Positions 1 through 64,000 of a stretch of 64,000 nt of DNA are shown here, one piece after another. Positions within the stretch are counted from its first letter, which is position 1. The number at the start of each line of letters is the position of its first letter. The notes beneath the pieces were generated by a model. It was given only the letters and a program-made list of their open reading frames with translations. It made no database searches and was not told the origin of the DNA. The stretch comes from Candidatus Aenigmatarchaeota archaeon (GTDB lineage Archaea; Aenigmatarchaeota; Aenigmatarchaeia; Aenigmatarchaeales; JACQIB01). Location of the stretch: the NCBI GenBank assembly GCA_043799675.1, contig JAZDNN010000024.1:7418-71417 (forward strand), written 5' to 3'. The position numbers and the translations under genes are program-made.

Positions 1-1
1 G

Positions 2-163
2 TATGATGACGGTGTCGAGCAGCTGGGCGGGATTCCGCCTCATGCCTGGTACATAACCGGTCCGCAGGCAATCTACATGAAACGGCAGGAAAAGAAACCG
101 ATCACTCCCGCGCAAAACAGGGAAGCGGTCAGAGAGATAAAGAAGATTTTCGGGATGAAATAA
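2..163 (+). CDS. 3' end of a hypothetical protein gene that starts upstream of the window
   Basis: An open frame runs in from the window edge to TAA at 161-163, giving 53 codons (YDDGVEQLGG...KKIFGMK). No family recognised. Confidence 0.25.
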   Translation, partial: YDDGVEQLGGIPPHAWYITGPQAIYMKRQEKKPITPAQNREAVREIKKIFGMK

Positions 164-454
164 TCAAGCAACGTATCTCGCTCTCAACGGCCTGCAATCG
201 AATTTGTTGTTGCGGTCATCCGACCAACTTGCTATTATATCGACTTCGGTAATCTGCTCGGGAAGATTCTGGGGAACAATCCTGACTTCGGCGGGCCGGA
301 AGCCGCTCATCACATAAACATGATGCGCATCCTGTTGACCGAATATCGAATTCAGGTCTTCAAACGTCTTGCCGGCCGCATATGTCGCTGCAATAAATTT
401 CATATATGTTGGCAATCTGTCGAACTGATCCGTCTTCTCAACACGTACGGGCAT
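164..454 (-). CDS. hypothetical protein (96 aa)
   Basis: Inner ATG at 454 of the 164..694 track ORF. The upstream part of that ORF overlaps the 3' end of ftsY in another frame. It lies directly downstream of ftsY on the same strand. No family recognised. Confidence 0.35.
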   Translation of the reverse strand: MPVRVEKTDQFDRLPTYMKFIAATYAAGKTFEDLNSIFGQQDAHHVYVMSGFRPAEVRIVPQNLPEQITEVDIIASWSDDRNNKFDCRPLRARYVA

Positions 455-485
455 GAGAAATGTATGCAGGATAAAGAATAAATAA

Positions 486-1661
486 TCAACCCAGCAAGCC
501 GTCAGCGACCTTCTTGGCATCGAACTTCTGCAGGTCCTTGTAATCCTGGCCGACACCGATGTACAGGATGGGCTTCTTGATTGCCCAGGCGGTTGAAAGA
601 ACAGCACCTCCCTTCTCGTAAACGTCGGCCTTTGTGAGAATGACACCATCCACTCCAACAGCCGCGTTGAAGGTCCTTGCCTGCTCGACGGCATCGTTGC
701 CTGTCAAACAATCGACCACCAGAATCTTCAGGTCGGGCTTGTTCACCCTGATTATCTTCTTCATCTCGTCCATCAGGCCCGCGTTGGAATGGCTCCTTCC
801 GGCAGTATCGGCAAGCACAATGTCCAGCTTCCTGCTCTCCGCCGCCTTTACCGCATCAAAGATAACGGCGGCAGGGTCCGCGCCGTACTTGTGCTTCACC
901 ACCGGGATGCCCAGCTTCTCACCATGGATTTCTATCTGCTCCTGGGCTGCGGCGCGCCATGTATCGGCTGCAGCAAACAACGGGCTCAGGCCTTTCTCCT
1001 TGAGCATGTAACCCAAACGGGCAATCGTGGTCGTCTTGCCTGTCCCGTTGAAACCAAGAAAAATGACCTTCAGCGGCTTCTTTGTCTTGACCAGTTCGAA
1101 AATATCGACATCCGGCTGGTTAAGTATTTCATAGACGGACTTCCTCAGGCTCTCGCGGATGGTGCTTTCCACCTGCCCGCGGGAAATGCTCTTGCCAACA
1201 AGGGCACTCTTAAGATCATTAACAATCTTCTCAGCGACCTCCAAGGCGACATCGGATTCCAACAGGCCTGTCTGGATATCGCCCAGGACAGGAAGAACGT
1301 CCTTCTCCTCGATTTCCTTTTCGGTGATCGCTTTCTTCAGGCGCTCGAACAGGCCGCGCTTGGGCTTCTGCTCTGCCGCATGCTCAGCAACCGCCTCCTT
1401 GACGTCCTTGACAATCTCCTTCTTCACTTCGGGCGGGACTTCCTGAACAGTCTCCTCGGGAACGAGCTCCTCTTCTATCGGCAGTTCGGTCGCGCCCGCC
1501 TTGGCTTCAACTTCAACGGGGGCAGGTTCAACAGGAACGGGCTTCGCTTCCTCAATCTGCTCGGCCAGGTGCTCCTCGGCCTTCTGCCCATCCTCTCCCC
1601 TGATGGCCGAGGCTATCTTCTCGACAGATTCCTTCAACTTCTTCTTCAGGAAGCCGAACAT
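486..1661 (-). CDS. ftsY: signal recognition particle receptor FtsY
   Basis: 391 aa. Acidic/lysine-rich N-terminus followed by an SRP GTPase NG domain with GFNGTGKTTT (G1), DTAGR (G3) and TKAD (G4). Confidence 0.9.
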   Translation of the reverse strand: MFGFLKKKLKESVEKIASAIRGEDGQKAEEHLAEQIEEAKPVPVEPAPVEVEAKAGATELPIEEELVPEETVQEVPPEVKKEIVKDVKEAVAEHAAEQKPKRGLFERLKKAITEKEIEEKDVLPVLGDIQTGLLESDVALEVAEKIVNDLKSALVGKSISRGQVESTIRESLRKSVYEILNQPDVDIFELVKTKKPLKVIFLGFNGTGKTTTIARLGYMLKEKGLSPLFAAADTWRAAAQEQIEIHGEKLGIPVVKHKYGADPAAVIFDAVKAAESRKLDIVLADTAGRSHSNAGLMDEMKKIIRVNKPDLKILVVDCLTGNDAVEQARTFNAAVGVDGVILTKADVYEKGGAVLSTAWAIKKPILYIGVGQDYKDLQKFDAKKVADGLLG

Positions 1662-1690
1662 AACCGGAAAAGAGCGCAGAACCTTTTAAA

Positions 1691-2146
1691 TCATCGTTCC
1701 TGCAGCATCGCTTCTATCTGGGGCTGGAGGCGGACCAGATCCGATTCAACGGCCGAGAGCTGCTGGCTGAGCTTGTTCACGTGCTTCTGCAGTTCCTCGA
1801 GCTTGCCGTCCAGAATCCTGATTGCCTCGGCGCGCGGCTTCTTCAGCACCGCACTGCCGCCTATGCTTATCACGACCTTGTCGGCCTTCTCTATCCTGCC
1901 CGGAACGAAGTTGTCGCAGCCTATGGGGAGCAAAGCATCTGCCGGCTTGATATCGCCCAACAGCTCAAGCGTGGATTTTGTCTGCGCAATCTCGTTGGCC
2001 TTCGTCACGGCCTGCTCCAGCTGCTGGCGCAGGTTCTGGTGGGTGTTCTGCAGGACCTGGAACTGCATCATCTTGGTCTGAAGCTGCTGCTCCCTCTCGG
2101 CCTTTTCATTAGCCATACGCATAGCAACTCCCGCCTTCGGCGGCAA
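1691..2146 (-). CDS. pfdA: prefoldin alpha subunit
   Basis: 151 aa. Coiled coil, central beta-hairpin region (LLPIGCDNFVPGRI...VVISIGGSAVL), then coiled coil. It sits in the conserved archaeal ftsY-pfdA-rpl31e-rpl39e neighbourhood. Confidence 0.8.
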   Translation of the reverse strand: MPPKAGVAMRMANEKAEREQQLQTKMMQFQVLQNTHQNLRQQLEQAVTKANEIAQTKSTLELLGDIKPADALLPIGCDNFVPGRIEKADKVVISIGGSAVLKKPRAEAIRILDGKLEELQKHVNKLSQQLSAVESDLVRLQPQIEAMLQER

Positions 2147-2223
2147 AATTGTTATTGGCAGCTCTGCTGCTCATGCCACATTGCACCTGCAGCCTTCGGC
2201 TGCCAATCATCATTTGCGTATAA

Positions 2224-2676
2224 TCACTTCTTCTCTTCCATCTCGGACTTCTGTTTCACCGGCTCTGCCTGCTTTTCAGCGGCTCCCTTCTCTTCCTGTA
2301 TCTCCTTCTCGAGCGTCATCTTCTTCCTCTCCTTCCTCTCTTCCTTTATCCGCTGCTTCTTCTCCGCCTTCTTTTCCTTCTTCTTCTTCTCGTCGGCTGC
2401 GGTGGGCGTCTTGATATCGATACCGACCAATTCGCTGTAAACTATGCCCTCATGCCTGCGGACATGAATCCTGACCTTGCGCGGCGGGTGCTGGATGCCG
2501 CGGGTCCAAAGCATGTCATTTATCGAAGTCCCTATCTTCACGTTGTCGCTCTTCATGTGCTTCTCCAGGAACTTGCGGACAAGCAACGCGGCCTTCTTGG
2601 CCCTGCGCGTCCTGGGAGCGAGCCAGGCGTCGCGAAGCGGCACCATGTAGATCCTTTCTTCGGTCTTTTCAGCCAT
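2224..2676 (-). CDS. rpl31e: ribosomal protein L31e with a long K/E-rich C-terminal tail
   Basis: 150 aa. The N-terminal 90 aa match the L31e pattern (ERIYMVPLRDAW..RTRRAKKA...IWTRGIQHPPRKVRI). The last 60 aa or so are low-complexity KKKEKKAEKK... Confidence 0.85.
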   Translation of the reverse strand: MAEKTEERIYMVPLRDAWLAPRTRRAKKAALLVRKFLEKHMKSDNVKIGTSINDMLWTRGIQHPPRKVRIHVRRHEGIVYSELVGIDIKTPTAADEKKKKEKKAEKKQRIKEERKERKKMTLEKEIQEEKGAAEKQAEPVKQKSEMEEKK

Positions 2677-2745
2677 CTAGAAGCACCTGCCGCCTCTGGC
2701 GGCCAATTGTTCTTGGTTCAATTCATGAACATGCATACCATTCAC

Positions 2746-2913
2746 TTACCTTTGCAATCGTCCCTTCCTCCAATGCTTGGTCTCGCTGACACGTATGCGC
2801 CTGGTCTTCGCCCGCCTCCCGAACTTCTTCAGGTCGGCCCAGCGGGGGGCGCCCTTCTTCTTGCCCGCGGCTATGAGCCTGAGCTTTTTCTGCTTGAACT
2901 TTACCGGTCCCAC
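2746..2913 (-). CDS. rpl39e: ribosomal protein L39e (GTG start, absent from the ORF track)
   Basis: Manual translation gives 55 aa: V/MGPVKFKQKKLRLIAAGKKKGAPRWADLKKFGRRAKTRRIRVSETKHWRKGRLQR, ending at a TAA. It carries the L39e hallmarks KKLRLAKA...P.W and HWRR.KL, and sits between the PDCD5-like/hypothetical genes and rpl31e as in other archaea. Confidence 0.75.
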   Translation of the reverse strand: MGPVKFKQKKLRLIAAGKKKGAPRWADLKKFGRRAKTRRIRVSETKHWRKGRLQR

Positions 2914-2917
2914 AAAA

Positions 2918-3157
2918 TCACCCGTAATACTCCTTCAGTATCTTCTCCCTCACGCATGAACTTATGTCTTCACGCAGCCCGGGCATGTCCTCATCGTCCG
3001 CATACTTCCCGGCCTTGGAAGCTTCCGTTATTCCCATCAGAACGGCATACCTCACGGTCTGAATATGATCCGATTCCGCAAGGTCCGCGGGGGTGCATTC
3101 CGGAGCCTGGCGATGCCCGAATGCAGCCTGCCTGCCTTTTACTCCTGCTTGTGTCAT
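2918..3157 (-). CDS. hypothetical protein (79 aa)
   Basis: The ORF is tightly packed between the PDCD5-like gene (stop at 3159) and rpl39e (start at 2913). No family recognised. Confidence 0.4.
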   Translation of the reverse strand: MTQAGVKGRQAAFGHRQAPECTPADLAESDHIQTVRYAVLMGITEASKAGKYADDEDMPGLREDISSCVREKILKEYYG

Positions 3158-3158
3158 A

Positions 3159-3419
3159 TCAACGCCTGATTATCTTGGTCTCTCGCTTGGTCACGAGGGT
3201 GTCCAGTATCTGCCTCAGCTTCGCGTCGGTAATCGTTTCCTTCAACTGACCCGCCTGCATGAGCTGGAGCAGGTACAGTTCCAGCTGGCTTGCAAGCATC
3301 GGATTTGCCATCCTGACGCGGCCGAGCCTCTCGATGGCCGCATTGTCGAGTATCTTGCTGAGCATCATCTTCTTCGCGACCTCGAGGTGCATCTCATCCG
3401 CTTGGGATTCCATGTTCAT
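3159..3419 (-). CDS. PDCD5/TFAR19-like double-stranded DNA-binding protein
   Basis: 86 aa and helical, with ILDNAAIERLGRVRMANP...A.QLE..L..L resembling the archaeal PDCD5 homologue. It is conserved next to rps19e, and its start overlaps the rps19e stop by 4 nt. Confidence 0.75.
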   Translation of the reverse strand: MNMESQADEMHLEVAKKMMLSKILDNAAIERLGRVRMANPMLASQLELYLLQLMQAGQLKETITDAKLRQILDTLVTKRETKIIRR

Positions 3420-3835
3420 GCCGAAGCACCCGCAAGCCTGTCGAGCAGCTTCTGCGCCTTCGGCGTGATTACCCTGCCCTTCCTCGGCTTCTCGACCTTT
3501 GTCACGAATCCGGCAGCCTCGAGCTGCTGCAACATGAGCCTGATGAATTTCCCGCCGGTCTTCGCATGATGGGCCGGCTTGTGGCCGCGCCTGTGCCTGC
3601 CGCCGAAAGCGGTCCTGAGCCTCTGGGTCCCGACCGGACCGGTGAGGTAGATCTTCCTCAGGATTGCGGCGCTCCTGATGTACCAGAAATCGGCCTGCTC
3701 CGGCGGCCTTTCGTTGCTGACACCCGACTTCGTAAATCCGGCCGCCGGGTGCGGCTTGATGGTCTCGATCTTTTTCAGTTCAGCGGCAAGCGCCGGAATG
3801 AGCTTATCCGCCGAAACTTCCTTTGCACTTGGCAT
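3416..3835 (-). CDS. rps19e: ribosomal protein S19e
   Basis: 139 aa, with FWYIRSAAILRKIYLTGPVGTQRLRTAFGG and GRVITPKAQKLLD typical of S19e. Confidence 0.9.
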   Translation of the reverse strand: MPSAKEVSADKLIPALAAELKKIETIKPHPAAGFTKSGVSNERPPEQADFWYIRSAAILRKIYLTGPVGTQRLRTAFGGRHRRGHKPAHHAKTGGKFIRLMLQQLEAAGFVTKVEKPRKGRVITPKAQKLLDRLAGASA

Positions 3836-3903
3836 AATAGTTCAGCCCAAATACGACGCCCAATCCTTTTTAAGGTTGTTCGGAGGGGTGCCGACCTCGA
3901 AAA

Positions 3904-4137
3904 TCAAACGTGCGGGGTGGTGGTCTGATAACCCTGCTTTTTGAGCGTGTCAATCAGCTTACCGTATTCGGATGAGTTTGCAACCGAATCGTCAATCGGG
4001 TATATTTCCATCAGCTTGTGGGTCGGATGCGCCACGCAAACCAGACAGCCCTTTTTGTAAAAGCTGACGAACACGCTTTCCTCCGATTTGAATCCATGAG
4101 CCTCTCCGATATTCTGCAAATCCGTCGTATCTACCAT
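3904..4137 (-). CDS. hypothetical protein (77 aa)
   Basis: Stand-alone ORF with an ATG start. No family recognised. Confidence 0.35.
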   Translation of the reverse strand: MVDTTDLQNIGEAHGFKSEESVFVSFYKKGCLVCVAHPTHKLMEIYPIDDSVANSSEYGKLIDTLKKQGYQTTTPHV

Positions 4138-4223
4138 GGCAGATATCCGACAGAAAAGGATTAAAAGGGCATGGTGCGCCGACCGCGCGGACTGATGTCC
4201 GCTGAGTCGACCTCAGGAAAATT

Positions 4224-4400
4224 TGGTGCGCCGACAGGGATTCTCATAGCACTGCAACCCGAAGGCTGCCAAAACGCCTCTTGGCGCTTCGCGCTCATTT
4301 GAACCCTGGTCATCAGCTATCCTCTTTCTGGTGCAGGTCTTTGCCGTCAGGCAAAGAAGTGCCATGGAAGGCTGAGGTCCTACCACTAGACTATCGGCGC
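4224..4400 (-). tRNA. tRNA-Gly(UCC) with two BHB introns
   Basis: 177 nt.
- Acceptor: GCGCCGA/TCGGCGC.
- D arm: GTCT-AGTGGTA-GGAC.
- Anticodon stem: TCAGC/GCTGA. The loop is CUUCCAA after removing a 46-nt intron at 37/38 (4319..4364; central helix CUUC/GAGG).
- T arm: CAGGG-TTCAAAT-CCCTG after removing a 57-nt intron at 59/60 (4241..4297; central helix UUCA/UGAG, bulges AAU and AAU).
- CCA is encoded. Confidence 0.85.
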
Positions 4401-4430
4401 AGAGAAGCTTTGCGCACGACCCTCAAAAGC

Positions 4431-5123
4431 TTATTGCTTGCGGTAGAAAAGGTACGAGCGGCTCCTGGAAACGTCGGCCCTGTATTCGAGACCTATGTCC
4501 AGTTCCTTCATCGCGGCCTCGCTGACGATGACATTCATGTTGGTCCCGTCGTTGTCGGGCGCGGTCAGGCCGGCCCACTGGCTGTTCTTTATGTTGTCTA
4601 TGACCATCAGCCCGCCGCGGTTCATGTTCTTCGCCATGTTGGCCACGGCAAGCAGCCTCTGGCCGTCGATATCAGTGTCCGACCCGTTCCCTATGTGCTC
4701 GAAAACGTTGAGGCATTCGACATAATGGAAGGGGCCCAATCCGCTCAGGTCGGCGGTGACTATGTCACCCTGCACGCAATTGGTGCGAAGGCCGCCTCTT
4801 TCCCTGGCTTCCTCAAGCGCGGCGGCATCCACGTCCAAAACGTGTACCACGAAATCCTTCTCGTATTCCGCGAACTTCCTTGCAAGCTCCACGTGGCGGA
4901 TTGCGCACGTCTTGTCCTGGGCGGACTTCTTACCGACCCCAACAAGGAGGGCGTTCATCTCTCCACCGACGTTGTGAAGGAAACCGTCCAGATAGTCGTC
5001 CACCTTCAGATGTCTGTCCGGATATGAAACGTCAGAAATCATGTCAAGCGAATGGGGCCTGTAACTTCCCCTCACTTTCTCCTGCCACTCAGGCGTCAGA
5101 AGCGCTGCCATGCTTATATTCAC
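4431..5123 (-). CDS. putative SAM-dependent methyltransferase-like protein
   Basis: 230 aa with a Rossmann-like alternation (VHVLDVD..., NVFEHIG, GGLMVIDN) reminiscent of class I methyltransferases. The glycine-rich motif I is not canonical. Confidence 0.4.
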   Translation of the reverse strand: MNISMAALLTPEWQEKVRGSYRPHSLDMISDVSYPDRHLKVDDYLDGFLHNVGGEMNALLVGVGKKSAQDKTCAIRHVELARKFAEYEKDFVVHVLDVDAAALEEARERGGLRTNCVQGDIVTADLSGLGPFHYVECLNVFEHIGNGSDTDIDGQRLLAVANMAKNMNRGGLMVIDNIKNSQWAGLTAPDNDGTNMNVIVSEAAMKELDIGLEYRADVSRSRSYLFYRKQ

Positions 5124-5148
5124 TGTGTAGTAGTATATAAAGTTATCC

Positions 5149-5586
5149 TTACTCGAGCGCTTTCCGTATCATGTCGGCGGCCTTCTCCATCTGCTCCTTG
5201 GACATCTGCTTGCGGGCGGTCCAATTGATGGCCTCCCCGTGGCCGTCATCTGCAAAGCGGGGGATGAGATTTATGTGAGCGTGCTGGACCAGCTGGCCGA
5301 CCGCCGCCCCGACCACCCATTCTGTGCCCAGGCCCTTCTGCATCGCCTTCGCCACCTTCCTGGCAAACTCGAAATAGGATCCGGCATCCGGGATGTCCCA
5401 GACCCAGCGGCAGTGGTCCTTCGGAATGACAAGCACGTGGCCGGGATTCAGCGGGGTTATGTCAAGGAACGCTTCGAAATCCCCGTCCTTGCAGATGCTG
5501 AAGGACGGTACCTTGCCTTCCACGATCCTGCAGAAGACGCAGTTGGGGTCCCTCTTGGCGCTCGGATGTGGCTTGTATTCGGGCAT
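5149..5586 (-). CDS. HIT-family (histidine triad) nucleotide hydrolase
   Basis: 145 aa, with CVFCRI, NPGHVLVIPKDH and the histidine triad HAHINLIP. Confidence 0.85.
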   Translation of the reverse strand: MPEYKPHPSAKRDPNCVFCRIVEGKVPSFSICKDGDFEAFLDITPLNPGHVLVIPKDHCRWVWDIPDAGSYFEFARKVAKAMQKGLGTEWVVGAAVGQLVQHAHINLIPRFADDGHGEAINWTARKQMSKEQMEKAADMIRKALE

Positions 5587-5590
5587 ACGC

Positions 5591-5881
5591 TCACTTCAGC
5601 AGATAGGCATAAAAATGCGTGCTATCCGGAAAGATCGAGAGAATGAACTTTTCGGCTTCTGCAACATCCTTGGACTGAGGGGAAATCTTCCGCCAATTGT
5701 TTTGGAAGAATTCGTCGCCAAGGTCAAAGGGGACGACACTGCCTATAGACTTTCGCAGAATACGGCGACCGCACTGGAAGACCGCATTTTCACCATGAAG
5801 CAGGCGGGTGCGGACCTCGATGGTCTTGCTGCCGGCCTCCAGCGTCTCGAACACCGGCTTGTACACGCGGAACAACGGCAT
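5591..5881 (-). CDS. ASCH/PUA-like domain protein
   Basis: Inner ATG at 5881, because the track ORF start at 5935 runs into tRNA-Trp. The 96 aa begin MPLFRVYKPVFETLEAGSKTIEVR, typical of small ASCH-domain proteins. Confidence 0.5.
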   Translation of the reverse strand: MPLFRVYKPVFETLEAGSKTIEVRTRLLHGENAVFQCGRRILRKSIGSVVPFDLGDEFFQNNWRKISPQSKDVAEAEKFILSIFPDSTHFYAYLLK

Positions 5882-5882
5882 A

Positions 5883-6046
5883 TGGTGGGGTCGGAGAGAT
5901 TTGAACTCCCGTCCGCTGGTATCACCATCGGGCAATCATCACGGTCATATTTGGCCGCTCATCGCTCCAGCAACATTCTGGAGCCAGCTATCCTGCCTGG
6001 CTTTGTCAGACGCAAGACCTAACTTGCGCCTTTAGACTACGACCCC
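5883..6046 (-). tRNA. tRNA-Trp(CCA) with two introns
   Basis: 164 nt.
- Acceptor: GGGGTCG/CGACCCC.
- Anticodon stem: GCTGG/CCAGC, loop CUCCAGA.
- Intron at 37/38: 57 nt (5921..5977).
- D-loop intron after nt 13: about 29 nt (about 6005..6033). The BHB is relaxed with one U-U mismatch, so the boundaries are approximate.
- T arm: GGGAG-TTCAAAT-CTCTC.
- CCA is encoded. Confidence 0.8.
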
Positions 6047-6116
6047 ATTGCTTTCAGAGGACGGGAGTATAAAAAGCGGAGTGGAGCCTTTAGTCTCCAC
6101 GCCACTTGCGAAACCC

Positions 6117-6123
6117 AAAAAAA
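6117..6123 (-). terminator. oligo-T tract downstream of tRNA-Thr
   Basis: T7 run on the minus strand, 8 nt after the encoded CCA of tRNA-Thr. Archaeal RNA polymerase terminates at oligo-T. Confidence 0.4.
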
Positions 6124-6130
6124 GGTGGAG

Positions 6131-6218
6131 TGGAGCCTCGGGAGGGAATTGCACCCTCGACCTGCTGTTTGCTTGGTTGCTTACAAGACAGCCGCTCTTC
6201 TGCCTGAGCCACCGAGGC
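6131..6218 (-). tRNA. tRNA-Thr(UGU) with a 12-nt mini-intron
   Basis: 88 nt.
- Acceptor: GCCTCGG/CCGAGGC.
- D arm: GCTC-AGGCAGAA-GAGC.
- Anticodon stem: GCTGT/ACAGC. The loop is CUUGUAA after removing a 12-nt intron (6170..6181; central helix CUUG/CAAG, bulges UAA and CAA).
- T arm: GAGGG-UGCAAUU-CCCTC, with an atypical G at position 55.
- CCA is encoded. Confidence 0.8.
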
Positions 6219-6253
6219 AAGAGATTTAATAGGCCGAGTCTTAAAAGCTTGGC

Positions 6254-6952
6254 ATGAAAGCAAGGGTCTCGGTCGTGGTTTGCGCAAGGAACGAGGAGAA
6301 GGTCATAGGAGCCTGCCTGGAAGCGCTCAAGAAACAGACGGCCTGCCCGGAGATAATCGTCATTGACGGACACTCGACGGACAGGACCAGGGAGATAGCC
6401 AAGAAGCATGCGGACAGGGTCATCCTGGACAACGGGAAGGGAATAGGGGATGCGAGGAACATCGGCTGGAAGGCGGCAACACACGGAATAGTGGCCTTTT
6501 GCGATGCGGATGCGAGACCGCCGCCGGACTGGGTGGAGAACATAGGAAAGCTGATTGACGACAACGCGGCCGTCAACGGGCCCCTCGTGCCTTACGATGC
6601 GCACAGATTCAGGACAAAGCTCACGATGAAGATATGGACGGACATTTTTTTGAGGGCGGGCTCGGCTGTCAGATACCCTATAGTGTGCGCGGCCAATGTG
6701 GCTTTCAGGAAAAGCATGCTGGAAAAGTATCCGTTCAGGCTCAACGCGCCCACCGAAGACTTCGATGTGGGCAGGAGGATGAGGCACGCGGGCAGGATAA
6801 GGTTCTTCAGCGAACTCCGTATGCCCATATCCGGCAGGAGATTCGAGAACAAGTTCTACAGGCGGACGGCCGTGATTTACCTAAGGAACTATTTCAGGGT
6901 CACGGTAGGGAAGGAAGCGAAGGACTTCGGATATTTCGAAAACAAGGGCTAG
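6254..6952 (+). CDS. family 2 glycosyltransferase
   Basis: 232 aa, with VSVVVCARNEE..., IIVIDGHSTDRT and CDADARPPPDW (DxD), which is the typical GT-A/GT2 fold signature. Confidence 0.8.
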   Translation: MKARVSVVVCARNEEKVIGACLEALKKQTACPEIIVIDGHSTDRTREIAKKHADRVILDNGKGIGDARNIGWKAATHGIVAFCDADARPPPDWVENIGKLIDDNAAVNGPLVPYDAHRFRTKLTMKIWTDIFLRAGSAVRYPIVCAANVAFRKSMLEKYPFRLNAPTEDFDVGRRMRHAGRIRFFSELRMPISGRRFENKFYRRTAVIYLRNYFRVTVGKEAKDFGYFENKG

Positions 6953-7326
6953 AACAGGAGAATTATCCATATCGTAAGGGCTATCAGGAAGCCCGAACCG
7001 AACGCTATGCCGAGCGGTATCTCGATGGGGACGCGTCCGCAGACATCATAGAGACAGGACTTCTGATACTTCCACCAGCCCTTCCCTGTCCCCCAAAGCT
7101 CCCATAAAATGTCAACGATGAAGGCGATGACACCGAATTCTACCATCAGCACAGACCTCAGTACCGCAAATGCAAAAGAGAAGAAAATCACGGCGATGAT
7201 CAGTCCCTTCAACAGGAAGGTCTGCTCGCTCTTCAGGAGCAGATATTCCGGTCTTTTCAACGCAAGCCTGTACTCGTGCCTGAGGGCGTCATACTTCCGC
7301 TTCAGCAACCGGTAATCCCGCATCAT
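6949..7326 (-). CDS. membrane protein, tandem paralog A
   Basis: Start taken at MMRDY (7326) to avoid overlap with the upstream paralog. It has an N-terminal Y..L.RKY..L...Y helix, two or three TM segments and a GRVPIEIP motif shared with 7328..7717. Confidence 0.5.
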   Translation of the reverse strand: MMRDYRLLKRKYDALRHEYRLALKRPEYLLLKSEQTFLLKGLIIAVIFFSFAFAVLRSVLMVEFGVIAFIVDILWELWGTGKGWWKYQKSCLYDVCGRVPIEIPLGIAFGSGFLIALTIWIILLF

Positions 7327-7327
7327 A

Positions 7328-7717
7328 TCACAACCCGAACATCCTGACAAGCACGAATGTGGCAAGGGAGGCCCCGGAGAAGAAATAGAAGACCGGTATC
7401 CCTATCGGCACCCTTCCGGCAATCATGTGCACTGAGTTCTCGTAGTTCCAGCGGCCGTTCTTGGTCGCGTACAACTCCATCACGAGCTCGCCGGCGGATA
7501 TCAGCGCACCCATTATGAAAATCACCGGATGATGATACCAGACGATGCCGAACACCGCGATTACCAGGAACGGGATGACCAGGGACCGCTTGCTCACAAG
7601 GGCGACCCTCTTTCTGGTAGGGAGGCGCCTTTCGTACCTTGCCCTCAGGTTCTTGTAGCGGATCTTCAGCTCCGCATATTTGCGCTCGAGCTTCCGGTAT
7701 GCGGCATCCATCTCCAT
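7328..7717 (-). CDS. membrane protein, tandem paralog B
   Basis: 129 aa with the same architecture as 6949..7326 (YRKLERKYAELKIRY..., TM segments, GRVPIGIP). Confidence 0.5.
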   Translation of the reverse strand: MEMDAAYRKLERKYAELKIRYKNLRARYERRLPTRKRVALVSKRSLVIPFLVIAVFGIVWYHHPVIFIMGALISAGELVMELYATKNGRWNYENSVHMIAGRVPIGIPVFYFFSGASLATFVLVRMFGL

Positions 7718-7807
7718 AAGAGACCTGTTTCGGCGGCGGGCTTATAAAAATAGCTGAACGGCCGGAAGGGTTATAAGAGTTCTGGCAGCGTTATTGAAGC
7801 GAAATGT

Positions 7808-9124
7808 ATGGGGTATGACCTGGTCATAGCGGGCTGCGGAACGGCCGGAGCGGCCGCGGCCCTGACTGCGGCAAAAGCGGGGCTGAAAGTCTGCGTCGTA
7901 GAACGGAAGGACAGGGCGGACATAGGAAGGAAGACCTGCGGGGACGCAATCCACGTGGACCACCTCGAATTCGCAAAAAAGCTCGGCGTGCAGTTCGGTG
8001 AGAAGGAGCTCCTTAACAAGATAACCGGAATGTACCTGATTGCGCCGAACAAGAAGGACATGATTTACGTCGAGGACGAGGGATACTGCGTAAACAGGCG
8101 GTTGTTCGGGCAGAAGCTCGTTTCCGAGGTGGAAAAGGAAGCCAAGCTGCTGAAGGTCAGCGCGATGGGACCCATCGTCGACGGGGAGAAGGTCACCGGA
8201 ATAATCACGGACAGGGGAAGGCTTGATGCGACCGTCACCATCGATGCGACCGGAGTGACGGGCATCCTGAGAAAGCAGATACCTTTCCAGACCGATTTCC
8301 CGAAGGAGATGCAGGTCAACGATTTTGCAAAGGCCTACAGGGGCATAGTGCAGATAGAAGGCGAGTTCGATACGCCGCAGGCGATCAAGATAGAATTCAA
8401 CAACGAAGTGGCTCCCGGAGGTTACATCTGGTATTTCCCGAAGGCAAAGAACGTCCTGAACATCGGAATAGGGCTGAAAGGAAATTCTTCCGCACAGGAG
8501 AACTACAACAAGTTCGTGGCAAGCCAGTTCGGAATAATAAAAGTGCTGGACGCGTCCGCATGGGCGCTGCCGATAAGGCGGCCGCTGGACGGGTTCGTGG
8601 CCAACGGTTTCATGATAATAGGGGATACCGCCTCACAGGTCAACCCGCTGGACGGGGCGGGAATAGGCTATTCGATGCGCGGCGGGGCGATGGCGGCCGA
8701 AGCCGCAACAGAAGCGGGAGAGCAACCGACACGGGAGAGGCTGTGGAAATACAACCACCGGTTCCAGACCGAAATAGGGATCAAGCACGTGCAATCGGCG
8801 ATATTCGTGGAAGCGCTTGCTTCTTTGAGCAACGAGGACCTGAACTTCGTTTTCGGTAAGAAACTGATAAACACGGACGACATTAAGCGGTCCTACACCG
8901 GCAGCATGAAGCTCAGCACTGCGCAAAAACTGAAGAAGGTGATGGCCGGGGCGGGAAGGCCGGAAGTGCTGTCCAAGCTCTACAAGGTGGTGAGCCTGGC
9001 CAACGAGGCCAAAGAACACTACAAACGGTATCCTGAAACGCCTGCAGACCTGCCGATGTGGGCCGCACTCTCCAAACGAATATTCGAAAGGTCGGCACAG
9101 GCGTTCCCGGCTTTCGGCACGTGA
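7808..9124 (+). CDS. geranylgeranyl reductase family flavoprotein (digeranylgeranylglycerophospholipid reductase-like)
   Basis: 438 aa. FAD-binding motif YDLVIAGCGTAGAAAALTAAKAGLKVCVVER, followed by K.CGDAI and GD(T)A motifs typical of archaeal GGR. Confidence 0.85.
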   Translation: MGYDLVIAGCGTAGAAAALTAAKAGLKVCVVERKDRADIGRKTCGDAIHVDHLEFAKKLGVQFGEKELLNKITGMYLIAPNKKDMIYVEDEGYCVNRRLFGQKLVSEVEKEAKLLKVSAMGPIVDGEKVTGIITDRGRLDATVTIDATGVTGILRKQIPFQTDFPKEMQVNDFAKAYRGIVQIEGEFDTPQAIKIEFNNEVAPGGYIWYFPKAKNVLNIGIGLKGNSSAQENYNKFVASQFGIIKVLDASAWALPIRRPLDGFVANGFMIIGDTASQVNPLDGAGIGYSMRGGAMAAEAATEAGEQPTRERLWKYNHRFQTEIGIKHVQSAIFVEALASLSNEDLNFVFGKKLINTDDIKRSYTGSMKLSTAQKLKKVMAGAGRPEVLSKLYKVVSLANEAKEHYKRYPETPADLPMWAALSKRIFERSAQAFPAFGT

Positions 9125-9128
9125 TGAG

Positions 9129-10193
9129 ATGGAAAACGAACGGATGTGGTCGCTGGACACCTCGACCAAGGTAAAGGGCCTGACCTGGTGGTGGTGGTGG
9201 TGGCTTTTCTTCATCGACAACCCTTCGAACCCAGCAAGGCCGAGGCAGTTGATGATACTGTGGTCGACCAAGAACTGCAAGAAAGTAAGGATTGACGATT
9301 ATGATTGGAAACGGAAGCATGATGCGCAGAAAGAAGGCAATAACCTGAAGTTCAACGGGATGGCCGCGGCCTGGTACTTCGATGGGAAGCAGATGCACGA
9401 CCCCCTGCTGCTGGACGAGCACGAGCTAAAGGCAGAATGGTCTGACAATGCCGGAAAACTACATACTGATGGGGCAACAAGGCTGTTCGAGGGCAATGAC
9501 AAGGAATACAAGGTCAAGATAGAGCACAACGGACAGAACTTCGACTTCAAGCTGTTGCCGTGGACAAATTTCCAGTCGGAGCCGCATTATTCCGGGCGGA
9601 AATATGTAGGCAAGCTGGGCTACGACATCCTGAAAGTCCGCGGAGTAAAACTTGATGGAAAGATAAACGGAGAGCATGTGACAGGCACTGCATACTTCCA
9701 GAAGGTGATGGTGAACGCCCCTGCGGTGCCGTGGTACTGGGGCATGTTCCATTTCGAGGACGGCTCCTACTTCGATTATTTCATGCCACACGTGGGACTG
9801 CAGTGCCTCAGGAGGTCTGATAAACCGAAGAGCGCGTGGGACCGCGGGCATGTGTTCATGGCACGGAATGCACAATTTTTCCATGAGCCGACCGGGAAGC
9901 ATTACACGTTCAAGAAAGCGGGAATCAAAAAACTGGTCGAGAACGGCCTGCCGATATTCCAGCTGACTGCCAAAGAGAACGGAGTCAGCATCAAGGCAAA
10001 CATGGCGGCATACAGCCGCGCATGCTGGAGGTTCGAGCAGAAAGCCTTGGGGCTCAAGACGAAGCTGTTCTACAACGAATATCCCACGGAGATGCTGGAA
10101 TTCGAGCTGAAGGATAAGGAAAGGACAATTACCAAGAAAGAACTTGGTCAGAGCAAAGGCAACACGGAGCATGCATGGGGGACGCTGGCGTAA
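9129..10193 (+). CDS. hypothetical Trp-rich protein (possible CrtC/AttH/tocopherol-cyclase-like lipid-modifying enzyme)
   Basis: 354 aa. Begins 5 nt after the GGR stop. It contains a WWWWWW run (TGG x6 at 9187-9204) and PAVPWYWGMFHFEDGSYFDYF. The family assignment is only a resemblance. Confidence 0.5.
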   Translation: MENERMWSLDTSTKVKGLTWWWWWWLFFIDNPSNPARPRQLMILWSTKNCKKVRIDDYDWKRKHDAQKEGNNLKFNGMAAAWYFDGKQMHDPLLLDEHELKAEWSDNAGKLHTDGATRLFEGNDKEYKVKIEHNGQNFDFKLLPWTNFQSEPHYSGRKYVGKLGYDILKVRGVKLDGKINGEHVTGTAYFQKVMVNAPAVPWYWGMFHFEDGSYFDYFMPHVGLQCLRRSDKPKSAWDRGHVFMARNAQFFHEPTGKHYTFKKAGIKKLVENGLPIFQLTAKENGVSIKANMAAYSRACWRFEQKALGLKTKLFYNEYPTEMLEFELKDKERTITKKELGQSKGNTEHAWGTLA

Positions 10194-10232
10194 GTCATAG
10201 AGCATAAATACTCTTCGGCAGCTAATCTTTCC

Positions 10233-10889
10233 ATGATAAAATTCATCATCAACGGCGACGACTTCTGTGCAAGCAAGGTGTTCAACGGGAAAATACTGAA
10301 TCTCCTCGAAAAGGGCTACATCAAATCGACCACCGTCATGGTCAACAGGGTCACCGAGGAACAGGAAGGGCAGATAAGGCAGCTATCCAGGCTATACAAT
10401 GAAAGAATAGTAGGTGTCGGACTTCACCTTGAGTACGACGAAAAACTACCGGTCCGCAAAGCCGTCGAATCGCAATACGGGAGATTCGTCAGAATTTTCG
10501 ACTGCCCGCCTAGCCACATCGATTTTCATAAGGGAAGGGGCATGCCGGAGGCCCAATTCATTAAGATGTTCACGGCCGGCGACAAGTTCGCAAAGGAGCA
10601 CGGCCTTCCCGCAAGGAATCGCGGGACGGCAATGACGGCAAGACACACCGCCTATCCGGCATTCATGTGCAAGGACATAACCCTGGATTTCGAGGAAGTG
10701 ACGGGATTTCTCCTTGGCGTGAAGGACGGCAGCAGCTGTGAGCTGATAACCCATCCGGGCGAATATGACCCCTTCAGCAAATCCAGCCGGAACAGGGAAA
10801 GGAAAGTGGACTATGACGTCATAGTCAGGCTGCAGGACTTCCTCAAGACGCACCCGAATTTCAGGAACATCAGCTATCTTGAGCTGTAG
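10233..10889 (+). CDS. YdjC/ChbG-like carbohydrate deacetylase family protein
   Basis: 218 aa. N-terminal INGDDFCASKVFN..I..L...G.I.STTVMVN matches the YdjC signature (NADDFG.S..vN.gI...G.vtstslMv). Confidence 0.7.
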   Translation: MIKFIINGDDFCASKVFNGKILNLLEKGYIKSTTVMVNRVTEEQEGQIRQLSRLYNERIVGVGLHLEYDEKLPVRKAVESQYGRFVRIFDCPPSHIDFHKGRGMPEAQFIKMFTAGDKFAKEHGLPARNRGTAMTARHTAYPAFMCKDITLDFEEVTGFLLGVKDGSSCELITHPGEYDPFSKSSRNRERKVDYDVIVRLQDFLKTHPNFRNISYLEL

Positions 10890-10898
10890 AGAATTAGA

Positions 10899-11151
10899 TG
10901 GTGTCGGGGATGGGGTTTCCAGTGAACTTCGTTCACAGTCAAGCGAACGGAGTTCCGCTTTGAACCCACGACCTCGCGATCTCTCACAGACTCATAGCTC
11001 CGCCGCAAGCGGCAAATTGCTTTTGCCACCTTCGGTGGTTAAGCGAGTCTCAAATCTCATAATCTTGTTATGAGTCGCGCGCTTTTGGTTATCGAATCTA
11101 CCAGGCTTTGCCGGCTGCATGACGCATCATGCGACCATGAGCCACCCCGAC
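10899..11151 (-). tRNA. tRNA(CAU) (elongator Met or Ile2) with four BHB introns
   Basis: 253 nt, with a mature length of 79 nt including CCA.
- Acceptor: GTCGGGG/CCCCGAC.
- D arm: GCTC-AAAGCCTGGTA-GAGC.
- Anticodon stem: CGCGA/TCGCG, loop CUCAUAA.
- T arm: GTGGG-TTCAAAC-CCCAT.
- Intron 1: 11110..11138, 29 nt, D loop after nt 13, central helix UGGC/GCCG.
- Intron 2: 11084..11097, 14 nt, D stem about 22/23, central helix UGGU/ACCA.
- Intron 3: 10981..11068, 88 nt, position 37/38, central helix CUCA/UGAG.
- Intron 4: 10916..10958, 43 nt, T loop 59/60, central helix UUCA/UGGA. Confidence 0.75.
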
Positions 11152-11182
11152 TGTTCTGATTGAATGCAAGAATTCAAATAGG

Positions 11183-11623
11183 TTAGCCAAAGCTCTCGAG
11201 GGGCGGCATTACCCGGGTGTTTCCGTCCCACAGGCCGAAATAGTTCCGGAAGAGCGGGTCATGAACCTTTGGCCTCAGTTTTCCATAATTGGTATGTCTG
11301 AATATCTTTTCGATTGCAGCAGCCTTCGCCGCCCTTTCTTTTATTTTATCCCTGCTGACGTCGAACCCGCAGACGAAGCATTTCAGGTAATAATCCGTCC
11401 CGATGGAATCCTTCCCGGTGAACACCTTCACCATGCCCAGCGGGAATTCCGACGACGGGATGCCCTCGTCCGGCCACCCGTTGGAAGGCTCCGCTTCCAG
11501 CTCGGCGGAAATCGCGTTCTTGACCATGTCGTAAACGATGCCGTTCTTTTCGTGCTTCTTGCCAACGGGCGTCAACGAGCCGCATCTCATGCAGGGGTCC
11601 TTGGTCAGCCAGTACATCAACAT
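11183..11623 (-). CDS. hypothetical zinc-ribbon protein (146 aa)
   Basis: Inner ATG at 11623, because the track ORF start at 11791 runs through tRNA-Lys. It has CMRCG...(N)...CFVCG cysteine pairs. No family recognised. Confidence 0.5.
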   Translation of the reverse strand: MLMYWLTKDPCMRCGSLTPVGKKHEKNGIVYDMVKNAISAELEAEPSNGWPDEGIPSSEFPLGMVKVFTGKDSIGTDYYLKCFVCGFDVSRDKIKERAAKAAAIEKIFRHTNYGKLRPKVHDPLFRNYFGLWDGNTRVMPPLESFG

Positions 11624-11653
11624 CGTTGTGTGAGAAAGGGATAAATCGACGAG

Positions 11654-11850
11654 TGGTGGGCCCAACGGGACTCTCGTAGCACTGCCGCGCTGGCGGCAAA
11701 AGCGCTTTTGGCGCTTCGCGCTCATTCGAACCCGCGACCTACCGGTTTCTCCAGTCACCGAACCAAAATGATGGTTCTCTTTTGGCTCCATTAAGAGCCG
11801 GTCGCTGATGGCTTGGTTTTAACCAATCTACCAGACTGAGCTATGAGCCC
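11654..11850 (-). tRNA. tRNA-Lys(CUU) with three BHB introns
   Basis: 197 nt.
- Acceptor: GGGCTCA/TGGGCCC.
- D arm: GCTC-AGTCTGGTA-GAGC.
- Anticodon stem: ACCGG/CCGGT, loop CUCUUAA.
- T arm: GCGGG-TTCGAAT-CCCGT.
- Intron 1: 11807..11827, 21 nt, D stem about 22/23, central helix UGGU/GCCA, inner hairpin UUGGUU/AACCAA.
- Intron 2: 11747..11791, 45 nt, position 37/38, central helix CUCU/GGAG.
- Intron 3: 11671..11724, 54 nt, position 59/60, central helix UUCG/CGAG.
- CCA is encoded. Confidence 0.85.
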
Positions 11851-11884
11851 GAACTATTCAGAAGTCGCGGAGTATTAAAAGCCT

Positions 11885-12172
11885 CTACTTCTTTTTCTTT
11901 TCTTCAGCCTTCTTTGCCAAGCTGTCCGCAACTTTCGGTTCCTTGTAATCGCAGTCCTTGCATAACTTAAGCAGTTGCGGCTCTTCGGGCCCGGTTCTGA
12001 CCCCTTCGTACCATCCCTCCAGCGCGCCCATGACTTCGGCGGTCGCCTGATCCCTGGCGATGATGGCCAGATATTTTATGTCCATAGCACCGAGACACAC
12101 GCCAGATGTATCTTTGTCATATGCATGGCACAGCCTGCAGAATTTTTCCGCCCTCGCAAGTGAACATGGCAT
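11885..12172 (-). CDS. hypothetical Cys-rich protein (95 aa)
   Basis: Inner ATG at 12172, because the upstream part of the track ORF overlaps rpl37e. It has a K-rich C-terminal tail. No family recognised. Confidence 0.35.
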   Translation of the reverse strand: MPCSLARAEKFCRLCHAYDKDTSGVCLGAMDIKYLAIIARDQATAEVMGALEGWYEGVRTGPEEPQLLKLCKDCDYKEPKVADSLAKKAEEKKKK

Positions 12173-12204
12173 GAGAGCAATACAGGAGAAAAGGATAAAT
12201 AGAA

Positions 12205-12390
12205 CTATCTGGTGCGTTGCCTGCTGACCGTGCCCTTCCACTGCCACTTGAATGAGCGGGTCCTGGCCGCGGGGAAGCCGCAGGAGGCGCAAGTCTTCTT
12301 ATTGATATGGTAGGCGTTCCTGCCGCAGCGACGGCAGCGTATGTGGGATACTTTGTTGTGTTTGCCGAAACTGGGGGTTCCTTTTGACAT
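12205..12390 (-). CDS. rpl37e: ribosomal protein L37e
   Basis: 61 aa: [39 protein letters not shown], which is the C4 zinc-ribbon L37e signature. Confidence 0.9.
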
Positions 12391-12466
12391 CTATATCACA
12401 TCACAGCATGCCAGCGAAGCTGGGCAAAACTGTTAACCAGAGCATGCTTGGCGGACTATTTGAACC

Positions 12467-12688
12467 TTACTCTGCGGGGCTTGCGTAGATTATCGTGTCG
12501 CCCCTGACCAGCGTCGCGCCGAGCTTCACGGTCTTGTCATCCTTCCTGTCCTCGGCGTCGTCCAGCCAGATATTCAGGTGCAGATCAAATGCTTGAAGCA
12601 CACCGTTTATCTCCGAGCCGTTCTTCAGCTTCAGGATTACCCGTTTGCCCTTCGCGCGGTCCAAAACATCCAAAGGCCGCGAATTCAT
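12467..12688 (-). CDS. Sm-like archaeal protein (SmAP/LSm)
   Basis: 73 aa with Sm1/Sm2 motifs (VILKLKNGSEINGVLQAFDLHLNIWL...LVRGDTIIY). It forms the conserved Sm-rpl37e pair. Confidence 0.9.
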   Translation of the reverse strand: MNSRPLDVLDRAKGKRVILKLKNGSEINGVLQAFDLHLNIWLDDAEDRKDDKTVKLGATLVRGDTIIYASPAE

Positions 12689-12725
12689 ATCAATCGATTG
12701 CTATAGAACTGGGTTGGATATAAAG

Positions 12726-13046
12726 ATGCCGCCAAGGCAAAGCATTCTTAAGGTTTTGTTTCCTATGCCTATCATGGACAGATGCAGAGGCTGCGGCGAC
12801 ATGGGCCGCTTTTACAATGACCCTATCGGCGAATTGGAAAATCCGTCCCAGCCCCCGTCGTTTTATCTCAGGCTGGCGATGGAGCATTTCGACGATATGG
12901 AGCTGAGGCATATCAATTTCTTCATTGCCAAAATGGCCGTCAAAAAGCATTTTCCCAAAGACTATCCCAGCGTTCAACCTCTGAAGAGCGAACGTTTGTC
13001 AATGGAACAACTGGACCGATTGATCAAGAAATATCCTTCTTCCTAG
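12726..13046 (+). CDS. hypothetical protein (106 aa)
   Basis: First ATG after the overlap with the Sm gene. The start is uncertain and no family is recognised. Confidence 0.3.
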   Translation: MPPRQSILKVLFPMPIMDRCRGCGDMGRFYNDPIGELENPSQPPSFYLRLAMEHFDDMELRHINFFIAKMAVKKHFPKDYPSVQPLKSERLSMEQLDRLIKKYPSS

Positions 13047-13086
13047 ACTCCGATTAGTTTAAAAGGGCTAAAGGGGAACAGCACGC

Positions 13087-13470
13087 ATGCAGAAGCAGTT
13101 CAGGTCGCAGAGAAAGCCCACAGGCGGGCTTTACCACAAGCTGCGCAAGATGAAGAAGAGGGACCTTGGAAGGGACTTCGTGGCTGTGCACATGGCCCCG
13201 GCCAAGACCAAGAAGATCTGGGCTTACGGCGGAAACGTGAAGATGGCCATGCTGTCCGCCGATTATGCGAACGTTCTGGACCCGGCAACGCACACGGTCA
13301 GGAAAGCAAAGATAATCACGGTCAAGGAGAATCCGGCGAACCCGCACTTCGTCCGAATGAACGTCATCACCAAGGGAGCCGTGATTGACACCGAGGCCGG
13401 GATGGCAAGAGTCACTTCAAGGCCAGGGCAGCACGGGATCGTCAACGCCGTTTTAATTAAGAAGGCTTAA
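13087..13470 (+). CDS. rps8e: ribosomal protein S8e
   Basis: 127 aa, with RKPTGG...K.RKK...LGR and NPANPHFVRMNVITKGAVI typical of S8e. Confidence 0.9.
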   Translation: MQKQFRSQRKPTGGLYHKLRKMKKRDLGRDFVAVHMAPAKTKKIWAYGGNVKMAMLSADYANVLDPATHTVRKAKIITVKENPANPHFVRMNVITKGAVIDTEAGMARVTSRPGQHGIVNAVLIKKA

Positions 13471-13547
13471 TTAGTCGGCCGGGCCGACACGTCGGATATT
13501 AAATGTATGCCAGACACTACGAATCGTTAAATTTATAGCCGACATAT

Positions 13548-14774
13548 ATGTACAGTATGAAAAACCCGAATTTGGTTGAGGCGGCCACCAAACCCGATAT
13601 AAGGTTCAACCCGAAGCGCTACACGTATAGTGTAGACCATCATTACTTCAAGATGTGGACGCCTCAAATGGCGTATATTTTAGGGTTCGTGTTTGCGGAC
13701 GGCGGAATAGAAAGGAACAATACGACCCTTGCCTTTGAGTTGCAGATGCGGGATAAAGAGATTTTACGAAAAATAAGAGCGGCTCTAAAATCTACCCATC
13801 CGATTTCAGCGACCAAAGCAGGCGAGTATGTACGATTACGGATCAATAGCCGTCAAATAGTTGACGATTTGAAGAAGCTTGGAGTAACGCATAATAAAAG
13901 CAAAGATTGCACATGTCCAGATATCCCTCAGCGGCTGTTGCCGCACTTCGTGAGAGGGTTCGTGGACGGTGATGGCTGGATTATTCAAAGAACCGGCAAT
14001 AACAGACATGAAATAAGCGCGGGTTTCTGCCATGGTTCTAAGGGGTTCCTTAGATCGCTGGTAAATCAGATTCGAGCGGCGCTTGATATCAAGGCATTTA
14101 ATCTACGGGCTAAGTATAAGGCAACTAGCAGCGGCAAGAGGTCGTGCACATATAGCATAGAATGGTATTCACACAACGCGTCGAAATTTTTAGATTGGAC
14201 ATACAAAGACGCAGACATCTTCTTGAAAAGAAAATACCAAAGCTATCTGAGAAGCAAACGGCTTTTTGAGGAGTTTTCTTCAAAAACGCGGCTTTGGAGA
14301 AAGGTCGAAACCAAACACAGAATGCCGCTAAGAGCCATCCTCGACGGCATGTTGGCCCGGGGTTCGAGCACCTGTCAGATTTCGGGGAATGTCGGAGTTT
14401 CATCGGCTACGATTTACAGGTGGTTAGACAAAACTGACATAAGGAAACCGGTGAAGAGGGTGTCCAAAGCGCCTGTTCTCATGAAGTGCCAGACCTGCGG
14501 TGACATTTTCAGAAAGTTTAAAGAAAACGCCAGCTATTGCTCACTTTCCTGTGCGGCGAAACATATGGCAGTTTCTAGATTGTCTGGGAACAACGTCACG
14601 TGCGCTGCATGCGGTAAACGTGTTTATAGGCCGAACTGGTGGTTTGCGATAAACAGTCGCGCCTTCTGTTCCAATAGTTGTCACGGGAAATGGCAAGAGA
14701 CCCGTTTGGCGACCAATTCGCTGCAACGCTGCAGGACCGATGGCCGCTTCCTTCCTGCTTCAGGGAGGCTATAG
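13548..14774 (+). CDS. free-standing double-motif LAGLIDADG endonuclease-like protein with C-terminal HTH and zinc ribbons
   Basis: 408 aa.
- Two LAGLIDADG motifs (YILGFVFADGG and FVRGFVDGDGW).
- An HTH (QISGNVGVSSATIYRWLDK).
- Two Cys clusters (CQTCG...CSLSC and CAACG...CSNSCHGKW). Confidence 0.7.
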   Translation: MYSMKNPNLVEAATKPDIRFNPKRYTYSVDHHYFKMWTPQMAYILGFVFADGGIERNNTTLAFELQMRDKEILRKIRAALKSTHPISATKAGEYVRLRINSRQIVDDLKKLGVTHNKSKDCTCPDIPQRLLPHFVRGFVDGDGWIIQRTGNNRHEISAGFCHGSKGFLRSLVNQIRAALDIKAFNLRAKYKATSSGKRSCTYSIEWYSHNASKFLDWTYKDADIFLKRKYQSYLRSKRLFEEFSSKTRLWRKVETKHRMPLRAILDGMLARGSSTCQISGNVGVSSATIYRWLDKTDIRKPVKRVSKAPVLMKCQTCGDIFRKFKENASYCSLSCAAKHMAVSRLSGNNVTCAACGKRVYRPNWWFAINSRAFCSNSCHGKWQETRLATNSLQRCRTDGRFLPASGRL

Positions 14775-14776
14775 AA

Positions 14777-15316
14777 ATGAGCAGTTTTTCACTCAAACGA
14801 ATCACGGATTCGGTCATAAGATTCGGTGAAATACACAACAAGAAGGTCATACCCGGCGAGGGCCCCTCTAACGCAAAATTGGTAATGGTCGGTGAAGCCG
14901 GCGGAAGGGAGGAAGAGAAATTGGGTCGGCCATTTGTTGGCAGAGCTGGGCGCTTTCTAAACAAAAGCCTCTCCGAGGTCGGTATCGACAGAAACAAGAT
15001 TTACATAACCAATGTGGTTAAGATGCGCTGGCAGGGTCGGCCACCTCCATCTGCTATCGAGGAGTGGCTACCGCTGCTTAAGGAAGAACTGGAGGCGGTA
15101 AAACCGCGGATAGTGGTATTACTAGGCGACGTCGCCGTCAAGGCAGTGCTGGACAAGAGCTACACTATAGGCAACAATCATGGCCAGTTGATACGGAAGG
15201 ATGGTCAGGGCTTTCTGGTGATGCCGCATCCGAGCGCGGCGATGAGGTTCAACAGGATGCGGCTGATGTTCAAGTCGGACATGGACGGACTCAGGCAGTT
15301 GCTGGGTGAAAAATAA
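14777..15316 (+). CDS. udg: uracil-DNA glycosylase, family 4/5 type
   Basis: ATG at 14777, just after the upstream stop. It has GEGPSNAKLVMVGEAGG(R)EE, GRPFVGRAG..L, and the HPSAAMR C-terminal motif. Confidence 0.8.
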   Translation: MSSFSLKRITDSVIRFGEIHNKKVIPGEGPSNAKLVMVGEAGGREEEKLGRPFVGRAGRFLNKSLSEVGIDRNKIYITNVVKMRWQGRPPPSAIEEWLPLLKEELEAVKPRIVVLLGDVAVKAVLDKSYTIGNNHGQLIRKDGQGFLVMPHPSAAMRFNRMRLMFKSDMDGLRQLLGEK

Positions 15317-15563
15317 ATAAAACGCTTTAATAGCTTTGCCGGCATGCATAGAATCGTGTCCACGACAAAATCCTGCAGGAGCCGGAACAGCCCGTATTTT
15401 GGAATGATTGTGGATGCGAGTGCAAACGGAGTTTGCCTTAACAAAGAATGCCCCATATACAAAATACGTTGCGAACAGCTATACACAAGTTCTTGACCGT
15501 GATGCCGTTCTGGAGACCTGACAGGCTTTTAAGCTGGCCTCACGAAAAGCAGTCAGTGAAAAT

Positions 15564-16229
15564 ATGATCGGACAACTATTGAAAGGACTCATAGCCGATC
15601 CCGGAAACGCAATCGTTTCAGGCAAGCACGAACACAACATGAAGCAGACATGGACGTTGCTGGGCATAGAATGGGCAATTGCGGCAATATCCGTGCTGAT
15701 AGCCGGAGATGCCGTTGGCAATGCGCTAGGATCGTTTAAAAGCCTGGCCACAATGCTCGGCGGCATAGCGGCAATCGCGGTGCTGATCGGAGGCATCCTG
15801 GTGACCGTGTTCATCGCCTTCCTGCTGAAGGTCACGGTGAACGCGCTCGGAGGCAAGGGAACATACTTCGACGGACTGAGCGTCCTGGCATACATGATAT
15901 GGCCCCTGGCACTCGGCGGCCTGTTGGCATCGGTACTGCTGATGATACCCGCGCTCGGTGCCTTCCTCGCAGGATTGTCACTGGCATTCCTCGGCGTGCT
16001 CGCAGGTGCAATTGCGTTCCGCAGCATAAAGGAAATGTTCGGCGTCGATTACATAACCGCATTGATAGCGCTGGCGGTCCTAGGAATAGGACTGAACCTG
16101 GCGGCAGCCGCCGCCACTTCAGTTGCCGCGGCAACGCTCGCACTCAACTTCGTGCAAATGTTGAAATCGATGCTGGGAACGTTCCAGCTGCCGACAGGCA
16201 TGACGCTGCCTGGGATAATTCCGGGTTGA
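15564..16229 (+). CDS. polytopic membrane protein (Yip1-domain-like)
   Basis: 221 aa with 5 predicted TM helices rich in G/A/L. The resemblance to the Yip1/DUF1282 family is by eye only. Confidence 0.45.
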   Translation: MIGQLLKGLIADPGNAIVSGKHEHNMKQTWTLLGIEWAIAAISVLIAGDAVGNALGSFKSLATMLGGIAAIAVLIGGILVTVFIAFLLKVTVNALGGKGTYFDGLSVLAYMIWPLALGGLLASVLLMIPALGAFLAGLSLAFLGVLAGAIAFRSIKEMFGVDYITALIALAVLGIGLNLAAAAATSVAAATLALNFVQMLKSMLGTFQLPTGMTLPGIIPG

Positions 16230-16274
16230 ACAGAAATTCATTTTCTTTTCTTTTTCGCGGCCTAGCGGGAGCCG

Positions 16275-17591
16275 TCACTTCTTCCTTGCGCCGCCCGGAC
16301 TGGAAAACCGCCCGTCCAGCAACCGGTACCTTTTCACCACCGCATACACCGCGATTATCGTGATCAGATAGACCGCCACTGTCAGGGGCCCGATCGGGAA
16401 CTCAAGCGGCTGCTCCTGCACCGGTCCGATGGCATAGGTATGGGATGCCGTACTTGCGAATATCTTCTGTGAATCTATGGCGAATGATGCAATCAACGGC
16501 TCGCCCGTATCATAACTCCACAGAACCTCACCGTTGGAGACCGACAAACCGTAAATGTTACCGTCCTGAGAACCGGCCAGTATGAACGCATCCGTTATCG
16601 CTGGAGATGCCGTCACTGCATCGCCGGTCAGGTGACTCCATGTGATGTCGCCGTTGTCCCCGTCGAGCGCGTAAACGTAACCGTCATTGGAACCCACGTA
16701 AATCACTCCCGTCCTGTTGTCAAGAGCGATAGTCGATTCAACGGCGGAAGACATCGTCCTGCTCCATTCTACGTTACCGTTGTCCCCGTCCAGGCTGTAA
16801 ATCGCCCCTGTTCCGTCGCTTCTAACCACGCCAAAAAAAAGCATGTTCTGGGAAGACACCGTCGGCGAGGACCTTATCCGGCCGACAGCCTGCGTCCTCC
16901 AAACCAGGTCGCCGCCGGTTGCGGAGAGGGCATACATGTAGCCGTCGTCCGAGCCCGCATAGACCGTCCCGCTGTCCAGTGCGGGCGAAGACTTCACCGC
17001 GCCGCCGGTCTGGTAGGTCCATTCAACACTGCCCGCCTGCGCATCAAATGCGTACACGTTGCCGTCGTCCGAACCGATGTAGAACATGCTCCCGTCAGGC
17101 AAAGCTGACGGGTTTGAGTTGAACTGGGCGGTCGCACTTCCGGTATAATCCCAAAGCTGCTGGCCTGTATACACGTCAAGGGCCACCACGTGGGAACCTG
17201 AGCCGAAAATAAGCCTGCCGTCCAACTGCAACGGCGTGGTCTTTGTTCCTGAATAAGCGTCGCTCTGCCACACGGTCGACCAGTCGGTGTCGCTGAGCGC
17301 ATACACCCTTCCGTCGTTCGATGCCACAAAGACGTTGCCTTCGTAGACGGTATCATCGACGGTGTACCTGTACGCCGGGGAGGCCTTTTCGACGCCCACG
17401 TCCCATGTGTTCAGGTTCACGATATTACCGGACATATCGCATGTCGAGCGGCCGCTGTGGTGCCAGTTGTGCTGGAAGGAATACCACACTCCGCCGCCTC
17501 CGGCGCACGCGAACGCCTCCACTGCGCCGAAAATTACGAACGAAACGACCAGCGCAGAGAGCAAAGTTGCAATTCGAGCTGCTGACTTCAT
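16275..17591 (-). CDS. secreted PQQ-like beta-propeller repeat protein with C-terminal TM anchor
   Basis: Inner ATG at 17591 gives the signal peptide MKSAARIATLLSALVVSFVIFGAVEAFA. There are at least 7 repeats of the V(Y/F)(V/A)GS.DG.(V/M)YAL....G...W type. The C-terminus is a hydrophobic helix plus KRYR. Confidence 0.75.
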   Translation of the reverse strand: MKSAARIATLLSALVVSFVIFGAVEAFACAGGGGVWYSFQHNWHHSGRSTCDMSGNIVNLNTWDVGVEKASPAYRYTVDDTVYEGNVFVASNDGRVYALSDTDWSTVWQSDAYSGTKTTPLQLDGRLIFGSGSHVVALDVYTGQQLWDYTGSATAQFNSNPSALPDGSMFYIGSDDGNVYAFDAQAGSVEWTYQTGGAVKSSPALDSGTVYAGSDDGYMYALSATGGDLVWRTQAVGRIRSSPTVSSQNMLFFGVVRSDGTGAIYSLDGDNGNVEWSRTMSSAVESTIALDNRTGVIYVGSNDGYVYALDGDNGDITWSHLTGDAVTASPAITDAFILAGSQDGNIYGLSVSNGEVLWSYDTGEPLIASFAIDSQKIFASTASHTYAIGPVQEQPLEFPIGPLTVAVYLITIIAVYAVVKRYRLLDGRFSSPGGARKK

Positions 17592-17688
17592 GGTCAGAAT
17601 ACGGACATTCTTACTTAAAAAACAATCGGTAATTTCTGCCTTAAAAATGTCCGACTTTTTTTTAAAGGTTGCGGTACCAATCAGAAGC

Positions 17689-18927
17689 ATGGTTTTAACC
17701 AAGTACGACCGCGGACTGCTGGAAATGATGTACCTGCTCACGAGGAAGCAGAGCCACATGAACCCTTCGGGGGTGGCAAGATACCTTTCCGAGCAGGGCA
17801 TACGGGTGACGGACAGGACAGTGAGGAGATGGTTCAACTACCTCCAGACGCACCGTTTCGACTACTTCCCGTACCCGAAATTCAAGGCGATGGGCCTCAC
17901 TCCCGTGTGGGTTTTCACGGATTTCAACGAAAAAATACTTGAAGCGATTCCACACAAGGTGGCAATAGTAAGCGGATTCGACCTCAGGAACCTCGAGAAA
18001 CGCCTGCTGGGCCTTTACTTGGTTCCGACGGAGCGGCTGAAGGATTTCAGTAAATTGTGGGCGGATGCCGTGGACGCAAAGGCGTTGAGCTTCTGCCAGC
18101 TGCTTGAAGTGGGCTCAATCAACTCCTTCTATTCGCCCTTCCACAAGCTGGTTGACCGTAACGGCATCGCCGACTTCGTGGATGACCACGAGCCGGACAA
18201 TTCCTACTTCACGGACATGCTGCGGAAGAGCACCGGCACGGAAAGCAGTGCCGGGATGAGCCCGCGCATATGCAAAAACCCGCTGATAATCCCGGTAATA
18301 TGGGAATCGTTCAGGAAGAACGCGTCGTCGCAGAAGATATGGAACTCGTTCGAAAGGAGGGCGGGTAAAGCCGCATGGGATTACATAAACAACCCGAAGG
18401 TGAGGAGAGAAAAGAAGACCGGATGCGGGATAAGGCACGTGCAGAACACCATGAGGGAGATGCAGGACAATTTCGGCGAGTTCTTCCAGCAGATGAGAGT
18501 GTCATACAATCCCCTGTACACGCACCACAACAGCATGTTCTATATGCTGCTGAAGCTGAAAAGAAGGGAAGACATCGTGCCGCTCTCGGAACTGCTCTCC
18601 AAACAGGCAATCTCAATCGTGGCGTACCCGCCCAGGGACGCGAAGAGCAGCCTGATGATGTACTACATCCTCACCAATGCCAAGGAAAGCGTCAATATCA
18701 TCAGCGACCTCATACAACCGTACATCGACAAGTCGTTCGACAACAGGATAATCACGGAGGACTTCAAGGGAACGGCGAAATACAGGAACCCGAACATGCG
18801 TCACTGGAAGGAGAACTACATGATGTCCTGCTACCACAAGCTGTTTGACCCCGTGACATGCACGTGGAAGTTCGATACCAAGGCGTACGCCAAAAAGCTG
18901 AACGCTGCCGGCATCAGACAGGGCTGA
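17689..18927 (+). CDS. hypothetical protein with N-terminal winged-helix/HTH
   Basis: Start taken at MVLTKYDRGLLEMMYLL (an alternative ATG lies at 17647). The N-terminal HTH is GVARYLSEQGIRVTDRTVRRWFNYL. The remaining 370 aa or so are unrecognised. Confidence 0.5.
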   Translation: MVLTKYDRGLLEMMYLLTRKQSHMNPSGVARYLSEQGIRVTDRTVRRWFNYLQTHRFDYFPYPKFKAMGLTPVWVFTDFNEKILEAIPHKVAIVSGFDLRNLEKRLLGLYLVPTERLKDFSKLWADAVDAKALSFCQLLEVGSINSFYSPFHKLVDRNGIADFVDDHEPDNSYFTDMLRKSTGTESSAGMSPRICKNPLIIPVIWESFRKNASSQKIWNSFERRAGKAAWDYINNPKVRREKKTGCGIRHVQNTMREMQDNFGEFFQQMRVSYNPLYTHHNSMFYMLLKLKRREDIVPLSELLSKQAISIVAYPPRDAKSSLMMYYILTNAKESVNIISDLIQPYIDKSFDNRIITEDFKGTAKYRNPNMRHWKENYMMSCYHKLFDPVTCTWKFDTKAYAKKLNAAGIRQG

Positions 18928-20335
18928 TGTTCTTCTCCAGCAGCTTGCAGATGAAGACGCGGAAATCCGGAGGAAGTTTTGATAGCATTGTGATAACCGG
19001 GGCACCGCTGGCAACGGTTGATTTCAAAAGGGCAGATGCTATGTGGCTCGGCATTCCTTTGCCCAAAAGAACATGCTCGGGCTGCGCAAAGAACGATTTC
19101 AGGTAATCCAGGGCGACCGTGTGTTCCCTCTCCGTTTCGGTGACCCAGCAGTCCTTCTCTATCCAGCACTTCTTCTCCCTGTAATGCTCCAAAAAGGCCT
19201 TTGCCTGCTTGTGCGACCAGATGGTCGGGCCGACGTGCTTCACCACCCGAGGAACCTGCCACACCTCGAGCTCGAACAGCAGGATGCAATCCTTTCCGTC
19301 CGCCCACACGTCCCTCCTGAGCACGCGGAATCCGCCGTCCGCCAGGAGACCTTCCAGGGAAGCGGAGGCCTTCCGCATCTGCGGCCACAGGGTATCATCC
19401 ACCAGATTCATCGGACGGTCGAACCTGACAAGGTACCAGCGGGTGCGCCTCCTTGCTATGGCTGCAGCCACTTCCTTCACGCTGTACGGCCTGGCGCGGG
19501 GAGGGAAGAACCACTTCTGATGGGGCAACAAAATGAAATCCCTGCACGCCCTGGCAAAAGCAAAGAAGCTGTCTGCCGAGACCGCCGCGGCAACGTTGCG
19601 GTTCGGGTCCACCGGATCTATCACCATCATGGGGGCGCGGAACTTCTCCAAAGCGGCCTGATAATCAACGGCCTTCCGCTCAAGGTCTATCAGGAGGCCT
19701 GCCTCCCATTTCTGCGCCTCGGCCGCGCAGCGGGCAAAACTGCCGTAATGAATGGCAAGCAACTCGCAAAGGTAGCCGGAGAAGCCCTGCGTCTTCACGT
19801 CGGCGCCATAAGCTCCTGCAGCTTTTGCGAAAGCCTTGATGAGCCTCGCGGTGTCGGACAGGTCCGGAGTGAAACGCTTCTTGATATAGGAAACGTGGTG
19901 CGGGGTCCTATCGACCGCGGACTTTATCCTCGACGGATCGGGAACGTCATACGCGGGCACGACGTCTATCGCATAATCCAGCTTTCCCGACTTCATCGAG
20001 CCGCGGAGGTAGGGATGCTCGGCATAGGCTATCTCCCACTTGCCGTTGAGGGTGGAAATTATCTTCTTCGCGAGGTCAAGCCCCTTCTTCTCAAACTCTT
20101 CCCGGCTGACGGCGGGATTGAAAAGCAGGAACAGGTCGAACTCGCGCTTTCCGGCAAGCCAGGTGCCCTTCTCCACCGAGCCGCACATCACGGGCACGGC
20201 CGTGTTTCCCGCTATCTTTGAGGCGACCTGCATCACGGCATTCACGGCCGATTGCATGGCTGACTGGTCGGAAGCGGAGGGGCGTATTTTCTTCAGAACG
20301 GAAGTAAGGACCTTCTCAACCGGCTGCGCTGGCAT
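18914..20335 (-). CDS. cca: class I (archaeal) CCA-adding tRNA nucleotidyltransferase
   Basis: Inner ATG at 20335 gives 473 aa. It has GSVEKGTWLAGKREFDLFLLF (the nucleotidyltransferase G[SG]...D.D motif), EHPYLRG, VDVVPAY and DRTPHHV. Confidence 0.85.
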   Translation of the reverse strand: MPAQPVEKVLTSVLKKIRPSASDQSAMQSAVNAVMQVASKIAGNTAVPVMCGSVEKGTWLAGKREFDLFLLFNPAVSREEFEKKGLDLAKKIISTLNGKWEIAYAEHPYLRGSMKSGKLDYAIDVVPAYDVPDPSRIKSAVDRTPHHVSYIKKRFTPDLSDTARLIKAFAKAAGAYGADVKTQGFSGYLCELLAIHYGSFARCAAEAQKWEAGLLIDLERKAVDYQAALEKFRAPMMVIDPVDPNRNVAAAVSADSFFAFARACRDFILLPHQKWFFPPRARPYSVKEVAAAIARRRTRWYLVRFDRPMNLVDDTLWPQMRKASASLEGLLADGGFRVLRRDVWADGKDCILLFELEVWQVPRVVKHVGPTIWSHKQAKAFLEHYREKKCWIEKDCWVTETEREHTVALDYLKSFFAQPEHVLLGKGMPSHIASALLKSTVASGAPVITMLSKLPPDFRVFICKLLEKNISPV

Positions 20336-20381
20336 ACCTTTAATTGACAGCCTATAAATAAAGGCTAAGGAAAGATTCGGT

Positions 20382-20813
20382 ATGCTGGTCTCGGAAGTGA
20401 TGAACAAGCGGGTCAGGACCTGCCGGAAGGACGACACTGTCCGCCAGGCAGCGCAGGAAATGAACAAGTGGCACATAGGGAGCCTGATCGTGGTGGACGG
20501 CCCGGGAAAGGTCATAGGAATAATAACGGAGAGGGACATCCTGACCGAAGTGGTGGCCAAAGGCCTGCGGAGCGATGACGTGGATGTCAAGGAAATAATG
20601 ACCGGAGACGTGATAGAGGTCGAGTCCAGTGCCACCCTTGAGGATGCGGCCGAGATAATGACACTTAAAAAAATAAAGAAGCTGCCGGTGGTGAGGAAGG
20701 GGCAACTGGTCGGCATCGTGACGGCGACCGACCTGATAATGTACGAGCATTCGCTGATAGAAAAAGTGTCAACCCTGCTGCAGACCGGAAAAAAGGCCGC
20801 TGTGTGCGGCTAA
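20382..20813 (+). CDS. CBS-domain pair protein
   Basis: 143 aa with two CBS motifs (VIGIITERDIL and LVGIVTATDLI). Confidence 0.8.
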   Translation: MLVSEVMNKRVRTCRKDDTVRQAAQEMNKWHIGSLIVVDGPGKVIGIITERDILTEVVAKGLRSDDVDVKEIMTGDVIEVESSATLEDAAEIMTLKKIKKLPVVRKGQLVGIVTATDLIMYEHSLIEKVSTLLQTGKKAAVCG

Positions 20814-21511
20814 GCTGAAATCACTTTCTCGTCCGGATAGACCTCGATGCCCCTGCTGGTGATTTCCGCGGCGACTATGCTCCTGTCATGGCTTGTCCCG
20901 CGCATCTTCCTGACGGCGATCGCGTGGCGGAAGTAATTTTCAAACCGTATCTCCATGATGCTTATGACCCCGTCGGCAACGAACTCCTCGAACCCCCACG
21001 TGCTCAGTTCGTCGCGGCCGTGCGATTCGCTGGTGAGGATGCCGGTGCAGCCCAGGCTGCTTATCGCATTGGAAAGATCGAGCAGAGCCTCGCGGCGCTG
21101 TGCGGGCGTTTCTATCATGGAAAGCATTCCGTTTATGCTGTCGAAGGCGACGCGCTTGGCCCTGTTCGCCCTCACCACTTCCCCTATCTCCGCGATTATG
21201 TCCTGCCAGTTGGCCTTCACCTTCCGCCTCCAGTGCTCGAGTTCGGCGGCGTTGCCGCCGAGCATGGTGAAGCCCCTCAGGTCTATTCCCACGCCCTGAA
21301 GGTCGGCCTTGAGCTTCTCCCTGTCCTCCTCCATCGTTATGAAGACGCCCGGTTCGCCGTGCCTGACGCCGGCCTCGATGAAATGCGCGGCAAGCGTGGT
21401 CTTTCCGGTGCCCGCGGGCCCGGTAACAAGGACTATCTTCCCGGCCGGTATTCCGCCATTAAGCATCTTGTCCAAACCGCGGACTCCCGTGCTCACTCTT
21501 TGCATGCTCAT
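20810..21511 (-). CDS. KaiC-like RecA-superfamily ATPase
   Basis: 233 aa. It has VSTGVRGLDKMLNGGIPAGKIVLVTGPAGTGKTT (Walker A), a Walker B region and the single-KaiC-domain architecture. Confidence 0.8.
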   Translation of the reverse strand: MSMQRVSTGVRGLDKMLNGGIPAGKIVLVTGPAGTGKTTLAAHFIEAGVRHGEPGVFITMEEDREKLKADLQGVGIDLRGFTMLGGNAAELEHWRRKVKANWQDIIAEIGEVVRANRAKRVAFDSINGMLSMIETPAQRREALLDLSNAISSLGCTGILTSESHGRDELSTWGFEEFVADGVISIMEIRFENYFRHAIAVRKMRGTSHDRSIVAAEITSRGIEVYPDEKVISA

Positions 21512-22041
21512 ACATGTATCTTCCTATTTGTAAAGGTTGCGCTTGCCCCCGCAATGAAGCCCGCAAGGTGAAAAACGTCGGACCTGACCGCAATCATCCG
21601 GCCCGCCTCGAAGCTGTTCACCACCGAAACGCCGAAGATGAACATCACGACCATGGGATATGAGAACTTGACAGGTATCATCCCCCTTGCGCGGTCCAGC
21701 GAGACCGCAAGTGCGCCGAATATCGCGGTGCTGTTTCCGGCTATCACCGCCCCGGGGAAGAAGAACAGCAGCGGGACTGCTATGAAAGCGCCCAGCGCAT
21801 AGGCTGTCATGAACCTTGTCGGATTGATATCGAGTTCGATTGCGAGGGCGGCGGTGAGCAGGAGACCCATCAGATTCTCAATCAGGTGATAGACGTTGAA
21901 GTGGGCGAACGGGAACAGCAGGAGGGCCTGCGGATGAAAGTTGGTGAACGAAAGGGATATATCGTCAATGGGTATGGTCAGGAAGGCGAAAACGTTCATT
22001 ACCGCCATGGCTGCTGCGAAAAGGGCTATCAGATTCACCAC
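21508..22041 (-). CDS. rhomboid-family intramembrane serine protease
   Basis: 177 aa and polytopic. It has YHLIENL (H..xN), AGNSTAIFG (GxSxxxxG with the catalytic Ser) and FHLAGFIAG (catalytic His). Confidence 0.65.
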   Translation of the reverse strand: MVNLIALFAAAMAVMNVFAFLTIPIDDISLSFTNFHPQALLLFPFAHFNVYHLIENLMGLLLTAALAIELDINPTRFMTAYALGAFIAVPLLFFFPGAVIAGNSTAIFGALAVSLDRARGMIPVKFSYPMVVMFIFGVSVVNSFEAGRMIAVRSDVFHLAGFIAGASATFTNRKIHV

Positions 22042-22045
22042 GGGT

Positions 22046-22189
22046 TCAATCCTCCAGCGCCTTCTTTATCCGTTCATAACGCAGGACGGAGTGGCGGAGC
22101 TTGTTCTTCTGATACCTGATGAACAGAAGAAGCACCATCGCCAGGACCGCACCGCCGAGACCGAATTCAAGCAGCATGGGTGATATCAT
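22046..22189 (-). CDS. small membrane protein (47 aa)
   Basis: MISPMLLEFGLGGAVLAMVLLLFIRYQK... Its start overlaps the upstream stop as ATGA. Short, so confidence is low. Confidence 0.3.
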   Translation of the reverse strand: MISPMLLEFGLGGAVLAMVLLLFIRYQKNKLRHSVLRYERIKKALED

Positions 22190-22419
22190 CGCATCTTCCT
22201 CCTCTTCACAAACAGGAAAATCATGAGCAGCATACCCAGCAGCGGGATTCCCGCCGCCCCGATACCCAGTTCCACGGTCTGGCCGTTGGCGGTCACCACC
22301 GGTATGAGCGGGACGTTGAAGGCCGCAGCGTTTATCACGAATACAGCAAGAATTGCGGCAAGCCCTGTCAGGAACGGACTGTCGAACGCCCTTGACTTTG
22401 AGCGCTTTTGCATCCTCAT
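22186..22419 (-). CDS. small membrane protein (77 aa) with C-terminal TM plus basic tail
   Basis: Two hydrophobic helices. The C-terminus GIPLLGMLLMIFLFVKRRKMR resembles a sorting-signal-like anchor. Confidence 0.35.
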   Translation of the reverse strand: MRMQKRSKSRAFDSPFLTGLAAILAVFVINAAAFNVPLIPVVTANGQTVELGIGAAGIPLLGMLLMIFLFVKRRKMR

Positions 22420-22518
22420 CCTTGTCAGAAATCATATTTAAACCTAGACCAATGGGCTCCGGACTATCCTTCCTGACGTTAACGTATCGGATAAATCCAG
22501 CATCGTATAACAGGTTGC

Positions 22519-22911
22519 ATGCAGATTGCGTGGAGGATAGCTCTCATCCTCCTGACCGGGTTCAGCTTCATCCTGATGCACGAGCTCGGACACTGGACGG
22601 TCGCGGAAGCGTTCTCACTCGACCCCCAATTCGTGCTCGGAGGGGCCAACAGCGGCATACTCGGACTGGCGGTGGGAGTGATGCACAATCCCGCATCGGC
22701 GGGGGAACAAACGATGATAATCCTGGGCGCGACCCTGCTGCCGATGCTGGTGGTGGTTGCGGCCGCCGGGGCGGCCCATTTCACCGGAAGCGAGACAGCC
22801 GTGATGGTCGCCGAGATATACCTCCTCCTTATAGTGGTAAACCTCGTACCGATACCGGGCGTCGGGCAGCTTGATTCGAACAGGCTGATGGCCGCGGTAC
22901 TGCCGCCCTGA
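22519..22911 (+). CDS. small membrane zinc metalloprotease (M50/S2P-like)
   Basis: 130 aa with HELGH in the first TM segment and NLVPIPGVGQLDSNR resembling the NxxPxxxLDG motif of site-2 proteases. Confidence 0.55.
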   Translation: MQIAWRIALILLTGFSFILMHELGHWTVAEAFSLDPQFVLGGANSGILGLAVGVMHNPASAGEQTMIILGATLLPMLVVVAAAGAAHFTGSETAVMVAEIYLLLIVVNLVPIPGVGQLDSNRLMAAVLPP

Positions 22912-22922
22912 AGCATAAATAA

Positions 22923-23396
22923 ATGTGCATGATGCTAGTGATTGTCATGCGAATCGTTTTGCCTTTGGCTTTACTGCTGATGGTCCCGGCGGCCGCATTT
23001 GCCGGTGCCGGCGCGCAGGCGACGGCAACTGTGTACGTGTACACCCCTCCGCAGATGATGGTGCAGATAAGCGAGAATTCTTCCGGCCTCACGTGCGGCT
23101 GGACCATCACCGACCCCGATGTAGGCGACACGTTCAGCTCTACTGCGGAATGGTCCGTTGACGGGAAGCAGATGCCCGAGCTGAGCTCCGAAGTCAACGA
23201 CTGCGTTGCAGGAAAGGCGTGTCATTCTCCCTTGCTTTCACCCGCAAAGGAGGATGAGGAATGGACATGCAAGGTAAAGGTGACCGACAGCTACGGGGCC
23301 GTCGGAAACGGGGAAACGAGTTACACCATCGTCCCGCTGGGATTCTTCGGCGGACTTTTCAAGGAAATCGCATGCAACTGGTTCAAGTGGTGCTGA
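22923..23396 (+). CDS. secreted hypothetical protein
   Basis: 157 aa with the signal peptide MRIVLPLALLLMVPAAAFAGAGA and a Cys-containing mature part. No family recognised. Confidence 0.45.
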   Translation: MCMMLVIVMRIVLPLALLLMVPAAAFAGAGAQATATVYVYTPPQMMVQISENSSGLTCGWTITDPDVGDTFSSTAEWSVDGKQMPELSSEVNDCVAGKACHSPLLSPAKEDEEWTCKVKVTDSYGAVGNGETSYTIVPLGFFGGLFKEIACNWFKWC

Positions 23397-23466
23397 AATA
23401 ATCCGGCAACAAGGACCGGCGGCAAAAACGAAAGTATATATTCAACCTCTCCACTCTTTGCCCTAT

Positions 23467-23868
23467 ATGGCGACGACCAAGGTGGCAATCAAGACCCTGA
23501 AGAACGGGAAGTTCTGCATGATTGACGGGGAGCCGTGCAAGGTCCAGAACCTTTCCACGTCGGTCCCGGGCAAGCACGGCGGAGCGAAGGCCAGGCTGGA
23601 TGCTGTCGGTCTCTTTGACAACCGGCACCGCTCGATAGTCAAACCGGCGGACACGGAGATAGAGGTCCCCATCGTTGAGAAGAAGACGGCGCAGGTGGTG
23701 GCCGTCAACCCGCCGAACGTCCAGCTGATGGACCTGGAGACCTACGAGACGTTCGATGCAATAATCACCGATGAGCTGAAGGACAAGCTCCAGACCGGGA
23801 TGGAAATCAACTACTGGGACATCGAAGGCAGGAAGATGCTCATCGGAATCCGCGCGGAAAAGGAATGA
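23467..23868 (+). CDS. eif5a: translation initiation factor 5A (aIF5A)
   Basis: ATG at 23467. The hypusine loop STSVPGKHGGAKARL and a C-terminal OB-fold region are present. Confidence 0.9.
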   Translation: MATTKVAIKTLKNGKFCMIDGEPCKVQNLSTSVPGKHGGAKARLDAVGLFDNRHRSIVKPADTEIEVPIVEKKTAQVVAVNPPNVQLMDLETYETFDAIITDELKDKLQTGMEINYWDIEGRKMLIGIRAEKE

Positions 23869-23877
23869 TTACAGACC

Positions 23878-24165
23878 TCAATCGATCGTTCTCTGGACGG
23901 GACCTTTCTTCAGCCTTCCGTAAAGCGTGCCAAGGCCGCCCTCACTGAACATGTATTCCCATCTGCCTTCGCACGGGACCATCTCCGCCTCGCTGCCCTT
24001 TATCATTTCCTTCAGCAGGTCCCTGACGATGCGCGGGGGCGCCCGGAGCGTCAGAACGACCTGCTCAAAGGAGTAAGGACCGGACTGCGGAAGCTCCCCT
24101 GTCGGGTCCTCGGCGAAGGCGTATATGCACCTGAGGGCGTTCGTGATGTCGATTGGTCCGGTCAT
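23878..24165 (-). CDS. hypothetical protein (95 aa)
   Basis: Clean ORF with an ATG start, convergent with eif5a. No family recognised. Confidence 0.4.
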   Translation of the reverse strand: MTGPIDITNALRCIYAFAEDPTGELPQSGPYSFEQVVLTLRAPPRIVRDLLKEMIKGSEAEMVPCEGRWEYMFSEGGLGTLYGRLKKGPVQRTID

Positions 24166-24195
24166 TCAATCGCTGGGAATTGCCCGAAAACGGAT

Positions 24196-24405
24196 TTAAG
24201 CCTTCTGCTTGCCGCTGGCTGAGAAGACGTCTTCTGCTGTGATCGTCTTTCGGCCTGCGCGTCTGGCTGCCAATGCCGCATCCAACGCAAGCTCAAAACC
24301 TATCTCATCGACCGCTTTCTGGAGCGCCTTTAATGCTTCGGGGGAAATCTTCTCCACCCCGGCGTTCTTCACGATTTTTTCCATGGATTCGACCGGCAGA
24401 GGCAT
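24196..24405 (-). CDS. archaeal histone (HMf-like histone fold)
   Basis: 69 aa: LPVESMEKIVKNAGVEKISPEALKALQKAVDEIGFELALDAALAARRAGRKTITAEDV, which matches the archaeal histone pattern (...RIIK.AGAERVS..A...L...LEE....I...A...A.HAGRKTI..EDI). Confidence 0.8.
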   Translation of the reverse strand: MPLPVESMEKIVKNAGVEKISPEALKALQKAVDEIGFELALDAALAARRAGRKTITAEDVFSASGKQKA

Positions 24406-24440
24406 TCGGTTTATAAGCCGCTTAACTAAATAAAGACACT

Positions 24441-24842
24441 ATGGCACGTGCGAAGCGCAAGGCAAGGCATGCCGGGAGAACTGTGCAGGGGAAGCGGAAG
24501 GCTGCCGTCAGGGAGCCGACCGTGCAAAGGGTCTCGTTTTCAACCGCGGGGCGGGACGCGCAACTGCGCATGCTGAGGGAGAAGTTCAAGGAAGAGCTTG
24601 GGGAGATAATGAACACGGCGGCGCAAAAACGGAAGAAGGCAAAATCCAAGCAGCTCCAGCAGATAATCCTTTGGGAAATGGACCAGATACGGCACGCGGA
24701 CGCGAAGTACAGGACCGCCATTGACAGGTTGACAAAGGACGTGCCGGCAGGCGACGAGGAGCAGCGGAAGAACGCCCCGATGTTCAACGAATCTAAGACG
24801 GACAAGAGGCCCGCCCCGAAGGAACAGAAGATGGCCGACTAG
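24441..24842 (+). CDS. hypothetical highly basic protein (133 aa)
   Basis: K/R-rich and predicted helical. No family recognised. Confidence 0.4.
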   Translation: MARAKRKARHAGRTVQGKRKAAVREPTVQRVSFSTAGRDAQLRMLREKFKEELGEIMNTAAQKRKKAKSKQLQQIILWEMDQIRHADAKYRTAIDRLTKDVPAGDEEQRKNAPMFNESKTDKRPAPKEQKMAD

Positions 24843-24903
24843 CTGAAAACAATTGCCTTTTGGCGGGAAAGCATAAGCTTAAAAGGGTTAACGGAGGATA
24901 GCG

Positions 24904-24911
24904 TTTTATAA
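24904..24911 (+). promoter_or_regulatory. TATA-box-like element upstream of tfb
   Basis: TTTTATAA lies about 40 nt upstream of the tfb ATG (24950). This matches archaeal TATA consensus and placement only. Confidence 0.3.
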
Positions 24912-24949
24912 GTTTGTATTTTCGCTTCACTACATTAGGGTAGCTAACT

Positions 24950-25945
24950 ATGCCAACCAAAAAGAAGCCTTCGAAACCCGCCAAGGAGGCCAAGCCGGTC
25001 AAGCCGGCAGGAAAGGCCGGCAAGGGCGTCAGTAAATGCCCCGAGTGCGGGACGATGCAGTTCTTCGAGGACGAATCGCGGGGTGAAAGGGTCTGCGCGC
25101 GGTGCGGACTGGTGCTTGAGGAAAGCATGGTCGATACCAGCCCCGAATGGCGTGCTTTTGACGAGGACCAGAGAGGAAAACGGACCAGGACGGGAGCACC
25201 CCTCACAAGGACCAAGCACGACATGGGAATGACCACCGAGATAGGGAGGGGCAAAGGGGAATTGTTCAGGGTCACGCCGGAGAAGAGGGCGCAATACCAC
25301 AGGCTCAAGATATGGCAGAAGAGACTGGTCGAGAGCAAGGACAGGAACCTTTCGTTCGCATTGTCGGAGCTTCAACGGCTCGTGAGCTTCCTGGGGTTGC
25401 CGAAGGGAGTGCACGAGGAAGTGGCAAAGAAGTACGAGCAGGCGGTCGACCGCGGCTTGGTCAGGGGCAGGTCGATGGAATCGGTCATTGCTTCATTATT
25501 GTACGCGGTCACCAGGGAACTGGGGACGCCAAGGACGCTCGAGGAAATTGCCGAAGCAAGCGGCGTGGAAAAGAGGGAAATCGGAAGGACCTACCGTTAC
25601 ATCGCAAGGGAACTGCATATCAGGATACTGCCGGCTCCGCCGGAAGACTATGTGCCAAGATTTGCCAGCATGCTCGGCCTTTCCGACAAGGTGCAGGCAA
25701 GGGCGATACAATTCTTGAGGAGCGCCAAGCGCGATGAGGTGACGGCAGGCAAGGGCCCTACCGGAGTGGCTGCGGCCGCCCTTTACATCGCGGCTGTGCT
25801 TGAGGGCGAGAAGAGGACGCAGAGGGAGATAGCGGATGCGATAGGCGTGACTGAAGTGACAATCCGCAACAGGTTCAAGGAGCTCGTTGAGAAGCTCGGA
25901 ATAGAGAAGGAAGTCGAGGCAAAAGTAAGGGAAATCGGCGGATGA
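24950..25945 (+). CDS. tfb: transcription initiation factor IIB (TFB) with K/P-rich N-terminal extension
   Basis: 331 aa. A zinc ribbon (CPECG...CARCG) is followed by a B-finger/linker and two cyclin-fold repeats (GRSMESVIASLLYAVTRE and GKGPTGVAAAALYIAAVLEG). The first 28 aa or so are PTKKKPSKPAKEAKPVKPAGKAGK. Confidence 0.9.
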   Translation: MPTKKKPSKPAKEAKPVKPAGKAGKGVSKCPECGTMQFFEDESRGERVCARCGLVLEESMVDTSPEWRAFDEDQRGKRTRTGAPLTRTKHDMGMTTEIGRGKGELFRVTPEKRAQYHRLKIWQKRLVESKDRNLSFALSELQRLVSFLGLPKGVHEEVAKKYEQAVDRGLVRGRSMESVIASLLYAVTRELGTPRTLEEIAEASGVEKREIGRTYRYIARELHIRILPAPPEDYVPRFASMLGLSDKVQARAIQFLRSAKRDEVTAGKGPTGVAAAALYIAAVLEGEKRTQREIADAIGVTEVTIRNRFKELVEKLGIEKEVEAKVREIGG

Positions 25946-25951
25946 AAGGAA

Positions 25952-26185
25952 ATGATTGGAATGAATCTTAACAAGGCCGCGGAAATAGAGAAATTCAGGC
26001 AGGCACTTTCGGAACGAACCAAAAGGCCCGTTGTTTACGACGCCCAGATAGACGCGTACAGGTCCGGGCCTGACGGGAGCGTCCTGAAAATAACGAGGGA
26101 TGCGCAAGGCACCGCGGGCAGGATTGAAATAGACGGGGAGACCTTCCCGTTCGAATACGATCCGCAGACCGGACGTTACACATAA
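25952..26185 (+). CDS. hypothetical protein (77 aa)
   Basis: The ORF starts 4 nt after the tfb stop. No family recognised. Confidence 0.35.
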   Translation: MIGMNLNKAAEIEKFRQALSERTKRPVVYDAQIDAYRSGPDGSVLKITRDAQGTAGRIEIDGETFPFEYDPQTGRYT

Positions 26186-26205
26186 TTTTACATATAAAAG
26201 CTTAA

Positions 26206-26538
26206 TCAGAACCGCTTCAGCTTTTCCTCGATGAATTTCAGCCTGGCATCAATCGTGTCCAGCTTGCTGAGAATCAGCTCAAGCCTGTCATTCTCGGCGT
26301 GGGCATGCCTGGGCTCTTCCTTCGGCTTCTCGCGCTCGGGCGGGGGCTCGGGATGCTTGCGGGGTATGGTGATATCGAAGCCGCCTATCTCCGGCTCGTG
26401 CCTGACCAGCGGGTCGCCCAGCTCGTCTTCCGGAACGTCCTCGGGACCGGGCAGTCTGAGTTCCCTCTTTACCCTTTCCAGCCCTCCGGGCAAGTCGTCG
26501 TCAAGGGAGCCCTTCTTCCTCTTCAGGCGTTCGAACAT
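26206..26538 (-). CDS. hypothetical protein (110 aa), last gene of a three-gene operon
   Basis: Inner ATG at 26538 shares one nucleotide with the upstream stop (TGATG). It has an acidic/proline-rich centre and a C-terminal amphipathic helix. Confidence 0.45.
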   Translation of the reverse strand: MFERLKRKKGSLDDDLPGGLERVKRELRLPGPEDVPEDELGDPLVRHEPEIGGFDITIPRKHPEPPPEREKPKEEPRHAHAENDRLELILSKLDTIDARLKFIEEKLKRF

Positions 26539-27059
26539 CAGCCTGGCCTCCTGTTGACGGATTCGCGGACATGCGCGTGGGTTATCCCGAACCTTTCGCG
26601 GAGCTCCGCATCGAAGCTGCGCACCTTCGCCTGGGAGTCGGCCAGGTACCTGCGCAGGACGGGCTTGTAGAACGTGTTGAAATACATATAGTAAAGCATG
26701 CCCGTGAACGGATTGTGCCATTCCAGCTCGGTGGTCATGGTAGGCTTCACCCTGACGACTATGTTGCCCGTCTTGGTCTTCTTGTCATACGTGCCCTGGC
26801 ATGCGACCTTTATCCAGATTGTCGTCCAGACGTCCTTCTTGTCCTTGTAGCGCCACTCGCCGTACCAGTGGACAGGGTCGCCGGTCACGTCCCATTCCAG
26901 CCGGTCGGTGAAGGTGCATGAGCTGGAGACGCGCCAGTTCCATTTTGCAATATCATTCATCTCGGCAATCACGAAAGTGGGCTTCGGGACGTTCTTGAAC
27001 TCGCCCGACCAGTCGCGGTTCGGTGCCAGCACGTCCTGCTGGAACTGTATCTTCGACAT
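26538..27059 (-). CDS. hypothetical protein (173 aa), paralog-like partner of 27061..27588
   Basis: Trp/Tyr-rich, beta-rich N-terminal part followed by a basic helical C-terminus. It is similar in size and layout to the upstream gene, with a 1-nt intergenic gap. Confidence 0.5.
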   Translation of the reverse strand: MSKIQFQQDVLAPNRDWSGEFKNVPKPTFVIAEMNDIAKWNWRVSSSCTFTDRLEWDVTGDPVHWYGEWRYKDKKDVWTTIWIKVACQGTYDKKTKTGNIVVRVKPTMTTELEWHNPFTGMLYYMYFNTFYKPVLRRYLADSQAKVRSFDAELRERFGITHAHVRESVNRRPG

Positions 27060-27060
27060 C

Positions 27061-27588
27061 TCAATCTTCCTTCCGCTCGTTCGTGATTTTCTTTACCTCG
27101 TCAACGAAGTTCGCTATCATCCGCCGCCCGTTGCGTATCCACTGCTCGCGCTTCCTCTCGTAGAACATGGAATGCCAGACCATCCTCAGCACCTCGTACA
27201 GCAGGCTCCTCTCCCAGACGGTGTCCTGCGGGTATTCGGTCCTCAGGTTTGCCTCCTTGACCGCTATCTTGACGGTGCCGTAGCCCTTGTTCTCGCTCCC
27301 GCTCAATTCCACCTCAATATAATAATAGCTGAAGTTGTCGAGGTCCTTGTCGGCCTCCCAAAGGACGCTGAACTTCTCGGTCTCCCCTTTCGTCCAGCTT
27401 ATCTTCTTCTCCTGAATCTGCCCGGTGTGCACCTTGAACGCGGTGGCCATCAGGTTCGGTATTTCCTTGTAAAGCTTCGACGGTTCCGGGCCCGTATAGG
27501 TTATCTGGACCATCGGCCGCGGGCGCAGCAGATCGTCCTGAAGCATCAGTTTGGTCCGCGCAATTGTCATCAGCAAACCTCCGTGCAA
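27061..27588 (-). CDS. hypothetical protein (175 aa)
   Basis: First gene of the minus-strand operon, divergent from 27751..31559. No family recognised. Confidence 0.5.
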   Translation of the reverse strand: MHGGLLMTIARTKLMLQDDLLRPRPMVQITYTGPEPSKLYKEIPNLMATAFKVHTGQIQEKKISWTKGETEKFSVLWEADKDLDNFSYYYIEVELSGSENKGYGTVKIAVKEANLRTEYPQDTVWERSLLYEVLRMVWHSMFYERKREQWIRNGRRMIANFVDEVKKITNERKED

Positions 27589-27750
27589 TTGTCATGTTTG
27601 CGGGACTGCAAGCATGCCTGCTTGCGTCCAGGAACGAAGTTCCTTGATGCCGAAACATTGAGGATGTTTCTCATACGGAGAGATTGCTTAGTCGGAATAT
27701 AAGTATTCGCATGAGGGTAACGCTTTAAGTATCGGCTGCCATCTTATGGC

Positions 27751-28014
27751 ATGTCCTCTCTTTTCGAGCGGATGGAAACCAACATGCAGACCGGACGGGT
27801 GTTCCTGGTGTTCGTTGCGATCGTCCTGTTCGCATGGGGACTGGCCAGCATAAGCCTCAAAATCCTGGGGGTCGCGGTCGCGACGCTCGGGTTCGCATTC
27901 CTGATATGGTTCCCGGGAAGAATCGAGCACCAGAGGAAGCTCTACACAAACGCGATAATAAAACTGGGAGTGCTCTTGGTGGCTGCCGGGCTGCTGATGC
28001 TGATATTCGGGTGA
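27751..28014 (+). CDS. small membrane protein (87 aa)
   Basis: Three hydrophobic helices. Its stop abuts the ATG of the 604-aa gene. Confidence 0.45.
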   Translation: MSSLFERMETNMQTGRVFLVFVAIVLFAWGLASISLKILGVAVATLGFAFLIWFPGRIEHQRKLYTNAIIKLGVLLVAAGLLMLIFG

Positions 28015-29829
28015 ATGAATGACAAGCAAAAACCGGGGAATGATGGGATGAGCGACGGAGAAAAACCGTTCTTTCCGCTGCTTGCGTCAGGCACGAAAGG
28101 CAAGTTTGAGACGCCGATGAAGGCCGACCTCAGCAACCAGGACAAGCCGGGAATAATCACAAGTGCCGGCAACAGTCCCTGGTCGAGCAGGCTGTTGTGG
28201 GCCGGCGAAACACTGCCGCCAAGGAGGGAGATCGGAGGCAACCAGTTCATAGCCCTGGACTACACAGGGCCGCCAGGCGAGGGAAGCGGGATCTACTACA
28301 GCCTCATGTTCCAGATGCTCAAGTGGAGATGGAACATCGTGAAGGTGGACGAGAGCATAGAGGTCAGCCCGACCCACCGCGAATACTACGAAAGGACCAT
28401 AGCCACGAAGGGGGCGCTGGAAGGGACCATCAAGGAGGGATTGCGCAGCGCGGCCCAGGCGGTGGCGGATTACGAACTCATACTGCACGACATCCGAAAA
28501 TACAAGGAGATAATGGACTACTTCGAGGCGGTCGCAAAAGCCAGGCAGACCAAGGACAAGGAGGAAAGGAAGAAGAAGGTCGCTTCGGCGGAGCATGTGC
28601 TGAAAGCAATGTACGCGGATCAGGTGGACATCCACACCGGAAACAGCAGCATCGTCCAGATGGCGCAGACGCGGTGGCCGACCATCCTTTCGGACTTCAT
28701 GCGGCTGACCGAAGACATGGACACCATGGACAGGATAAAAGGGGACCTGAAAATCAGCGGCGCGGAAGCTTTGGTGCTCAAGACCAAGAACGACCTGTTC
28801 AGGGAGTGGCTGAAAATATTCGGCCGGGCCGTCCAGGAAAGGTACGAAAGGCTGACCGGGATAACGATCGCAAGGAAGCGGTGCGTCGAGGAGTACAGGG
28901 AATGGATCAAGCCTTACGTTACCAGGTTCAAGGCGATGAAGACCGGGTCGAACCGGGAGGCGTTCAAGTCGTTCATCGACATAACCGGCCAGGCGCTGTA
29001 CAGCAACGAGATAAAGCTGTGGGCGTGGCAGCCGTACAGGGCGGTCGAGATACACAAGGCGCCGATGGTAAAATCGGGCGACTTCACTGTCGAACCCGCG
29101 GACCCGTGGACGGTTGAGCACTACATAAAATCGCAGGTCACCGGTCTCGCCCACAAGGATTATTATCCGTGGCTGCTGCAGGAGGAATCCCCGACGTTCA
29201 AGAAGGCGTCGGATTATCCGTGGCTCGCCGGATTCAGCACCGAAAAGAAGGTGACCATGGCCGACAACATGATAGCCAGGATACGGAACAACTGGAAGAA
29301 GGGGGAGATACCGTGCACGGACCCCAACGACAACTACTACCTCTTCATCACCATGGACATCGACCGGGCGGGGAGCCGGCTGCCCGTAGGAGAGCTTGAG
29401 GACATATTGTTCGACATGCGCATGCACGTCATCTCGCACAACGCGCTGCTGATAAAGATGGTGGAGCTCGACTGCCGGGAAAAGGAGATTGACAGGTACA
29501 TAGAGGAAATACTGGGCATCAAGAAGGACGACAAGAGCATAGAAGAGCTCGTCAAGAAGGAGTTCCCGGACCTGTTCGGGGTACAAAAACCGAAGGAACC
29601 GACTCAGTTCGAACTGTTCAAGAAGGAATGGAGCGACACCATAAACGGTTTCATGGCGCCGTTCAAGAGCGCGAACAAGACGCTCACGAAATCACGCCCG
29701 TGGCTGGTCAAGACCGGCCCGTACGAGACCGACTGGGACGAAAGGATAACCAAGCACTACCTCATCCCGTCCGGGCAGGTGTTCGGCATGGTCACCGGAT
29801 ACCTTATGTCGAAGATGGGCATCGAATAA
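28015..29829 (+). CDS. large hypothetical protein (604 aa)
   Basis: Long ORF with protein-like composition, while its 499-aa antisense ORF is Arg/Pro/Val-rich shadow. No motif recognised. Confidence 0.55.
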   Translation: MNDKQKPGNDGMSDGEKPFFPLLASGTKGKFETPMKADLSNQDKPGIITSAGNSPWSSRLLWAGETLPPRREIGGNQFIALDYTGPPGEGSGIYYSLMFQMLKWRWNIVKVDESIEVSPTHREYYERTIATKGALEGTIKEGLRSAAQAVADYELILHDIRKYKEIMDYFEAVAKARQTKDKEERKKKVASAEHVLKAMYADQVDIHTGNSSIVQMAQTRWPTILSDFMRLTEDMDTMDRIKGDLKISGAEALVLKTKNDLFREWLKIFGRAVQERYERLTGITIARKRCVEEYREWIKPYVTRFKAMKTGSNREAFKSFIDITGQALYSNEIKLWAWQPYRAVEIHKAPMVKSGDFTVEPADPWTVEHYIKSQVTGLAHKDYYPWLLQEESPTFKKASDYPWLAGFSTEKKVTMADNMIARIRNNWKKGEIPCTDPNDNYYLFITMDIDRAGSRLPVGELEDILFDMRMHVISHNALLIKMVELDCREKEIDRYIEEILGIKKDDKSIEELVKKEFPDLFGVQKPKEPTQFELFKKEWSDTINGFMAPFKSANKTLTKSRPWLVKTGPYETDWDERITKHYLIPSGQVFGMVTGYLMSKMGIE

Positions 29830-29927
29830 CCTTTTGCTCGCTGCTTACCGCAGCTCCAAAAGGTTAATCAAAACATTTACTGAGCCTGTTTCATAAAAGC
29901 TAAATACCAGACAGACGAACCCATGTC

Positions 29928-31559
29928 ATGGCTTATGTTTTGGGCGTGAGCACGGGAACCTTCGGGATAGCCCGGTCCGCCGACCCGGAGACCAGGCACG
30001 AATACATCGGAATCCCGAAGAAGGCGCTCTGGAGCATCACCAAGGGGGTGAACTTCGCCCAGGTGGACATGGAGAGCGTGTCCGAGTTCATCGAGCCGGA
30101 CCTTGAGAAGCAGATAGCCGCGCTTGAGAGGATAGGCATCGACGTCGGCATACACGGGGAGGCGAAGGAATACACGAGCGTGATGCCGTACCTGGACAGC
30201 GCCCTGTTCGAAGAGTGGCACCGGAGCCATGACAGGCTGATAAAGTCCCTCACCGGCGCCGGAAAGGACATCCATGCGAAATACTTTTTGCTTCACAGCT
30301 CGGCGAGCACCAGCTGGCAGACGCTCTGGCACGAGTTCCAGCCTACTAATCTGGCCGACATCTGGGGGCGCAGGCTGGACAAGTTCCTTGAGGACAATCC
30401 GGACGTGCAGGAATGGGCGATATCCTCGGAAAGGGTGATGGAGGTCGCCGGCCACCGGACAACCATCATGCCGAAAATTGAGGACCAGAAGAAGGAAGCG
30501 TTCGAGAACTACGTGGAAAGATGGAAACAAGGGCACGAGGGGAAGGAGCTCAGCTCCGATGAGCTTTCAAAAATGAAGAAGGAAGCGGAAGAGGCGACGG
30601 TGGAACAGTTCAAGCGGATACTGGAAAAATTTGTCACCACCTCCGAGCAGACCTACGGAAGCGAAAGGGTGGCCTACTATTGCATCGGGTACTGGATGCA
30701 GGAAGGAAGGAGATGCCCGGTACAGCTGAGGGAAATCTGGAAGAGCATCTGCGGAAGGGGAAATGTATCAGATCATAAATGGGCGGAGGCGGCGGGAGGG
30801 AACAACTGGGTCCCGGCGGTGACTTGCGCTTATACCTGGGGTCACTTCAACCCGGACAAGTGCCCGTCATGGCCGAGCGACCTGAAGAGGCCGGAAGACC
30901 CGAAGCCCATCCTCGAAAAATACAACCTGCTGTTCGTACTTGAAACCCCGGTCGCGGGGGCGGGCGAGGAGGAGCTGCTGAGGCTTGCCAAGCCCACTCA
31001 CATCTACGCACTGGTCAAGAATATGGGCTCGCCGAATGTCGGGGTGGCGTGGGACTCTGAACACCAGCTCTGCGGGGGGATAGACCCGATGAAGGAGGCG
31101 GACAGCCTGCCCGACGGGGCGGGAAAGATGGTAAGGGTGATACACGTCGGGTATCCGGCGGTCCTTGGGCCGGCGCACGTCCCGATACCGCTGGGGAGCG
31201 AGGCGCAGGAATACATCTACAGGATGCTGTGGAAGCTCCGCAAGAAGGGTTTCAAGGACGGGTGGATAATATTCGAACGGGGCGCCGGGCAGGAACCTGT
31301 CAAAGAAAGCGTTATCTCCCTGAGAAAGATAATCGAGTTCCTGGACAAGGAAATCGTTCCTGAAAAGCTGCCTGACGAATTCTACGGGATGGAGAAGGGC
31401 GGGGTGAGGCTGACCAGGCAGGAAGTGGCCATAAAGGACCACGCGATGGACCCGCTGAAAGGGCTGCTGGTGATACCGGAGGAGGAATACGGGTTCCTTT
31501 CAACCGCAGCGGCGGCCAAGGGCAAACTTGAGGAATGGAAGAAGGCCGAGCTGAAGTGA
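29928..31559 (+). CDS. hypothetical protein, possibly xylose-isomerase-like TIM-barrel with a large insertion
   Basis: 543 aa. Spaced motifs GIHGEA, FLLHSS, FVLETP, AWDSEH and VIHVGY resemble the metal-binding strands of AP-endonuclease-2/sugar-phosphate-isomerase barrels. The match is weak and by eye. Confidence 0.45.
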   Translation: MAYVLGVSTGTFGIARSADPETRHEYIGIPKKALWSITKGVNFAQVDMESVSEFIEPDLEKQIAALERIGIDVGIHGEAKEYTSVMPYLDSALFEEWHRSHDRLIKSLTGAGKDIHAKYFLLHSSASTSWQTLWHEFQPTNLADIWGRRLDKFLEDNPDVQEWAISSERVMEVAGHRTTIMPKIEDQKKEAFENYVERWKQGHEGKELSSDELSKMKKEAEEATVEQFKRILEKFVTTSEQTYGSERVAYYCIGYWMQEGRRCPVQLREIWKSICGRGNVSDHKWAEAAGGNNWVPAVTCAYTWGHFNPDKCPSWPSDLKRPEDPKPILEKYNLLFVLETPVAGAGEEELLRLAKPTHIYALVKNMGSPNVGVAWDSEHQLCGGIDPMKEADSLPDGAGKMVRVIHVGYPAVLGPAHVPIPLGSEAQEYIYRMLWKLRKKGFKDGWIIFERGAGQEPVKESVISLRKIIEFLDKEIVPEKLPDEFYGMEKGGVRLTRQEVAIKDHAMDPLKGLLVIPEEEYGFLSTAAAAKGKLEEWKKAELK

Positions 31560-31571
31560 TCCGCGCTCTAT

Positions 31572-32024
31572 CTATGTGAAGAGACTAATGATATCAACGA
31601 GCTGGATCGCCCACCAGAAAAACAGTCCCGTATTTATCAACGCACCGATGCCGCAGACAGCCACGTCCCTTTTCGAAAAGACGTTGAGATTATTACTTGC
31701 CTTGGTAACGGCGCTGTAGCCCAGGATGGCACCCAGCCCCCAACATACGGGCGGGAAGATGAACAGGCCGATGATGGCAAGGAACCATGCGGCAGATGAT
31801 GTTCCCAGCACGCCATTTCTCATCGCGGGAGACGGCTTCTGCGGCGCATTAGTGGCAGCAGGAGCCGCCTGAGCCTGCGCCTTCGACGTCCCGAACACCT
31901 TGTCAGCGTCGCCCTTGCAATAAAGTTTGCCCCCGATCTCTACCGAGCATTTCTTGCAGATTCCTTCTCCGCATTCGCGGCAGACGCCGACGGCATTGAC
32001 CTTGGGATGCTTGTAACACTTCAT
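31572..32024 (-). CDS. membrane protein with N-terminal B-box-like zinc ribbon
   Basis: ATG at 32024 (MKCYKHP..). It has CYKHP...CRECGEGICKKC...LYC, then an A/Q/P linker and two TM helices. Confidence 0.5.
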   Translation of the reverse strand: MKCYKHPKVNAVGVCRECGEGICKKCSVEIGGKLYCKGDADKVFGTSKAQAQAAPAATNAPQKPSPAMRNGVLGTSSAAWFLAIIGLFIFPPVCWGLGAILGYSAVTKASNNLNVFSKRDVAVCGIGALINTGLFFWWAIQLVDIISLFT

Positions 32025-32092
32025 GTTGCCACACACTTAATGGCGAAAGCCCGCTTAAATATCTTATTTTACATTCACACCCGCAATAATCT

Positions 32093-33013
32093 TCACTTTT
32101 GTGCCGTAAGGTTCAGGCAGATTCCTTTCATGCCGTATTCCGTGCTCTTTATTTCGTTACAGAGAGCTGTGTCCCTGTTTTCGATTGCGTACCATTGGAT
32201 GCACAGGTCCTGCTGGATATCGATATTCTCCATGGCGCAGGAAATGTCGCATGTGATTTTCCGGCATTGCGTCCAATCCCTGGTCGCCTTGGCCTTGCAA
32301 AAGCCCTTGGTCTTCGGCATGCCGGTAAGGTCGCATACGGAAACATCCCCCGTGGCGAGCGCATAGGCCCTGATGCAATCCTCCTCGCCAAACGTGGTCG
32401 AGTTGAACAGTTGGTATACCAGATTGCAGGCGCCTGGGTTCCTGAATTCGGCTGCAATCTTTGCCACGCATCCGGCAATCTTGCCTTCGCGCGACCATCC
32501 GTTCACATCAACAACCGGCTCGGCCATCAGGCGGCTGCAATTGCTCCTGACCGCCTGCTCGAGCTTTGCCTTCTCCAACATCGTGTCGAGTATGGAAATG
32601 CTGGTCCTCGCAACCACGGTCCCGCTGCCGCCCCTTATTGTAAGAAGCTCGACCGTGTATTTTCCCGGCCCAAGGTCGCGATAATATTTGTTTGCTTCCA
32701 CCCAATCGACCGCCTTTGCAGTGAACGTTTCATACACCGGCATGGTCACAAATCCGTTCGCATCGATGACCCTGAACCCGTAGGTTGTCCCTTCAGGAAG
32801 CCCTTTTTGCTGGAGAAAGAACCATTCGCCCGTTCCGAGGGATGTCACCGCATTATGGTCGTTGTTCAGGACGAACACCCCGACGCCGGGTGAGATGCCA
32901 TCGGAAACGGTCAGGTTCAATCCCGGCGGTAGCGTGGCGGGTATCATGCCGTTGAGGATGAACAACGCCAGAGGTATGAAAACAACGCACAGAAGCAGAT
33001 ACTTCTTTTTCAC
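32093..33013 (-). CDS. secreted hypothetical protein with Cys-rich C-terminal half
   Basis: 306 aa. The signal/anchor is MKKKYLLLCVVFIPLALFIL. An Ig-like N-terminal part is followed by more than 12 Cys. Confidence 0.5.
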   Translation of the reverse strand: MKKKYLLLCVVFIPLALFILNGMIPATLPPGLNLTVSDGISPGVGVFVLNNDHNAVTSLGTGEWFFLQQKGLPEGTTYGFRVIDANGFVTMPVYETFTAKAVDWVEANKYYRDLGPGKYTVELLTIRGGSGTVVARTSISILDTMLEKAKLEQAVRSNCSRLMAEPVVDVNGWSREGKIAGCVAKIAAEFRNPGACNLVYQLFNSTTFGEEDCIRAYALATGDVSVCDLTGMPKTKGFCKAKATRDWTQCRKITCDISCAMENIDIQQDLCIQWYAIENRDTALCNEIKSTEYGMKGICLNLTAQK

Positions 33014-33122
33014 ATGCCTGATTTACAGATGCCGGCTTAAAAATGCGGCCACCGCTAAAGCGTGTGATAAAGCAGGACCGATGTAAAAGCCATTTAAAAG
33101 GATAGCTGCCATATTTGGTTCG

Positions 33123-34604
33123 ATGAGCAGACCAAAAAAGAAAACGGTGAAAAAGCAGAAAACGATGCTCCCCAACGTGCCGGCCGAGCTGGCGGAAAAG
33201 GCGAACATAGGATTCAGTGATATGGGCAGCGAAGCTGCCAAGGACGGCATTGCCGCCAAGGGCGGACATGCCATGAAGGGCAAGCAGCCGGTCGGGCAGA
33301 AGCTCAGGAAGTTCTCGCTGGAGACGAGGCTGAAAAGCTCGAACGAGTTCACGGACAAGGTCGTCAAGACGTTCAAGGACTACATCAAATCCGTGGTGGT
33401 TTGGGGTTCAATAACGAGAGGGGACTTCACCGGCAAGAGCGACGTCGATTTGTACGTGATATTTGATGATACCAAAATGCCGCTGAAAAAGTTTGATGAA
33501 CTGAGGGAGAAGATAGACAAGGACCTGTACAAGATGGCTTCCGATACCGACCCGAGGCTGCACGTACAGCCTGTGCTTGCCCTTACCGAGTTCTGGGACG
33601 GAATAAGAACCTGCCATCCCCTGTTCTACAACATCGTCAGGGAAGGGTATGCACTTCATGATACCGGATTCTTCATCCCGATGAGGAAACTGCTTGAGTG
33701 GGGCAAGTTCCCCGCGACCATGGAAGCGGCCGAAATCAGGATGGAAGGGGTGCCGAAGAGGATAAGCAGAGTCCAATCGGTCAAGCTGTACATGATTGCC
33801 GAGGACCTGTACTATGCAATCACCGATGCCGCGCAGAGCGTGCTGATGTACGTCGGGGTCGGGCCGCCGGCACCGAAGGTCCTGGCGAAGGAAGTGAGGA
33901 AGCACCTGGTCGAGACCAAGCTGCTGGAAGAGGAATGGGCGAAGCTGATTGAGGATGTCATGAGCTTCAGGAAGGCGGTGGAGCACAAGGAAATCAAGGA
34001 AATCACCGGGCAGGAGCTGGACAATTGGATAGCAAGGACGGACAAGTACGTCAAGAGGATGGGGGGGCTGCTGGACAACCTGGAGATCGAAAGAAAGGCA
34101 TATGACATCAAGAAGAATTACGAGGTCATGATAAAGGCGAGCGTGGCGGCATTGAAGGCAATCAACAAGCTACCGCCTGAGCCGGAAAAGCTGCCCGCAG
34201 CGTTCAAGAAATACCTGATCGAACCCGGGCTGGTGGCTCCATGGTATTCGGAGGTTTTCGGAAAGGTCATCGAGATGCGGAAGATGCTCGAGGACAAGAA
34301 GATGACGGACATCCCCGAAAGGGACGTCTACATGAGCAAGGAGTACGTGAGACGTTTCATCATGGACGTCAGGCGGGTGGTGGAGAGCAAACGACCCGAG
34401 CAAAAGCAGATGGAGATACCTTCAGAGCCGATTGACAAGATGTCCGAGGCCGGCGCAATGATCAACACGGCCAGGGAAATCGGCATGCAGCAGGAGGCGG
34501 TCGCGGGCATGAAACTTCCTTCTTCCGCCGACAGCAAGGTCAGGAAGATAGCGGAAAAGATTGAGAAAGGCAAGAAGGAAGCGCACAAGAAGCGCGGGGA
34601 GTGA
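33123..34604 (+). CDS. nucleotidyltransferase-domain protein
   Basis: 493 aa. A K-rich N-terminus is followed by a minimal NTase motif (VVWGSITRGDFTGKSDVDLYVIFDD) and long helical regions. Confidence 0.6.
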   Translation: MSRPKKKTVKKQKTMLPNVPAELAEKANIGFSDMGSEAAKDGIAAKGGHAMKGKQPVGQKLRKFSLETRLKSSNEFTDKVVKTFKDYIKSVVVWGSITRGDFTGKSDVDLYVIFDDTKMPLKKFDELREKIDKDLYKMASDTDPRLHVQPVLALTEFWDGIRTCHPLFYNIVREGYALHDTGFFIPMRKLLEWGKFPATMEAAEIRMEGVPKRISRVQSVKLYMIAEDLYYAITDAAQSVLMYVGVGPPAPKVLAKEVRKHLVETKLLEEEWAKLIEDVMSFRKAVEHKEIKEITGQELDNWIARTDKYVKRMGGLLDNLEIERKAYDIKKNYEVMIKASVAALKAINKLPPEPEKLPAAFKKYLIEPGLVAPWYSEVFGKVIEMRKMLEDKKMTDIPERDVYMSKEYVRRFIMDVRRVVESKRPEQKQMEIPSEPIDKMSEAGAMINTAREIGMQQEAVAGMKLPSSADSKVRKIAEKIEKGKKEAHKKRGE

Positions 34605-35419
34605 ATCCGTTGCGCATCCTGGTGATGGGGGACTTCGAGGGAAGCGTCCCGAATGGTTTGAAGAACTTTGTTAAGAGAGAGAAAATAGACTGCATGATAA
34701 GCCCCGGGGATTTCTCGGACACGGCGGAAATAAAGAAAATCGAGTTCGGCAACTGGGGCAAGAGATGGGCCGGGATTGTCGGTAAGGAAAAGGCGGAGAA
34801 ACTGATTGAAAAGTCGTTCAGGAACGGGATTGCAACGCTTAAGGTGCTTGATAATATCGGCATTCCGGTTTATTGCGTCTACGGGAACAATGACGTGTAT
34901 AGAATCGGAAATAAAAAACACCCGTTAAGCAGGAAAGTTTCAAGCATGAAAAACGTCAGGATGATCGGAGGCAAAACGGTGATGCTCGACGGCTTCACAC
35001 TGGCCGCGCACGGCGGCTACAGGGGGTTCGGGCAGAAAAAAGACAGGTTTGAGAAAGTGGATGCGAAGACCGCAAGGAAAATCGAAGACATCAGGAAAAA
35101 ATGGCGCATGCAACTGAGGAAACTGCTGGAAGGAAAGAGAAATGTCATGCTGCTCACGCACGACGTGCCGTACATGTGCAAGCTGGATATGATCCGGAAC
35201 AAGAAATCGCCGCTGGACGGCAAGCACATCGGCGACGAGCTCATCCGGGAAGCCATACTCAGGTACAAACCTGTGATTCACTTGTGCGGGCACATGCACG
35301 AGAACCAGGGAACATGCAGGGTAGGGAAAACAACGATAATCAACGGCGGTTTTGGTCGGTTGGGGCAGGCTGCAATCCTGGAACTGCCGGAAAAATCGGT
35401 AAAGTTCGTCAGTATCTGA
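34601..35419 (+). CDS. calcineurin-like metallophosphoesterase
   Basis: The GTG start overlaps the upstream TGA. Motifs are ILVMGDFEG, SPGDFSD, GNND, LLTHDVP and GHMHEN. Confidence 0.75.
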   Translation: MNPLRILVMGDFEGSVPNGLKNFVKREKIDCMISPGDFSDTAEIKKIEFGNWGKRWAGIVGKEKAEKLIEKSFRNGIATLKVLDNIGIPVYCVYGNNDVYRIGNKKHPLSRKVSSMKNVRMIGGKTVMLDGFTLAAHGGYRGFGQKKDRFEKVDAKTARKIEDIRKKWRMQLRKLLEGKRNVMLLTHDVPYMCKLDMIRNKKSPLDGKHIGDELIREAILRYKPVIHLCGHMHENQGTCRVGKTTIINGGFGRLGQAAILELPEKSVKFVSI

Positions 35420-35658
35420 ATTGCCTGTCAAAAGTTTTGGAAAAACCGCGCCAAGCTTTTATAACGATGTTATAAGAACCCGCCGATGATAGTAAAAATA
35501 GTTTTAAAAGGGGTTAAATGTGGCCGTGGGCCGATAATCTTATATGCTAATCGGTAGATTACTAAAGGATTAAGAAAAGCTGATAAGACCAGAAGTGATC
35601 ATATGCAAGTCAACAAAGTTGACCAAACAACAATTGGCTGCCAGAGGCAGCAGGTGCT

Positions 35659-35922
35659 ATGAGTATGGGAGACACAAAAGGCATTATCGTCACCTACCAC
35701 ATCGCCTATACCAAGGAGGTGCTGGTGCGGGTGCCCGGAATCAACAGCCGCAGGGACGCGGCGAAGCTAGTGGGCAAAAGGGCGACATGGTCCGACCCTA
35801 AAGGGGAGAAATATACGGGCATGGTCAATGGATTGCACGGGACCGCAGGGACGGTGAAGGTCAAGTTCAAGAGCCCGCTTCCTCCGACAGCCTTGGCGAA
35901 GCCCATTGACATAGCGGGCTGA
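35659..35922 (+). CDS. rpl35ae: ribosomal protein L35Ae
   Basis: 87 aa, with G.IV.Y......EVLV...GI.SR.DAAKLVGKRA.W and G...G.HG..G.VKVKF...LP typical of L35Ae. Confidence 0.8.
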   Translation: MSMGDTKGIIVTYHIAYTKEVLVRVPGINSRRDAAKLVGKRATWSDPKGEKYTGMVNGLHGTAGTVKVKFKSPLPPTALAKPIDIAG

Positions 35923-35977
35923 CAAAAACACGCCCAATACGCCGAAGCTATTTATGTAAACGGCTTTATTCTTGTCC

Positions 35978-38668
35978 ATGAAAAACGGCATTGACAAAGG
36001 AAGGCTGTTTTTGTCTCTCATGGTTATAGCCGGAACGTTTCTGCTGACCGGCGTCGGGGGAGTCAGCGGTTATCTAGTCATGACCGACACCATCCAGCCT
36101 GACAGCGGCGGGAAGGACGCCCATATGATATCGGGTTCCCCAAATTTCAATTACGGTGCGGATACAGGGATGGACATAAGAGGCGACGATAACAGGCGCG
36201 CCCTGATAGAGTTCAACCTTTCGAACGCATCGGCGTACACCAACATGATTTCCGCCACCATGAGGCTTTACGCGACCGCAAAGGGGTCCGCAGACCCGGT
36301 AGTGTACGTACACAGGGTGACCAATCCGTGGGTCGAAGGCAGCGGCACGGGTTCCAAAACGGGTGACGGCGTCACATGGAACAACCGGTCCGGCTCGCAG
36401 GCATGGACTTCGTCGGGCGGCGACTACGATCAGAACATCATTACGAACACCACGGTAACGGGCACGAACGCGTGGTTCAGCTGGGACGTGACCGACCTGG
36501 TACGAGGCTGGGCAAACGGGACGTATTCCAACTACGGCCTGCTCATCAGGACGAACACCACCAGCAGCGCCACGACCACCTTTTCCACCAGCGACAACGC
36601 GAATTCGAGCAGGCGGCCCGTCCTTGAAATAAGGTATTTCATACCCCTCAATATCGGTTTTGTGAGCCCGACCCCCGACAGCGGGAGCACGGTGAACCAG
36701 ACATGGGTGTATGTCAACGTGACCCTGTCCAACGGCAACGCCACTGCGGCAAAACTGGAGTTCAACGGGACAAACTACACGATGAGCAACGCCTCCGCAA
36801 CACCCGGCGTCAGGTGGTTCTACAACAAGACAAACATGGCCAACGGGAACTACACGTACAGGGTCTATGCCAATGACACCGATAACAGGGTTTTCTATAA
36901 TTCCTCGGTCAGGACCGTCACCGTCAATGTCTATACGGATTCCACACCGCCGCAATGGAGCAATGCAAACAGTTCAACACCGGCAACATATTCGACAACT
37001 TCATCATCGTTCAACGTCGCATGGACAGACAATGCAGGCATCTCCATTGCGCTGTTCGAATCGAACTACAGCGGAACGGCAACGAATTACACCATGTCCG
37101 GCTCCGGCACCTACAGCTATAGCGCCGTATTGCCGGCCGGGACGTTCTACTGGAAGAGCTATGCGAACGATACCAGCGGTAACCGGAACAGCACGGGCAT
37201 TCGGTACTTCACAATAGGCAGGGCAGACAACCCCGTCAACCTTTACCTGAACGGAAACAGGAACAGCAATATTACGATCGCTTACGGAACGCAATCCAAC
37301 GCCACGGGAACTGCCCAAGCAGGAACCGCGACCATGTTCAGAAACGATGCTTCAATCGGCAACCCTGAAACGGCCATATTCGGTGTCAACGCTGCCGGAC
37401 ATGCATACAAGGTCAACGCCACCGGAAACGCCAACTACTCAGATAACACCACCGGCATCACATATTACCTGATTATCAGCAAGGCGGCCTCGGCAGCTTC
37501 GTTGACGTTTTCACCGGCCTCGCCGGTCTCATATGGCACCGCGACAACTGCAAGATGTTCTTCAACAAATCCGGAAGGTGCGGCCAGGCTTTACAGGGAC
37601 GGCACGGATGTGACGACCGAGAACAATACCGCAATAATCCTTGGCGCAGGCACTTACGGGTATGTGTGCAACGCCAGTGCAACGCAGAACTACACGGCTG
37701 CAAACAGCAACAGCAGCTACGTTGTGAACAAGGCGGCCACAACTACAGCCTTGTTAATAGACGGGACACAGGCCGACAAGACCGTGACCTACGGCACGCA
37801 AACCAACGTGACGGCAACGACGTCCACCGGATCGTTGACACTTTACAGGAACGGGCTGGTCGTATCCAATCCTGACATCACAAACCTCGGGAACGGAACG
37901 TACAACTACACGGCATACAACTACGGAAATGCCAACTTTTCCGGCAGCTCGGTGACACGATGGGTGACCGTGGGCAGCATGACCTCATCCGTCCTGCTCA
38001 TGCTCGACGGGCAGCAGGCCGACCTGTCCGTGACCGCGGGGGATTCGGTCAACATAACCGCGGTTCTGGTCTCGCCTGCGGCAGGGAACCTGAACCTGGC
38101 CATGGACGGCACGACCATCGATTCCGGCCCGTCGCCGCTGCAGAACATCACACTCTTTGCTAATGCAGGCACGTTTTTCATCAATGCGAGCTATGCGGGC
38201 AACGCCAACTATACCCCGGCCAACGCGGGCCTGTACGTGACGGTGCAGAACTCAAAAGCACCCTCCAAAAAAGCGCTAGTGGTCCAGGCGGGCCCGGACG
38301 CGTGCCTGAGATGCCCGCCCCTGACCGACTGGTCCGCATGCGCTGACGGGAAGCAGACAAGGACCGCCTATGATTGCGCCAGCACCACCGCCTATCGCTG
38401 CATCCCGAGGACCGAGGAAAACGCCTGCACCAATCCTGCGCCCCCGATAGTCCAGGAAAACCGGCCGGCCCAGACCGCGCAAGGGGCAGCCGGAAATGCC
38501 AACAATCCGGCGGGCGGGACCGCCCCGCTGGCCGCAGTGACGGGCGCGGCAGGCGCCATGCCGGGCCTGGAACTGATTGCCGGCCTGGCAATCCTGGCCG
38601 GAGGCATAGGGCTGGTCTGGATGAGGCGTACACGGCATCCGCACAGACCGTCAAAAAGGCCCCGCTGA
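35978..38668 (+). CDS. large surface glycoprotein (S-layer-like) with DNRLRE-type domain and C-terminal TM anchor
   Basis: About 896 aa from ATG 35978.
- N-terminal signal/anchor.
- GDDNRRALIEFNLSN...ATMRLYA, a DNRLRE/disaggregatase-like domain.
- Dozens of N-x-S/T sequons in repeated Ig-like segments.
- One Cys-rich TDWSAC..GKQTRT module.
- C-terminal PGLELIAGLAILAGGIGLVWMRRTRH anchor. Confidence 0.7.
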   Translation: MKNGIDKGRLFLSLMVIAGTFLLTGVGGVSGYLVMTDTIQPDSGGKDAHMISGSPNFNYGADTGMDIRGDDNRRALIEFNLSNASAYTNMISATMRLYATAKGSADPVVYVHRVTNPWVEGSGTGSKTGDGVTWNNRSGSQAWTSSGGDYDQNIITNTTVTGTNAWFSWDVTDLVRGWANGTYSNYGLLIRTNTTSSATTTFSTSDNANSSRRPVLEIRYFIPLNIGFVSPTPDSGSTVNQTWVYVNVTLSNGNATAAKLEFNGTNYTMSNASATPGVRWFYNKTNMANGNYTYRVYANDTDNRVFYNSSVRTVTVNVYTDSTPPQWSNANSSTPATYSTTSSSFNVAWTDNAGISIALFESNYSGTATNYTMSGSGTYSYSAVLPAGTFYWKSYANDTSGNRNSTGIRYFTIGRADNPVNLYLNGNRNSNITIAYGTQSNATGTAQAGTATMFRNDASIGNPETAIFGVNAAGHAYKVNATGNANYSDNTTGITYYLIISKAASAASLTFSPASPVSYGTATTARCSSTNPEGAARLYRDGTDVTTENNTAIILGAGTYGYVCNASATQNYTAANSNSSYVVNKAATTTALLIDGTQADKTVTYGTQTNVTATTSTGSLTLYRNGLVVSNPDITNLGNGTYNYTAYNYGNANFSGSSVTRWVTVGSMTSSVLLMLDGQQADLSVTAGDSVNITAVLVSPAAGNLNLAMDGTTIDSGPSPLQNITLFANAGTFFINASYAGNANYTPANAGLYVTVQNSKAPSKKALVVQAGPDACLRCPPLTDWSACADGKQTRTAYDCASTTAYRCIPRTEENACTNPAPPIVQENRPAQTAQGAAGNANNPAGGTAPLAAVTGAAGAMPGLELIAGLAILAGGIGLVWMRRTRHPHRPSKRPR

Positions 38669-38712
38669 CATAACCGCCAACGGAAGAAGGCAACGCATTT
38701 TATAAGCCAGCT

Positions 38713-39435
38713 TTGTTAAAATTACATGTGGTAAAGAAAGCCGGAAAAACCGAGGAACGCCCGACACTTCAGCGGGTGACGACAGGCATCACGGGGCTTG
38801 ACAAGCTTCTGGAAGGCGGCCTGGTGAAAGGCAGCACCGTCCTGCTCGCCGGCGGACCCGGCACCGGAAAGACCATTTTCTGCGCCCAGTTCCTGATGGA
38901 GGGGCTGAAAAGGGGCGAAAAGTGCCTTTACATAACGCTTGAAGAAAGTCCCGAGGACATAATCGACGACTGCATGCGGTTCGGGTGGGACCTTTCCAAA
39001 TACCTGGCCAACTGCCAGCTGAAAATCGAATTCAAGGACCCGCTGGAAATGGTCGACGTCAAAAGGGAGTTTCTGGACAACCTGTGCCGGCTGAAAATGG
39101 ACAGGGTGGTCATAGACAGCACATCGGTGATGGGGCTCTACTTCAAGAACCCGTCCGACATCAGGAAGAACCTGTACCAGACCCTGCAGGCCATCAAACG
39201 GAGCGGCGCGACCACGGTAGTAACAGCGGAAGCGCCGGAAGAAGGGAAGACCATAACGCGATTTGGGGTGGAGGAATACGTGACGGACGGCGTGATAACC
39301 ATGCATTTTGTCGGATTCGGTGGCGCTTCCTACCACAGCCTCCAGATACGGAAGATGAGACGGACCGACCACGGCAAGGACATCTACCCGATGTTCATCA
39401 ACAGGAACGGTATCGAAATAAAGAAACTGGAATAA
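38713..39435 (+). CDS. KaiC-like RecA-superfamily ATPase (second copy)
   Basis: About 240 aa. The start codon is uncertain (TTG at 38713 or GTG at 38728). It has ITGLDKLLEGGLVKGSTVLLAGGPGTGKTIF (Walker A) and RVVIDS (Walker B). Confidence 0.75.
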   Translation: MLKLHVVKKAGKTEERPTLQRVTTGITGLDKLLEGGLVKGSTVLLAGGPGTGKTIFCAQFLMEGLKRGEKCLYITLEESPEDIIDDCMRFGWDLSKYLANCQLKIEFKDPLEMVDVKREFLDNLCRLKMDRVVIDSTSVMGLYFKNPSDIRKNLYQTLQAIKRSGATTVVTAEAPEEGKTITRFGVEEYVTDGVITMHFVGFGGASYHSLQIRKMRRTDHGKDIYPMFINRNGIEIKKLE

Positions 39436-39437
39436 AA

Positions 39438-40811
39438 TTAGAACTTCTTGACTATACGAAGGCGCTTGGGGGTGCCGTTTACCACAAGCATCTTCTGGAA
39501 TTCGTCATGCGGGACGGGATGAACGTTAACGTTCAGTATTCCCGCTTCATACGCCTGGAACAGCTGCTCCGTACGCTGGTCCTTTGAGAGGCTATCCAGG
39601 ATGGCATCGGTTATCCGCCCCTTGTCAAGCCCGCCATTGTCAATCAGTATGTCGAACTTGTGGGTCTTGCCTTCGGAATCCTTGCTCCAATGTATCTGCC
39701 AGTCGGGTATCAAATACTCCTGTCCGACCTCCTCGAACCTGCGCTCTATGTGATTCTCATAGGTCTTGGCCCCGCCTATGTTCAGCACCTTGTCTGTCCT
39801 CGATATCACGCGGGCGTTCGGCGCGGTTATGCCGCACGGGCATTCGGTATCAATGATCTCGATGACGTCCCCTATATCATAGTTGATGAGCGCAAAGGCC
39901 TCCCTGTTCGGGGTTGTGGCACGCAAGGGCCCGATGTCCCCTTTCTTGCATTCCCACAGCCACTTGGGTCCCTCGTCGGTCATGAGCTGGTAGATGTTAT
40001 CATCGAGAAACATGTGTGAACCTCGATGATGCTTGCATTCGACCGCCGGGGACGAAAGCTCGGCGGAGCCGTACATCTCGTATGCCTCGACTCCGAACCT
40101 TCCGAACGCTTCCCTCTGCTTCCCGTTCATCGCCTCGCCTGCCATCACGGCCATCCTCAATTTCGGGAACACCTTCTTCAGCGGGGCGGGAATCTTTTCG
40201 GCCATCGTATCCAAGAAGCGTATGCCTATCGGGGGCACCCCGGTCAGCCCGACTATGCTGCCCGCGTTCTTCATCAGGCTGCCCATAAGCTCCTGGGGTC
40301 TTGCCATGATTCCCCTTGTCACCGGTATGCTGCCGAGACCGTACGCGTCGGACGTCCAGCCGGACATTATCTGGGAACAATGGGGTGGCTCCGCTCCGAT
40401 GTTGATGACCACGTCGCCCTTTGAAAGCTCCGACATGAATGCATACCTTGACCCATAGGCCCCCAGCCTCCTGGTATCATACTCGCTGAACGGATAGAAC
40501 TTCATCTTCCTGCTGCCGGTGGAACATAACCAACCGTCATTGGCCTGTTTCACCGGTCCGGATGGGATGAGAGGGTCGCGTTCCTTGAAGCCCGTGTAGA
40601 AATCCGGCGTAAGAACCGGAACCTCCTGAAGGACGGCGAGCTCGGCAGAATAGCTTTTCCCGCCCCAGAGAAGCCTGTAGACCTCGGATTTCTTCGCACG
40701 CTCCATGACTTCCGATTCGGCGAGCATCGTCTCCGCCTGCTCCCTGAACTTGGAGCGCGGCATGTACATCGCTTCTTTCACTTCATCCAAAGAGGGTATC
40801 GGTCTCATCAT
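39438..40811 (-). CDS. adenylate-forming enzyme, phenylacetate-CoA ligase / coenzyme F390 synthetase-like
   Basis: Start taken at MMRPIPS (40811), just after the upstream stop. The PaaK-like features are SSGTTG-equivalent STGSRKMKFYPF, YGSAE and a C-terminal ACT-like region. This is family-level only. Confidence 0.65.
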   Translation of the reverse strand: MMRPIPSLDEVKEAMYMPRSKFREQAETMLAESEVMERAKKSEVYRLLWGGKSYSAELAVLQEVPVLTPDFYTGFKERDPLIPSGPVKQANDGWLCSTGSRKMKFYPFSEYDTRRLGAYGSRYAFMSELSKGDVVINIGAEPPHCSQIMSGWTSDAYGLGSIPVTRGIMARPQELMGSLMKNAGSIVGLTGVPPIGIRFLDTMAEKIPAPLKKVFPKLRMAVMAGEAMNGKQREAFGRFGVEAYEMYGSAELSSPAVECKHHRGSHMFLDDNIYQLMTDEGPKWLWECKKGDIGPLRATTPNREAFALINYDIGDVIEIIDTECPCGITAPNARVISRTDKVLNIGGAKTYENHIERRFEEVGQEYLIPDWQIHWSKDSEGKTHKFDILIDNGGLDKGRITDAILDSLSKDQRTEQLFQAYEAGILNVNVHPVPHDEFQKMLVVNGTPKRLRIVKKF

Positions 40812-40813
40812 AA

Positions 40814-41347
40814 TCACTTCACTTTCAGCACGAACTCGCAGTAAGGCGCGCCCATCGCGAGGCACCTGGTCTCCTCGCACCCGAACTTCTTGCCCTTGAA
40901 GGCGCTCTCGAACACGCCGACCATGGTGCCGCAGAAGAACCAGTCGACGGGGAACCTGGTCTTCCCGTTCAGCTTCAGCACCTCGCGCGCCATGGTGGAA
41001 TCCCTTATGTGCACCGTGGCTTCGCCGCTGAACGGGTCGTACTTGGTGACCTCCATCAGGCCGATGCCCATCATGTTGCTGCTGTCGGCCATCTGGTCGG
41101 AGAACTTCTGCTTGTCGACGCCGAAGTGCTCCATGGAGACCTTGCCTATGAGACGGCCGTGGTTCATGCCCGCTTCGTAGAACATGTCGAACGCTTTCTT
41201 GCCCTCCGTCTTGTAAATCTTCAGGAATATTTCCGCAAGGACGGGCGAGGAAACTATCACGGCACCGACGCCCATTATCTCTATCTTGCCCTCATCGAAG
41301 CTGGCGAGGTTGGCGAAAATCATCTTGTTCATGAACTTGGAAAACAT
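40814..41347 (-). CDS. V4R (4-vinyl reductase-like) small-molecule-binding domain protein
   Basis: 177 aa. The C-terminal EETRCLAMGAPYCEFVLKV matches the V4R E..C...G...C.F signature. Confidence 0.65.
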   Translation of the reverse strand: MFSKFMNKMIFANLASFDEGKIEIMGVGAVIVSSPVLAEIFLKIYKTEGKKAFDMFYEAGMNHGRLIGKVSMEHFGVDKQKFSDQMADSSNMMGIGLMEVTKYDPFSGEATVHIRDSTMAREVLKLNGKTRFPVDWFFCGTMVGVFESAFKGKKFGCEETRCLAMGAPYCEFVLKVK

Positions 41348-41439
41348 ACGATACCAGTCTTACGATACCTATTTTCACAAATAAAGGTTCCTCCCGACAA
41401 AAGTTAACGGGATTTATCCTTTGCGCCTGAAGTATCCGC

Positions 41440-43065
41440 ATGGCGAGAGTGTTCCTGAGCCCGATATACGGCGACAAGAAAACGCAGACGTTCGACTGCC
41501 TGACGCCGAATCCGGGTCCGGCAATGCTGGCAGCCTCGCTGCTGAAGGAAGGCCAAACCGTCCGCATCTACGACCCGAACCTTCCGCGCAACAGCATGAA
41601 GGGGCTTGAGACTTGCATAGACGGGTACGACCCCGACCTGCTTGCCCTCAGCGTCTACCAGAACGGCTTCTTCGACACGATAGACCTGGCAAAGAGGGTC
41701 AAGAAAAAACACCCGGAAATCAAGATAGCCGCCGGCGGACCGCAGATAACCACATGGGACTCCTACGTCTACAACGTGACCGATGCGTTCGACGTCCTCG
41801 GCATCGGGGAAGGCGAATACACGATAACCGGCCTGGCGGATTGGGCGGACGGCGGTAAGCTGGGCGAAGTTCCCGGAATAATCTACAAGGAAGGGGGAGA
41901 AATCAGAAGGAACCCGCCGAAGGTGTTCACGAACCTTGATGAGCTTCCCTCACCCGCATGGCAGCTGTTCGAGCTGGACAAGTACCTGCCGATGTTCCCT
42001 CTCGAGCTCGGAAGGAGCTGCCCATGGGCCAAGTGCGCATTCTGCGTGCACGGAAAGCTCTCGGGAAAGAGGAGGGAACGCTCGCCAAAAATCTCTGTCG
42101 ACGAAATGGAGAGAGACATAAAGGAATACGGAATGACCAACTTCAGGATAACCGACTCATCGCCCACACATCGCACGCTGGAAGGCTTTTCGGACGAGAT
42201 TCTCAACAGAAAACTGAAGGAGAAGTATGACGTCAAGTGGTGCACCCTGGTAAGGGCCAAGGAAACGGATTTCCCTTTATCGAAGAAGATGCATGCGGCC
42301 GGATGCGTTGCCGAATTCATCGGTGCGGAGTCCGGGGACGACCAGATGCTCCGGCGCATGAACAAGGGCGAAACAGCTGACGAAAATCGCAAGGCAATCA
42401 TGGCGGCAAAAGATGCCGGGGTGAAGGCGTCTGTCAGCACCATAATCGGCTTCCCGGGGGAGACCGAGGAGAGCATCCAGAAGACGGTCAATCTCATTTA
42501 CGAGACCATGCCGGACTCTGTCATGATATACCCGCTGGGCGTGATGCCCAGCACGCCGCTGTCGGGAAACCCCGAAAAATACGGAATCAAGCTGCATGAA
42601 GACTGGAAAGAAAAGTTCATGAAAACCAGTGTCAAGCTGATAGGCGGAAGGATGAAGGTGCCCCATTATTTCGATTACGCGGACGGGAAGCCGAACACTT
42701 ATTACGGCAAGAAAGTTGGCAAGCTCCTCATGAAGAACGCGAAGGCGCTGGTCCGGAAGGGGGTGCTCATCCAGGTACCGGAGCACCTGTTCCTGTTCGC
42801 GGAAATGCTGGAAAAGGAGAAGGCCGGAAGGCTCATCAACAATCCGGAGGCGGCATACGAATCCAAAATCAAGAATGCCTGGACCACCGTGAAAAAGAAG
42901 GCCGTGAAAGCGATGGGCAAACCGGATTTCCCGTACGAGATGAAAATGATGAACGGCTTCCACAGCTGGCTGAGGAACGGGTATGCCGAGGGCGTTGAAG
43001 AGATTGTCGGCATGATGTGGGAAAACAGCAGGGCCCGGGCCGGGGGCAAAGCGAAGGCATTATAA
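41440..43065 (+). CDS. B12-binding-domain radical SAM enzyme
   Basis: 541 aa. An N-terminal Rossmann-like B12-binding region is followed by the GRSCPWAKCAFC radical-SAM cysteine cluster and a TIM-barrel region. Confidence 0.75.
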   Translation: MARVFLSPIYGDKKTQTFDCLTPNPGPAMLAASLLKEGQTVRIYDPNLPRNSMKGLETCIDGYDPDLLALSVYQNGFFDTIDLAKRVKKKHPEIKIAAGGPQITTWDSYVYNVTDAFDVLGIGEGEYTITGLADWADGGKLGEVPGIIYKEGGEIRRNPPKVFTNLDELPSPAWQLFELDKYLPMFPLELGRSCPWAKCAFCVHGKLSGKRRERSPKISVDEMERDIKEYGMTNFRITDSSPTHRTLEGFSDEILNRKLKEKYDVKWCTLVRAKETDFPLSKKMHAAGCVAEFIGAESGDDQMLRRMNKGETADENRKAIMAAKDAGVKASVSTIIGFPGETEESIQKTVNLIYETMPDSVMIYPLGVMPSTPLSGNPEKYGIKLHEDWKEKFMKTSVKLIGGRMKVPHYFDYADGKPNTYYGKKVGKLLMKNAKALVRKGVLIQVPEHLFLFAEMLEKEKAGRLINNPEAAYESKIKNAWTTVKKKAVKAMGKPDFPYEMKMMNGFHSWLRNGYAEGVEEIVGMMWENSRARAGGKAKAL

Positions 43066-43087
43066 GCGGCAGAATGCTTTTTCTCTG

Positions 43088-44743
43088 ATGTCGTGGCACG
43101 AGCTGAAGGCGGAAATTGCGAAGCATCTTGATGTGCCGGAGCAGGAAATAGAAGAGCCCGGCAAGGAAGGTTTCGGGGACTTTGCGTGGCCGGCATTCTC
43201 GAAAGCAAAGGCAGAAAAGAAGAACCCGGTCGAGATTGCAAAGGCACTTGCAGCCAAGCTCAAGGTGAAAGGGATAAAGGAAATCAAGGCGGTCGGGCCG
43301 TACGTCAACTTCTTTGTCGACTGGGCTGCGCTTGGGAACGACATTCTGAAAGAGGCCGGATCCGGCTACGGAAAAGGGAAGGAAAAGAAAAGAGCGGTCA
43401 TAGACCTGAGCAGCCCGAACCCCGCACACCCGTTCCACATGGGGACGGTGAGGAGCACGGTGATAGGCGAGGCGGTAGCAAGGACACTTGAAAGCAGGGG
43501 ATGGAAGGTCGACAGGCTGTGCTATGTCAACGACCTTGGAAAGCAGGCAGCCACTTTGCTTACAGGATACCTGCGCTATGCGAACGGGCAGAAACCGGAA
43601 GGAAAGCCGGACGTCTGGCTCGGCAAGCTTTACATGAAAATCAACGAGGAGAGCGAACAGATAGAGGACGAGGTGTTCCAGAACCTGCACAAGTACGAGC
43701 TCGGCGACAAGACGATGAGGGAGCTCGGAAGGAAGGTTTTCGGCTGGTGCCTTGAAGGGTTCGGGCAGAACTGGAAGCTGCTCGGGGTTAAGTTCGACCA
43801 CATGTTCTGGGAATCCGACCTGGTCGGGGAGAGCAAACTGATAATCAAGGAGCTCGAGAAGAAGAAACTCACGTTCGAATCGGAGGGGGCGATGGTGCTG
43901 AATCTTGAGCCGCACGGCCTTCCGAACACCATAATCCAGCGGAAGGACGGCTCCGGTCTCTACCTCTCAAGGGACATACCGCAGGCGATATGGAGATGGA
44001 AGAACATGAAGCCCGACCTGAACCTGTACGTGGTCGCGGAGGGGCAGAGCACCCACTTCAACCAGCTGTTCAAGACGCTGGAGCTGCTCGGCCACGGGGA
44101 GCTGGCAAAGAGGAGCAGGCATCTCGCTTACGGGACGGTGCTACTTGAGGGGGAGAAGATGTCCTCAAGGAAGGGCATCACGGTCCTGTGGGACCAGCTG
44201 CTTGAAGAGGGGATAAAGCGGGCCAAAGAGGAGATAATCGGGCGCTGGCCCGACCTGAGCGAGAAGGAAAGGAATGAAAGGGCGGAACAGATAGCGGTCG
44301 GCGCAATCGTATATTACATCCTAAAATATTCACCGGAGAAGACGGTCAACTTCACCTGGAGCGAGGCAATGAGGTTCGAAGGGGACACCGGACCATACCT
44401 GCAATACACCCATGCAAGGGCCAAGAGCATACTCGCAAAGGAGAAGGCAAAATCGTTCGATGCCAAGCACCTCACGGATGAAAAGGAGAAAAACCTGCTG
44501 AGGATGCTTGCCCAGTGGCCTTCCGTGCTGAAAAAATCGGCAGCGGACCTCCAGCCTCATCAGGTCGCCGAATACCTCCACAGGCTTGCCGATTCATTCA
44601 ACGAGTTCTACCAGACGGTAAGGGTGATACAGGCGGAAAAGAACGAGCAGAAGCAGGCGAGGCTGAAACTGGTCGAGGCGGTCTCCGAGGTCCTCAAGAC
44701 GGCGATGACACTGCTGGCAGTTCCTTCACCTGACAAGATGTGA
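43088..44743 (+). CDS. argS: arginine--tRNA ligase
   Basis: 551 aa. It has SSPNPAHPFHMGTVRS (HIGH-type), MSSRKG (KMSK-type) and a C-terminal DALR anticodon-binding region ending ...PDKM. Confidence 0.9.
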   Translation: MSWHELKAEIAKHLDVPEQEIEEPGKEGFGDFAWPAFSKAKAEKKNPVEIAKALAAKLKVKGIKEIKAVGPYVNFFVDWAALGNDILKEAGSGYGKGKEKKRAVIDLSSPNPAHPFHMGTVRSTVIGEAVARTLESRGWKVDRLCYVNDLGKQAATLLTGYLRYANGQKPEGKPDVWLGKLYMKINEESEQIEDEVFQNLHKYELGDKTMRELGRKVFGWCLEGFGQNWKLLGVKFDHMFWESDLVGESKLIIKELEKKKLTFESEGAMVLNLEPHGLPNTIIQRKDGSGLYLSRDIPQAIWRWKNMKPDLNLYVVAEGQSTHFNQLFKTLELLGHGELAKRSRHLAYGTVLLEGEKMSSRKGITVLWDQLLEEGIKRAKEEIIGRWPDLSEKERNERAEQIAVGAIVYYILKYSPEKTVNFTWSEAMRFEGDTGPYLQYTHARAKSILAKEKAKSFDAKHLTDEKEKNLLRMLAQWPSVLKKSAADLQPHQVAEYLHRLADSFNEFYQTVRVIQAEKNEQKQARLKLVEAVSEVLKTAMTLLAVPSPDKM

Positions 44744-44814
44744 GCCCCGAGAGAACCTAGGTTCCCTTAAGGGTTTATTCCTCCTAAATTGGCTGCGGCC
44801 ATAATGAGAAAATA

Positions 44815-45201
44815 TTATTTCTTTTTTCCGGCGCGCAATATCCTGTAGACATCCTTGTCGACAAGGCACGGGCATTTGTCGCAGGTTTCGTTCCTGCACT
44901 TGTAGCCGACAATCTTTTCTTCCGATTTCACTATCTTGGGGTCTCTTGAATCCGGGAGCTCGGCCTCAAGGTCTTCAACCTCTGAAATGGAGTCTTCGTT
45001 CTCAGGCCTCCTTTCATACGTGAGCGTCATGGTGATGGACGCTTCGCGCACGGAAAGTATCGGAGAGGTCGTATCTTTAAAGTATTTTATCAGGGCCTTC
45101 TTGCCCAGATAAGCCGGCAACGCGCTGACAACCTCATTGTCGTCCCTTGAGTCGCCCGTCTTAAAACCGAAAACACACCTGCAGTCCTCGTATTCAGCCA
45201 T
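44815..45201 (-). CDS. hypothetical protein (128 aa)
   Basis: ATG at 45201 (MAEYEDC..). It has a C-terminal CRNETCDKCPC cluster. No family recognised. Confidence 0.4.
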   Translation of the reverse strand: MAEYEDCRCVFGFKTGDSRDDNEVVSALPAYLGKKALIKYFKDTTSPILSVREASITMTLTYERRPENEDSISEVEDLEAELPDSRDPKIVKSEEKIVGYKCRNETCDKCPCLVDKDVYRILRAGKKK

Positions 45202-45387
45202 ATTGTTGCCTGAAATCAGTTGCATGGAAAAGGATTTAAACGGGCATCATCCGCTTGCAGAAAACACCGCTTCCGTCGGAAATGATTCCTTCCTATTTCC
45301 GCTTGTGCTTCGCCTTGAGCTTACCCATGAACGTATTTCCGGCATTCAGCTCATTCGATGCATCATCGAAATCGTTTATCATCATGA

Positions 45388-45891
45388 TCACGAGCAGCTC
45401 AGCAGGGCCTGCAGCTTCTCGGCCGAGCTGAAAATGTTGTTGAGATTGACGCCCACGATGGGAATCTGGTAGCGCTTGCCGTGCATCGCCGTTTCCAGCT
45501 CCTCGATCAGGACCCCCTTGCCCGGAACGTTCCTTGTGCCGTTGGCGAGCTGATGGACCGCCCAGGTCGGGTTGAACTCGACCCCTAACACCCCAACTAT
45601 CTGGTATTTTGATTTCATGTAACTCTCAATCTGCCTGACAATATCGTCGGCGTGCTTCTTGCAGGTGCCCCTGTAGGCCTTGGTGTCGAGCGCCTCCTTC
45701 CCTTTCGACTTGCGGTCAAGGCCGAAGCACTCGAGCTCGGGATCAGGAAGCTGTATTATGCCTATTCCGGATTCCCCCAGCAGTTCAAGCAGTTCCTTGA
45801 CGGCACCCGGAGCGCGTTCGCAACCGGCGGCAGCCGCGTTCTGGTTCAGAAGCAAGTGCGAAACAAATATTACTTTTCTGCTCCTTTCCAT
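45388..45891 (-). CDS. hypothetical conserved protein (167 aa)
   Basis: ATG at 45891 (MERSRKVIFVSHLLLNQN..). Alpha/beta-like, with no family assigned confidently. Confidence 0.45.
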   Translation of the reverse strand: MERSRKVIFVSHLLLNQNAAAAGCERAPGAVKELLELLGESGIGIIQLPDPELECFGLDRKSKGKEALDTKAYRGTCKKHADDIVRQIESYMKSKYQIVGVLGVEFNPTWAVHQLANGTRNVPGKGVLIEELETAMHGKRYQIPIVGVNLNNIFSSAEKLQALLSCS

Positions 45892-46099
45892 GATCAAACC
45901 ACTCAATAGGGGGGTCCGTTTTGCAAAACCCCAGAACCGCCCTGACATATACTGTGGCCAACACGTATTTAAAGTTTACTCGGATTGTGTAGTGAACAGA
46001 ACAACCGTTCGGCAATGGTCGAAGCGATACGACGAGCTTTTATCCATTGTGACGGAACAACATAATCCGGATTGAAGCTGCCGAAAGAAGGAATGAAAA

Positions 46100-46963
46100 A
46101 TGCCAAAGGAAACGGATGAAGAACTGCTGGACGACATGACAGCGGCGGAAATAGACTTCATACGCTACAGCGAGATTGTGGACTGCCTGAAGGACGTGAA
46201 CGGACCGAGAGGTCCGCCGCTGAAGAACGCGAACGACATGTACACTTTCTTCATGCGATATGCGCGCGACCATACGGATGATCCTTACAACAAATTCTCA
46301 TGGTATCCCGAAAGGGACGGGCCGAACGGATACGTGCGCCGCCTGGATGATTCCATAGAGAAGGCGGAAAAGAGCGTGTTCGAAATAAGCGGTGACGGGG
46401 ACTTCGCAAAGAGCGATGAACGGATGGCGATGTACAAACGGAAAATAGCCGGCGAGGTCGTTTCGACGGTAAGGAAGGCGGAAGACGGCAGGGACGAAAC
46501 CGTACAGACGGAAAAGAAAGGGATACAGATGCGCTTCATGCTCGATGTCGAGGAGGGCTGGCTTAAATCGCTTGACAACTTCGAGCGGTTGGTGGAAGCC
46601 GGCGCGGAGATAAGAAATTTCATACCCGGCACGCCCTATGGAAAGTCCCATTTCGGCGTAATCGACGATAAAATGTTCTTCAGCATAACCAGGCAGCAGA
46701 CGCCGGAATCCACCATATCAAAGACCGTCGGGGAACCGCAGATGGAAAAAAGCATCAAGGAGAGCACCGGCGAGACCATACAGGAAATGAGATACGCCAT
46801 GTTCACAACCGAGCATCCTGTCGTCGTGAAGACGGCGAAAGGCGTGCTCAAACGCTGGTGGGCAAACGCCGAAGAGTACGAGCCTGCCGTGAAAAGACTC
46901 GGAGGTTTTCACGAGGAGCATTCGGTAATCAACGGCGCCAACGGCAACGGAAAGCGATATTAA
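46100..46963 (+). CDS. hypothetical protein (287 aa)
   Basis: Acidic N-terminus. The C-terminal part GKSHFGVIDDKMFFS vaguely resembles the PLD-like/TrmB C-terminal fold. Convergent with the TrmB-family gene. Confidence 0.45.
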   Translation: MPKETDEELLDDMTAAEIDFIRYSEIVDCLKDVNGPRGPPLKNANDMYTFFMRYARDHTDDPYNKFSWYPERDGPNGYVRRLDDSIEKAEKSVFEISGDGDFAKSDERMAMYKRKIAGEVVSTVRKAEDGRDETVQTEKKGIQMRFMLDVEEGWLKSLDNFERLVEAGAEIRNFIPGTPYGKSHFGVIDDKMFFSITRQQTPESTISKTVGEPQMEKSIKESTGETIQEMRYAMFTTEHPVVVKTAKGVLKRWWANAEEYEPAVKRLGGFHEEHSVINGANGNGKRY

Positions 46964-46973
46964 ATTCTGAAAA

Positions 46974-47801
46974 TCATTTCAGCTGCTTCCAGCAATTCTC
47001 GAAATTCTCGCGCAGGGCCGTAACAAGCGGCTGGCTATCGATGGTCATGAACTCGTAGCGGAACTCGGAATCGGTCCCGGGCTCGCCGGATGAGATTTCG
47101 GCCCCCTTCACCAACGGTATCTTGCTTATCACTATCGCCATGCAGCTGTCGGCGACATGCGCGCGGAGGTCGCCTGCATAGCCCGAGCGGACGGACAGGC
47201 CGAGCTGCTTCGCCTTCCGTATGTTCTCGGCTATCTTTTTGTTGCCTGTCGGGTCCTTCAAAATGACACGGACATGGATGCCCTTGCGGACCATGCTGCG
47301 AAGGACATCAGAGGACTCCCATATCCAGGACATGTCACCGGCGAAAATCGCGACGTCCTTCCTTGCGCACTTTTTTATCTCGTCAAGGAGCTTGCTGACG
47401 TTCGCCCTTTTCTGGGTCGACCAGATGTTCGAGCTGTCATCACCGACCACGAGCTCCGGCTCTATGTGCGAAAGGACCTCGGCGGCATCCTTCACGCGCG
47501 CCTTCATGGTCTCGAGCTGGGCGGTCAGATGCTTGTTTCTGGTCTCGGTGTAACGCTCAAGGGCGGTTGCAGCCGGGACGGCCTTGAACACCTTCGGCCT
47601 GGTCTTGCTGACCAGAACAAATCCTTTCCGCTGGAGCTCGGTTATGGTATCATAAACACGCGGAAGCGGGATGTGAGCCATCTCGCTTATCTTCTCGGCA
47701 GTAAGGGTGCCGTAACGCAAAAGAGACACGAACGCCTTCGCCTCGTACTCCGTGAGGCCTATCGACTTGAGCACCGCTTCCGGCTGTTCCATTTCCCCCA
47801 T
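46974..47801 (-). CDS. TrmB-family transcriptional regulator
   Basis: 275 aa. The N-terminal wHTH is LTEYEAKAFVSLLRYGTLTAEKISEMAHIPLPRVYDTITELQRKGFV, followed by a coiled coil and a TrmB C-terminal effector domain. Confidence 0.8.
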   Translation of the reverse strand: MGEMEQPEAVLKSIGLTEYEAKAFVSLLRYGTLTAEKISEMAHIPLPRVYDTITELQRKGFVLVSKTRPKVFKAVPAATALERYTETRNKHLTAQLETMKARVKDAAEVLSHIEPELVVGDDSSNIWSTQKRANVSKLLDEIKKCARKDVAIFAGDMSWIWESSDVLRSMVRKGIHVRVILKDPTGNKKIAENIRKAKQLGLSVRSGYAGDLRAHVADSCMAIVISKIPLVKGAEISSGEPGTDSEFRYEFMTIDSQPLVTALRENFENCWKQLK

Positions 47802-47921
47802 TAACCCACCATCAGTTTAATTCGCTGCGGCGTAATAGCTCCATAAAAGGTTATAAAGCTATTGGACTGGCGCAAGGCATTTCACGACCGGTCATTTAAG
47901 AGCCGGAAAACAAAGCTGCTC

Positions 47922-48353
47922 ATGCCGAAGTTCAGGTTCATTCCCGAGATAGCGATAGCTGATGTAGCCTTCGAAGCGGAAGGTAAGGACATCAATGAGC
48001 TGTTTGTGAACTGCGCCCTTGCAACCGAGGAATCCATGGTCAACACAAAGAAGGTGAAGCCGAAGGTCAGCAAGACCATAAAGCTGGAAGCGGATGCGCT
48101 GGACAGACTGATGATTGACTGGCTGAACGAGGTGATTTACTACAAGGACGCGGAGGGGCTGCTGTTTTGTGAATTCATCGTCAAGGTATTGCAAAAGGGA
48201 AAGAACTGGACGCTTGAAGCCACGGCAAAGGGCGAAAAGAGGGACCCGAAGAAGCACGAGCTCAGGGCGGATGTGAAGGCGGCGACTTGGCACCTTTTTG
48301 AACTGAAGCAGGAAAAGGGCAAGTGGAAAGCGAGGATTGTAGAGGATATCTGA
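47922..48353 (+). CDS. archease (RtcB activator)
   Basis: ATG at 47922 gives 143 aa. It has IADVAFEAEGKDINELF, KAATWHLFEL and the overall length typical of archease. It lies 1.9 kb upstream of rtcB. Confidence 0.75.
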   Translation: MPKFRFIPEIAIADVAFEAEGKDINELFVNCALATEESMVNTKKVKPKVSKTIKLEADALDRLMIDWLNEVIYYKDAEGLLFCEFIVKVLQKGKNWTLEATAKGEKRDPKKHELRADVKAATWHLFELKQEKGKWKARIVEDI

Positions 48354-48362
48354 TTACAACGC

Positions 48363-49196
48363 TTAGCTGCGTATTCCGCGGATTGTCCCTGTCGTGAACA
48401 CATTGTTGCCCTGGTCGACGTAATCTATCCGCACCGACACGCTGTACGGGTCCCCTGCGTTGCCGTTATTTCCCCGGCCGACATACCATGCGCTGTAATC
48501 GGGTTCCAGAGTTGGCGCGTTGATGTTGCTCAATAACGTTCCGTTCAGGGATACCAAGGCAATAGTTATAGCGTAATTGAAATGGGAATTCAGCAGGAGC
48601 ATCCTGAAAGTGCCGTTATGCGAGTAATCTGCATCGATCACGTCTATGCTGCCGAAATCGGATATCATCTTCGGCGTGCATGCCTGCGATTCCTGCGGTT
48701 TTGTATTATTCAGACCGCACGAAGCGGCATCAACACACGTACGCGTCTGCATCGCATTGGCGCCGCAAACCGACCACGCGCTGCACTGCCATACCGGGGC
48801 GCACGTGCATGCATCGCTTTCGGATGGCTTGCCTACGGTCGTCCCGCAGTGGTTCGAATCGCTGCACGTCCTTGTCTGGGTTCCCCCGACGCACAGGGAC
48901 CACGCACCGCAATACCAGTTCGGCGTACAATGGGTCACCTGCGCACAGCCGTTGGTTTCCTCCGGCCTGCCCGTGTTCGTACCGCAGGAGTTCTCATCAA
49001 CGCACGTCCTGGTCTGGACTCCGGAGACCGAGCATGCGCTCCATGCGCCGCACTGCCAGTCCGGCGTGCATACAGCTGGTGTCGGTTCGGGTTCAATCGG
49101 CCTTACAATAAACTGCATGACGAATACCAACGCAAGCGCGATGAGCATCAGGGACAATATCAGGATGACGGCGTTTTTGCTTCCGAATTTCAGCAC
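48363..49196 (-). CDS. membrane-anchored protein with three TSP1-like cysteine repeats (tandem paralog 1)
   Basis: 277 aa. An N-terminal TM anchor is followed by three copies of C-T-P-x-W-x-C-G-A-W-S-x-C-x3-G-x-Q-T-R-T-C-x-D-x-N-x-C-G-x5-P-x-E-x3-C and a beta-rich C-terminal domain. Confidence 0.6.
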   Translation of the reverse strand: MLKFGSKNAVILILSLMLIALALVFVMQFIVRPIEPEPTPAVCTPDWQCGAWSACSVSGVQTRTCVDENSCGTNTGRPEETNGCAQVTHCTPNWYCGAWSLCVGGTQTRTCSDSNHCGTTVGKPSESDACTCAPVWQCSAWSVCGANAMQTRTCVDAASCGLNNTKPQESQACTPKMISDFGSIDVIDADYSHNGTFRMLLLNSHFNYAITIALVSLNGTLLSNINAPTLEPDYSAWYVGRGNNGNAGDPYSVSVRIDYVDQGNNVFTTGTIRGIRS

Positions 49197-49260
49197 AACT
49201 GAAATGGTGATTATCGCTTAATAAAGAAAAATTTCGGCTTTGCTATCTGATTGCAGGCGC

Positions 49261-50127
49261 TTAGCTGCGCTCTCCGGAAACCGTTCCGGTAACTGAAAAC
49301 CCGTTACTGCCGCTATCCAAGTATGTCATCGTTACAGCGAGGGTATATGGATCTCCAACGTGGCCATTCACTCCCATGGTATTTGTGCCTGTCAGCCATA
49401 CCCTTTCCAGAGGGAATAAGTTCATGGGCACGTTCATGGATGGTATTTGTAAACCGTTGACGCTTACAGACGTAATGCTGATGGTATCGCCAACCCTGTC
49501 CTCCACCCACAATTTTAACGTACCATTTGCAGCGTAATCGACATCCAGCACACCTATGTTCGTGAAGCCGCTGATTGTCTTGGGAGTGCAGGTCTGTGAT
49601 TCCTGCGGTTTGCTTGTCGTTGTCCCGCAAGAATTCGTGTCAATGCATGTTCGCATCCGCGTTCCGCCGGCACCGCACGCGGACCATGCATCGCATTGCC
49701 AGTTAGGAGTACATGTACATGGTTGTGTTTCCAAAGGCCTGTCGCTAAACAGATTGCATCTGTTTGCATCCGTGCATACCCTGCTCTGATTTCCCGAATT
49801 ACTGCAATTGGTCCATGCACTGCACTGCCAGTCAGGCACGCAGGGTGGCGTGCAGAACTGGGTTTCAACAGGCTTGTTATAATTCACGCTGCAGGAATTC
49901 GCATCTATGCATGTCCTTGTCTGCGTTCCTGAAGCGGAGCATGCATTCCACGCCCCGCACTGCCAATCAGGCGTGCATACTGGGGGCATCAGAGGCCCAC
50001 TTGGCTTAATCAGGGATTGCACAATATACAACGATGCAAGCGCAACGATTATTACAGCCAGAACCAAGATAATGACGTTTTTCTTTTCGGATTTAGGCAC
50101 ACCTATTTTCTTTTCTGACTTAGGCAC
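49261..50127 (-). CDS. membrane-anchored protein with three TSP1-like cysteine repeats (tandem paralog 2)
   Basis: 288 aa with the same architecture as 48363..49196. The N-terminal PKSEKK is duplicated. Confidence 0.6.
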   Translation of the reverse strand: MPKSEKKIGVPKSEKKNVIILVLAVIIVALASLYIVQSLIKPSGPLMPPVCTPDWQCGAWNACSASGTQTRTCIDANSCSVNYNKPVETQFCTPPCVPDWQCSAWTNCSNSGNQSRVCTDANRCNLFSDRPLETQPCTCTPNWQCDAWSACGAGGTRMRTCIDTNSCGTTTSKPQESQTCTPKTISGFTNIGVLDVDYAANGTLKLWVEDRVGDTISITSVSVNGLQIPSMNVPMNLFPLERVWLTGTNTMGVNGHVGDPYTLAVTMTYLDSGSNGFSVTGTVSGERS

Positions 50128-50180
50128 ACCAAAAATGACTATTACCGCTTAATAAAGATGAATTTTGGCTTTGCTGCTTG

Positions 50181-50188
50181 ATTTATTA
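50181..50188 (+). promoter_or_regulatory. TATA-box-like element upstream of rtcB
   Basis: ATTTATTA lies 23-30 nt upstream of the rtcB ATG (50211), consistent with a leaderless or short-leader transcript. Confidence 0.3.
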
Positions 50189-50210
50189 GCGGCGCAAACG
50201 ATTAGCTGGC

Positions 50211-51795
50211 ATGGAGCAGGAACCTGAAAAGCAGACAGGCAGTCTGCCGAAGGAAATCAAGAAAATCAGCGAGGTCGTCTGGGAACTGCCCACCAGCTAC
50301 AAGAAAGGCATGCGCGTGCCGGCAAGAATATATGCGACCAAGAAGCTGCTCGATGCGATGGACGCGGGAGTGTTCGAGCAGGTCACCAACGTCGCGACCC
50401 TGCCGGGAATCGTCAAGCATGCGTTCTGTATGCCGGATGGGCACTGGGGTATGGGTCAAGTCGCGGCTTGATTCACTCAAATATGGGTTCCCAATCGGCG
50501 GCGTGGCTGCATTCGACCCGAAGGTCGGCGTGATCAGCCCGGGCGGCATCGGGTTCGACATCAACTGCGGCATGAGGTTCGTCACTACCAACCTTACTGT
50601 CAAGGACGTCAAACCCAAGCTGAAAGAACTGGTGGATATCCTGTTCAGGACGGTTCCCGCGGGCGTGGGCGGGGAAGGGTTTGTAAAATTAAGCCGCAGC
50701 CAATTCGACGAAATAATGGTCCAAGGGGCCAATTGGGTCATCGAGCACGGCTACGGTTGGAAAGAGGACACGGAAAGAATAGAGGAGTACGGCTGCATCA
50801 AAGGTGCTGATCCGTCAAAGGTCAGCGACAAGGCAAGGACCAGAGGCATCACGCAGATGGGGACGCTCGGCTCAGGGAACCATTACCTGGAAATCCAGAC
50901 TGCCGAGAAAATTTTCCTTCCCGAAGTCGCAGAGGCATTCGGCGTGAACGAACAGGGGCAGATAGGGGTGATGGTGCACTGCGGCTCGAGGGGGTTCGGC
51001 CACCAAATCGGAACGGATTATCTCAGGATATTCGACATGGCAATGAAGAAGTACAACATCACGGTGCCTGACAGGGAGCTTGCCTGTGCGCCTTTTGCGA
51101 GCCAGGAAGGACAGGATTATTATCACGCGATGGCCTGCGCGGCAAACATGGCTTTTGCCAACAGGCAGGTGATTTTGCACAGGATACGCGAGGCTTTTGC
51201 AAAGGTGTTCAGGAAATCCCCCGAAGACATGGAAATGCACCTGGTGTACGATGTCGCGCACAACGTGGCCAAGGTGGAGAAACACCTGGTCGACGGTCAT
51301 GAAAAGGAACTGGTGATGCACCGGAAGGGGAGCACGCGCTGCTTCGGTCCGGGTAGGCCGGAGATTCCTGAAGCTTACCGCAAGGTCGGCCAGCCGGTGA
51401 TTGTGGGCGGCAGCATGGAAACGGGCAGCTTTTTGTGCGTGGGCACGGACAAGGCTCTGACAGAAACATGGGGAAGCACCATGCACGGCGCGGGCAGAAC
51501 CATGAGCAGGACTTCAGCGAGGAACCAGGGCTCGGGCTTGGCGTTGCAGAAGAAGATGGCCAAGGAAGGGATACTGGTGGAAGCCACGAGCATGAGCGGG
51601 CTTGCAGAGGAAGCGGGCTTTGCCTACAAGGACCTGAACGAAGTGGTCGAGACCATGGAAATCGCGGGCGTGAGCAGGAAGGTCGTTCTGCTGAGGCCTT
51701 TGGGTAATATTAAAGGCACCGCCCGGGCCTCATACAGCCTTTTAGCTTTCCCCATACTTGTCATGGTCTTGGCCTTGATTTCGTCCCTTATCTGA
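50211..51795 (+). CDS. rtcB: RNA-splicing ligase RtcB, coding sequence interrupted by a 31-nt BHB intron (exon 1 50211..50450, exon 2 50482..51795)
   Basis: - Exon 1 (80 aa) ends ...LPGIVKHAFCMPDGHWG.
- Exon 2, in another frame, starts YGFPIGGVAAFD...GGIGFDINCGMR, and HCGSRGFGHQ and further motifs follow.
- Joining at 50450/50482 recreates the universal MPD.H.GYGF.IGG motif.
- Unspliced, the first frame stops at 50469-50471 after 86 aa.
- The C-terminus carries a hydrophobic extension of about 25 aa after the usual ...IKG end. Confidence 0.85.
50451..50481 (+). other. predicted bulge-helix-bulge (BHB) intron within the rtcB mRNA
   Basis: - Central helix: UGGG (50445-48) / CUCA (50476-79).
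- Bulges: GUA (50449-51) and AAU (50480-82), each 3 nt.
- Inner helix: 9 bp, UGGGUCAAG/CUUGAUUCA, with loop UCGCGG.
- Cleavage after the 2nd bulge nucleotide on each side removes exactly the 31 nt needed to restore the frame. Confidence 0.75.
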
Positions 51796-52859
51796 ACGAT
51801 AAGCGGTTCGACCTGTTTCCACCTCGTGATGTTCTTGCCGATTATTTCGAGAATCAATTCCTTTTTGGCCGTTTTCTCGGGATGCCTCAACGGCAGCAAT
51901 TCGAGCATCCGACGGACATCGGCCTTCCTGAAGATTTCTAAGGCGAAATAATCCTTGCTGTATCTTATACTGACCCCATGAGTGTCTCTGCCGTCCCCGC
52001 GCCTGAAAATCCTGTATAGAATTGGATTAAAGCCCTGTTCCCTTAGTTGCCGTTTTATCCTACCAAGCAAGGTTTTATTTTCGGTGCCTATCCGCATACA
52101 ACACTGCAAATTTTCCCTGATTTTCTTGACCAGAAGCGACCCTTCCGCATCGAAGTAGCCGGCCAGGAACGACAGGAAAACATTCCGTTCGGATTCGACC
52201 AACTCTGAAATCAATCGTTTCCTGTTTTCCAGCAAGAGGAAGTCGAAGCTGTTGTCGAGGTCTGCGGATGTCGTCCACATGTAATTTCCAAAAGTTCTGT
52301 TCTTCGCAGGATATGTCCTTACCTTCGCATATCCTTTGAACAGGCTCTCGAAGACATCCAGGAATCCTTCATGAGTCGTGTTGGTTATGGCCCGAATGGT
52401 ATGCTTCGATCTTCTGAAGGCTGTCACATCACCCTCCACGAAACCAACCATGTAAGCCTTTTCTTCATCCTTTCCATCAAAACTTTGCCGTTCATGTTTC
52501 CTGTTTGTCAGCAGGATAGCCTCATCGTTTCCACGCACCCGAAAGCCGTTTTCTTCCAGCACCTTATGCAACGTGCCTTTGGAAGAACCAAATTTCTTGG
52601 CCAGCTTTTTCAACGATATTTTCTCCGTGTCATAAAGTCTCAGAATTTCCGTCACAGGCAGGTGTTTCCTGTGAGACAACGAATGTGCCTGACTGAGATT
52701 CCTTATCGGTATGTCAAGTTTGATGAACCGTTTTCTTACGGCCGACCACGATATATCGTCTCCGAGCTTAACACTCAATATCGCCGCCACTTCTTTGAAC
52801 GTCTTACCGGACGAATAGAGACTCTCGGCTTCCTTCAGGAGTTCGCTGTTCAGCTTCAT
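51624..52859 (-). CDS. LAGLIDADG endonuclease-like protein with N-terminal HTH domains
   Basis: 411 aa. There are two N-terminal HTH-like segments (GKTFKEVAAIL and ISLKKLAKKFGSSKGTLHKVL), then LAGLIDADG motifs (YMVGFVEGDVT and FLSFLAGYFDAEGS). It lies directly downstream of the DGR RT. Its last 172 nt overlap the 3' end of rtcB on the opposite strand. Confidence 0.65.
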   Translation of the reverse strand: MKLNSELLKEAESLYSSGKTFKEVAAILSVKLGDDISWSAVRKRFIKLDIPIRNLSQAHSLSHRKHLPVTEILRLYDTEKISLKKLAKKFGSSKGTLHKVLEENGFRVRGNDEAILLTNRKHERQSFDGKDEEKAYMVGFVEGDVTAFRRSKHTIRAITNTTHEGFLDVFESLFKGYAKVRTYPAKNRTFGNYMWTTSADLDNSFDFLLLENRKRLISELVESERNVFLSFLAGYFDAEGSLLVKKIRENLQCCMRIGTENKTLLGRIKRQLREQGFNPILYRIFRRGDGRDTHGVSIRYSKDYFALEIFRKADVRRMLELLPLRHPEKTAKKELILEIIGKNITRWKQVEPLIVQIRDEIKAKTMTSMGKAKRLYEARAVPLILPKGLSRTTFLLTPAISMVSTTSFRSL

Positions 52860-52914
52860 GGTCGTCTATTATATCCCGTTAGGCACTATAAATTGATATA
52901 TATTCTCGAGCACA

Positions 52915-53991
52915 CTAATCATGCAGAATACATCCAAAAATATTATTATACCTTCCAGCGAGCGCATTTCTCAACCTGAACGTGTCGCCCTGCGCCGCAT
53001 AGGCCATCCAGCCCTCAAGGCTTTTCGCAGCCTGTTCTGCCGAAATCTCACCGGATTCGTACTGCAGTCTGAGTGCCGTCATCCTTTTTTCGAGCTTCAG
53101 CAGGTTCCTCCTTTTTGGAATCCTGTAGTGGTAGAACACCCTGAAGCCGAGCAACGATATCCCCTTATGCAAAGGGTAGACCTGCGATTTTTCCTCATGC
53201 AACTCTAGCTTTAACCGTTGTTTGAGGAACCCGTTTATCCCGCTCCTGAACTGCATCAGCGCGGCCTCAGACCTGTCCAGAATCACGAAGTCATCTACAT
53301 ACCGGAGATAGAACCTTGCCTTAAGCACGTGCTTCACGAAATGGTCCAGCTCATTCAGGTAGACGTTCGCGAAGAACTGGCTCGTCTGATTGCCTATCGG
53401 CATCCCCTTCGGCAGGGCAGGGTCGTTGTTCGACAGGATTTTCCGTACCAGCCAGAGCACGCTTTCGTCCCTTATTTTTCTCCGTATGATGCCAATCAGG
53501 ACATCGTGGTCGACGCTCGGGAAATAGTGCCTTATGTCGGCCTTCAGTGCATAGCCGACCACCATGTTGTTGTCCTTCGCGCCGTGCACCAAACGGCCGT
53601 TCCCGGAAACCTTTCGCTTGAAGCAATCAAACCTGTCCAATGCTGCCAGGCCGCCCTTTCCCTTCCTGTTGGCGTAGCTGTCGTGGATGAACGTTTTGTC
53701 GAAAATCGGTTCGAGCACGTTGCATAACGCATGATGGACAACACGGTCCCTGAAATGCGAGGCATGAATTACCCGTGTCTTGGGGTCGCGGATGATGAAC
53801 CGTTTCAACGGGCGCGGCGAATACGTACGATTTTCAAGCTCAGTTTTCAAATCTGCCAATTCGCCATCAAGATTAGCTTCGAATCTTTTGACATACCATT
53901 TCTTCGACTTGCCCTTCCTCGCCTTTCTGAATGCCAGCAAAAGGTTCTCTGGCGAGCAGACCTTTCCGTAAAGGTTGTCAAATGTTTTCAA
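52915..53991 (-). CDS. DGR-type reverse transcriptase
   Basis: 358 aa with an apparent TTG start. RT motifs 1-7 include RVIHASHFRDRVVHHAL, the DGR-diagnostic PIGNQTSQFFANVYLNELD (I/LGxxxSQ) and the catalytic YLRYVDDFVIL. It has no maturase or endonuclease domains, and it sits 30 nt downstream of the TR. Confidence 0.85.
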   Translation of the reverse strand: MKTFDNLYGKVCSPENLLLAFRKARKGKSKKWYVKRFEANLDGELADLKTELENRTYSPRPLKRFIIRDPKTRVIHASHFRDRVVHHALCNVLEPIFDKTFIHDSYANRKGKGGLAALDRFDCFKRKVSGNGRLVHGAKDNNMVVGYALKADIRHYFPSVDHDVLIGIIRRKIRDESVLWLVRKILSNNDPALPKGMPIGNQTSQFFANVYLNELDHFVKHVLKARFYLRYVDDFVILDRSEAALMQFRSGINGFLKQRLKLELHEEKSQVYPLHKGISLLGFRVFYHYRIPKRRNLLKLEKRMTALRLQYESGEISAEQAAKSLEGWMAYAAQGDTFRLRNALAGRYNNIFGCILHD

Positions 53992-54040
53992 AAATATCCC
54001 CTATCGGCGGCCCGTGCTATTGGCGCAGACCCCGTTGTCA

Positions 54041-54073
54041 TTCAGGCTTCCCGCCAAAAGGCAATGAGGAAGT
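54041..54073 (-). other. TR intron 3 (33 nt, predicted BHB)
   Basis: Sense-strand layout: CAGG | AAA | CUUCC-UCAUU-GCC-UUUU-GGC-G-GGAAG | CCUG | AAU. That is a perfect 4-bp central helix CAGG/CCUG, 3-nt bulges and a 5-bp inner helix. Confidence 0.75.
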
Positions 54074-54098
54074 TTCCTGTTCGAGGGCCTGTTCGCAT

Positions 54099-54129
54099 TT
54101 ATGCCGGCGGAACGTTTCCTTCCAACCGT
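54099..54129 (-). other. TR intron 2 (31 nt, predicted BHB)
   Basis: Sense-strand layout: AUGC | GAA | CGGU...GCCG | GCAU | AAA. That is a perfect 4-bp central helix AUGC/GCAU, 3-nt bulges, and an inner helix CGGU/GCCG enclosing a GGAA-ACG-UUCC hairpin. Confidence 0.7.
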
Positions 54130-54145
54130 TCGCATTGAAGCACCC

Positions 54146-54162
54146 TTGACGGCCCGAAGGCT
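54146..54162 (-). other. TR intron 1 (17 nt, predicted BHB)
   Basis: Sense-strand layout: GACG | AGA | GCC-UUCG-GGC | CGUC | AAG. That is a 4-bp central helix GACG/CGUC, 3-nt bulges, and an inner GCC/GGC helix with a UUCG loop. Confidence 0.7.
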
Positions 54163-54436
54163 CTCGTCCGTGTTCCAATCCGACCTGACGGAAGGGTTTC
54201 GGTAGCCTCTCCACCGACATGACACCGCGGCTTCAATCTTCGGGAACCTACCAACTGAAACCGCTGAATTTAATGGCACAAGCATTCGGACGGCATGAAA
54301 TGCCATCGCACCATCTTGCGCTCTATGGAAAGGCGTATAGCGCGGGCCTTTGCCGGGAGAATGAAATACCCGCCCCCCGATTGGGAAGGAAAGAACTCTG
54401 TCATGCAAAAATTGAGGGACGAAACGATTTATGCGC

Positions 54437-55183
54437 CTATTTTGAGGTCTTAACCGCTTTTTTTGCGGCGCAGACCCCGAGGTCATGCCTGAGCGAGGGC
54501 CCGCCCGCATCCGCATCGAAGCACCCCCCGTCGGAGTGCCAAGTCGACCTGACGGAAGCCACTTCAACCGGGATTAAGGCTTCTGTTTCGATTTCTACTA
54601 TATCCAGTTTGTTGTCTTTCATCCTGTAAGAAGCCGCTTTCTGTTTGGCCAGCTTTTGGATGACCTCAAGATTATGATTCCAGTAATCGTCCATCGTTGC
54701 CTTGTATTCCTTGTCGGAATTCATCAGTTCAGCCGACTCCTGTGCCTTGAAGTGTCTTACTCCAAAGTCCAGCTTGAACTCCTCGGGTATTCTCTGATAG
54801 ACCAGTTCCTGGATTATCCTGTCCGCATTGGCGATGAACCCTTTGCGTTTATAGTCCCTGAACTTTCCTGCGTCCCCTTTGGCCATCAGGAGCGCATAGC
54901 CTTTCTTTTCAAGGTCCTTTTCCAGCCTCTTTCCGTCAATTATGGCCAATATTTCATCGACCTCTCCCAACCTTTCTTTTACAGAAAAATCATCATCAAA
55001 TATTACAGAGCCATTGTAAGCGGCCAGCTTCGAATCATACGCGCCTGCTGCACGCAGATAATCGAGAACACAGCCTTCAACAGTTACAGGCACGGCTTTT
55101 CCCGTGAACCTGAATTCCCCGTCGATAATCCTCACTTCAGGCTCGGGCATCACGACCGTTGTTATTTTGCTCATGATAATCAT
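54437..55183 (-). CDS. DGR target protein B (VR near C-terminus)
   Basis: 248 aa. The C-terminal ...SVRSTWHSDGGCFDADAGGPSLRHDLGVCAAKK is encoded by VR-B. The N-terminal 200 aa are unrelated to targets C and D. No signal peptide is seen. Confidence 0.7.
   Translation of the reverse strand: MIIMSKITTVVMPEPEVRIIDGEFRFTGKAVPVTVEGCVLDYLRAAGAYDSKLAAYNGSVIFDDDFSVKERLGEVDEILAIIDGKRLEKDLEKKGYALLMAKGDAGKFRDYKRKGFIANADRIIQELVYQRIPEEFKLDFGVRHFKAQESAELMNSDKEYKATMDDYWNHNLEVIQKLAKQKAASYRMKDNKLDIVEIETEALIPVEVASVRSTWHSDGGCFDADAGGPSLRHDLGVCAAKKAVKTSK
54467..54558 (-). repeat. DGR variable repeat VR-B (92 nt)
   Basis: Colinear with the spliced TR. There are 16 differences, 14 at TR adenines and 2 at G positions. 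Confidence 0.75.
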
Positions 55184-55186
55184 TCT

Positions 55187-55912
55187 TCAGAAGTGCTTCT
55201 TCACGACTTCGAGGTCTTTCATCAAAGCGTCATATTTCTTTGACTTTTCCAGAAGCTCCCGGTATTCGCTCTCCGCGACCTCGCACATCTTCGGAAGCTC
55301 GGCCTTCTCGTCCGTTTTAAGGAGGGCGCAGACCCCGTCGTCAGCCCAGTGCGAGGGCCTGCCCGCAGTCGCATTGAAGCACCCCTCGCCCGTGGTCCAA
55401 GCCGACCTGACGGAAGCTTCACCGTTTTCAAACGAGATGCTTCCCCTCCAGACCTTCTTTTTCGGTTTCTTGAACAGCCCGGCATTCACGAGTGTATCAA
55501 AGACGTCCGATTTGCTTATCCCGGCCCTTGTTCTTTTGCCGTCATATTTGAGTTCACCGTTCACTTCCTTCACGACGGGGTCGGCTATTATCTCGCCCTT
55601 CTCAAGGGCGACTTCCCTGTTGTGCAACCAATAATCAATATTCATTTTCTTGAACGACTTGTCCTCGTGCACCAAATCGTAAGAAACCTGCAACGGCAGG
55701 AGCGTGTAGCGCTCGCCGACCTTCTTTGATACTTCCTGACCGAGAAGCGTCATCTGCCTGTGGTCGAGGTTCGCCACGAGGCCATTGCCTTTGTAGTCGT
55801 TGTGCCCTTCGGCAGGACTTCCCTTCCATTTCGGGAAATACACCGTTTCCTTGCCCGTGGGCGGCACTATCTTTCCCGCTATCTCATGGACGATTTCGGC
55901 CTGTGTTACCAT
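55187..55912 (-). CDS. DGR target protein C
   Basis: 241 aa and a paralog of target D (shared ...GKETVYFPKWKGSP.EG.ND...VGERY..LP.Q.SYDLVH.D.SFKKM). VR-C encodes SVRSAWTTGEGCFNATAGRPSHWADDGVCA, followed by a helical tail of about 40 aa. Confidence 0.7.
   Translation of the reverse strand: MVTQAEIVHEIAGKIVPPTGKETVYFPKWKGSPAEGHNDYKGNGLVANLDHRQMTLLGQEVSKKVGERYTLLPLQVSYDLVHEDKSFKKMNIDYWLHNREVALEKGEIIADPVVKEVNGELKYDGKRTRAGISKSDVFDTLVNAGLFKKPKKKVWRGSISFENGEASVRSAWTTGEGCFNATAGRPSHWADDGVCALLKTDEKAELPKMCEVAESEYRELLEKSKKYDALMKDLEVVKKHF
55326..55417 (-). repeat. DGR variable repeat VR-C (92 nt)
   Basis: Colinear with the spliced TR. There are 11 differences, all at TR adenines (11 of 22 A positions changed, 0 of 70 non-A positions). 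Confidence 0.8.
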
Positions 55913-55972
55913 GAGGACAATACCACCGCAAAGGATTTAAGCGGAAGACTGAACGTAAACGGCTTGAACTAC

Positions 55973-56695
55973 TCAATCGCCGCATTCGTCCAAAGCCGCT
56001 TTCCTAAAATCCAACGATTTAGGAGGGTCCTTCAGAAACTGTTGATATTCGCTCTCCGCAATCTTGCGCACCTTCGGCTTCTCAACGGCCTTGCCCGTTT
56101 TCACGAAGGCGACAACCCCGCGGTCAGGCCCGGAGGAGGGCCAAGACGCACCCACAGCGAAGCACCCAAAACGGTTTCCCGACTTGACGGAAGAAATGCC
56201 GTCATTCTCGTAAATGATGCCCCAATCACAGACGTTGTGATTGAGCTGCTTGAACAGTTTTGCGCTGGCAAGCGTCTTTATCACGGACTCTGCGTCAATG
56301 TTCGCCTTTACGCTCCTGCAACCATCATTGAGCCTGAGCTCGCCGTCGACTTCGCTGACAATCGGGACGGAAATAACATCCCCGTTTCTCCGTATGACTT
56401 CCCTGTTGATTATCTTATAATCGGCCATCATTTTCTTGAAACTTCTGTCATTATGCACCAAATCATAACTCGTCTGAAACGGAAGTTCGGCATAACGCTC
56501 GCCCACTTTCTCGGATATCATCTGACCCAAGAACACGGACTGCCACTTATCGAGAGTCGCAACAAAACCCTTACCGTAACGATCGTTGCGTCCTTCTATC
56601 GGACTTCCCTTCCACTTCGGAAAATACGCCGTTTCCTTGCCGGTAGGCATCCTAATCTTGTCCAAAATTTCATAGACGATTTCAGCTTCACCCAT
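55973..56695 (-). CDS. DGR target protein D (degenerate VR)
   Basis: 240 aa and a paralog of target C. The VR-like segment encodes SVKSGNRFGCFAVGASWPSSGPDRGVVA. Confidence 0.65.
   Translation of the reverse strand: MGEAEIVYEILDKIRMPTGKETAYFPKWKGSPIEGRNDRYGKGFVATLDKWQSVFLGQMISEKVGERYAELPFQTSYDLVHNDRSFKKMMADYKIINREVIRRNGDVISVPIVSEVDGELRLNDGCRSVKANIDAESVIKTLASAKLFKQLNHNVCDWGIIYENDGISSVKSGNRFGCFAVGASWPSSGPDRGVVAFVKTGKAVEKPKVRKIAESEYQQFLKDPPKSLDFRKAALDECGD
56108..56193 (-). repeat. DGR variable repeat VR-D (86 nt, diverged)
   Basis: Alignable to the spliced TR, but with a 6-nt deletion, several non-adenine differences and a diverged 3' boundary (GGGGTTGTCGCC against GGGGTCTGCGCC). It is probably no longer a homing target. 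Confidence 0.55.
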
Positions 56696-56717
56696 TATAA
56701 CTAACTAGTGGTGATAG

Positions 56718-56724
56718 TATTTAA
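56718..56724 (-). promoter_or_regulatory. TATA-box-like element for the DGR target operon
   Basis: TTAAATA on the minus strand lies about 23-29 nt upstream of the ATG of target D (56695), suggesting a leaderless transcript. Confidence 0.3.
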
Positions 56725-56742
56725 GGTTTCTTTTTGGGCTGG

Positions 56743-56750
56743 TTTATAAA
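56743..56750 (+). promoter_or_regulatory. TATA-box-like element upstream of rps26e
   Basis: TTTATAAA ends 22 nt upstream of the rps26e ATG (56772). It shares the divergent intergenic region with the DGR operon. Confidence 0.3.
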
Positions 56751-56771
56751 CCTCGGAGCAGAAAGTGGCAC

Positions 56772-57056
56772 ATGCCAATCTCGGGAGCACCGTACACGCG
56801 GCAATGGGAGCACCACAAGGGGCGGGGACACGAATCCTCGGTCACATGCGGCTACTGCGGAAGGCTTGTGCCTCGGTACAAGACGTTCACCAAGTTCAGG
56901 GGCTTCAGAATCACCGATCCCACGATACTTCAGGCGGTGGACAGGCAGTTCATCCACACCTTCAGCCAGAAGATATACGTCTGCCCGAGCTGCGCGCGGT
57001 CCCACAAGATAGTGCAGAGAGGCAAAACGAAGCAGAAAAGCCACATGTTCAGATAG
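56772..57056 (+). CDS. rps26e: ribosomal protein S26e
   Basis: 94 aa. It has HKGRGHESSVTCGYCGRLVPRYK...F and YVCPSCARSHKIV, matching the S26e pattern (GRGHV..V.C..CGR.VPKDKA... and YC.SCAIH.K.V). Confidence 0.75.
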   Translation: MPISGAPYTRQWEHHKGRGHESSVTCGYCGRLVPRYKTFTKFRGFRITDPTILQAVDRQFIHTFSQKIYVCPSCARSHKIVQRGKTKQKSHMFR

Positions 57057-57096
57057 GATTAAAAAGAACGGTTTCTATATACTGGAGCAGATAGAT

Positions 57097-57423
57097 ATGA
57101 AAGTCATCGAAATACAACCGACGACCATGGCGGAGGCCAAGGAGATAGTGCTCGCGAAGGAGAAGGACAAGGAGCTGGGCTACGAGCAGAAGCTCGCGGC
57201 GGAGCACCTGAAGAAGTTCACCAAGCTGAAGCGCGAGGATGCCAAGAAGTTCATGAACGAGCTGACTTCCGTGCTGAAGGCCTCGCCCGAGACGCTGGTG
57301 ACCATAGCGAACGTCCTCCCGCAAACCACCGATGAGGTACGGCTGATTTTTGCCAGAGAGAAGTTCAGCGTGAAGGAAGACGAGATTTCCAAGATACTGG
57401 AGATAGTCAAGAAGTTTGTTTGA
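57097..57423 (+). CDS. rpoF: DNA-directed RNA polymerase subunit F (Rpo4)
   Basis: 108 aa. It is helical and Rpb4-like (EAKEIVLAKEKDKELGYEQKLAAEHLKKF...), in the conserved rpoF-DUF655-ksgA neighbourhood. Confidence 0.75.
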   Translation: MKVIEIQPTTMAEAKEIVLAKEKDKELGYEQKLAAEHLKKFTKLKREDAKKFMNELTSVLKASPETLVTIANVLPQTTDEVRLIFAREKFSVKEDEISKILEIVKKFV

Positions 57424-57432
57424 GGGTTTTCT

Positions 57433-58005
57433 GTGGAAAGAGACGAATGGGCCGTAGTTCTAGACTTCCTACCTAAGGGAAAAGCATCCGGCAAGCCTGA
57501 GCCATTGGCACAAGTGCTCGGTACCTTCCGATTCGGCCTGCTGGAAGTGGTGGTAAGGGAAGGGGTCATACTCAAGCCGGGCGAGAGGCTGTACATCGGG
57601 GAACAGGAAAGGAAGGAAGTGGACCACATCAAGCGGAGGATAGCCTCCAACGAGCTGACCTCCTTTGCCCGCAATGACCTGCCGTTCGCGGTGGAAAAGA
57701 TAGTCAGGGCGGAAGAGGCGAGGTTCGTGGACTTCTTCAACAAGGCCACTTCCATCTCCGTCAGGACCCATCAGCTCGAGCTGCTTCCGGGAGTCGGAAA
57801 GAAGCACATGTGGGACATAATCAACGAGAGGAAGAAGGGGCCGTTCAAGAGCTGGGACGACATCAAGAGCAGGATAAGCCTGCTGCCGGATCCTGCCAAG
57901 CTCATAGTCCAGAGGATTCTCAAGGAGATAGACAACGACGACGAACGGTTCAGGATATTCGTGGTCGGGCCGCCGAGGCCCGAGGACAGATGGGGCAGAC
58001 GCTAG
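57433..58005 (+). CDS. DUF655-family RNA-binding protein (OB fold + helix-hairpin-helix)
   Basis: 190 aa. It has EWAVVLDFLPKG..., then LELLPGVGKKHMWDIINERKKGPF.S..DI. This is the conserved archaeal gene between rpoF and ksgA. Confidence 0.7.
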   Translation: MERDEWAVVLDFLPKGKASGKPEPLAQVLGTFRFGLLEVVVREGVILKPGERLYIGEQERKEVDHIKRRIASNELTSFARNDLPFAVEKIVRAEEARFVDFFNKATSISVRTHQLELLPGVGKKHMWDIINERKKGPFKSWDDIKSRISLLPDPAKLIVQRILKEIDNDDERFRIFVVGPPRPEDRWGRR

Positions 58006-58012
58006 TGATTTT

Positions 58013-58771
58013 GTGCCAAGAAAGCTCGGCCAGCATTTCCTGAAGTATCCGGAGATAGCGGAGCGGATGGCTGCGCTGGCCATAGTCGATGATTGTGATA
58101 TCGTTCTTGAGATTGGACCGGGCCATGGAGAGCTGACCCAGGTTCTTGCCTCCAAGGCCAAAAAAGTGATTGCGATAGAGAAGGACAAGATGCTTGCCGA
58201 GGCACTGGAAGGCAAATTGAGCAATGTCGAGGTGATTGCCGGGGATGCGGTAAAGCTCGAATGGCCGCACTTTGACAAGCTTGTGGCGAACCTGCCATAC
58301 GAAATAAGCAGCCCGGTGATGGAGAAATTGTTCGAGAGGAAGCACTGGAAGGTCGCTGTGCTGATGCTGCAGAAGGAGTTTGCGAAAAGGCTGACTGCGA
58401 AGGAAGGGAGCGAGGAGTGGAGCAGGCTCGGGATGGCTGCCAGTTATTACGTTGACGCGAAGCTGATTGCGAAGGTCGGGCGGGGGGCGTTCAGGCCCAT
58501 GCCCAAGGTCGAGAGCGCGATAGTGCTGATGAAGCCCAGGGAGCACCCGTTCAAGACGGACAGCCTGTTCTGGCTGGTGACAGGGAAGCTGTGGCAGCAC
58601 CGGAAGAAGCAAGTCAGAGCTGCATTGAAGCACCTCGGCAGGTACGACGGCTGCGGCGTCGGGATAGATTTTGTGCCTCACGGGATTGCGGAGAAGAGGG
58701 TGGAAAGATGCTCACTTGAGGACTTCAGGCTGATTGTTGACACGCTGAGGGAACACCTGGGGAGCGGTTGA
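58013..58771 (+). CDS. ksgA: 16S rRNA (adenine1518/1519-N6)-dimethyltransferase KsgA/Dim1
   Basis: GTG start, 252 aa. Motifs are LGQHFL, VLEIGPGHGELT and ANLPYEISSP. Confidence 0.9.
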   Translation: MPRKLGQHFLKYPEIAERMAALAIVDDCDIVLEIGPGHGELTQVLASKAKKVIAIEKDKMLAEALEGKLSNVEVIAGDAVKLEWPHFDKLVANLPYEISSPVMEKLFERKHWKVAVLMLQKEFAKRLTAKEGSEEWSRLGMAASYYVDAKLIAKVGRGAFRPMPKVESAIVLMKPREHPFKTDSLFWLVTGKLWQHRKKQVRAALKHLGRYDGCGVGIDFVPHGIAEKRVERCSLEDFRLIVDTLREHLGSG

Positions 58772-59014
58772 ATGGACCTGACCAACGAGAGCTATGTTAT
58801 TCTGATACACACCAAAACGGCCACCGAGCGGTACTACCGGGACAGACAGGGTTGGGTGAAGGTAAGCACCAGAGACAGAAAGTTCCGGGCGACCGCGGAG
58901 CAGGTCCTGAACCACCTGCTGCCCGCGCTGGCCGGACTCAAACCGAACGTGACGGTCGAGGTGAAACACCGCGAGGCAAGGGGCACAAGCCCGAGGGCAA
59001 TCGGAAGCGGTTGA
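58772..59014 (+). CDS. hypothetical protein (80 aa)
   Basis: The ATG immediately follows the ksgA stop. No family recognised. Confidence 0.35.
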   Translation: MDLTNESYVILIHTKTATERYYRDRQGWVKVSTRDRKFRATAEQVLNHLLPALAGLKPNVTVEVKHREARGTSPRAIGSG

Positions 59015-59110
59015 CTGCAATTGTCGACAACGGTTTCGTCAATCTGCGTTTTTAACAGACGCGAAAAAGGCTTTTAAATGGGCGAATGGAATCTAGCGCA
59101 AGGTGAACCA

Positions 59111-59302
59111 ATGAAATACGACCTATACTTCGTCGTGAAGCTGTTGACCATAATCGGTGCCATACTCTGGCTACCGTTGGCCTTCGGCTACAATGTGATA
59201 GGGACCTTATTCAGCGCCATACCGGTGCTCGTCCAAGCGATATATGTTATCATCGGATTGTGCGGTCTCTACAAGCTGTACCTGCTCTTTACAAAGAAGT
59301 AG
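59111..59302 (+). CDS. DUF378-family small membrane protein
   Basis: Start taken at MKYDLYF. It has two TM helices with the IGAILW...G.N and AIYVIIGLCGLY pattern typical of DUF378. Confidence 0.55.
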   Translation: MKYDLYFVVKLLTIIGAILWLPLAFGYNVIGTLFSAIPVLVQAIYVIIGLCGLYKLYLLFTKK

Positions 59303-59329
59303 GTGCGGAATTTCCTTTTTATTCTTTTG

Positions 59330-60130
59330 TCATTCAGGTGCAGACGGGGGAATGGCGTACAAGGTTGACAGTTCCGCAGGCTTCTTTCCGGTGAGCTGGC
59401 CGACTATCTCAACGTAAGCGTCGTATTGGGCATCCACCTTTTCCTTCGGCCTCCGCTTCGGATCGTAGCTGCCGTTCTCTATCTTCACCACCGGAGCGCC
59501 GAAGCCGAGCTTTCGTGCAAGCAGAGGCATCGCGACGTCGAAGCCCCAGCGCCTGTTGTAATTCCTTATCATCGGCTGGTCAAGCAGGGTTGCCATGGCC
59601 TTCCGGCTGTAAAGCTGGCTGCCAGCGGAAGGGGGATCGAACTCGGTCAGGCCGAATTCCTCCTTCAGTATCCTGAGCATGTCCTCCCTGCGGTCGACCT
59701 CATGGGAATTCTCCGCCCTGCTTATCTCCCTCCACCTGATTCCTGCAACCGCATCGGCGCCGTTCACTACGAACGGCATTAACCTCTCAAACACGGTCTG
59801 CTGGTTGAAATCCGCATCGAGATCGGTCTTCAGGAAATAGTCCGGGTTGAACTGTGAAAGTATCCTGATGTACGCATCGTGGACGGTCCTTGCGATGCCC
59901 AGGTTCTTTTCGTTCCGGTAGGGAATCGCGGGCAGTTCGTAATCGGCACAACAACGCACCATCACATCGTAGGTGCCGTCGGTACTTCCGTCATCTATCG
60001 GGAACAGCTTGAATGAATTATCATAAAGCCTACGAAACTCATCTATCCCGTCCTTTATGTTTGCAAAGGGTTTCTTCAACCCGTCCGCCTCGTTGAAAGC
60101 GGGAAGCACGACGGCAACGGTCTTCGGCAT
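59330..60130 (-). CDS. family 2 glycosyltransferase (dolichyl-phosphate sugar synthase-like)
   Basis: 266 aa, with VAVVLPAFNEADG, PIDDGSTDGT and DLDADF (DxD). Confidence 0.8.
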   Translation of the reverse strand: MPKTVAVVLPAFNEADGLKKPFANIKDGIDEFRRLYDNSFKLFPIDDGSTDGTYDVMVRCCADYELPAIPYRNEKNLGIARTVHDAYIRILSQFNPDYFLKTDLDADFNQQTVFERLMPFVVNGADAVAGIRWREISRAENSHEVDRREDMLRILKEEFGLTEFDPPSAGSQLYSRKAMATLLDQPMIRNYNRRWGFDVAMPLLARKLGFGAPVVKIENGSYDPKRRPKEKVDAQYDAYVEIVGQLTGKKPAELSTLYAIPPSAPE

Positions 60131-60232
60131 GCACGTAAATGACCCGCAGACCCTTTAAATATAACTACTTGTTAGGAATATCTTTATATATCACTTCGAC
60201 ATATATGTTGTTACAACTGTTTTGGTGCATAC

Positions 60233-60595
60233 ATGACGAACATGAAACTTCCGTTAACGAAACCCGTGTTTGAACCGTTCTTCGGCCTTGTGAGACCGAA
60301 GCAGCCGCTGTTCAACATAGGCGGCACCGATTACAGGCAGATAACGCCGAAGAGGCCGATGGTCATACGGAAGGGATACAGCGTGAAGAGCTGCTTCTAC
60401 TACCGCGGGACAAAGACCTGCATGGGCGTGCAATGCTACTGGCCGAAGGTAGGAACATGCTCATTATACGACAGGCTGTATGCAAACACGAAGGGCGGAA
60501 GGATTGCGGCGATAAAGACCGACAGAATAAAGTTAATCAGGGCGAAACGTGCCAGGATGAAGGGCAGGCCCGCGAAGCCGTGGGGGAAGTCCTGA
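60233..60595 (+). CDS. small Cys-rich basic protein, tandem paralog 1
   Basis: 120 aa. It shares the core R.GY.V.SCFYYRGTKTCMGVQCYWPKVGTCSLY with the next gene. Confidence 0.5.
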   Translation: MTNMKLPLTKPVFEPFFGLVRPKQPLFNIGGTDYRQITPKRPMVIRKGYSVKSCFYYRGTKTCMGVQCYWPKVGTCSLYDRLYANTKGGRIAAIKTDRIKLIRAKRARMKGRPAKPWGKS

Positions 60596-60846
60596 TGCCG
60601 GTGCTCCGCCCGACCCCAAGAAGGCCGGAGCCGCGCTGCCCGACATTCATGCCGATGATAATCAGGGCCGGGGAATACAACAAGCTGGATTTCAAGAGAC
60701 CCGCGGTGTTGAGGAAGGGAAACGACGTGATAACATGCTATCTCTGGGAAGGGACCAAGCAGTGCCTGAAGGATGCGTGCTTCTGGCCGAGGTCAGGGAA
60801 GTGCAGCATTTTCAGCAAGATAGTCAAGAACGGCAAGAAGAACTGA
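60595..60846 (+). CDS. small Cys-rich basic protein, tandem paralog 2
   Basis: The ATG at 60595 overlaps the upstream TGA (ATGA). The 83 aa have the core RKGNDVITCYLWEGTKQCLKDACFWPRSGKCSIF. Confidence 0.5.
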   Translation: MPVLRPTPRRPEPRCPTFMPMIIRAGEYNKLDFKRPAVLRKGNDVITCYLWEGTKQCLKDACFWPRSGKCSIFSKIVKNGKKN

Positions 60847-61938
60847 TTATAACAATAATTTCTTCAGTTCCTCGTAGCCTGCATCCGTCTTTATCGCCGT
60901 GCAATCGAAATGGGTGCGGACAGCCAGCCTTCCGCTTTCATGCAACCTGAGCATCACATCTTCCGTGCCCTTTGCGGGCACCTTGAGCTTCGAAGCCAGA
61001 ACGTGCAGGTCCCAGTAGAAGGGAGGGGCATCAGCCTCTTCCATAATCTGGGAAAGCATCTTCGCCTCTGCCGGTTTTTGTTTGAAGTCCCTGCCTTTGA
61101 TATCATCGAGGACTTCATTGACGAATACCTTGTCCTGTATCGGACCCAGATAGATGGGGCCGGCGAACTGCCAGTTTTCAATGGGTTGTGAACCTGTGCG
61201 ATATTCGCCTGTCTTTGGATTGTAACTCACGAATTTGAACTTCTTCAGCAGACCTTCTATCTCGCCTGCATGCCCGATCCTTCCGTAGCAACGGAAATAA
61301 TGGCGCGTGGAATGGGAAAGCACCGGAACAAAAGCCCTGTCCCGGCGGGCGAACGTGAGGATTATGAACGAAACGAGGGTCCTCAGTCCCAATTCGGAAT
61401 AGAACGGCGCGCCCTTGAAGGTGACGATGCCGTACTTGCGGAAACAGGCGGCCGGGGCGGAGCCGCTCAGCGGGGCGGTGTCGGTGGCAGTGACGGCCAC
61501 GAAGCCCTTGTGCCAGACGCTGCGTGCAGCACCATCCAGGAAAAGATTGGGGGAACCGAACGGGTCGATGTCGATGAAATCGAACAGACGGTCATGGAAC
61601 AGCCTGTTCGCATCAACACAGGACGTCCTGCATCTTTTCTGAAGTTTGTTGAGCGTGATGTTCTTTTTGATTACTTTGACCGCGAACGGGTTCTTGTCGT
61701 TCAGCACTACCTCCTTCAGTCCTTCGACTTCGGCTGCATAGCGGAGGCCGCGCATCCCGGCGGCTGCCAATGCGTCACAGACCGTGAGCTTCTGCCTGCT
61801 GATTCTCTGCCAGGTCTGAAGGACGGAAATCGAGATGTCGCGCTGGAACTCGGCCGCGGGATTGTAGAACGCGCCCTTGCCGAGCGCAGGGGAGGCCCAG
61901 ACTTCGACCTTCCCTTCCCGGACTTTCTCAACACTCAT
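60847..61938 (-). CDS. trm1: tRNA (guanine26-N2)-dimethyltransferase Trm1
   Basis: 363 aa. Motifs are FYNP..EF.RD, DALAA.G.RGLRYA.E, IDIDPFGSP..FLD.A and TATD.A.L. Confidence 0.85.
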   Translation of the reverse strand: MSVEKVREGKVEVWASPALGKGAFYNPAAEFQRDISISVLQTWQRISRQKLTVCDALAAAGMRGLRYAAEVEGLKEVVLNDKNPFAVKVIKKNITLNKLQKRCRTSCVDANRLFHDRLFDFIDIDPFGSPNLFLDGAARSVWHKGFVAVTATDTAPLSGSAPAACFRKYGIVTFKGAPFYSELGLRTLVSFIILTFARRDRAFVPVLSHSTRHYFRCYGRIGHAGEIEGLLKKFKFVSYNPKTGEYRTGSQPIENWQFAGPIYLGPIQDKVFVNEVLDDIKGRDFKQKPAEAKMLSQIMEEADAPPFYWDLHVLASKLKVPAKGTEDVMLRLHESGRLAVRTHFDCTAIKTDAGYEELKKLLL

Positions 61939-62174
61939 ATGCCCACCAGAATCTTCCTGGCACCCTTCCTCTCAATTCTGGATTCCATGACATGCGAGAG
62001 GAAGCTCAGCAACCAGCAGGCAAGTGCAAGATAAGCGAACAAAAAATCGGAACTGCCTATCGCCATTACCGTGAAAACCGCTATGCCGTAGAAACCTATA
62101 TGTTCCAGCAGACCGAACAACCTGACCGCTTGCATATTACGATTGACGTAGGGACACCTTATAACTATAAAAGG

Positions 62175-63215
62175 ATGTGCACGCGTCAGTTGCGCATGCC
62201 CGTGGACTTCCTGAAAGTTCTGGCGGAGAAGAAGAACTTCGTCTGGCCGGAGCTGCAGAGCTATCTGCCGAAAGACGGCTGCCTGCACAGCAGGATGATC
62301 AGGGACTATCCGGAAAGGGGAGGAAAATACGTGCGTTCGGGCCTGGTGATGCTCGCCTGCGAGGCGTTCGGCGGGGACCCGAAGAAGGCGATAAAGACGG
62401 CGGCGGCGATGGAAGCCAGCCAGAACTGGATACTGATTCATGACGACATAGAGGATGATTCCGACGACAGGAGAGGGAAGCCAACGCTGCACAAGATGTA
62501 CGGAAGCGAGCTGGCAATCAATGCGGGCGATGCCCTTCATGTGCTCCAATGGAAGATGCTGGCCGACAACCGCCAGGTGCTCGGGGACGCGATGATGTGC
62601 AAAGTGCTCAATGAATTTTACAGCATCCTGGAAAGGACCACGCTGGGCCAGACCATCGAGATGGAATGGATAAAGAGCAACAACTTCAATTTCACCGAAA
62701 AGGACTACTACGTCATAAGCGATTCCAAGACAGGACTTTATACGATAACCGGGCCGATGAGGCTGGGCGCGATAATCGCGGGGGCCCAGGAACATGAAAT
62801 GGTCGCATTGGGAAAGTTCGGCATCCCGTTCGGGCGGGCGTTCCAGATACAGGACGACGTATTGAATCTGACAGCCGAACAGGCGAAGTACGGGAAGGAA
62901 ATCGGCGGAGACATCCTTGAGGGAAAGAGGACGCTGATGGTGGCACATCTTCTTGCCAACACCGACGGGCATGAAAAGCAAAAGGTGATTGAGATTTTCT
63001 CGAAGCCGCGCCAGCAGAAGACGCAGGAAGAGACGAAATGGGTGCTGGACATGATGAGAAGGAAAGGTAGCATAGATTTCGGGAAGCGGAAGAGCCTGGA
63101 ATTCGCAAGGGAAGCGGAACAAATCTTTGACAGGGAGATGGGGTTCCTGAAGGACAGCCCTGCAAAGGAAGCGCTAAGGGCGGGAATAGAATTCGTGGTC
63201 AAACGCGACCTTTAG
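62175..63215 (+). CDS. idsA: polyprenyl (geranylgeranyl) diphosphate synthase
   Basis: ATG at 62175 (alternative at 62196), preceded by ATAACTATAAAAGG. The first aspartate-rich motif is HDDIEDDSDDRRG and the second is QIQDDVLN. The upstream part of the track ORF is probably non-coding. Confidence 0.85.
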   Translation: MCTRQLRMPVDFLKVLAEKKNFVWPELQSYLPKDGCLHSRMIRDYPERGGKYVRSGLVMLACEAFGGDPKKAIKTAAAMEASQNWILIHDDIEDDSDDRRGKPTLHKMYGSELAINAGDALHVLQWKMLADNRQVLGDAMMCKVLNEFYSILERTTLGQTIEMEWIKSNNFNFTEKDYYVISDSKTGLYTITGPMRLGAIIAGAQEHEMVALGKFGIPFGRAFQIQDDVLNLTAEQAKYGKEIGGDILEGKRTLMVAHLLANTDGHEKQKVIEIFSKPRQQKTQEETKWVLDMMRRKGSIDFGKRKSLEFAREAEQIFDREMGFLKDSPAKEALRAGIEFVVKRDL

Positions 63216-63282
63216 CCGCCTTTTAAGCGTGATTTTTTTAATACGGCAATCGGTGAATAAGGCAATTGTCGCGGTCTGCGTT

Positions 63283-63936
63283 ATGTATGGAAAGGACGTG
63301 GATGTTGTGATGCCGAACCGGTCGATTCCGAATATGATTGGACGAAGTATTGCTTTCACGGACTGCACCGACATGTACATGGACGAGGTGAGGCCGCTGG
63401 CGGAAAGGTTCGGTCTTTACGGGGCGTACATGGAATCCAAGTCCAATCTTGACGGAAAGAAACTGAAGAAATACTCGATGCTTCTGCAAGGGCACAGCCT
63501 CGGCGAGGTGGAAGGCATGATGACCGCCGAACCGTTCGAGGGCGCCAGGGGCGTCATACACGCCCTGAAGAACTCGGGCTACGAGGTGCATGTGATAAGC
63601 GACAACCCGCTGCTTACCCTCCCCGGGGCGTCCAAGAAGCTGTACCAGCTCGGTATAGGATACATCCATCCGACCATCAAGCTGGACGTCAGGAACGGCT
63701 GTTTCACCGGCTATCTGGACAGCTACAGGCCGAAGGAGGAGATAGTGATGGAAGTGGTGAGAAAGATGCAGCCCGACCGCATTATCGGGATAGGGCACGC
63801 GAACAACGACAGGGACATGCTGGAAATCGTGAAGGATCTTGAGGGGACCACGATAGCCATCGGGAAAGAACTCGAAGCCGACCACAACGTGAATGATCTG
63901 GACGAGCTCGCCCGCCTGATTCCGATGCTCCCATGA
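63283..63936 (+). CDS. HAD-superfamily hydrolase-like protein
   Basis: The start is uncertain (ATG at 63283, 63310 or 63334). It has a motif-I-like FTDCTD, VHVISDNP and the GIGHANNDRDMLE motif IV. Family level only. Confidence 0.45.
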   Translation: MYGKDVDVVMPNRSIPNMIGRSIAFTDCTDMYMDEVRPLAERFGLYGAYMESKSNLDGKKLKKYSMLLQGHSLGEVEGMMTAEPFEGARGVIHALKNSGYEVHVISDNPLLTLPGASKKLYQLGIGYIHPTIKLDVRNGCFTGYLDSYRPKEEIVMEVVRKMQPDRIIGIGHANNDRDMLEIVKDLEGTTIAIGKELEADHNVNDLDELARLIPMLP

Positions 63937-64000
63937 ACTTTTAAACACCGCAAAGCATCTGCAGCGTATGCTCAACCAAAGGGTGATGGTCACCGCGGTG

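Follow-up and report, generated by a model that had tools for sequence, protein, structure and literature searches.

Organization of the rtcB–endonuclease locus

We analyzed a window of 64,000 nucleotides from a Candidatus Aenigmatarchaeota archaeon (contig JAZDNN010000024.1; positions below are those of the window), in which a gene for an HTH-LAGLIDADG endonuclease is situated between a reverse transcriptase (RT) gene of DGR type and the 3′ end of the tRNA-splicing ligase gene rtcB. The following features were assigned:

50211–50450, plus strand: rtcB exon 1, ending in ...MPDGHWG
50451–50481, plus strand: 31-nt candidate BHB intron inside the rtcB coding region, not part of the endonuclease gene
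50482–51717, plus strand: rtcB exon 2, reaching the universally conserved C-terminus ...RPLGNIKG and the end of the Pfam RtcB model
51718–51795, plus strand: hydrophobic rtcB tail TARASYSLLAFPILVMVLALISSLI, 25 codons and TGA, overlapping the 3′ end of the endonuclease gene in antisense
51624–52859, minus strand: HTH-LAGLIDADG endonuclease gene, full ORF of 411 codons and stop, as read in this genome
51723–52859, minus strand: family-conserved part of the endonuclease gene, 379 codons, ending in ...AKRLYEAR
51720–51722, minus strand: lost stop of the endonuclease gene, GCG where sisters have TAA
51624–51719, minus strand: rest of the read-through extension, 31 codons and TAG, antisense to the conserved rtcB 3′ end
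52887–52892, minus strand: TTTATA box, approximately 30 nt upstream of the endonuclease ATG
52915–53991, minus strand: DGR-type reverse transcriptase gene, upstream neighbour of the endonuclease gene

An earlier reading made from the sequence only had placed the start of the LAGLIDADG ORF 56 nt past the RT stop and let it run 172 nt into the convergent rtcB. Both distances were confirmed: with the RT stop codon (TAG) at 52917–52915 and the ATG at 52859, the intergenic gap is 55 nt and the ATG is therefore base 56, while the plus-strand rtcB ORF ends at 51795 and shares 51624–51795 with the endonuclease ORF. Since homologues were found down to E = 1e-138, the ORF is a real gene and not a chance reading frame, and an identical protein is present in NCBI as a ‘LAGLIDADG family homing endonuclease’ of a Candidatus Aenigmatarchaeota MAG. 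The TTTATA box is predicted to be its promoter. Comparison of loci showed that the TTTATAgTgCC...ATG block is the last stretch common to the window and its relatives, and the endonuclease gene unit thus extends outward as far as this block.

Rfam and terminator scans of the endonuclease gene region returned no matches, and no intron families were detected by Rfam between 46000 and 58000. The strand of the gene, opposite to that of rtcB, together with the Rfam results and a search for BHB motifs, indicated that neither an intein nor a self-splicing intron surrounds it. We also considered, for five loci, whether a large BHB intron at the end of rtcB encloses the antisense endonuclease gene and places the true rtcB stop beyond it; this was rejected, as only weak and inconsistent motifs were obtained.

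Domain architecture and catalytic residues of the endonuclease

Results of Pfam, AF2, and Foldseek analyses agreed with the initial description: the protein has two LAGLIDADG motifs and, at its N-terminus, HTH-like modules. Four domains were delineated:

52719–52847, minus strand: HTH-like module 1, three-helix (residues 5–47)
52551–52655, minus strand: HTH-like module 2 (residues 69–103)
52197–52469, minus strand: LAGLIDADG domain 1 (residues 131–221), motif MVGFVEGD, catalytic D144 at 52428–52430
51897–52187, minus strand: LAGLIDADG domain 2 (residues 225–321), motif LAGYFDAEG, catalytic E239 at 52143–52145

The Pfam LAGLIDADG_3 model matched residues 229–321 with E = 3.3e-9, exceeding its curated cut-off, and HTH_58, HTH_7, and HTH_psq matched residues 70–110 under theirs. 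The AF2 model (mean pLDDT of 85.9) contains two LAGLIDADG domains, and the secondary structure elements of residues 131–321 were predicted with pLDDT above 90. Foldseek matched the model with probability 1.00 to I-DmoI, I-AniI, I-Tsp061I, and bI3 maturase, all of which are monomeric LAGLIDADG enzymes; I-HjeMI was also among the matches, and a profile search with the endonuclease retrieved I-AniI, I-OnuI, and I-DmoI. With regard to HTH-like module 1, 10 out of 12 metagenome loci whose match extends into the first 12 residues of the query are linked to rtcB (L068 and L088 are not).

The catalytic acidic residues are kept in both motifs, D144 and E239 being invariant in 15 of 15 homologues. G143-D144 is likewise invariant in all 82 aligned metagenome relatives, as is E239, although for E239 and motif 2 part of this invariance follows from the search pattern, which included DAEG. 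Both residues are located at the ends of the LAGLIDADG helices and match D20 and E117 of I-DmoI (PMC3384342). By position in the sequence, K153 and K245/K246 may be counterparts of I-DmoI K43 and K130, the conserved basic residues of the β1–β2 loops.

The closest structural parallels, I-DmoI and I-Tsp061I, are also monomeric and come from archaeal hosts, and their two-domain LAGLIDADG fold is alike (Foldseek target-normalised TM-scores of 0.6–0.68); yet the sequence identity is just 15–19%. The window’s protein differs from both in approximately 125 extra N-terminal residues, which form the two HTH-like modules, and in a long C-terminal helix. Moreover, I-DmoI and I-Tsp061I are encoded within rRNA introns on the strand of the host gene, whereas the window’s gene is free-standing, lies on the opposite strand, and has its own predicted promoter.

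Relatives of the endonuclease gene dock at the rtcB 3′ end

To place the gene among its relatives, we compared loci gathered with the endonuclease as query. All close relatives (54–59% identical) with readable neighbouring DNA lie tail-to-tail on the 3′ end of rtcB; the endonuclease gene is convergent with rtcB in L001, L003–L006, L007, L008, L027, and L110, the last two showing the same tail geometry as the other close relatives. The overlap with rtcB is 76 nt where it could be read, and 109 nt in L007. Two clades only about 30% identical to the window’s gene (L029/L045 and L028/L030/L031/L033/L034/L042/L043) are also found at the rtcB stop, which they abut or overlap by 4–97 nt. The insertion site is thus constant in more than 20 loci of three clades, in a sample that is biased towards occupied sites because the endonuclease served as query.

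Other branches of the family lie tail-to-tail on different housekeeping genes, namely nuoD (L046, L075, L087), Lyase_1, thiolase, and DUF6775, with gaps of 30–70 nt or an overlap of 4 nt. Docking sites specific to a subfamily fit free-standing homing endonuclease genes. The family comprises at least 270 metagenome relatives, mostly on unassigned contigs, and is apparently archaeal; a search of 2.9 million viral contigs gave one weak relative. These data define a large family of free-standing HTH-LAGLIDADG genes, in which subfamilies sit tail-to-tail behind specific housekeeping genes.

Loss of stop codons in both convergent genes

The last 30 or so codons of the endonuclease ORF had been read as antisense to conserved rtcB sequence and as a possible read-through created by the insertion. 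The read-through itself is clear, with 32 codons situated beyond the position of the sisters’ TAA. Its proposed origin did not hold: what was lost is the gene’s own stop, which is TAA in L001, L003, and L008 by alignment (and in L027 as inferred from its rtcB tail) vs. GCG in the window. These sister lineages terminate in ...KRLYEAR-TAA. L007 has GCA at the same position, and all clade-A endonuclease genes, including those of L001, L003, and L007, are exactly 379 codons long when counted to the ancestral stop. The extension is predicted by AF2 to be disordered (pLDDT 24–38). In clade B (L029 and L045), the same approximately 31 antisense codons are read at a dN/dS of 0.154, which indicates that C-terminal read-through is tolerated under purifying selection.

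The ligase gene has lost its stop as well. The normal rtcB stop directly after KG, as seen in 19 endonuclease-free rtcB genes, is replaced in the window’s clade by the hydrophobic tail, which carries rtcB 25 codons into the antisense endonuclease gene before it terminates.

Endonuclease-free rtcB genes and selection on the endonuclease gene

The endonuclease-free set consists of 17 rtcB genes from genome contigs, all 17 ending in ...KG-stop, together with L106 and L108, which end likewise; it includes DPANN archaea (Nanoarchaeia, Woesearchaeota). The endonuclease gene was absent from every one of the 19 rtcB loci that were sampled without the endonuclease as query. As a separate observation, the rtcB of L108 contains four in-frame stops within 17 codons and has low read coverage.

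In a neighbour-joining tree of rtcB, in which the branch of the window is without bootstrap support, endonuclease-bearing genes fell into at least three separate clades, with endonuclease-free ones interspersed. The rtcB of the window is 68–70% identical to endonuclease-free rtcBs vs. 63% to those of L001 and L003. The clades of the endonuclease correspond broadly to those of rtcB, which also fits long vertical co-inheritance. Among the genomes compared, no pair of occupied and empty loci was found at more than 80% rtcB identity, so the presence/absence polymorphism is seen only across deep divergence, and the rtcB search of genome contigs yielded no close relative of the window genome (maximum identity of 71%). 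In L109, rtcB keeps a hydrophobic tail, but the following 421 nt show no detectable endonuclease gene, which suggests that the gene was lost and left a footprint.

The endonuclease gene is under purifying selection, with dN/dS of 0.10–0.15 within clades; between the window and its clade-A relatives, synonymous sites are saturated, beyond the range in which dN/dS can be calculated.

A probable site-specific homing endonuclease gene at the rtcB stop

We consider it likely, given the constancy of the site across clades and the intact catalytic pair, that this is a free-standing homing endonuclease gene with a specific target, the region of the rtcB stop codon. The product would be a monomeric two-domain LAGLIDADG endonuclease with two additional N-terminal HTH-like modules for DNA binding, expressed from its own TATA-box promoter. 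It would recognize the highly conserved end of endonuclease-free rtcB (...GGN AAY RTN AAR GGN stop) and adjacent DNA. Cleavage of an empty rtcB end, followed by repair from an occupied allele, would copy in the approximately 1.2-kb gene in tail-to-tail orientation. As the insertion would split the recognition site, a carrier genome would be protected. The gene may still be mobile. In the window’s clade, the insertion has replaced the rtcB stop, leaving rtcB to end inside the antisense endonuclease gene; in this genome, the endonuclease TAA is lost too, which adds 32 further codons antisense into rtcB.

Similar arrangements are known from phages. Free-standing phage endonucleases spread by intronless homing, in which the neighbouring conserved gene is cut in genomes without them. 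The seg/mob genes of phage T4 and F-CphI of cyanophage S-PM2 (described in PMC6083498) are, like the gene in the window, intergenic, have their own promoters, and adjoin a conserved gene. In contrast to the chromosomal gene of the window, they are phage-borne, belong to other nuclease families (GIY-YIG, HNH, Endo VII-like), and neither overlap nor replace the stop codon of the host gene. Fungal mitochondria offer a second parallel, as free-standing endonuclease genes occur there at gene 3′ ends (e.g., Allomyces atp6), inserted at the very end of a conserved gene whose C-terminal coding end is replaced, as at rtcB. The fungal genes usually share the strand of the host gene, being fused to it or placed downstream in frame, whereas the window’s pair is convergent and the new tail of rtcB is the antisense of the endonuclease gene.

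For the rtcB-specific lineage, the conserved rtcB terminus provides a ready-made target site, and such proteins could serve as new meganuclease scaffolds to which HTH modules are already attached. That both genes have lost their stops illustrates a route by which deleting a selfish gene can become difficult. Taken further, the endonuclease gene and rtcB might have become an obligatorily coupled sense/antisense pair, an idea that we put forward tentatively and regard as rather unlikely. If so, rtcB would have gained a membrane-anchor-like hydrophobic tail of 25 residues, and mutual termination would make the endonuclease gene undeletable without harm to the only tRNA ligase; such addiction-like entrenchment would account for genes that stay intact under purifying selection in clades with only about 30% identity. 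The HTH-LAGLIDADG protein may additionally bind to its own junction and adjust the expression of the ligase. As BHB splicing of the same rtcB mRNAs would require ligation by RtcB itself, the locus would act as a self-referential control point for RNA ligation in these small-genome archaea.

Alternatively, the protein could be a domesticated partner or regulator of rtcB, i.e., an HTH-LAGLIDADG DNA-binding factor that is no longer selfish and acts by junction binding or by way of overlapping convergent transcripts that adjust how much ligase is made. The precedent is WhiA/DUF199, which also joins an HTH to a bipartite LAGLIDADG fold but has lost the catalytic residues and carries its HTH at the C-terminus (PMC3384342). 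Purifying selection this strong over so deep a divergence is unusual in an endonuclease gene that is purely selfish, and would fit a host function too; the persistence of the association with the rtcB 3′ end over three clades with only about 30% identity to each other, the uniform length of the clade-A genes up to the ancestral stop position, and the mutually embedded 3′ ends point the same way. However, the protein of the window retains both catalytic acidic residues, its HTH modules are N-terminal, and it gave no Pfam match to WhiA. Sister branches dock on unrelated genes such as nuoD and thiolase, the independently sampled rtcB loci, DPANN included, all lack the gene, and L109 seemingly lost it. 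In the light of the retained catalytic residues and the docking of sister branches on unrelated genes, domestication is disfavoured, and we judge it unlikely.

A relic in early decay, i.e., a once-active endonuclease that was fixed, began to degenerate, and persists only since rtcB now needs its 3′ end for termination, appears quite unlikely. It would account for the GCG in place of the TAA stop (L007 has GCA, seemingly of independent origin), for the disordered 32-residue extension, and for L109, which resembles a further stage of decay; the termination of rtcB inside the endonuclease gene would constrain a clean deletion. Yet the 379 codons are otherwise intact with every family-invariant residue present, and clade B reads through to the same extent while under purifying selection. 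A site-specific homing endonuclease gene remains our preferred explanation for the locus.

The neighbouring DGR

The RT matches Pfam RVT_1 and carries the sequence IGNQTSQ, which we take to be the DGR-type [ILV]GxxxSQ signature. An RT-16 RNA was identified by Rfam at 54197–54373, and three genes upstream have a common 3′ repeat, 82% identical between two of them. When template and variable repeats were checked for adenine mismatches, MAFFT and local alignments were gapped.

The sequence-only reading had raised the possibility that the DGR and the endonuclease gene form a single mobile insertion next to rtcB. This survives for the endonuclease gene but fails for the DGR, since relatives occupy the rtcB 3′ position without an RT or DGR, an outcome that the reading itself had named as refuting. 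A composite cassette of the two, inserted into the rtcB–rps26e interval, in which the DGR is mobilised by the endonuclease, is highly improbable: despite their common strand and 55-nt spacing, and a GC content of 0.46–0.48 over 51750–53250 vs. a higher 0.54–0.59 in rtcB, no relative with readable upstream sequence has an RT upstream of its endonuclease gene, tblastn and Pfam checks revealed none among the neighbours in metagenome loci, homology between loci stops at the endonuclease TATA box, with 22 nt left to the RT stop, and the conserved promoter block belongs to the endonuclease gene itself. The DGR thus looks like an unrelated neighbour, adjacent by accident of location, and a tempting link between DGRs and homing endonucleases is removed.

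Candidate BHB introns in rtcB

The 31-nt insert in the window’s rtcB is a candidate BHB intron. Further inserts were found in rtcB of relatives, two in L001 (33 and 32 nt) and one in L029 (25 nt). All four can form a 4-bp helix with 3-nt bulges and an inner stem of 4–11 bp, and the BHB motif was recovered in unconstrained MFE folds for three out of four. The outer helix is weak (0–2 bp), which assigns them to the relaxed BHB type. BHB motifs are cleaved after the second base of the bulge, and the predicted junctions rebuild the conserved motifs HWGYGFP(I/V)GG, GGIGYDINCG, and GGIGFDINCG exactly.

Two other explanations for the 31-nt insert were rejected. Translational bypassing of the T4 gene 60 type would give products one residue longer or two residues shorter than the conserved motif, and insertion with target-site duplication was dismissed, as the TATGGGT repeat is spaced by 32 nt and not 31. 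BHB introns in mRNA have been described in two cases so far, cbf5 and the 5′ UTR of HVO_1309 (PMC7714728), and those in rtcB, if real, would extend this list. As the candidates are located within the gene for the tRNA-splicing ligase, the ligase would have to join its own mRNA, and this by-product of the analysis may outweigh the main finding in importance. The rtcB protein of the window was missing from the search matches, which suggests that the gene may have been mis-annotated as a pseudogene.

The Endonuclease Gene and Its Product

ORF calling recovered the LAGLIDADG gene directly downstream of the reverse transcriptase (RT) gene of the diversity-generating retroelement (DGR):

51624-52859 (-): endonuclease ORF, 411 aa
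52915-53991 (-): RT ORF, stop TAG at 52917-52915

As the sequence-only reading had described, the gene follows the RT stop closely, with 55 nt before its ATG, and overlaps by 172 nt the convergent tRNA-splicing ligase gene rtcB, whose ORF ends at 51795. Pfam searches gave a LAGLIDADG_3 match over the curated cut-off (residues 229-321) and helix-turn-helix (HTH) matches at residues 70-110, all below threshold. The identical protein in NCBI, from a Candidatus Aenigmatarchaeota MAG, is named ‘LAGLIDADG family homing endonuclease’. An AlphaFold2 model built from 15 homologues (mean pLDDT 85.9) contains the following elements:

residues 5-47 and 69-103: two three-helix modules
residues 347-380: long C-terminal helix
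residues 381-411: disordered end, pLDDT 24-38

Foldseek grouped the core with the monomeric LAGLIDADG enzymes I-DmoI, I-AniI, I-HjeMI and I-Tsp061I and with the bI3 maturase, and a sequence profile search gave the same placement. The catalytic acidic residues of both motifs, D144 (GFVEGD) and E239 (LAGYFDAEG), whose conservation had been proposed as a check, are invariant in the 15-sequence alignment. G143-D144 is also invariant in 82/82 further relatives; in this set the invariance of motif 2 is partly built in, as the search pattern included DAEG.

Docking of the Endonuclease Family at Conserved Gene Ends

Endonuclease genes convergent with rtcB and overlapping its 3′ end were found at the relatives’ loci L001 (NCBI GCA_053535795.1), L003-L006, L007, L008, L027, and L110. 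When metagenomes were searched with the alignment of the family as query, at least 270 relatives were detected; among the 80 loci kept, 12 were rtcB-linked. By clade, rtcB-linked members are:

clade A, that of the window: L026, L027 (metagenome members)
clade B: L029, L045
clade C: L028, L030, L031, L033, L034, L042, L043

Clades B and C share ~30 % identity with the window protein and with one another. Their genes are all convergent with rtcB, the ORFs overrunning its end by 4-97 nt, and the docking site is constant across deep divergence. Other family branches lie tail-to-tail on other housekeeping genes, with gaps of 30-70 nt or a 4-nt overlap:

L039: Lyase_1 gene, tail-to-tail
L038: thiolase gene, tail-to-tail
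L036: DUF6775 gene, tail-to-tail
L046, L075, L087: sister subfamily at the nuoD 3′ end, tail-to-tail at 30-50 nt (L049, ~430 nt off)

The nuoD-adjoining subfamily looks like a second site-specific lineage. Subfamily-specific docking at conserved gene ends fits free-standing homing endonuclease genes, and docking on several unrelated genes is not as expected of a dedicated rtcB cofactor. Viral contigs were nearly devoid of the family in our search.

In L001, a second, single-motif LAGLIDADG_3 ORF (12664-13236, -, 190 aa) occupies the space from the archease gene to the start of rtcB, overlapping the two; in that genome colonisation thus extends to the 5′ side of rtcB.

Loss of Stop Codons in rtcB and the Endonuclease Gene

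All 17 endonuclease-free rtcB genes from genome contigs (including Nanoarchaeia, Woesearchaeota, Methanosarcinales, and Kryptonia) end in ...(I/V)KG with the stop directly after, and rtcB of L106 and L108, both among the closest rtcB relatives found, likewise ends in ...KG and a stop. In clade A this stop is missing; rtcB gains 25 codons, which run opposite the final 25 of the endonuclease gene and lead to a stop of conserved position. The endonuclease genes of L001, L003, and L008 end in ...KRLYEAR/SE-TAA adjoining the rtcB Gly codon; judging from its rtcB tail, that of L027 would end alike. The codon at the ancestral TAA is GCG in the window and GCA in L007. Read-through adds 11 codons in L007 and 32 in the window, the latter antisense to rtcB and ended by a TAG that the conserved rtcB motif AYKD generates. 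The end of the window gene had been suggested to be an antisense read-through extension created by insertion; it is antisense and a read-through, but TAA in L001, L003, and L008 vs. GCG in the window makes it lineage-specific, a consequence of stop loss (TAA to GCG) and not of insertion. The extension is disordered in prediction. In clade B, too, the endonuclease ORFs extend through these ~31 antisense codons and are under purifying selection all the same, so such an extension is evidently tolerated. The two genes are mutually entangled by stop losses.

51718-51795 (+): reading frame of the 25-residue rtcB tail, antisense to the endonuclease gene

The clade A tail is strongly hydrophobic (19-residue Kyte-Doolittle mean 2.0-2.6 in all six lineages) and would resemble a transmembrane or tail-anchor segment. 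Since the third codon positions of both genes coincide in this antisense phase, its conservation is inseparable from that of the endonuclease C-terminal helix. The L109 rtcB (1128-1620) carries the hydrophobic tail NAAIKWVLIALPALFVLVIARLL, and neither tblastn nor the family HMM detected an endonuclease gene in the 421 nt beyond it; L109 may represent gene loss with a footprint left in rtcB.

In the L108 rtcB, from a low-coverage groundwater contig, four in-frame stops (TAG/TAA) occur within 17 otherwise collinear codons (3900-3960), a pattern that a pseudogene, misassembly or some other cause could explain.

Selfish Element or Host Factor

Every clade A gene counts exactly 379 codons up to where the ancestral stop stood, and dN/dS within endonuclease clades is 0.10-0.15 (e.g., L001 vs. 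L008, 0.143 at dS 1.1); we count both as evidence of continued function. In a neighbour-joining tree, in which the window’s position is without bootstrap support, rtcB genes with the endonuclease fall into at least three clades with endonuclease-free ones interspersed. The window rtcB shares 68-70 % identity with endonuclease-free rtcBs vs. 63 % with those of L001 and L003, the very loci that hold the nearest relatives of its endonuclease gene. This interspersion, the identity mismatch and the apparent L109 loss were counted as evidence of mobility or turnover. Probably, then, the gene is a site-specific free-standing homing endonuclease gene, encoding a LAGLIDADG enzyme that has gained HTH modules and is specialised on the stop codon of rtcB.

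Endonuclease clades broadly parallel rtcB clades, which counts against a simple reading, and no occupied/empty pair was found among closely related genomes. A role co-opted by the host we consider unlikely, with other family branches docked on nuoD, the thiolase gene, Lyase_1, and DUF6775. A relic stage of the window copy appears slightly less probable still. The analogy with the domesticated regulator WhiA fails on defining features, as WhiA has lost the catalytic residues and its HTH is C-terminal (PMC3384342).

A large bulge-helix-bulge (BHB) intron around the antisense endonuclease gene, restoring the rtcB stop, was rejected because no consistent motif was found. Rfam detected no intron family in 46000-58000, the only match being an RT-16 RNA.

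Relation to the DGR

The contigs that carry the closest endonuclease homologues (54-59 % identity, 379-390 aa) were identified, and no RT lies upstream in any of these loci. What lies there instead is a PDDEXK gene with small ORFs in L001, in L003 an unknown 331-aa gene, and in L008 an IS200-type transposase gene. In the alignment with relatives, upstream similarity starts at a TTTATA box ~30 nt before the ATG (window 52892-52887), with none beyond it, and the RT stop is 22 nt outside this box. What the relatives have in common is thus a unit of ~1.2 kb, the putative promoter with the ORF, and the DGR falls outside it. This contradicts the proposal of a single mobile cassette of DGR and endonuclease: the gene occupies rtcB loci of relatives without an RT, the very arrangement that the sequence-only reading had named as speaking against it. 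The DGR link is coincidental.

The RT-16 RNA (54197-54373, -, 57 bits, above gathering score) is part of the DGR and separates the RT from the first of three paralogues that follow upstream. The paralogues share a 3′ repeat (54467-54559 vs. 55325-55417, 82 % identical). RNA and repeats fit a multi-target DGR; no clean alignment of the template repeat was obtained.

Candidate BHB Introns in rtcB

The window rtcB is split over two frames (50211-50471 and 50332-51795). It is probably annotated as a pseudogene, since the matches of the protein search did not include its product.

50211-50450 (+): rtcB exon 1
50451-50481 (+): candidate BHB intron, 31 nt
50482-51717 (+): rtcB exon 2

Excising exactly these 31 nt restores the conserved HWG|YGFPIGG, and the boundaries fall exactly on a BHB motif with a 4-bp helix (UGGG/CUCA), 3-nt bulges (GU|A and AA|U) and a 10-bp inner stem. 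L001 has inserts of 33 and 32 nt (12445-12413 and 12340-12309, -) with exact BHB junctions, each of which rebuilds a junction-spanning Tyr codon (HWGYGFPVGG, GGIGYDINCG). In L029, the exact junction of a 25-nt insert (6253-6229, -) gives GGIGFDINCG, and L045 has a candidate of ~24 nt near 6230-6200 (-). The insertion sites in relatives are two, HWG^YG and GIG(Y/F)D^INCG; no such insert occurs in L003 or in any endonuclease-free rtcB from genome contigs. Unconstrained MFE folds reproduced the helix-bulge-stem in 3/4 inserts, and the weak outer helix makes the motif one of relaxed type. The window insert is a candidate for a BHB intron in the mRNA of the tRNA-splicing ligase itself. In the literature searched, BHB introns in archaeal mRNAs are documented for cbf5 and the HVO_1309 5′ UTR only (PMC7714728, PMC2738675), and nothing was found on one in rtcB. 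Splicing of these inserts, if it occurs, would require the tRNA ligase to join its own mRNA.

Follow-up and report, generated by a model that had tools for sequence, protein, structure and literature searches.

The window, which is the whole analyzed stretch of 64,000 nucleotides, contains a genuine archaeal diversity-generating retroelement (DGR). The genes and features of the locus are:

50211..51795, plus strand: rtcB (RNA ligase), convergent with the reverse transcriptase gene; 31-nt intron of the bulge-helix-bulge (BHB) type at 50451-50481
52915..53991, minus strand: DGR reverse transcriptase (RT), 358 aa, TTG start; Pfam RVT_1 E = 3e-16
54022..54194, minus strand: template repeat (TR), 173 nt, comprising four exons (92 nt total) and three introns in the gapped alignment with the variable regions (VRs)
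54194..54163, 54145..54130, 54098..54074 and 54040..54022, minus strand: TR exons, from the same alignment
54146..54162, minus strand: TR intron 1, 17 nt, BHB type; sole VR-compatible junction with 4/4 H pairs
54099..54129, minus strand: TR intron 2, 31 nt, BHB type; from junction test, covariation and local MFE fold
54041..54073, minus strand: TR intron 3, 33 nt, BHB type; from junction test, covariation and local MFE fold
54197..54373, minus strand: RT-16 RNA motif (Rfam RF03019), directly 5' of the TR; 57.2 bits versus a gathering score of 50
54437..55183, minus strand: target gene B, 248 aa; VR-B at 54558..54467
55187..55912, minus strand: target gene C, 241 aa; VR-C at 55416..55325
55973..56695, minus strand: target-family paralogue A, 240 aa; decayed VR-A at 56193..56108

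The original prediction of an archaeal DGR was right: the RT is of the DGR type, the TR/VR differences are adenine-specific, modelling of the target protein gives a C-type lectin fold, and the window's DGR has no avd gene. The RT ORF was found at 52915-53991 on the minus strand with PIGNQTSQFFANVY and YVDD, as claimed. Its closest solved relative was the Bordetella DGR RT 8ub7 (E = 4e-43), a better match than group II RT (E = 4e-23) or retron-type RT (E = 1e-21), and the IGxxxSQ and YxDD motifs of the window RT aligned with those of 8ub7. The protein is 100% identical to one of a Ca. Aenigmatarchaeota MAG, the source of the contig. The end of the TR (54194..54022) was located 30 nt upstream of the RT start, where it had been placed, and the three same-strand upstream genes with TR-like segments were also present.

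Three tandem targets had been proposed, of which B and C follow the current TR and have the predicted VR boundaries. The boundaries did not hold for VR-A, which starts with CTTCCGTCAAGTCG, ends with the IMH variant GGGGTTGTCGCC and is 6 nt shorter due to a 6-nt deletion. A gapped comparison by eye, without a tally, revealed non-A differences in VR-A; the figure of 38/70 non-A differences stems from an ungapped, out-of-register comparison and is meaningless after the deletion. Because of its indel and separate IMH variant, target A is not templated by the current TR. It is a decayed copy, a diverged paralogue with 49% identity to target C.

The 240-nt spacer between target B and the TR had been thought to hold only an ORF and hairpins. 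This was incorrect, as 54373..54197 matches the RT-16 RNA. In each of the 19 archaeal loci to which Rfam was applied, the motif lies immediately next to the TR, and a sequence HMM of RT-16 found it in 96 sources (95 loci and the window). No bacterial locus was among these 96; L012, L016, L018 and L043 belong to the archaeal Methanosarcinales.

The TR has a length of 173 nt and the VRs of 92 nt, and thus the repeats are not colinear. The TR contains three insertions of 17, 31 and 33 nt, and these blocks, which the original prediction had overlooked, are missing from all three VRs. Their excision restored an AAY-rich open frame in the TR. The spliced TR encodes SVRSDWNTDEGCFNANANRPSNRNDNGVCA, and 22 of its 22 adenines are in codon positions 1 and 2. 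Relative to the spliced TR, VR-C was changed at 11 of 22 adenines and at 0 of 70 other positions (Fisher p = 1e-8), and VR-B at 14 of 22 adenines and 2 of 70 other positions (Fisher p = 2e-9). The previously given mismatch counts were thus reproduced exactly, but they are valid only when the three blocks are taken out of the TR.

All three insertions fit the archaeal BHB geometry at the one junction that is compatible with the VRs. The BHB rule is a 4-bp helix between two 3-nt bulges (PMC4090602, PMC7714728). Cleavage after the second bulge nucleotide was derived from the canonical 37/38 tRNA intron geometry, and this rule yielded the canonical 37/38 junction for the window's tRNA-Thr intron, which was parsed by hand. 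TR intron 1 has H = GACG/CGTC and h' = GCC-UUCG-GGC, with bulges AG|A and AA|G. Intron 2 combines H = AUGC/GCAU with an h' of CGG.../...CCG that is capped by a GAAA loop; its bulges are GA|A and AA|A. In intron 3, CAGG/CCUG forms H, CUUCC/GGAAG forms h', and the bulges are AA|A and AA|U. Local MFE folds reproduced the BHB motif at the TR introns. The junction test was applied to 12 TR insertions from 6 loci. For 10 of the 12, exactly one VR-compatible junction had 4/4 helix pairs and an adjoining intron stem; the remaining two (L058 introns) had 3/4 helix pairs, and their stems measure 9 and 6 bp. The fit expected by chance is 0.4-3% per insertion. A BHB scan of the whole window gave 139 plus-strand matches versus about 113 in shuffles and is unspecific alone. 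Therefore, the case rests on the coincidence with independently defined junctions.

Archaeal BHB introns are known in tRNA, rRNA and a small number of mRNAs, cbf5 among them (PMC4090602, PMC2738675, PMC7714728). The TR introns share with them the helix, the two bulges, the predicted cleavage site, a stem-loop on the intron side, and a length (17-53 nt across the loci examined) inside the known range of 11-129 nt. In contrast to the known cases, the host RNA is a retroelement template, and the exon-exon helix h is weak or absent in most TR introns (0-2 bp). Because of this weak helix, the TR introns are relaxed, HBh'-like motifs that require a broad-specificity endonuclease; relaxed variants also occur among archaeal BHB introns, in lineages with a broad-specificity EndA, the archaeal splicing endonuclease. 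The 64-kb window, the part of the genome available, yielded no EndA gene.

Two further introns of this type are present on the same contig. The tRNA-Thr contains a canonical BHB intron. The rtcB gene is split across two frames, and removal of 31 nt resulted in a gapless 95% match to the RtcB of L002 across the junction and in a full-length Pfam RtcB match (1-426/426). The rtcB intron has H = UGGG/CUCA, an h' of 9 bp and two bulges of 3 nt. The flanking genes named earlier, encoding RtcB and S26e, were confirmed, with the amendment that rtcB is interrupted and is separated from the RT by a LAGLIDADG gene insertion of 1.2 kb. That the cassette looks like an insertion is plausible only. Adjacency of RT and rtcB is common to the relatives L002 and L003, and probably L138, which has an uncharacterised partial ORF at the same position; in L001 the DGR adjoins an integrase.

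The insertions might instead be hairpins that are retained in the TR RNA and skipped by the RT through template jumping or slippage, without an endonuclease or ligase. TR/VR length differences occur in about 7% of DGRs, and the indels described by Wu et al. 2018 (PMC5758913) adjoin AAC repeats and were ascribed to slippage; in L094, a 6-nt TR/VR indel likewise lies inside AAC repeats. As in those cases, TR and VR of the window are unequal in length. However, the extra blocks of the window are conserved, structured, BHB-shaped and missing from every VR, and the blocks to be skipped would be 17-53 nt long. Inspection of the junction sequences by eye revealed no microhomology between intron starts and downstream exon starts. 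Furthermore, the EndA-specific geometry of helix and bulges is found in every block at the exact junction, and also in the tRNA-Thr and rtcB introns, where an RT plays no part. Skipping by the RT is thus very unlikely.

The window and nine related loci have their TR introns at identical sites, three per TR, with variable loops and lengths. Covariation was analyzed in an alignment of these 10 orthologous TRs, with RT identities of about 61-86%. For 21 stem pairs in the ten loci, 98.6% of cells were paired, versus 24-51% with partners slid, and 10 of the 21 pairs had compensatory changes on both sides. None of 500 shuffles reached the observed pairing and covariation values. An example from TR intron 1 is ACAG/CUGU in L140. 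Covariation also links the exonic bases of the helix to their partners in the intron, as in the change from CAGG/CCUG to CGAG/CUCG in L005. Intron 3 spans 18-36 nt among the orthologues resolved by alignment, or 17-44 nt including hand parses of L005 and L019, with the same junction. In the window, L001 and L002, the VRs had 0-2 non-A mismatches to their own spliced TR, versus 3-6 across lineages. Each TR and its own VR have lineage-specific non-A changes in common, those of the IMH among them, indicating that transfer went on after intron gain.

These data bear on the possibility that the TR is defunct and decaying, inactivated by junk insertions, with the adenine pattern as a fossil. VR-A is clearly decayed, as such a history would predict. 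Yet VR-C differs from the spliced TR at none of the 70 non-A positions, the intron positions were kept with compensatory changes, each TR shares non-A changes with its own VR, and the RT ORFs are intact. We regard a dead template as extremely improbable.

BHB-type insertions missing from the respective VRs were also found in four other, independent archaeal template families (L141, L007, L058 and L014/L098). For L059, L062, L057 and L064, whose contigs carry no VR, the same insertions were recognized by homology only. The TR is uninterrupted in about 60 of 85 sampled loci, which places the window in the minority with an interrupted TR.

Alternatively, a different nuclease or self-cleavage might remove the blocks from the RNA, or the RT might cross from one EndA-cut fragment to the next by template switching, in place of joining by RtcB. 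Group II-like RTs are capable of template switching, and due to the weak exon-side helix the TR introns are not textbook EndA substrates. On the other hand, EndA recognizes its substrates by the BHB geometry, and RtcB, the standard archaeal ligase for EndA-type ends, is encoded adjacent. Relaxed motifs have been tied to DPANN EndAs with extra loops (PMC5829648), and no Rfam ribozyme matched in the region. Such a route appears highly improbable.

The prototype DGR of the Bordetella phage BPP-1 (mtd-avd-TR-brt) resembles the window DGR in its homologous RT, adenine-specific changes during information transfer from TR to VR, the placement of the VR at the C-terminal end of a protein with a C-type lectin fold, the GC-rich 3' boundary, and a structured RNA adjoining the TR, which is RT-10 in BPP-1 (PMC5737381). 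It differs in having avd and a TR colinear with the VR, whereas the window TR holds three introns and is identical to its VRs in the 12 nt that were compared at the 3' boundary. The DGRs of Nanoarchaeota single cells and virus ANMV-1 (Paul et al. 2015, PMC4372165) are of the same RT clade as the window; further common features are multiple targets and small DPANN genomes. In the AAA011-D5 locus (L021), the RT is 60% identical to that of the window, and RT-16 directly precedes the TR as well. Paul et al. 2015 described TR/VR pairs as colinear; insertions, interruptions or TR introns are unmentioned, and all four uses of "intron" mean group II introns.

No description of TR splicing in DGRs was found in the searchable literature, a scope outside which lies Paul et al. 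2017, reportedly the main survey of DPANN DGRs. Guo et al. 2008 are said to have put an engineered self-splicing group I intron into the TR of a Bordetella phage, and its loss on transfer to the VR is reputedly the textbook demonstration that the intermediate is RNA. The introns of the window are similarly lost between TR and VR, but there are three of them, and they are natural, archaeal and, as proposed here, protein-dependent, whereas the former was artificial and in a bacterial phage. In PMC3240598, Guo et al. 2008 is cited for the RNA intermediate only.

Taken together, the locus is very probably an Avd-less DPANN DGR with a non-coding RNA that comprises RT-16 followed by a TR with three BHB introns, and EndA and RtcB most likely splice this RNA before the RT copies it. 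For the window locus, we infer transcription, cleavage, ligation, mutagenic reverse transcription and homing in the following order. The RT-16/TR RNA would be transcribed, and EndA would cleave in the 3-nt bulges flanking each 4-bp helix. The neighbor-encoded RtcB would then ligate the four exons to a 92-nt template, which the DGR RT would copy, misincorporating opposite adenines. Lastly, the cDNA would replace the 92-nt VRs at the C-terminal C-type-lectin ends of targets B and C. As the introns are missing from the rewritten genes, the template RNA apparently must be matured by the host tRNA-splicing enzymes prior to copying. If true, splicing of the TR would change what is written into DNA, beyond maturing an RNA.

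The reverse transcriptase (RT) gene and all other parts of the diversity-generating retroelement (DGR) lie on the minus strand, and three paralogous target genes, A, C and B, are located upstream of the RT gene:

52915-53991, minus strand: RT, an ORF of 358 aa with a match to Pfam RVT_1
54437-55183, minus strand: target gene B, paralogue of A and C
55187-55912, minus strand: target gene C, paralogue of A and B
55973-56695, minus strand: target gene A, paralogue of B and C

The best PDB match of the RT was the Bordetella DGR RT (bRT, 8ub7; E = 4e-43), and the next matches were about twenty orders of magnitude worse, with 4e-23 for the RT of a group II intron and 1e-21 for an RT of the retron type. 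The IGxxxSQxFANVY and YxDD motifs of the two proteins could be aligned, such that PIGNQTSQFFANVY and the YVDD of the RT fell on the [I/L]GxxxSQ motif and the YxDD box of 8ub7. By the PDB match and the motifs, the RT is predicted to be of the DGR type. Thus, the DGR motif and the YVDD box noted in the original prediction were confirmed, and among the DGR, group II intron and retron RTs with which it had proposed a comparison, the DGR enzyme was closest by the PDB match. An identical RT protein is encoded on a 96,411-nt contig of a Candidatus Aenigmatarchaeota MAG. The three target paralogues did not yield any Pfam or NCBIfam match. The variable repeat (VR) lies at the 3' end of the target gene, within a predicted variation-tolerant C-type lectin fold.

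The flanking genes encode RtcB and S26e, as had been proposed, as well as Rpb4, DUF655 and KsgA, and a LAGLIDADG gene is a further neighbor. Many DGRs, but not all of them, have the accessory gene avd. No Avd candidate was found between the targets and the RT gene or among the named neighbors, in agreement with its earlier reported absence between target B and the template repeat (TR); the 44-aa ORF of that region has no Pfam match and sits inside the RNA motif RT-16 (treated below). An Avd gene was also not found near L141, one of the related RT loci that were compared with the window (L numbers). The surroundings of the cassette vary among close relatives. The convergent arrangement of the RT gene and rtcB is common to L002 (2397-3875), L003 and probably L138, which has an uncharacterised partial ORF at the same position, and in L001 (3066-4307) a phage-type integrase gene is found directly upstream of the target gene.

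A repeat finder revealed that the TR has a length of 173 nt (54022-54194), whereas VR-B and VR-C comprise only 92 nt, and that the TR/VR homology is divided into three separate blocks with different offsets. Reading of the sequence and a gapped aligner showed that blocks of 17, 31 and 33 nt are present in the TR and missing from every VR. TR and VR of a DGR are expected to be colinear and of equal length, and the DGR of the window is a variant in this respect. The TR and the VRs were aligned with a custom local aligner that allowed A mismatches and long gaps opposite TR-only sequence; plain MAFFT had misplaced the blocks and was replaced by it. Without the three blocks, the TR ("spliced TR") reads SVRSDWNTDEGCFNANANRPSNRNDNGVCA, and all 22 adenines are at codon positions 1 and 2. 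Compared with the spliced TR, VR-C differed at 11 of the 22 adenines and at 0 of 70 other positions (Fisher p 1e-8), and VR-B at 14 of 22 and 2 of 70, respectively (p 2e-9). The earlier substitution counts were therewith reproduced exactly, once the three blocks had been removed, and the mismatches remained adenine-specific after re-alignment; the confinement to adenines is valid for the spliced TR only.

At the end, where an IMH in the VR and a differing IMH* in the TR would be expected, TR, VR-B and VR-C all read GGGGTCTGCGCC, and divergence occurs only beyond it. The proposal of three tandem targets with TR-homologous segments was upheld in part: three paralogues are present, and B and C track the TR, but VR-A is 6 nt shorter and ends with GGGGTTGTCGCC instead of GGGGTCTGCGCC. 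It also differs from the TR at non-A positions (gapped comparison by eye, untallied), while a figure of 38/70 non-A differences was obtained without gaps, in an alignment that the deletion had shifted out of register. We regard VR-A as a decayed copy. VR-B (54558..54467) has two non-A mismatches. One of them, combined with a change at a neighboring A site, gives the sequence of the L001-type TR (ACTCCG), and the second agrees with L001 as well as with L002 (TCGA), while the 3' end agrees with the window's own TR. This pattern suggests that VR-B is a mosaic generated by partial, 3'-biased conversion.

The three TR-only blocks can be parsed as introns of the bulge-helix-bulge (BHB) type. The BHB motif consists of a 4-bp helix between two 3-nt bulges, and in pre-tRNAs the first two bases of the anticodon pair with the intron (PMC4090602, PMC7714728). 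From this geometry we derived that cleavage would occur after the second nucleotide of each bulge. For each TR block, a full helix can be formed at only one of the VR-compatible junctions, and this junction is the one predicted for a BHB motif (H/H', central helix; h', intron-side helix; ^, predicted cut):

54162..54146, minus strand: TR intron 1; H/H' GACG/CGUC, bulges AG^A and AA^G, h' GCC-UUCG-GGC
54129..54099, minus strand: TR intron 2; H/H' AUGC/GCAU, bulges GA^A and AA^A, h' CGG.../...CCG with a GAAA loop
54073..54041, minus strand: TR intron 3; H/H' CAGG/CCUG, bulges AA^A and AA^U, h' CUUCC/GGAAG

Helix H has 4/4 Watson-Crick pairs in all three window introns and in 10 of 12 insertions across loci; at random positions of the same sequences, the chance of such a fit is 0.4-3% per insertion. 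Helix h' starts directly at the bulge and comprises 3-9 bp in 11 of 12 insertions (4, 4 and 6 bp in window introns 1-3) and 2 bp in intron 2 of L007. Local minimum-energy folds reproduced the helix, bulge and stem of all three window introns. The folding z-scores of the whole TR and the whole spacer were unremarkable (-0.84 and -1.88); the global folding energy is blind to the BHB motif, while the local folds show it. When the entire window was scanned de novo for BHB motifs, 139 hits were obtained on the plus strand versus 108-117 in shuffled sequences, and because the scan was unspecific it was dropped both as evidence and as a means to find further mRNA introns.

The exon-exon helix h has only 0, 2 and 0 bp in window introns 1-3 and 0-5 bp elsewhere, compared to at least two Watson-Crick pairs in the canonical hBHBh' motif. 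Because h is weak, the window introns are relaxed HBh'-like motifs and not canonical ones. Relaxed HBh'-type motifs are known as substrates of broad-specificity EndAs only, and DPANN endonucleases with extra loops have been associated with relaxed substrates (PMC5829648).

The difference in length between TR and VR might alternatively have been caused by slippage of the RT at AAC repeats or by template jumping. We disfavor this explanation, because no microhomology was seen by eye at the junctions and because the geometry of the blocks is EndA-specific.

Exact-protein look-ups and a genome scan identified nine further loci of the same template family (L001, L002, L005, L006, L019, L137, L138, L139 and L140), with RT identities from 86% down to about 61%; relatives from metagenomes had at most 59% identity among the matches listed. 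In all nine, the introns occupy the same three positions, but their loops and lengths vary. The length of intron 3 is 18-36 nt where the alignment resolves it and 17-44 nt if L005 and L019, which were parsed by hand, are counted as well, and the UUCG loop of intron 1 is replaced by GCAA or GUAA among relatives. In L140, stems are swapped to ACAG/CUGU, UGACC/GGUCA and CUUU/AAAG. Covariation was quantified for 21 helix pairs on an alignment of ten TRs. In total, 98.6% of the cells were paired, versus 24-51% when the partners were slid by 1-3 columns, and in 10 pairs both partners had changed; the observed values were not reached in any of 500 shuffles. Compensatory changes were found in 7 of 9 tested h' pairs. 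The exon-intron helix H covaries as well, from GACG/CGUC to AACG/CGUU in L005 and L006, and from CAGG/CCUG to CGAG/CUCG in L005.

For the window, L001 and L002, the VRs had 0-2 non-A mismatches to their own spliced TR, versus 3-6 in cross-lineage comparisons, and the agreement within lineages includes a lineage-specific 3' boundary. Because all three loci have the introns, transfer from TR to VR went on after intron gain. The agreement of each VR with its own TR would also indirectly support an ongoing hypervariation of the VRs within populations. The possibility that the element is dead is disfavored by this co-evolution of TR and VR, by the conservation of the introns, and by the absence of non-A differences in VR-C (0/70).

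Interrupted TRs are found beyond one template family. The TR has two insertions in L007, of 53 and 38 nt, and two in L141, of 22 and 19 nt; L058 has three (30, 30 and 24 nt), while in L014 and L098 a single insertion of 25 or 18 nt is present at a common site. None of these insertions occurs in the VR of the respective locus, and they fit the BHB rule with 4/4 helix pairs, apart from two L058 introns with 3/4; the fit for L141 was checked by hand only. By homology, similar insertion patterns with other stems were found in L057 (helix with 3/4 pairs), L059, L062 and L064, the contigs of which do not contain a VR. In the archaeal relative L094 (3160-3247), TR and VR differ in length by 6 nt within a run of AAC codons. 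This indel is of the slippage type, as in Wu et al., and is clearly unlike the structured insertions.

The spacer upstream of the TR had been described as containing nothing but a doubtful ORF and hairpins. This view had to be revised: the region 54373..54197 (minus strand), directly 5' of the TR, matched the RNA motif RT-16 (Rfam RF03019) over the full model (1-158/158) with 57.2 bits, compared to the gathering threshold of 50. RT-16 was described as one of 19 motifs near RT genes, and its role was left open (PMC5737381). It was present above threshold in 19 of 19 related archaeal loci tested, and in all 16 loci for which both elements were mapped it ended 0-6 nt from the TR. It also adjoins the TR in the published locus of Nanoarchaeota AAA011-D5 (L021). 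A sequence HMM detected RT-16 in 96 sources (95 loci and the window) and in none of the loci titled bacterial, including CPR DGR loci; the positive loci L012, L016, L018 and L043 are titled Methanosarcinales and are thus archaeal. The distance between the end of RT-16 and the start of the RT gene was 97-127 nt in about 60 loci, which fits an uninterrupted TR, 129-155 nt in about 10 loci, which fits one short intron, and 190-353 nt in 15 loci, which fits several introns. Hence, in at least 15 of 85 sampled archaeal loci the TR region is too long for an uninterrupted TR.

A 12-nt stretch of RT-16 (54348..54337, GGCCCGCGCUAU) is nearly complementary to a stretch behind the TR (54020..54009, AUAGCACGGGCC; both minus strand). 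Pairing of the two stretches is a tentative proposal and would close a long-range helix around the TR. The covariation was mixed, with two compensatory changes in L140 and mismatches in four cells in four other distinct loci (the window, L001, L002 and L137). Automatic gene calls cover RT-16 and the TR in L002 (144 aa, 863-1297) and L140 (117 aa, 722-1075), and small "accessory" ORFs between target and RT genes in such loci may be miscalled RNA.

Three further features of the window bear on splicing or on the adjacent rtcB gene:

6134-6218, minus strand: tRNA-Thr(UGU), 85 nt, with a 12-nt canonical BHB intron at about 6181..6170 (position 37/38)
50211-51795, plus strand: rtcB, split across two frames, with a BHB-type insertion of 31 nt at 50451-50481
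51624-52859, minus strand: LAGLIDADG/HTH homing-endonuclease-like ORF, 411 aa, within an insertion of about 1.2 kb

The tRNA gene, which was not reported by ARAGORN, is the one tRNA in the window and was used as an in-genome control for the geometry rule, by hand. Beside the anticodon stem, the hand parse reads CUUG.UA^A.GCAAC.CAAG.CA^A, and the intron implies that the host has EndA. Once the 31 nt were removed, rtcB yielded an end-to-end Pfam RtcB match, and its product matched the RtcB of L002, which is uninterrupted, at 95% without gaps across ...MPDGHWG/YGFPIGG.... The insertion fits the BHB rule (H UGGG/CUCA, h' of 9 bp), and the predicted junction restores the frame. The RNA ligase RtcB joins the ends at BHB splice sites, and BHB introns are rare in mRNAs. 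The BHB intron in rtcB suggests a self-dependent loop. Relative to L002, the insertion of about 1.2 kb is located between rtcB and the convergent RT gene (about 51717-52960); because it removes the rtcB stop codon, the rtcB ORF runs for 25 extra codons.

The most economical reading of these sequence features is a route from TR to VR with four steps. EndA would cut the RT-16/TR RNA at the six bulges, RtcB would rejoin the exons, the RT would copy the 92-nt product with adenine-specific errors, and the cDNA would replace the VRs of targets B and C. The introns may be carried neutrally in a lineage that is rich in introns; alternatively, they may have a role in insulating or gating the template. 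That they are a working part of the element, which shields the template and ties diversification to host splicing, is a tentative proposal that we consider rather unlikely. If it were true, the division of the TR DNA, which leaves at most 32 nt of uninterrupted homology to the VR, would protect the invariant template from being overwritten by its own cDNA and would keep it from recombining with the three nearby VR copies. A usable template would require EndA and RtcB, linking diversification to the RNA-splicing state of the host, and the adjacent ligase gene would itself depend on BHB splicing. The element would then be the first retroelement with a template licensed by the archaeal tRNA-splicing pathway.

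Paul et al. reportedly described DGRs of DPANN archaea in 2017. A description of BHB introns in a TR was not found in the searched literature, the coverage of which excluded that article. The combination of "bulge-helix-bulge" with "diversity-generating" gave no result, and "diversity-generating retroelement" with "RtcB" gave only an unrelated survey of jumbo phages. Archaeal DGRs as such were already known (PMC4372165), as were TR/VR indels and DGRs with multiple targets (PMC5758913). In the former article (Paul et al. 2015), the four occurrences of "intron" all concern group II introns, and the terms "insertion" and "interrupt" are absent.

Because the TR introns are lost upon transfer to the VR, these archaeal DGRs would act via a processed RNA intermediate, and this loss represents a natural experiment that needs no laboratory work. 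DGR finders that expect a colinear TR and VR are likely to miss or mis-delimit elements with an interrupted TR. RT-16 gains a context: in archaeal DGRs without Avd, it would form the 5' domain of the TR RNA. To our knowledge, the archaeal splicing endonuclease and RtcB have so far been known to process tRNAs, rRNAs and a handful of mRNAs, and the template RNA of a retroelement would be added to these substrates as a new class. Taken together, the introns of the TR and of rtcB suggest that BHB introns in DPANN archaea extend well past tRNA genes.

Follow-up and report, generated by a model that had tools for sequence, protein, structure and literature searches.

We identified, within the 64-kb stretch of DNA analyzed here (the window), a locus that its gene content and order mark as a chromosomal DGR of an archaeon of the Aenigmatarchaeota (DPANN). 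On the minus strand, three paralogous target genes are followed by an RT-16 RNA, a template repeat (TR), and the gene for the DGR reverse transcriptase (RT; Table 1). The RT is encoded by an intact open reading frame, is 100% identical to NCBI MFH0829935.1, matches Pfam RVT_1 at 3e-16, and contains the motifs IGNQTSQ and RYVDDF. The form [LIV]GxxxSQ in RT motif 4 marks the DGR clade. Homologs of this protein comprise thousands of DPANN RTs that are flanked by TR/VR pairs, and its best NCBIfam match, below cutoff, is a group II RT/maturase model. The VRs lie at the C-terminal ends of the target ORFs 54437..55183 and 55187..55912. None of the three target proteins could be placed in a Pfam or NCBIfam family, even at E = 0.5, and no Avd-like ORF was recognized adjoining the TR or the RT gene. 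As is known for the RT-16 motif, the RNA scores above the gathering threshold beside an RT gene; what is new here is its exact placement against the TR. Of 27 related loci tested, 24 (13/14 and 11/13) have the 3' end of RT-16 directly against the first TR nucleotide, whether or not the TR has introns, which supports one single RNA and suggests that in this clade RT-16 may form the structured 5' part of the DGR RNA. A conserved AATAG is found directly 3' of the TR in relatives.

Table 1. Features of the window that are discussed in the text (positions are those of the window).
Feature	Position	Strand	Remarks
tRNA-Thr(UGU)	6131..6218	-	12-nt BHB intron 6181..6170; calibrates the cleavage register in this genome
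rtcB (RNA 3'-phosphate/5'-OH ligase)	50211..51795	+	Pfam 3.6e-157; 31-nt BHB intron 50451..50481
DGR reverse transcriptase	52915..53991	-	358 aa, TTG start; IGNQTSQ and YVDD motifs
DGR template repeat (TR), genomic form	54022..54194	-	173 nt; 4 exons and 3 BHB introns
TR exon 4	54022..54040	-	19 nt; TR/VR alignment
TR intron 3	54041..54073	-	33 nt; BHB; AAU codon split
TR exon 3	54074..54098	-	25 nt; TR/VR alignment
TR intron 2	54099..54129	-	31 nt; BHB at alignment gap
TR exon 2	54130..54145	-	16 nt; TR/VR alignment
TR intron 1	54146..54162	-	17 nt; phase 0 relative to the VR reading frame
TR exon 1	54163..54194	-	32 nt; colinear with both VRs
RT-16 RNA (Rfam RF03019)	54197..54373	-	57.2 bits; gathering score 50
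VR	54467..54558	-	in target gene 54437..55183(-); 16 mismatches to spliced TR, 14 at adenines
VR	55325..55416	-	in target gene 55187..55912(-); 11 mismatches to spliced TR, 11/11 at TR adenines
Decayed VR-like segment	56108..56193	-	in third paralogue 55973..56695(-)

The TR is interrupted by three inserts, and only after their removal does it yield a 92-nt sequence that aligns to the two VRs without gaps. Recomputation reproduced all of the TR coordinates, insert lengths, and mismatch counts given in the initial annotation. Over both VRs, 25 of 27 mismatches fall at TR adenines, which account for 22 of the 92 bases of the spliced TR, and no non-adenine mismatch lies near a junction. Substituted adenines had been said to abut the junctions, and mismatches at spliced positions 31, 48, 49, 72, and 73 do flank them. 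Comparison of the TR with VR 55325-55416 reveals identity at all 70 non-adenine positions, with every adenine kept in the TR, and by this adenine-specific mismatch pattern the copy at 54022..54194 is identifiable as the template. The decayed VR-like segment also lacks inserts at junctions 2 and 3. A search of the whole 64-kb window recovered no copy colinear with the unspliced 173 nt, and no second TR-like copy either. Read in frame, the TR gives ..WNTDEGCFNANANRPSNRNDNGVCA and includes several AAC/AAT codons. A side claim had been that the inserts sum to 27 codons and leave the unspliced TR open; the ORF in question (54001..54567) exists, but a multiple-of-three sum is not kept in relatives (71 nt in locus L002, 84 nt in L003, and 70 nt in L004). 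We rejected a coding role for this ORF, which overlies structured RNA.

Each insert sits in a bulge-helix-bulge (BHB) motif with a 4-bp central helix and two 3-nt bulges on opposite strands, in canonical register. The motifs read as first described: GACG/AGA/GCC-UUCG-GGC/CGUC/AAG for intron 1, AUGC/GAA/CGGU..GCCG/GCAU/AAA for intron 2, and CAGG/AAA/CUUCCU..GGGAAG/CCUG/AAU for intron 3. The inner helix has 3-6 bp, and the outer (exon-exon) helices are indeed weak, with 0, 2, and 0 bp for introns 1, 2, and 3. The strict hBHBh' form has flanking helices h (outer) and h' (inner) of at least 2 bp (PMC5829648). Because the inner helix is present but the outer helix is weak or absent, the TR motifs appear to fit the relaxed HBh' form rather than the strict one.

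Cutting after the second bulge nucleotide makes the TR colinear with the VRs, and the same register operates elsewhere in the window. For example, the identical cut at the tRNA-Thr(UGU) intron (6181..6170) leaves a 7-nt anticodon loop, and removal of the rtcB intron (50451..50481) restores the reading frame (...CMPDGHWG/YGFPIGGV...), both as initially proposed. An uninterrupted rtcB allele in locus L082 has exactly the sequence predicted for the window junction. At a tRNA-like gene, 5883..6046(-), combinatorial removal of BHB candidates followed by ARAGORN gave too many solutions.

With the strict motif taken to need four Watson-Crick pairs in the central helix and 3 or more inner pairs, its chance rate at a fixed position pair is 2.3e-4 in the window; when 13 placements are permitted at each gap, the chance of the three TR hits is ~3e-8. 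Scanning the window for the motif alone is unspecific (78 matches vs. about 60, range 48-69, in shuffles); the TR motifs are significant because they coincide with the alignment gaps, and not by virtue of the scan. The minimum-free-energy fold of the whole TR is unexceptional (z = -1.06). Locally, the motif is reproduced for intron 3 (z = -3.1), for intron 2, and for the rtcB intron, and is partly recovered for intron 1, whose full 4-bp central helix does not form.

We then evaluated the distribution of such inserts in 91 loci with a confident TR-VR pair, that is, the window and 90 related DPANN loci. TR/VR pairs were sought by gapped dynamic programming in which opening a gap was made expensive and length was also penalized; several alignments were considered for each locus, and a filter for adenine bias was applied. 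We counted inserts of 12-120 nt that are present only in the TR, and those that qualified are 15-57 nt long. One to three such inserts occur in 29 of the 91 loci (the window and 28 of the 90 others), while intron-less TR alleles, which the initial annotation had suggested looking for, are present in sister lineages. Thus, the observation made at a single locus holds, but its scope was understated, since TR introns are widespread in a DPANN DGR clade. The most widespread site is that of intron 3, and intron density reaches three per 92 nt of exon in the window TR. An assembly artefact was rejected given the identical architecture in independent assemblies. Wu et al. (2017; PMC5758913) explain differences in length between TR and VR by slippage at AAC repeats. 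Such slippage fits the 3- and 6-nt indels of intron-less loci and was rejected for structured inserts of 15-57 nt.

A strict BHB is found in 36 of 43 inserts from the window and 80 genome loci, compared with 4.1-4.7% at control positions (binomial P ~3e-41, which overstates independence because the loci are phylogenetically related); the other seven have only 3 of 4 central pairs. The BHB register was picked within +/-6 nt of the alignment gap, so pairing is somewhat inflated, and controls were given equal freedom. Pooling gave 52 distinct inserts, or 50 once two of 71 and 90 nt with poor alignment were dropped. Across these, the central helix is 90-98% paired through many pair types, against 17-42% for controls in which the partner strand was slid out of register; the inner helix is likewise 90-98% paired, and in the outer helix only 62% of cases pair at the first position and 33% at the second. 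Adenine is the third nucleotide of the 5' bulge in 49/52 inserts and the first of the 3' bulge in 48/52. Splice sites favor AAY codons, the adenines of which make up the bulges. Covariation was assessed on site-3 intron cores only (26 loci), as cores from mixed sites were misaligned by MAFFT. In these, 97.3% of cells are paired vs. 69.7% in shuffles, a value reached by 0 of 500 shuffles, and 57 cells have changed on both sides vs. 19 in shuffles.

Intron-bearing TR-VR pairs together have 424 mismatches at TR adenines and 13 at other bases. Within 6 nt of a junction, 24 of 26 pairs have no non-adenine mismatch, and L012 and L019 have one each. All VRs examined have exact junctions, free of indels and of non-templated bases. 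Four relatives with 82-85% RT identity (L001 and L081-L083) have all three introns in common with the window, with nearly identical exons and variable intron loops; intron 1 is kept in all of them with loop and helix changes. By this comparison the TR introns are ancestral to five close relatives, and hence old. The two VRs of the window carry different TR alleles. VR 55325-55416 matches the window-specific TR bases exactly, while VR 54467-54558 agrees at positions 15, 24, and 26 with the TR allele of the relatives, and its two non-adenine mismatches are that same allele. Introns common to the relatives, together with VRs that carry TR substitutions of their own lineage, show that homing took place from an intron-bearing TR, and so these TRs are active templates.

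Given the directly observed colinearity, motif, register, covariation, phylogenetic spread, and activity of intron-bearing TRs, we infer, with a probability of roughly 85%, that TR RNA is cut by EndA and ligated by RtcB before it is reverse transcribed. The inserts recur in 28 of 90 related loci, and the host tRNA-splicing machinery is therefore the most likely processor of the template. The initial annotation had read the locus as BHB splicing of TR RNA ahead of reverse transcription, and every computational test we ran agrees with this reading. The primary transcript would contain RT-16 and the TR and would probably run on into the RT mRNA. Host EndA would cut it after the second nucleotide of each 3-nt bulge, and RtcB would join the exons. 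Only the 92-nt spliced TR would then template adenine-mutagenic reverse transcription and homing into the VRs.

The rtcB gene lies ~1.1 kb from the RT gene in the window. In the window and in L003, L005, and L082, no more than about 3 kb separates rtcB from the DGR, an arrangement seen in 0 of 62 intron-less loci. For EndA, a tblastn search of the 64-kb window gave no match to an approximate M. jannaschii query. With an outer helix this weak, as in the relaxed HBh' form, one expects a host EndA of the broad-specificity type; a strict-specificity EndA would not cut TR introns without an outer helix. The relaxed motif is known in archaea with broad-specificity EndA, DPANN included (PMC5829648).

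Other routes from an interrupted TR to uninterrupted VRs were weighed against splicing. One dispenses with ligation altogether, with the DGR RT skipping the hairpins, either by a jump across the stem base on intact RNA or by switching templates end to end among the exon fragments that EndA would leave. In its favor, the base of each hairpin insert brings the two junctions together, DGR and group II intron RTs are relatives (consistent with the best NCBIfam match, below cutoff), and group II intron RTs are able to switch templates. We nevertheless regard skipping as unlikely. It has no need for 3-nt bulges exactly 4 bp apart or for bulge adenines, yet these are conserved and covarying, and the same motif and register also act in tRNA-Thr and the rtcB mRNA, whose processing involves no RT. 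An RT that switches templates is usually imprecise, whereas the VR junctions are exact throughout, and an RtcB is present and linked to the DGR.

Even less probable is a remote template, that is, an intron-less TR at some other genomic position, with the interrupted one as a bystander or a duplicate in decay. Action of DGRs in trans on distant targets is known, and the sequence inspected is 64 kb of a 96-kb contig. Against a remote template stand the absence of a second TR-like copy from the window, the match of the interrupted copy to VR 55325-55416 at 70/70 non-adenine positions with all adenines kept, and its canonical place between the RT-16 RNA and the RT, like that of the intron-less TRs of relatives. 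Decay predicts point changes in the exons, yet these are the most conserved part, and the explanation would have to hold independently in all 29 intron-bearing loci. We give least credence to a dead DGR whose VRs are relics of an ancestral intron-less TR that gained its inserts later. The two non-adenine mismatches of VR 54467-54558 and the third paralogue with its decayed VR could be taken this way, but an older TR allele explains the former. Although the introns are old (five lineages, 82-85% RT identity), VR 55325-55416 matches window-specific TR substitutions; in addition, the RT ORF is intact with its catalytic motifs, and insertion at random would not have produced three BHBs in register.

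The proposed splicing of the TR brings together two known systems, DGRs and BHB introns, and it is the combination that is new. DPANN DGRs described previously (PMC4372165, PMC5758913) resemble the one in the window in their [LIV]GxxxSQ RT and TR just upstream of it, in C-terminal VRs of paralogous targets encoding an NxN..PSN.N..G motif, in adenine-specific mismatches, and in having no recognized Avd gene near the TR and RT. The window system differs in the BHB introns, one to three per TR in the clade, and in a TR that matches its VRs only after splicing. The published descriptions of DPANN DGRs that we examined, these two included, do not mention introns or splicing in TRs, and the literature searched held no prior description of intron-containing TRs, in line with the novelty remark in the initial annotation. 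One of the related loci (L023) belongs to Nanoarchaeota SCGC AAA011-G17, the genome analyzed by Paul et al. (2015; PMC4372165), and its TR holds an 18-nt BHB insert.

Archaeal BHB introns, which occur in pre-tRNA, pre-rRNA, and a few pre-mRNAs and are processed by EndA and RtcB, share with the TR inserts the central helix, the bulges, the cleavage point, and the form of a short hairpin (15-57 nt in TRs). The TR case differs in its extreme intron density and preference for AAY codons, and in that the host RNA is a retroelement template and not a tRNA, rRNA, or mRNA, so that splicing is recorded in DNA through cDNA homing. The closest parallel is an experiment on the Bordetella phage BPP-1, in which a TR engineered to carry a self-splicing group I intron reportedly showed that the information passes through an RNA intermediate. 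In both cases the intron is gone before the information reaches the VR, which receives the spliced sequence. The BPP-1 intron is artificial, self-splicing, and in a phage, while the window introns are natural, probably protein-dependent BHB introns, up to three in number and conserved in archaeal lineages.

DGR finders that need contiguous TR/VR similarity truncate or miss such TRs, which biases archaeal DGR censuses as well as any estimate of target diversity; one TR affected in this way belongs to the Nanoarchaeota genome of the 2015 study. As to why the introns persist, we favor, as a guess, insertions that are tolerated or even slightly useful and that lie at AAY codons, from whose adenines the A-rich bulges are drawn. 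They may be hard to lose because cDNA-mediated intron loss would also corrupt the template adenines. We consider it rather doubtful that they are a selected control layer of the retroelement, in which the TR templates diversification only after EndA/RtcB processing. Were this so, the tRNA-splicing pathway would govern a mutagenic retroelement, the DNA copy with its interruptions would be shielded from self-homing and TR-VR recombination, and, with a linked and itself BHB-interrupted rtcB, a feed-forward circuit would connect the activity and the expression of the ligase with hypermutation.

The spliced junctions offer a sequence-only validation of BHB cleavage rules in uncultured organisms, and the model makes predictions that can be tested, on the specificity of EndA in Aenigmatarchaeota and Nanoarchaeota and on splicing as a possible gate to hypermutation. 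For the EndA/RtcB pathway of Archaea, the retroelement template would be a new class of substrate, with an unusually high local intron density. The VRs would be a permanent DNA record of the putative splicing event and an indirect witness of the spliced RNA. Thus, dozens of uncultivated archaeal lineages would provide a natural demonstration that DGR information passes through a processed RNA.

When the three inserts are removed from the 173-nt template repeat (TR) of the diversity-generating retroelement (DGR) and the product is aligned without gaps to the window, it is colinear with both variable repeats (VRs), as the initial annotation had claimed. The 92-nt spliced TR, 22 of whose 92 bases are adenine, differs from VR 55416..55325 at 11 positions, 11/11 at TR adenines, and from VR 54558..54467 at 16 positions, 14 of them TR adenines. 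No colinear copy of the unspliced 173-nt TR was found in the 64-kb window. Each VR is in frame and occupies the C-terminal end of its gene, and the spliced TR, translated as ..NANANRPSNRNDNGVCA, is by its sequence a typical AAY-rich DGR template. The third tandem paralogue has a decayed VR-like segment (56193..56108) with many non-adenine differences and with 17 nt of exon 1 replaced by a divergent 10-nt stretch. It too has no inserts at junctions 2 and 3, and seems to be no longer rewritten by the DGR.

Features of the DGR locus and of the interrupted genes in the window
Feature	Position	Strand	Remarks
Paralogous target genes	55973..56695, 55187..55912, 54437..55183	-	first in minus-strand order
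RT-16 structured RNA (Rfam RF03019)	54373..54197	-	57.2 bits, gathering score 50
TR	54194..54022	-	173 nt
TR intron 1, BHB	54162..54146	-	GACG|AGA|GCC..GGC|CGTC|AAG
TR intron 2, BHB	54129..54099	-	ATGC|GAA|CGGT..GCCG|GCAT|AAA
TR intron 3, BHB	54073..54041	-	CAGG|AAA|CTTCCT..GGGAAG|CCTG|AAT
Reverse transcriptase (RT), 358 aa	53991..52915	-	begins 30 nt beyond TR; IGNQTSQ and YVDD motifs
rtcB	50211-51795	+	true start 50211; 31-nt BHB intron 50451-50481 shifts frame
tRNA-Thr(UGU)	6218..6131	-	12-nt intron, CTTG|TAA|..|CAAG|CAA

On the minus strand, the three target genes are followed by the RT-16 RNA, the TR and the RT, which is 100% identical to NCBI MFH0829935.1 (a Candidatus Aenigmatarchaeota MAG, 96,411-nt contig). 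Ordinary chromosomal genes surround the locus (Trm1, polyprenyl synthetase, glycosyltransferase, TrmB, RtcB). Between the RT and rtcB is an ORF (51624-52859, minus strand) that encodes LAGLIDADG_3 and HTH domains, its 3' end overlapping that of rtcB by ~170 nt; a homologue adjoins RtcB in the related locus L003, and in L082 the RT-rtcB gap is apparently too short for this gene. Directly beside rtcB are two tandem paralogous ORFs (48363-49196 and 49261-50127, both minus strand) with ~130-nt internal repeats (families D1, D2, D5). Their upstream regions resemble each other (D8), and no Pfam family matches either ORF.

Our scanner recovered all three bulge-helix-bulge (BHB) motifs as initially annotated. 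Each TR insert runs from the third nucleotide of the 5' bulge to the second of the 3' bulge. Cutting the tRNA-Thr(UGU) intron in this same register leaves a 7-nt loop, CUUGUAA, and removing the rtcB intron in this way restores the frame (..CMPDGHWG|YGFPIGGV..), both as had been proposed. The outer helices, described earlier as weak, comprise 0, 2 and 0 bp for introns 1, 2 and 3, and the introns are therefore of the relaxed HBh' kind, a form reported to be cut by broad-specificity tRNA-splicing endonuclease (EndA) (PMC5829648). Extra-loop DPANN EndAs have been linked with disrupted tRNA genes (PMC5829648). Local folds reproduced the BHB for introns 2 and 3, and that of intron 1 only partly. A strict BHB occurs in the window with a frequency of 2.3e-4 at a fixed position pair. 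A motif-only scan of the window was unspecific (78 matches vs about 60 in shuffles), so significance lies in the coincidence of the BHBs with independently defined TR/VR alignment gaps.

Just downstream of tRNA-Thr is a tRNA-like gene (5883-6046, minus strand; GGGGTCG...CGACCCCACCA), detected solely as a weak match to the tmRNA model. It has a good T arm, is ~90 nt too long and probably carries multiple or non-canonical introns; no unique splicing solution was found for it.

We then considered related loci fetched through RT homology (80 GTDB-genome loci and 80 metagenome loci). In each, the 600 nt preceding the RT was compared with the remaining sequence by an aligner that tolerates TR-adenine mismatches and long TR-only gaps. 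Confident TR-VR pairs were obtained in 91 loci, window included. TR-only inserts of 12-120 nt are present in 29 of these (three inserts in seven loci, two in seven, one in fifteen), and the intron-less TRs that the initial annotation suggested seeking in relatives make up the other 62. Intron bearers are mostly Aenigmatarchaeota, along with Nanoarchaeota, Woesearchaeota and Nanoarchaeia, and one of them is SCGC AAA011-G17, the source genome for the first description of archaeal DGRs (PMC4372165). The TR of this Nanoarchaeota archaeon (L023:1716-1733, AQRL01000028.1) has an 18-nt BHB insert, CTCG|AAA|TCT..AGA|CGGG|ACT, located 16 nt before the TR 3' end and missing from both VRs; the text of the 2015 description does not mention it (PMC4372165).

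Across intron-bearing TR-VR pairs, 424 mismatches fall at TR adenines vs 13 at other bases. For the window and the 80 genome loci, 36 of 43 inserts form a BHB within the alignment slack (all four central pairs, plus two or more inner pairs), and the remaining 7 lack one of the four central pairs and have strong inner helices. Random positions with the same freedom pass at 4.1-4.7% (binomial P ~3e-41, which overstates independence, the loci being related). With junctions defined by the BHBs, spliced TRs agree with their VRs just as well as with the junctions placed by the aligner itself; 24 of 26 pairs show no non-adenine mismatch within 6 nt of any junction, and mismatches at adenines are often directly next to one.

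Frequent 3- or 6-nt indels relative to the VRs were seen in intron-less TRs of more distant relatives (L021, L024, L038, L061-L063, L065, L068, L074, L102, L125). Codon slippage, to which TR/VR length differences have been ascribed (Wu et al., 2017; PMC5758913), accounts for these indels, which are distinct from the 15-57-nt structured inserts.

The pooled set contains 52 distinct inserts; two from locus L156 (71 and 90 nt, poorly aligned), which are probably spurious, were left out of later analysis. Pairing at the four central positions is 90-98% and involves CG, GC, AU, UA and GU alike; it falls to 17-42% when the partner strand is slid by 1-3 nt. Adenine is the third nucleotide of the 5' bulge in 49/52 inserts and the first of the 3' bulge in 48/52. 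At the most widespread site (26 introns, alignment A6), 97.3% of cells are paired vs 69.7% in shuffles, 0/500 of which reach the observed value. Cells differing on both sides number 57 vs 19 in shuffles, with a covariation score of 0.82 vs 0.29, and slid controls pair at 21-43%. The exon half of the central helix (CAGG, CTCG, TGCG, CGAG) varies according to the residue it encodes, and the intron half (CCTG, CGAG, CGCA, CTCG) changes to match.

All three TR introns are shared with L001, L081, L082 and L083 (82-85% RT identity), where exons are nearly invariant and substitutions cluster in the loops of the introns. At exon positions 15, 24 and 26 the window TR departs from most of these relatives. 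Its specific bases are present in VR 55416..55325; VR 54558..54467 has the relatives' TR allele at all three positions (vs the L001, L081 and L083 TRs, alignment A4), which accounts for its two non-adenine mismatches (15, 26) and one of its 14 "adenine" mismatches (24). This VR thus seems to derive from an older TR allele and to have escaped rewriting ever since; its neighbour tracks the current allele. Because the VRs follow different TR alleles and the introns are shared, homing took place after the lineage split, with the introns already in place. Such intron-bearing TRs are active templates, and the allele tracking contradicts the least plausible alternative, that the DGR is a dead element.

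Splicing of the TR RNA before reverse transcription, as the initial annotation proposed, is the reading best supported by the register, comparative, covariation and allele-tracking evidence. The TR RNA would be cut by EndA and joined by the RNA ligase RtcB, and the spliced RNA would then undergo adenine-mutagenic reverse transcription; we assign this a probability of roughly 0.85. An RT that skips hairpins, or switches template between cleaved fragments, is improbable, as it leaves the conserved bulge geometry and the exact junctions unexplained. Very improbable, too, is that the template is an intron-less TR in some unseen part of the genome.

In the window the RT-16 RNA stops 1-3 nt short of the TR, and the same spacing is seen in 24 of 27 related loci, whether or not the TR has introns (13 of 14 loci that are nearly all intron-bearing, 11 of 13 that are mostly intron-less). 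The interval between the TR and the RT start codon is only ~30 nt in this DPANN clade. Here RT-16 looks like a general structured domain at the 5' side of the DGR RNA, and the introns like an addition to it.

The TR introns combine two known kinds of element, the DGR and the BHB intron. In the openly readable full-text literature we found no paper linking a DGR template to BHB motifs, a splicing endonuclease or TR splicing, and the DGR papers among it make no mention of TR introns. Co-occurrence of DGR and RtcB was met only in an unrelated jumbo-phage survey. The introns may gate DGR activity or protect the TR. Their splice sites fall within AAY codons, and the adenines of these codons make up the bulges. 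Were unspliced cDNA to enter a VR, adenine mutagenesis would destroy the bulge adenines and the intron could not be spliced from the target mRNA, which may explain why VRs never carry introns.

The rtcB intron (TGGG|GTA|..|CTCA|AAT) has an 11-bp inner helix. Its junction is confirmed by the intron-less allele of the metagenome locus L082 (3080..2631), whose RtcB is 93% identical and uninterrupted, with exactly the predicted spliced sequence; annotation pipelines would wrongly start the protein at 50332. RtcB lies within ~3 kb of the DGR in four TR-intron loci (window, L082, L003, L005), in three gene arrangements, and in 0/62 intron-less loci. This proximity may reflect functional linkage, and is no more than suggestive, since the counts come from related loci with uneven flank lengths and carry no phylogenetic correction. 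As rtcB is the gene for the exon ligase, maturation of the ligase mRNA would itself require the ligase.
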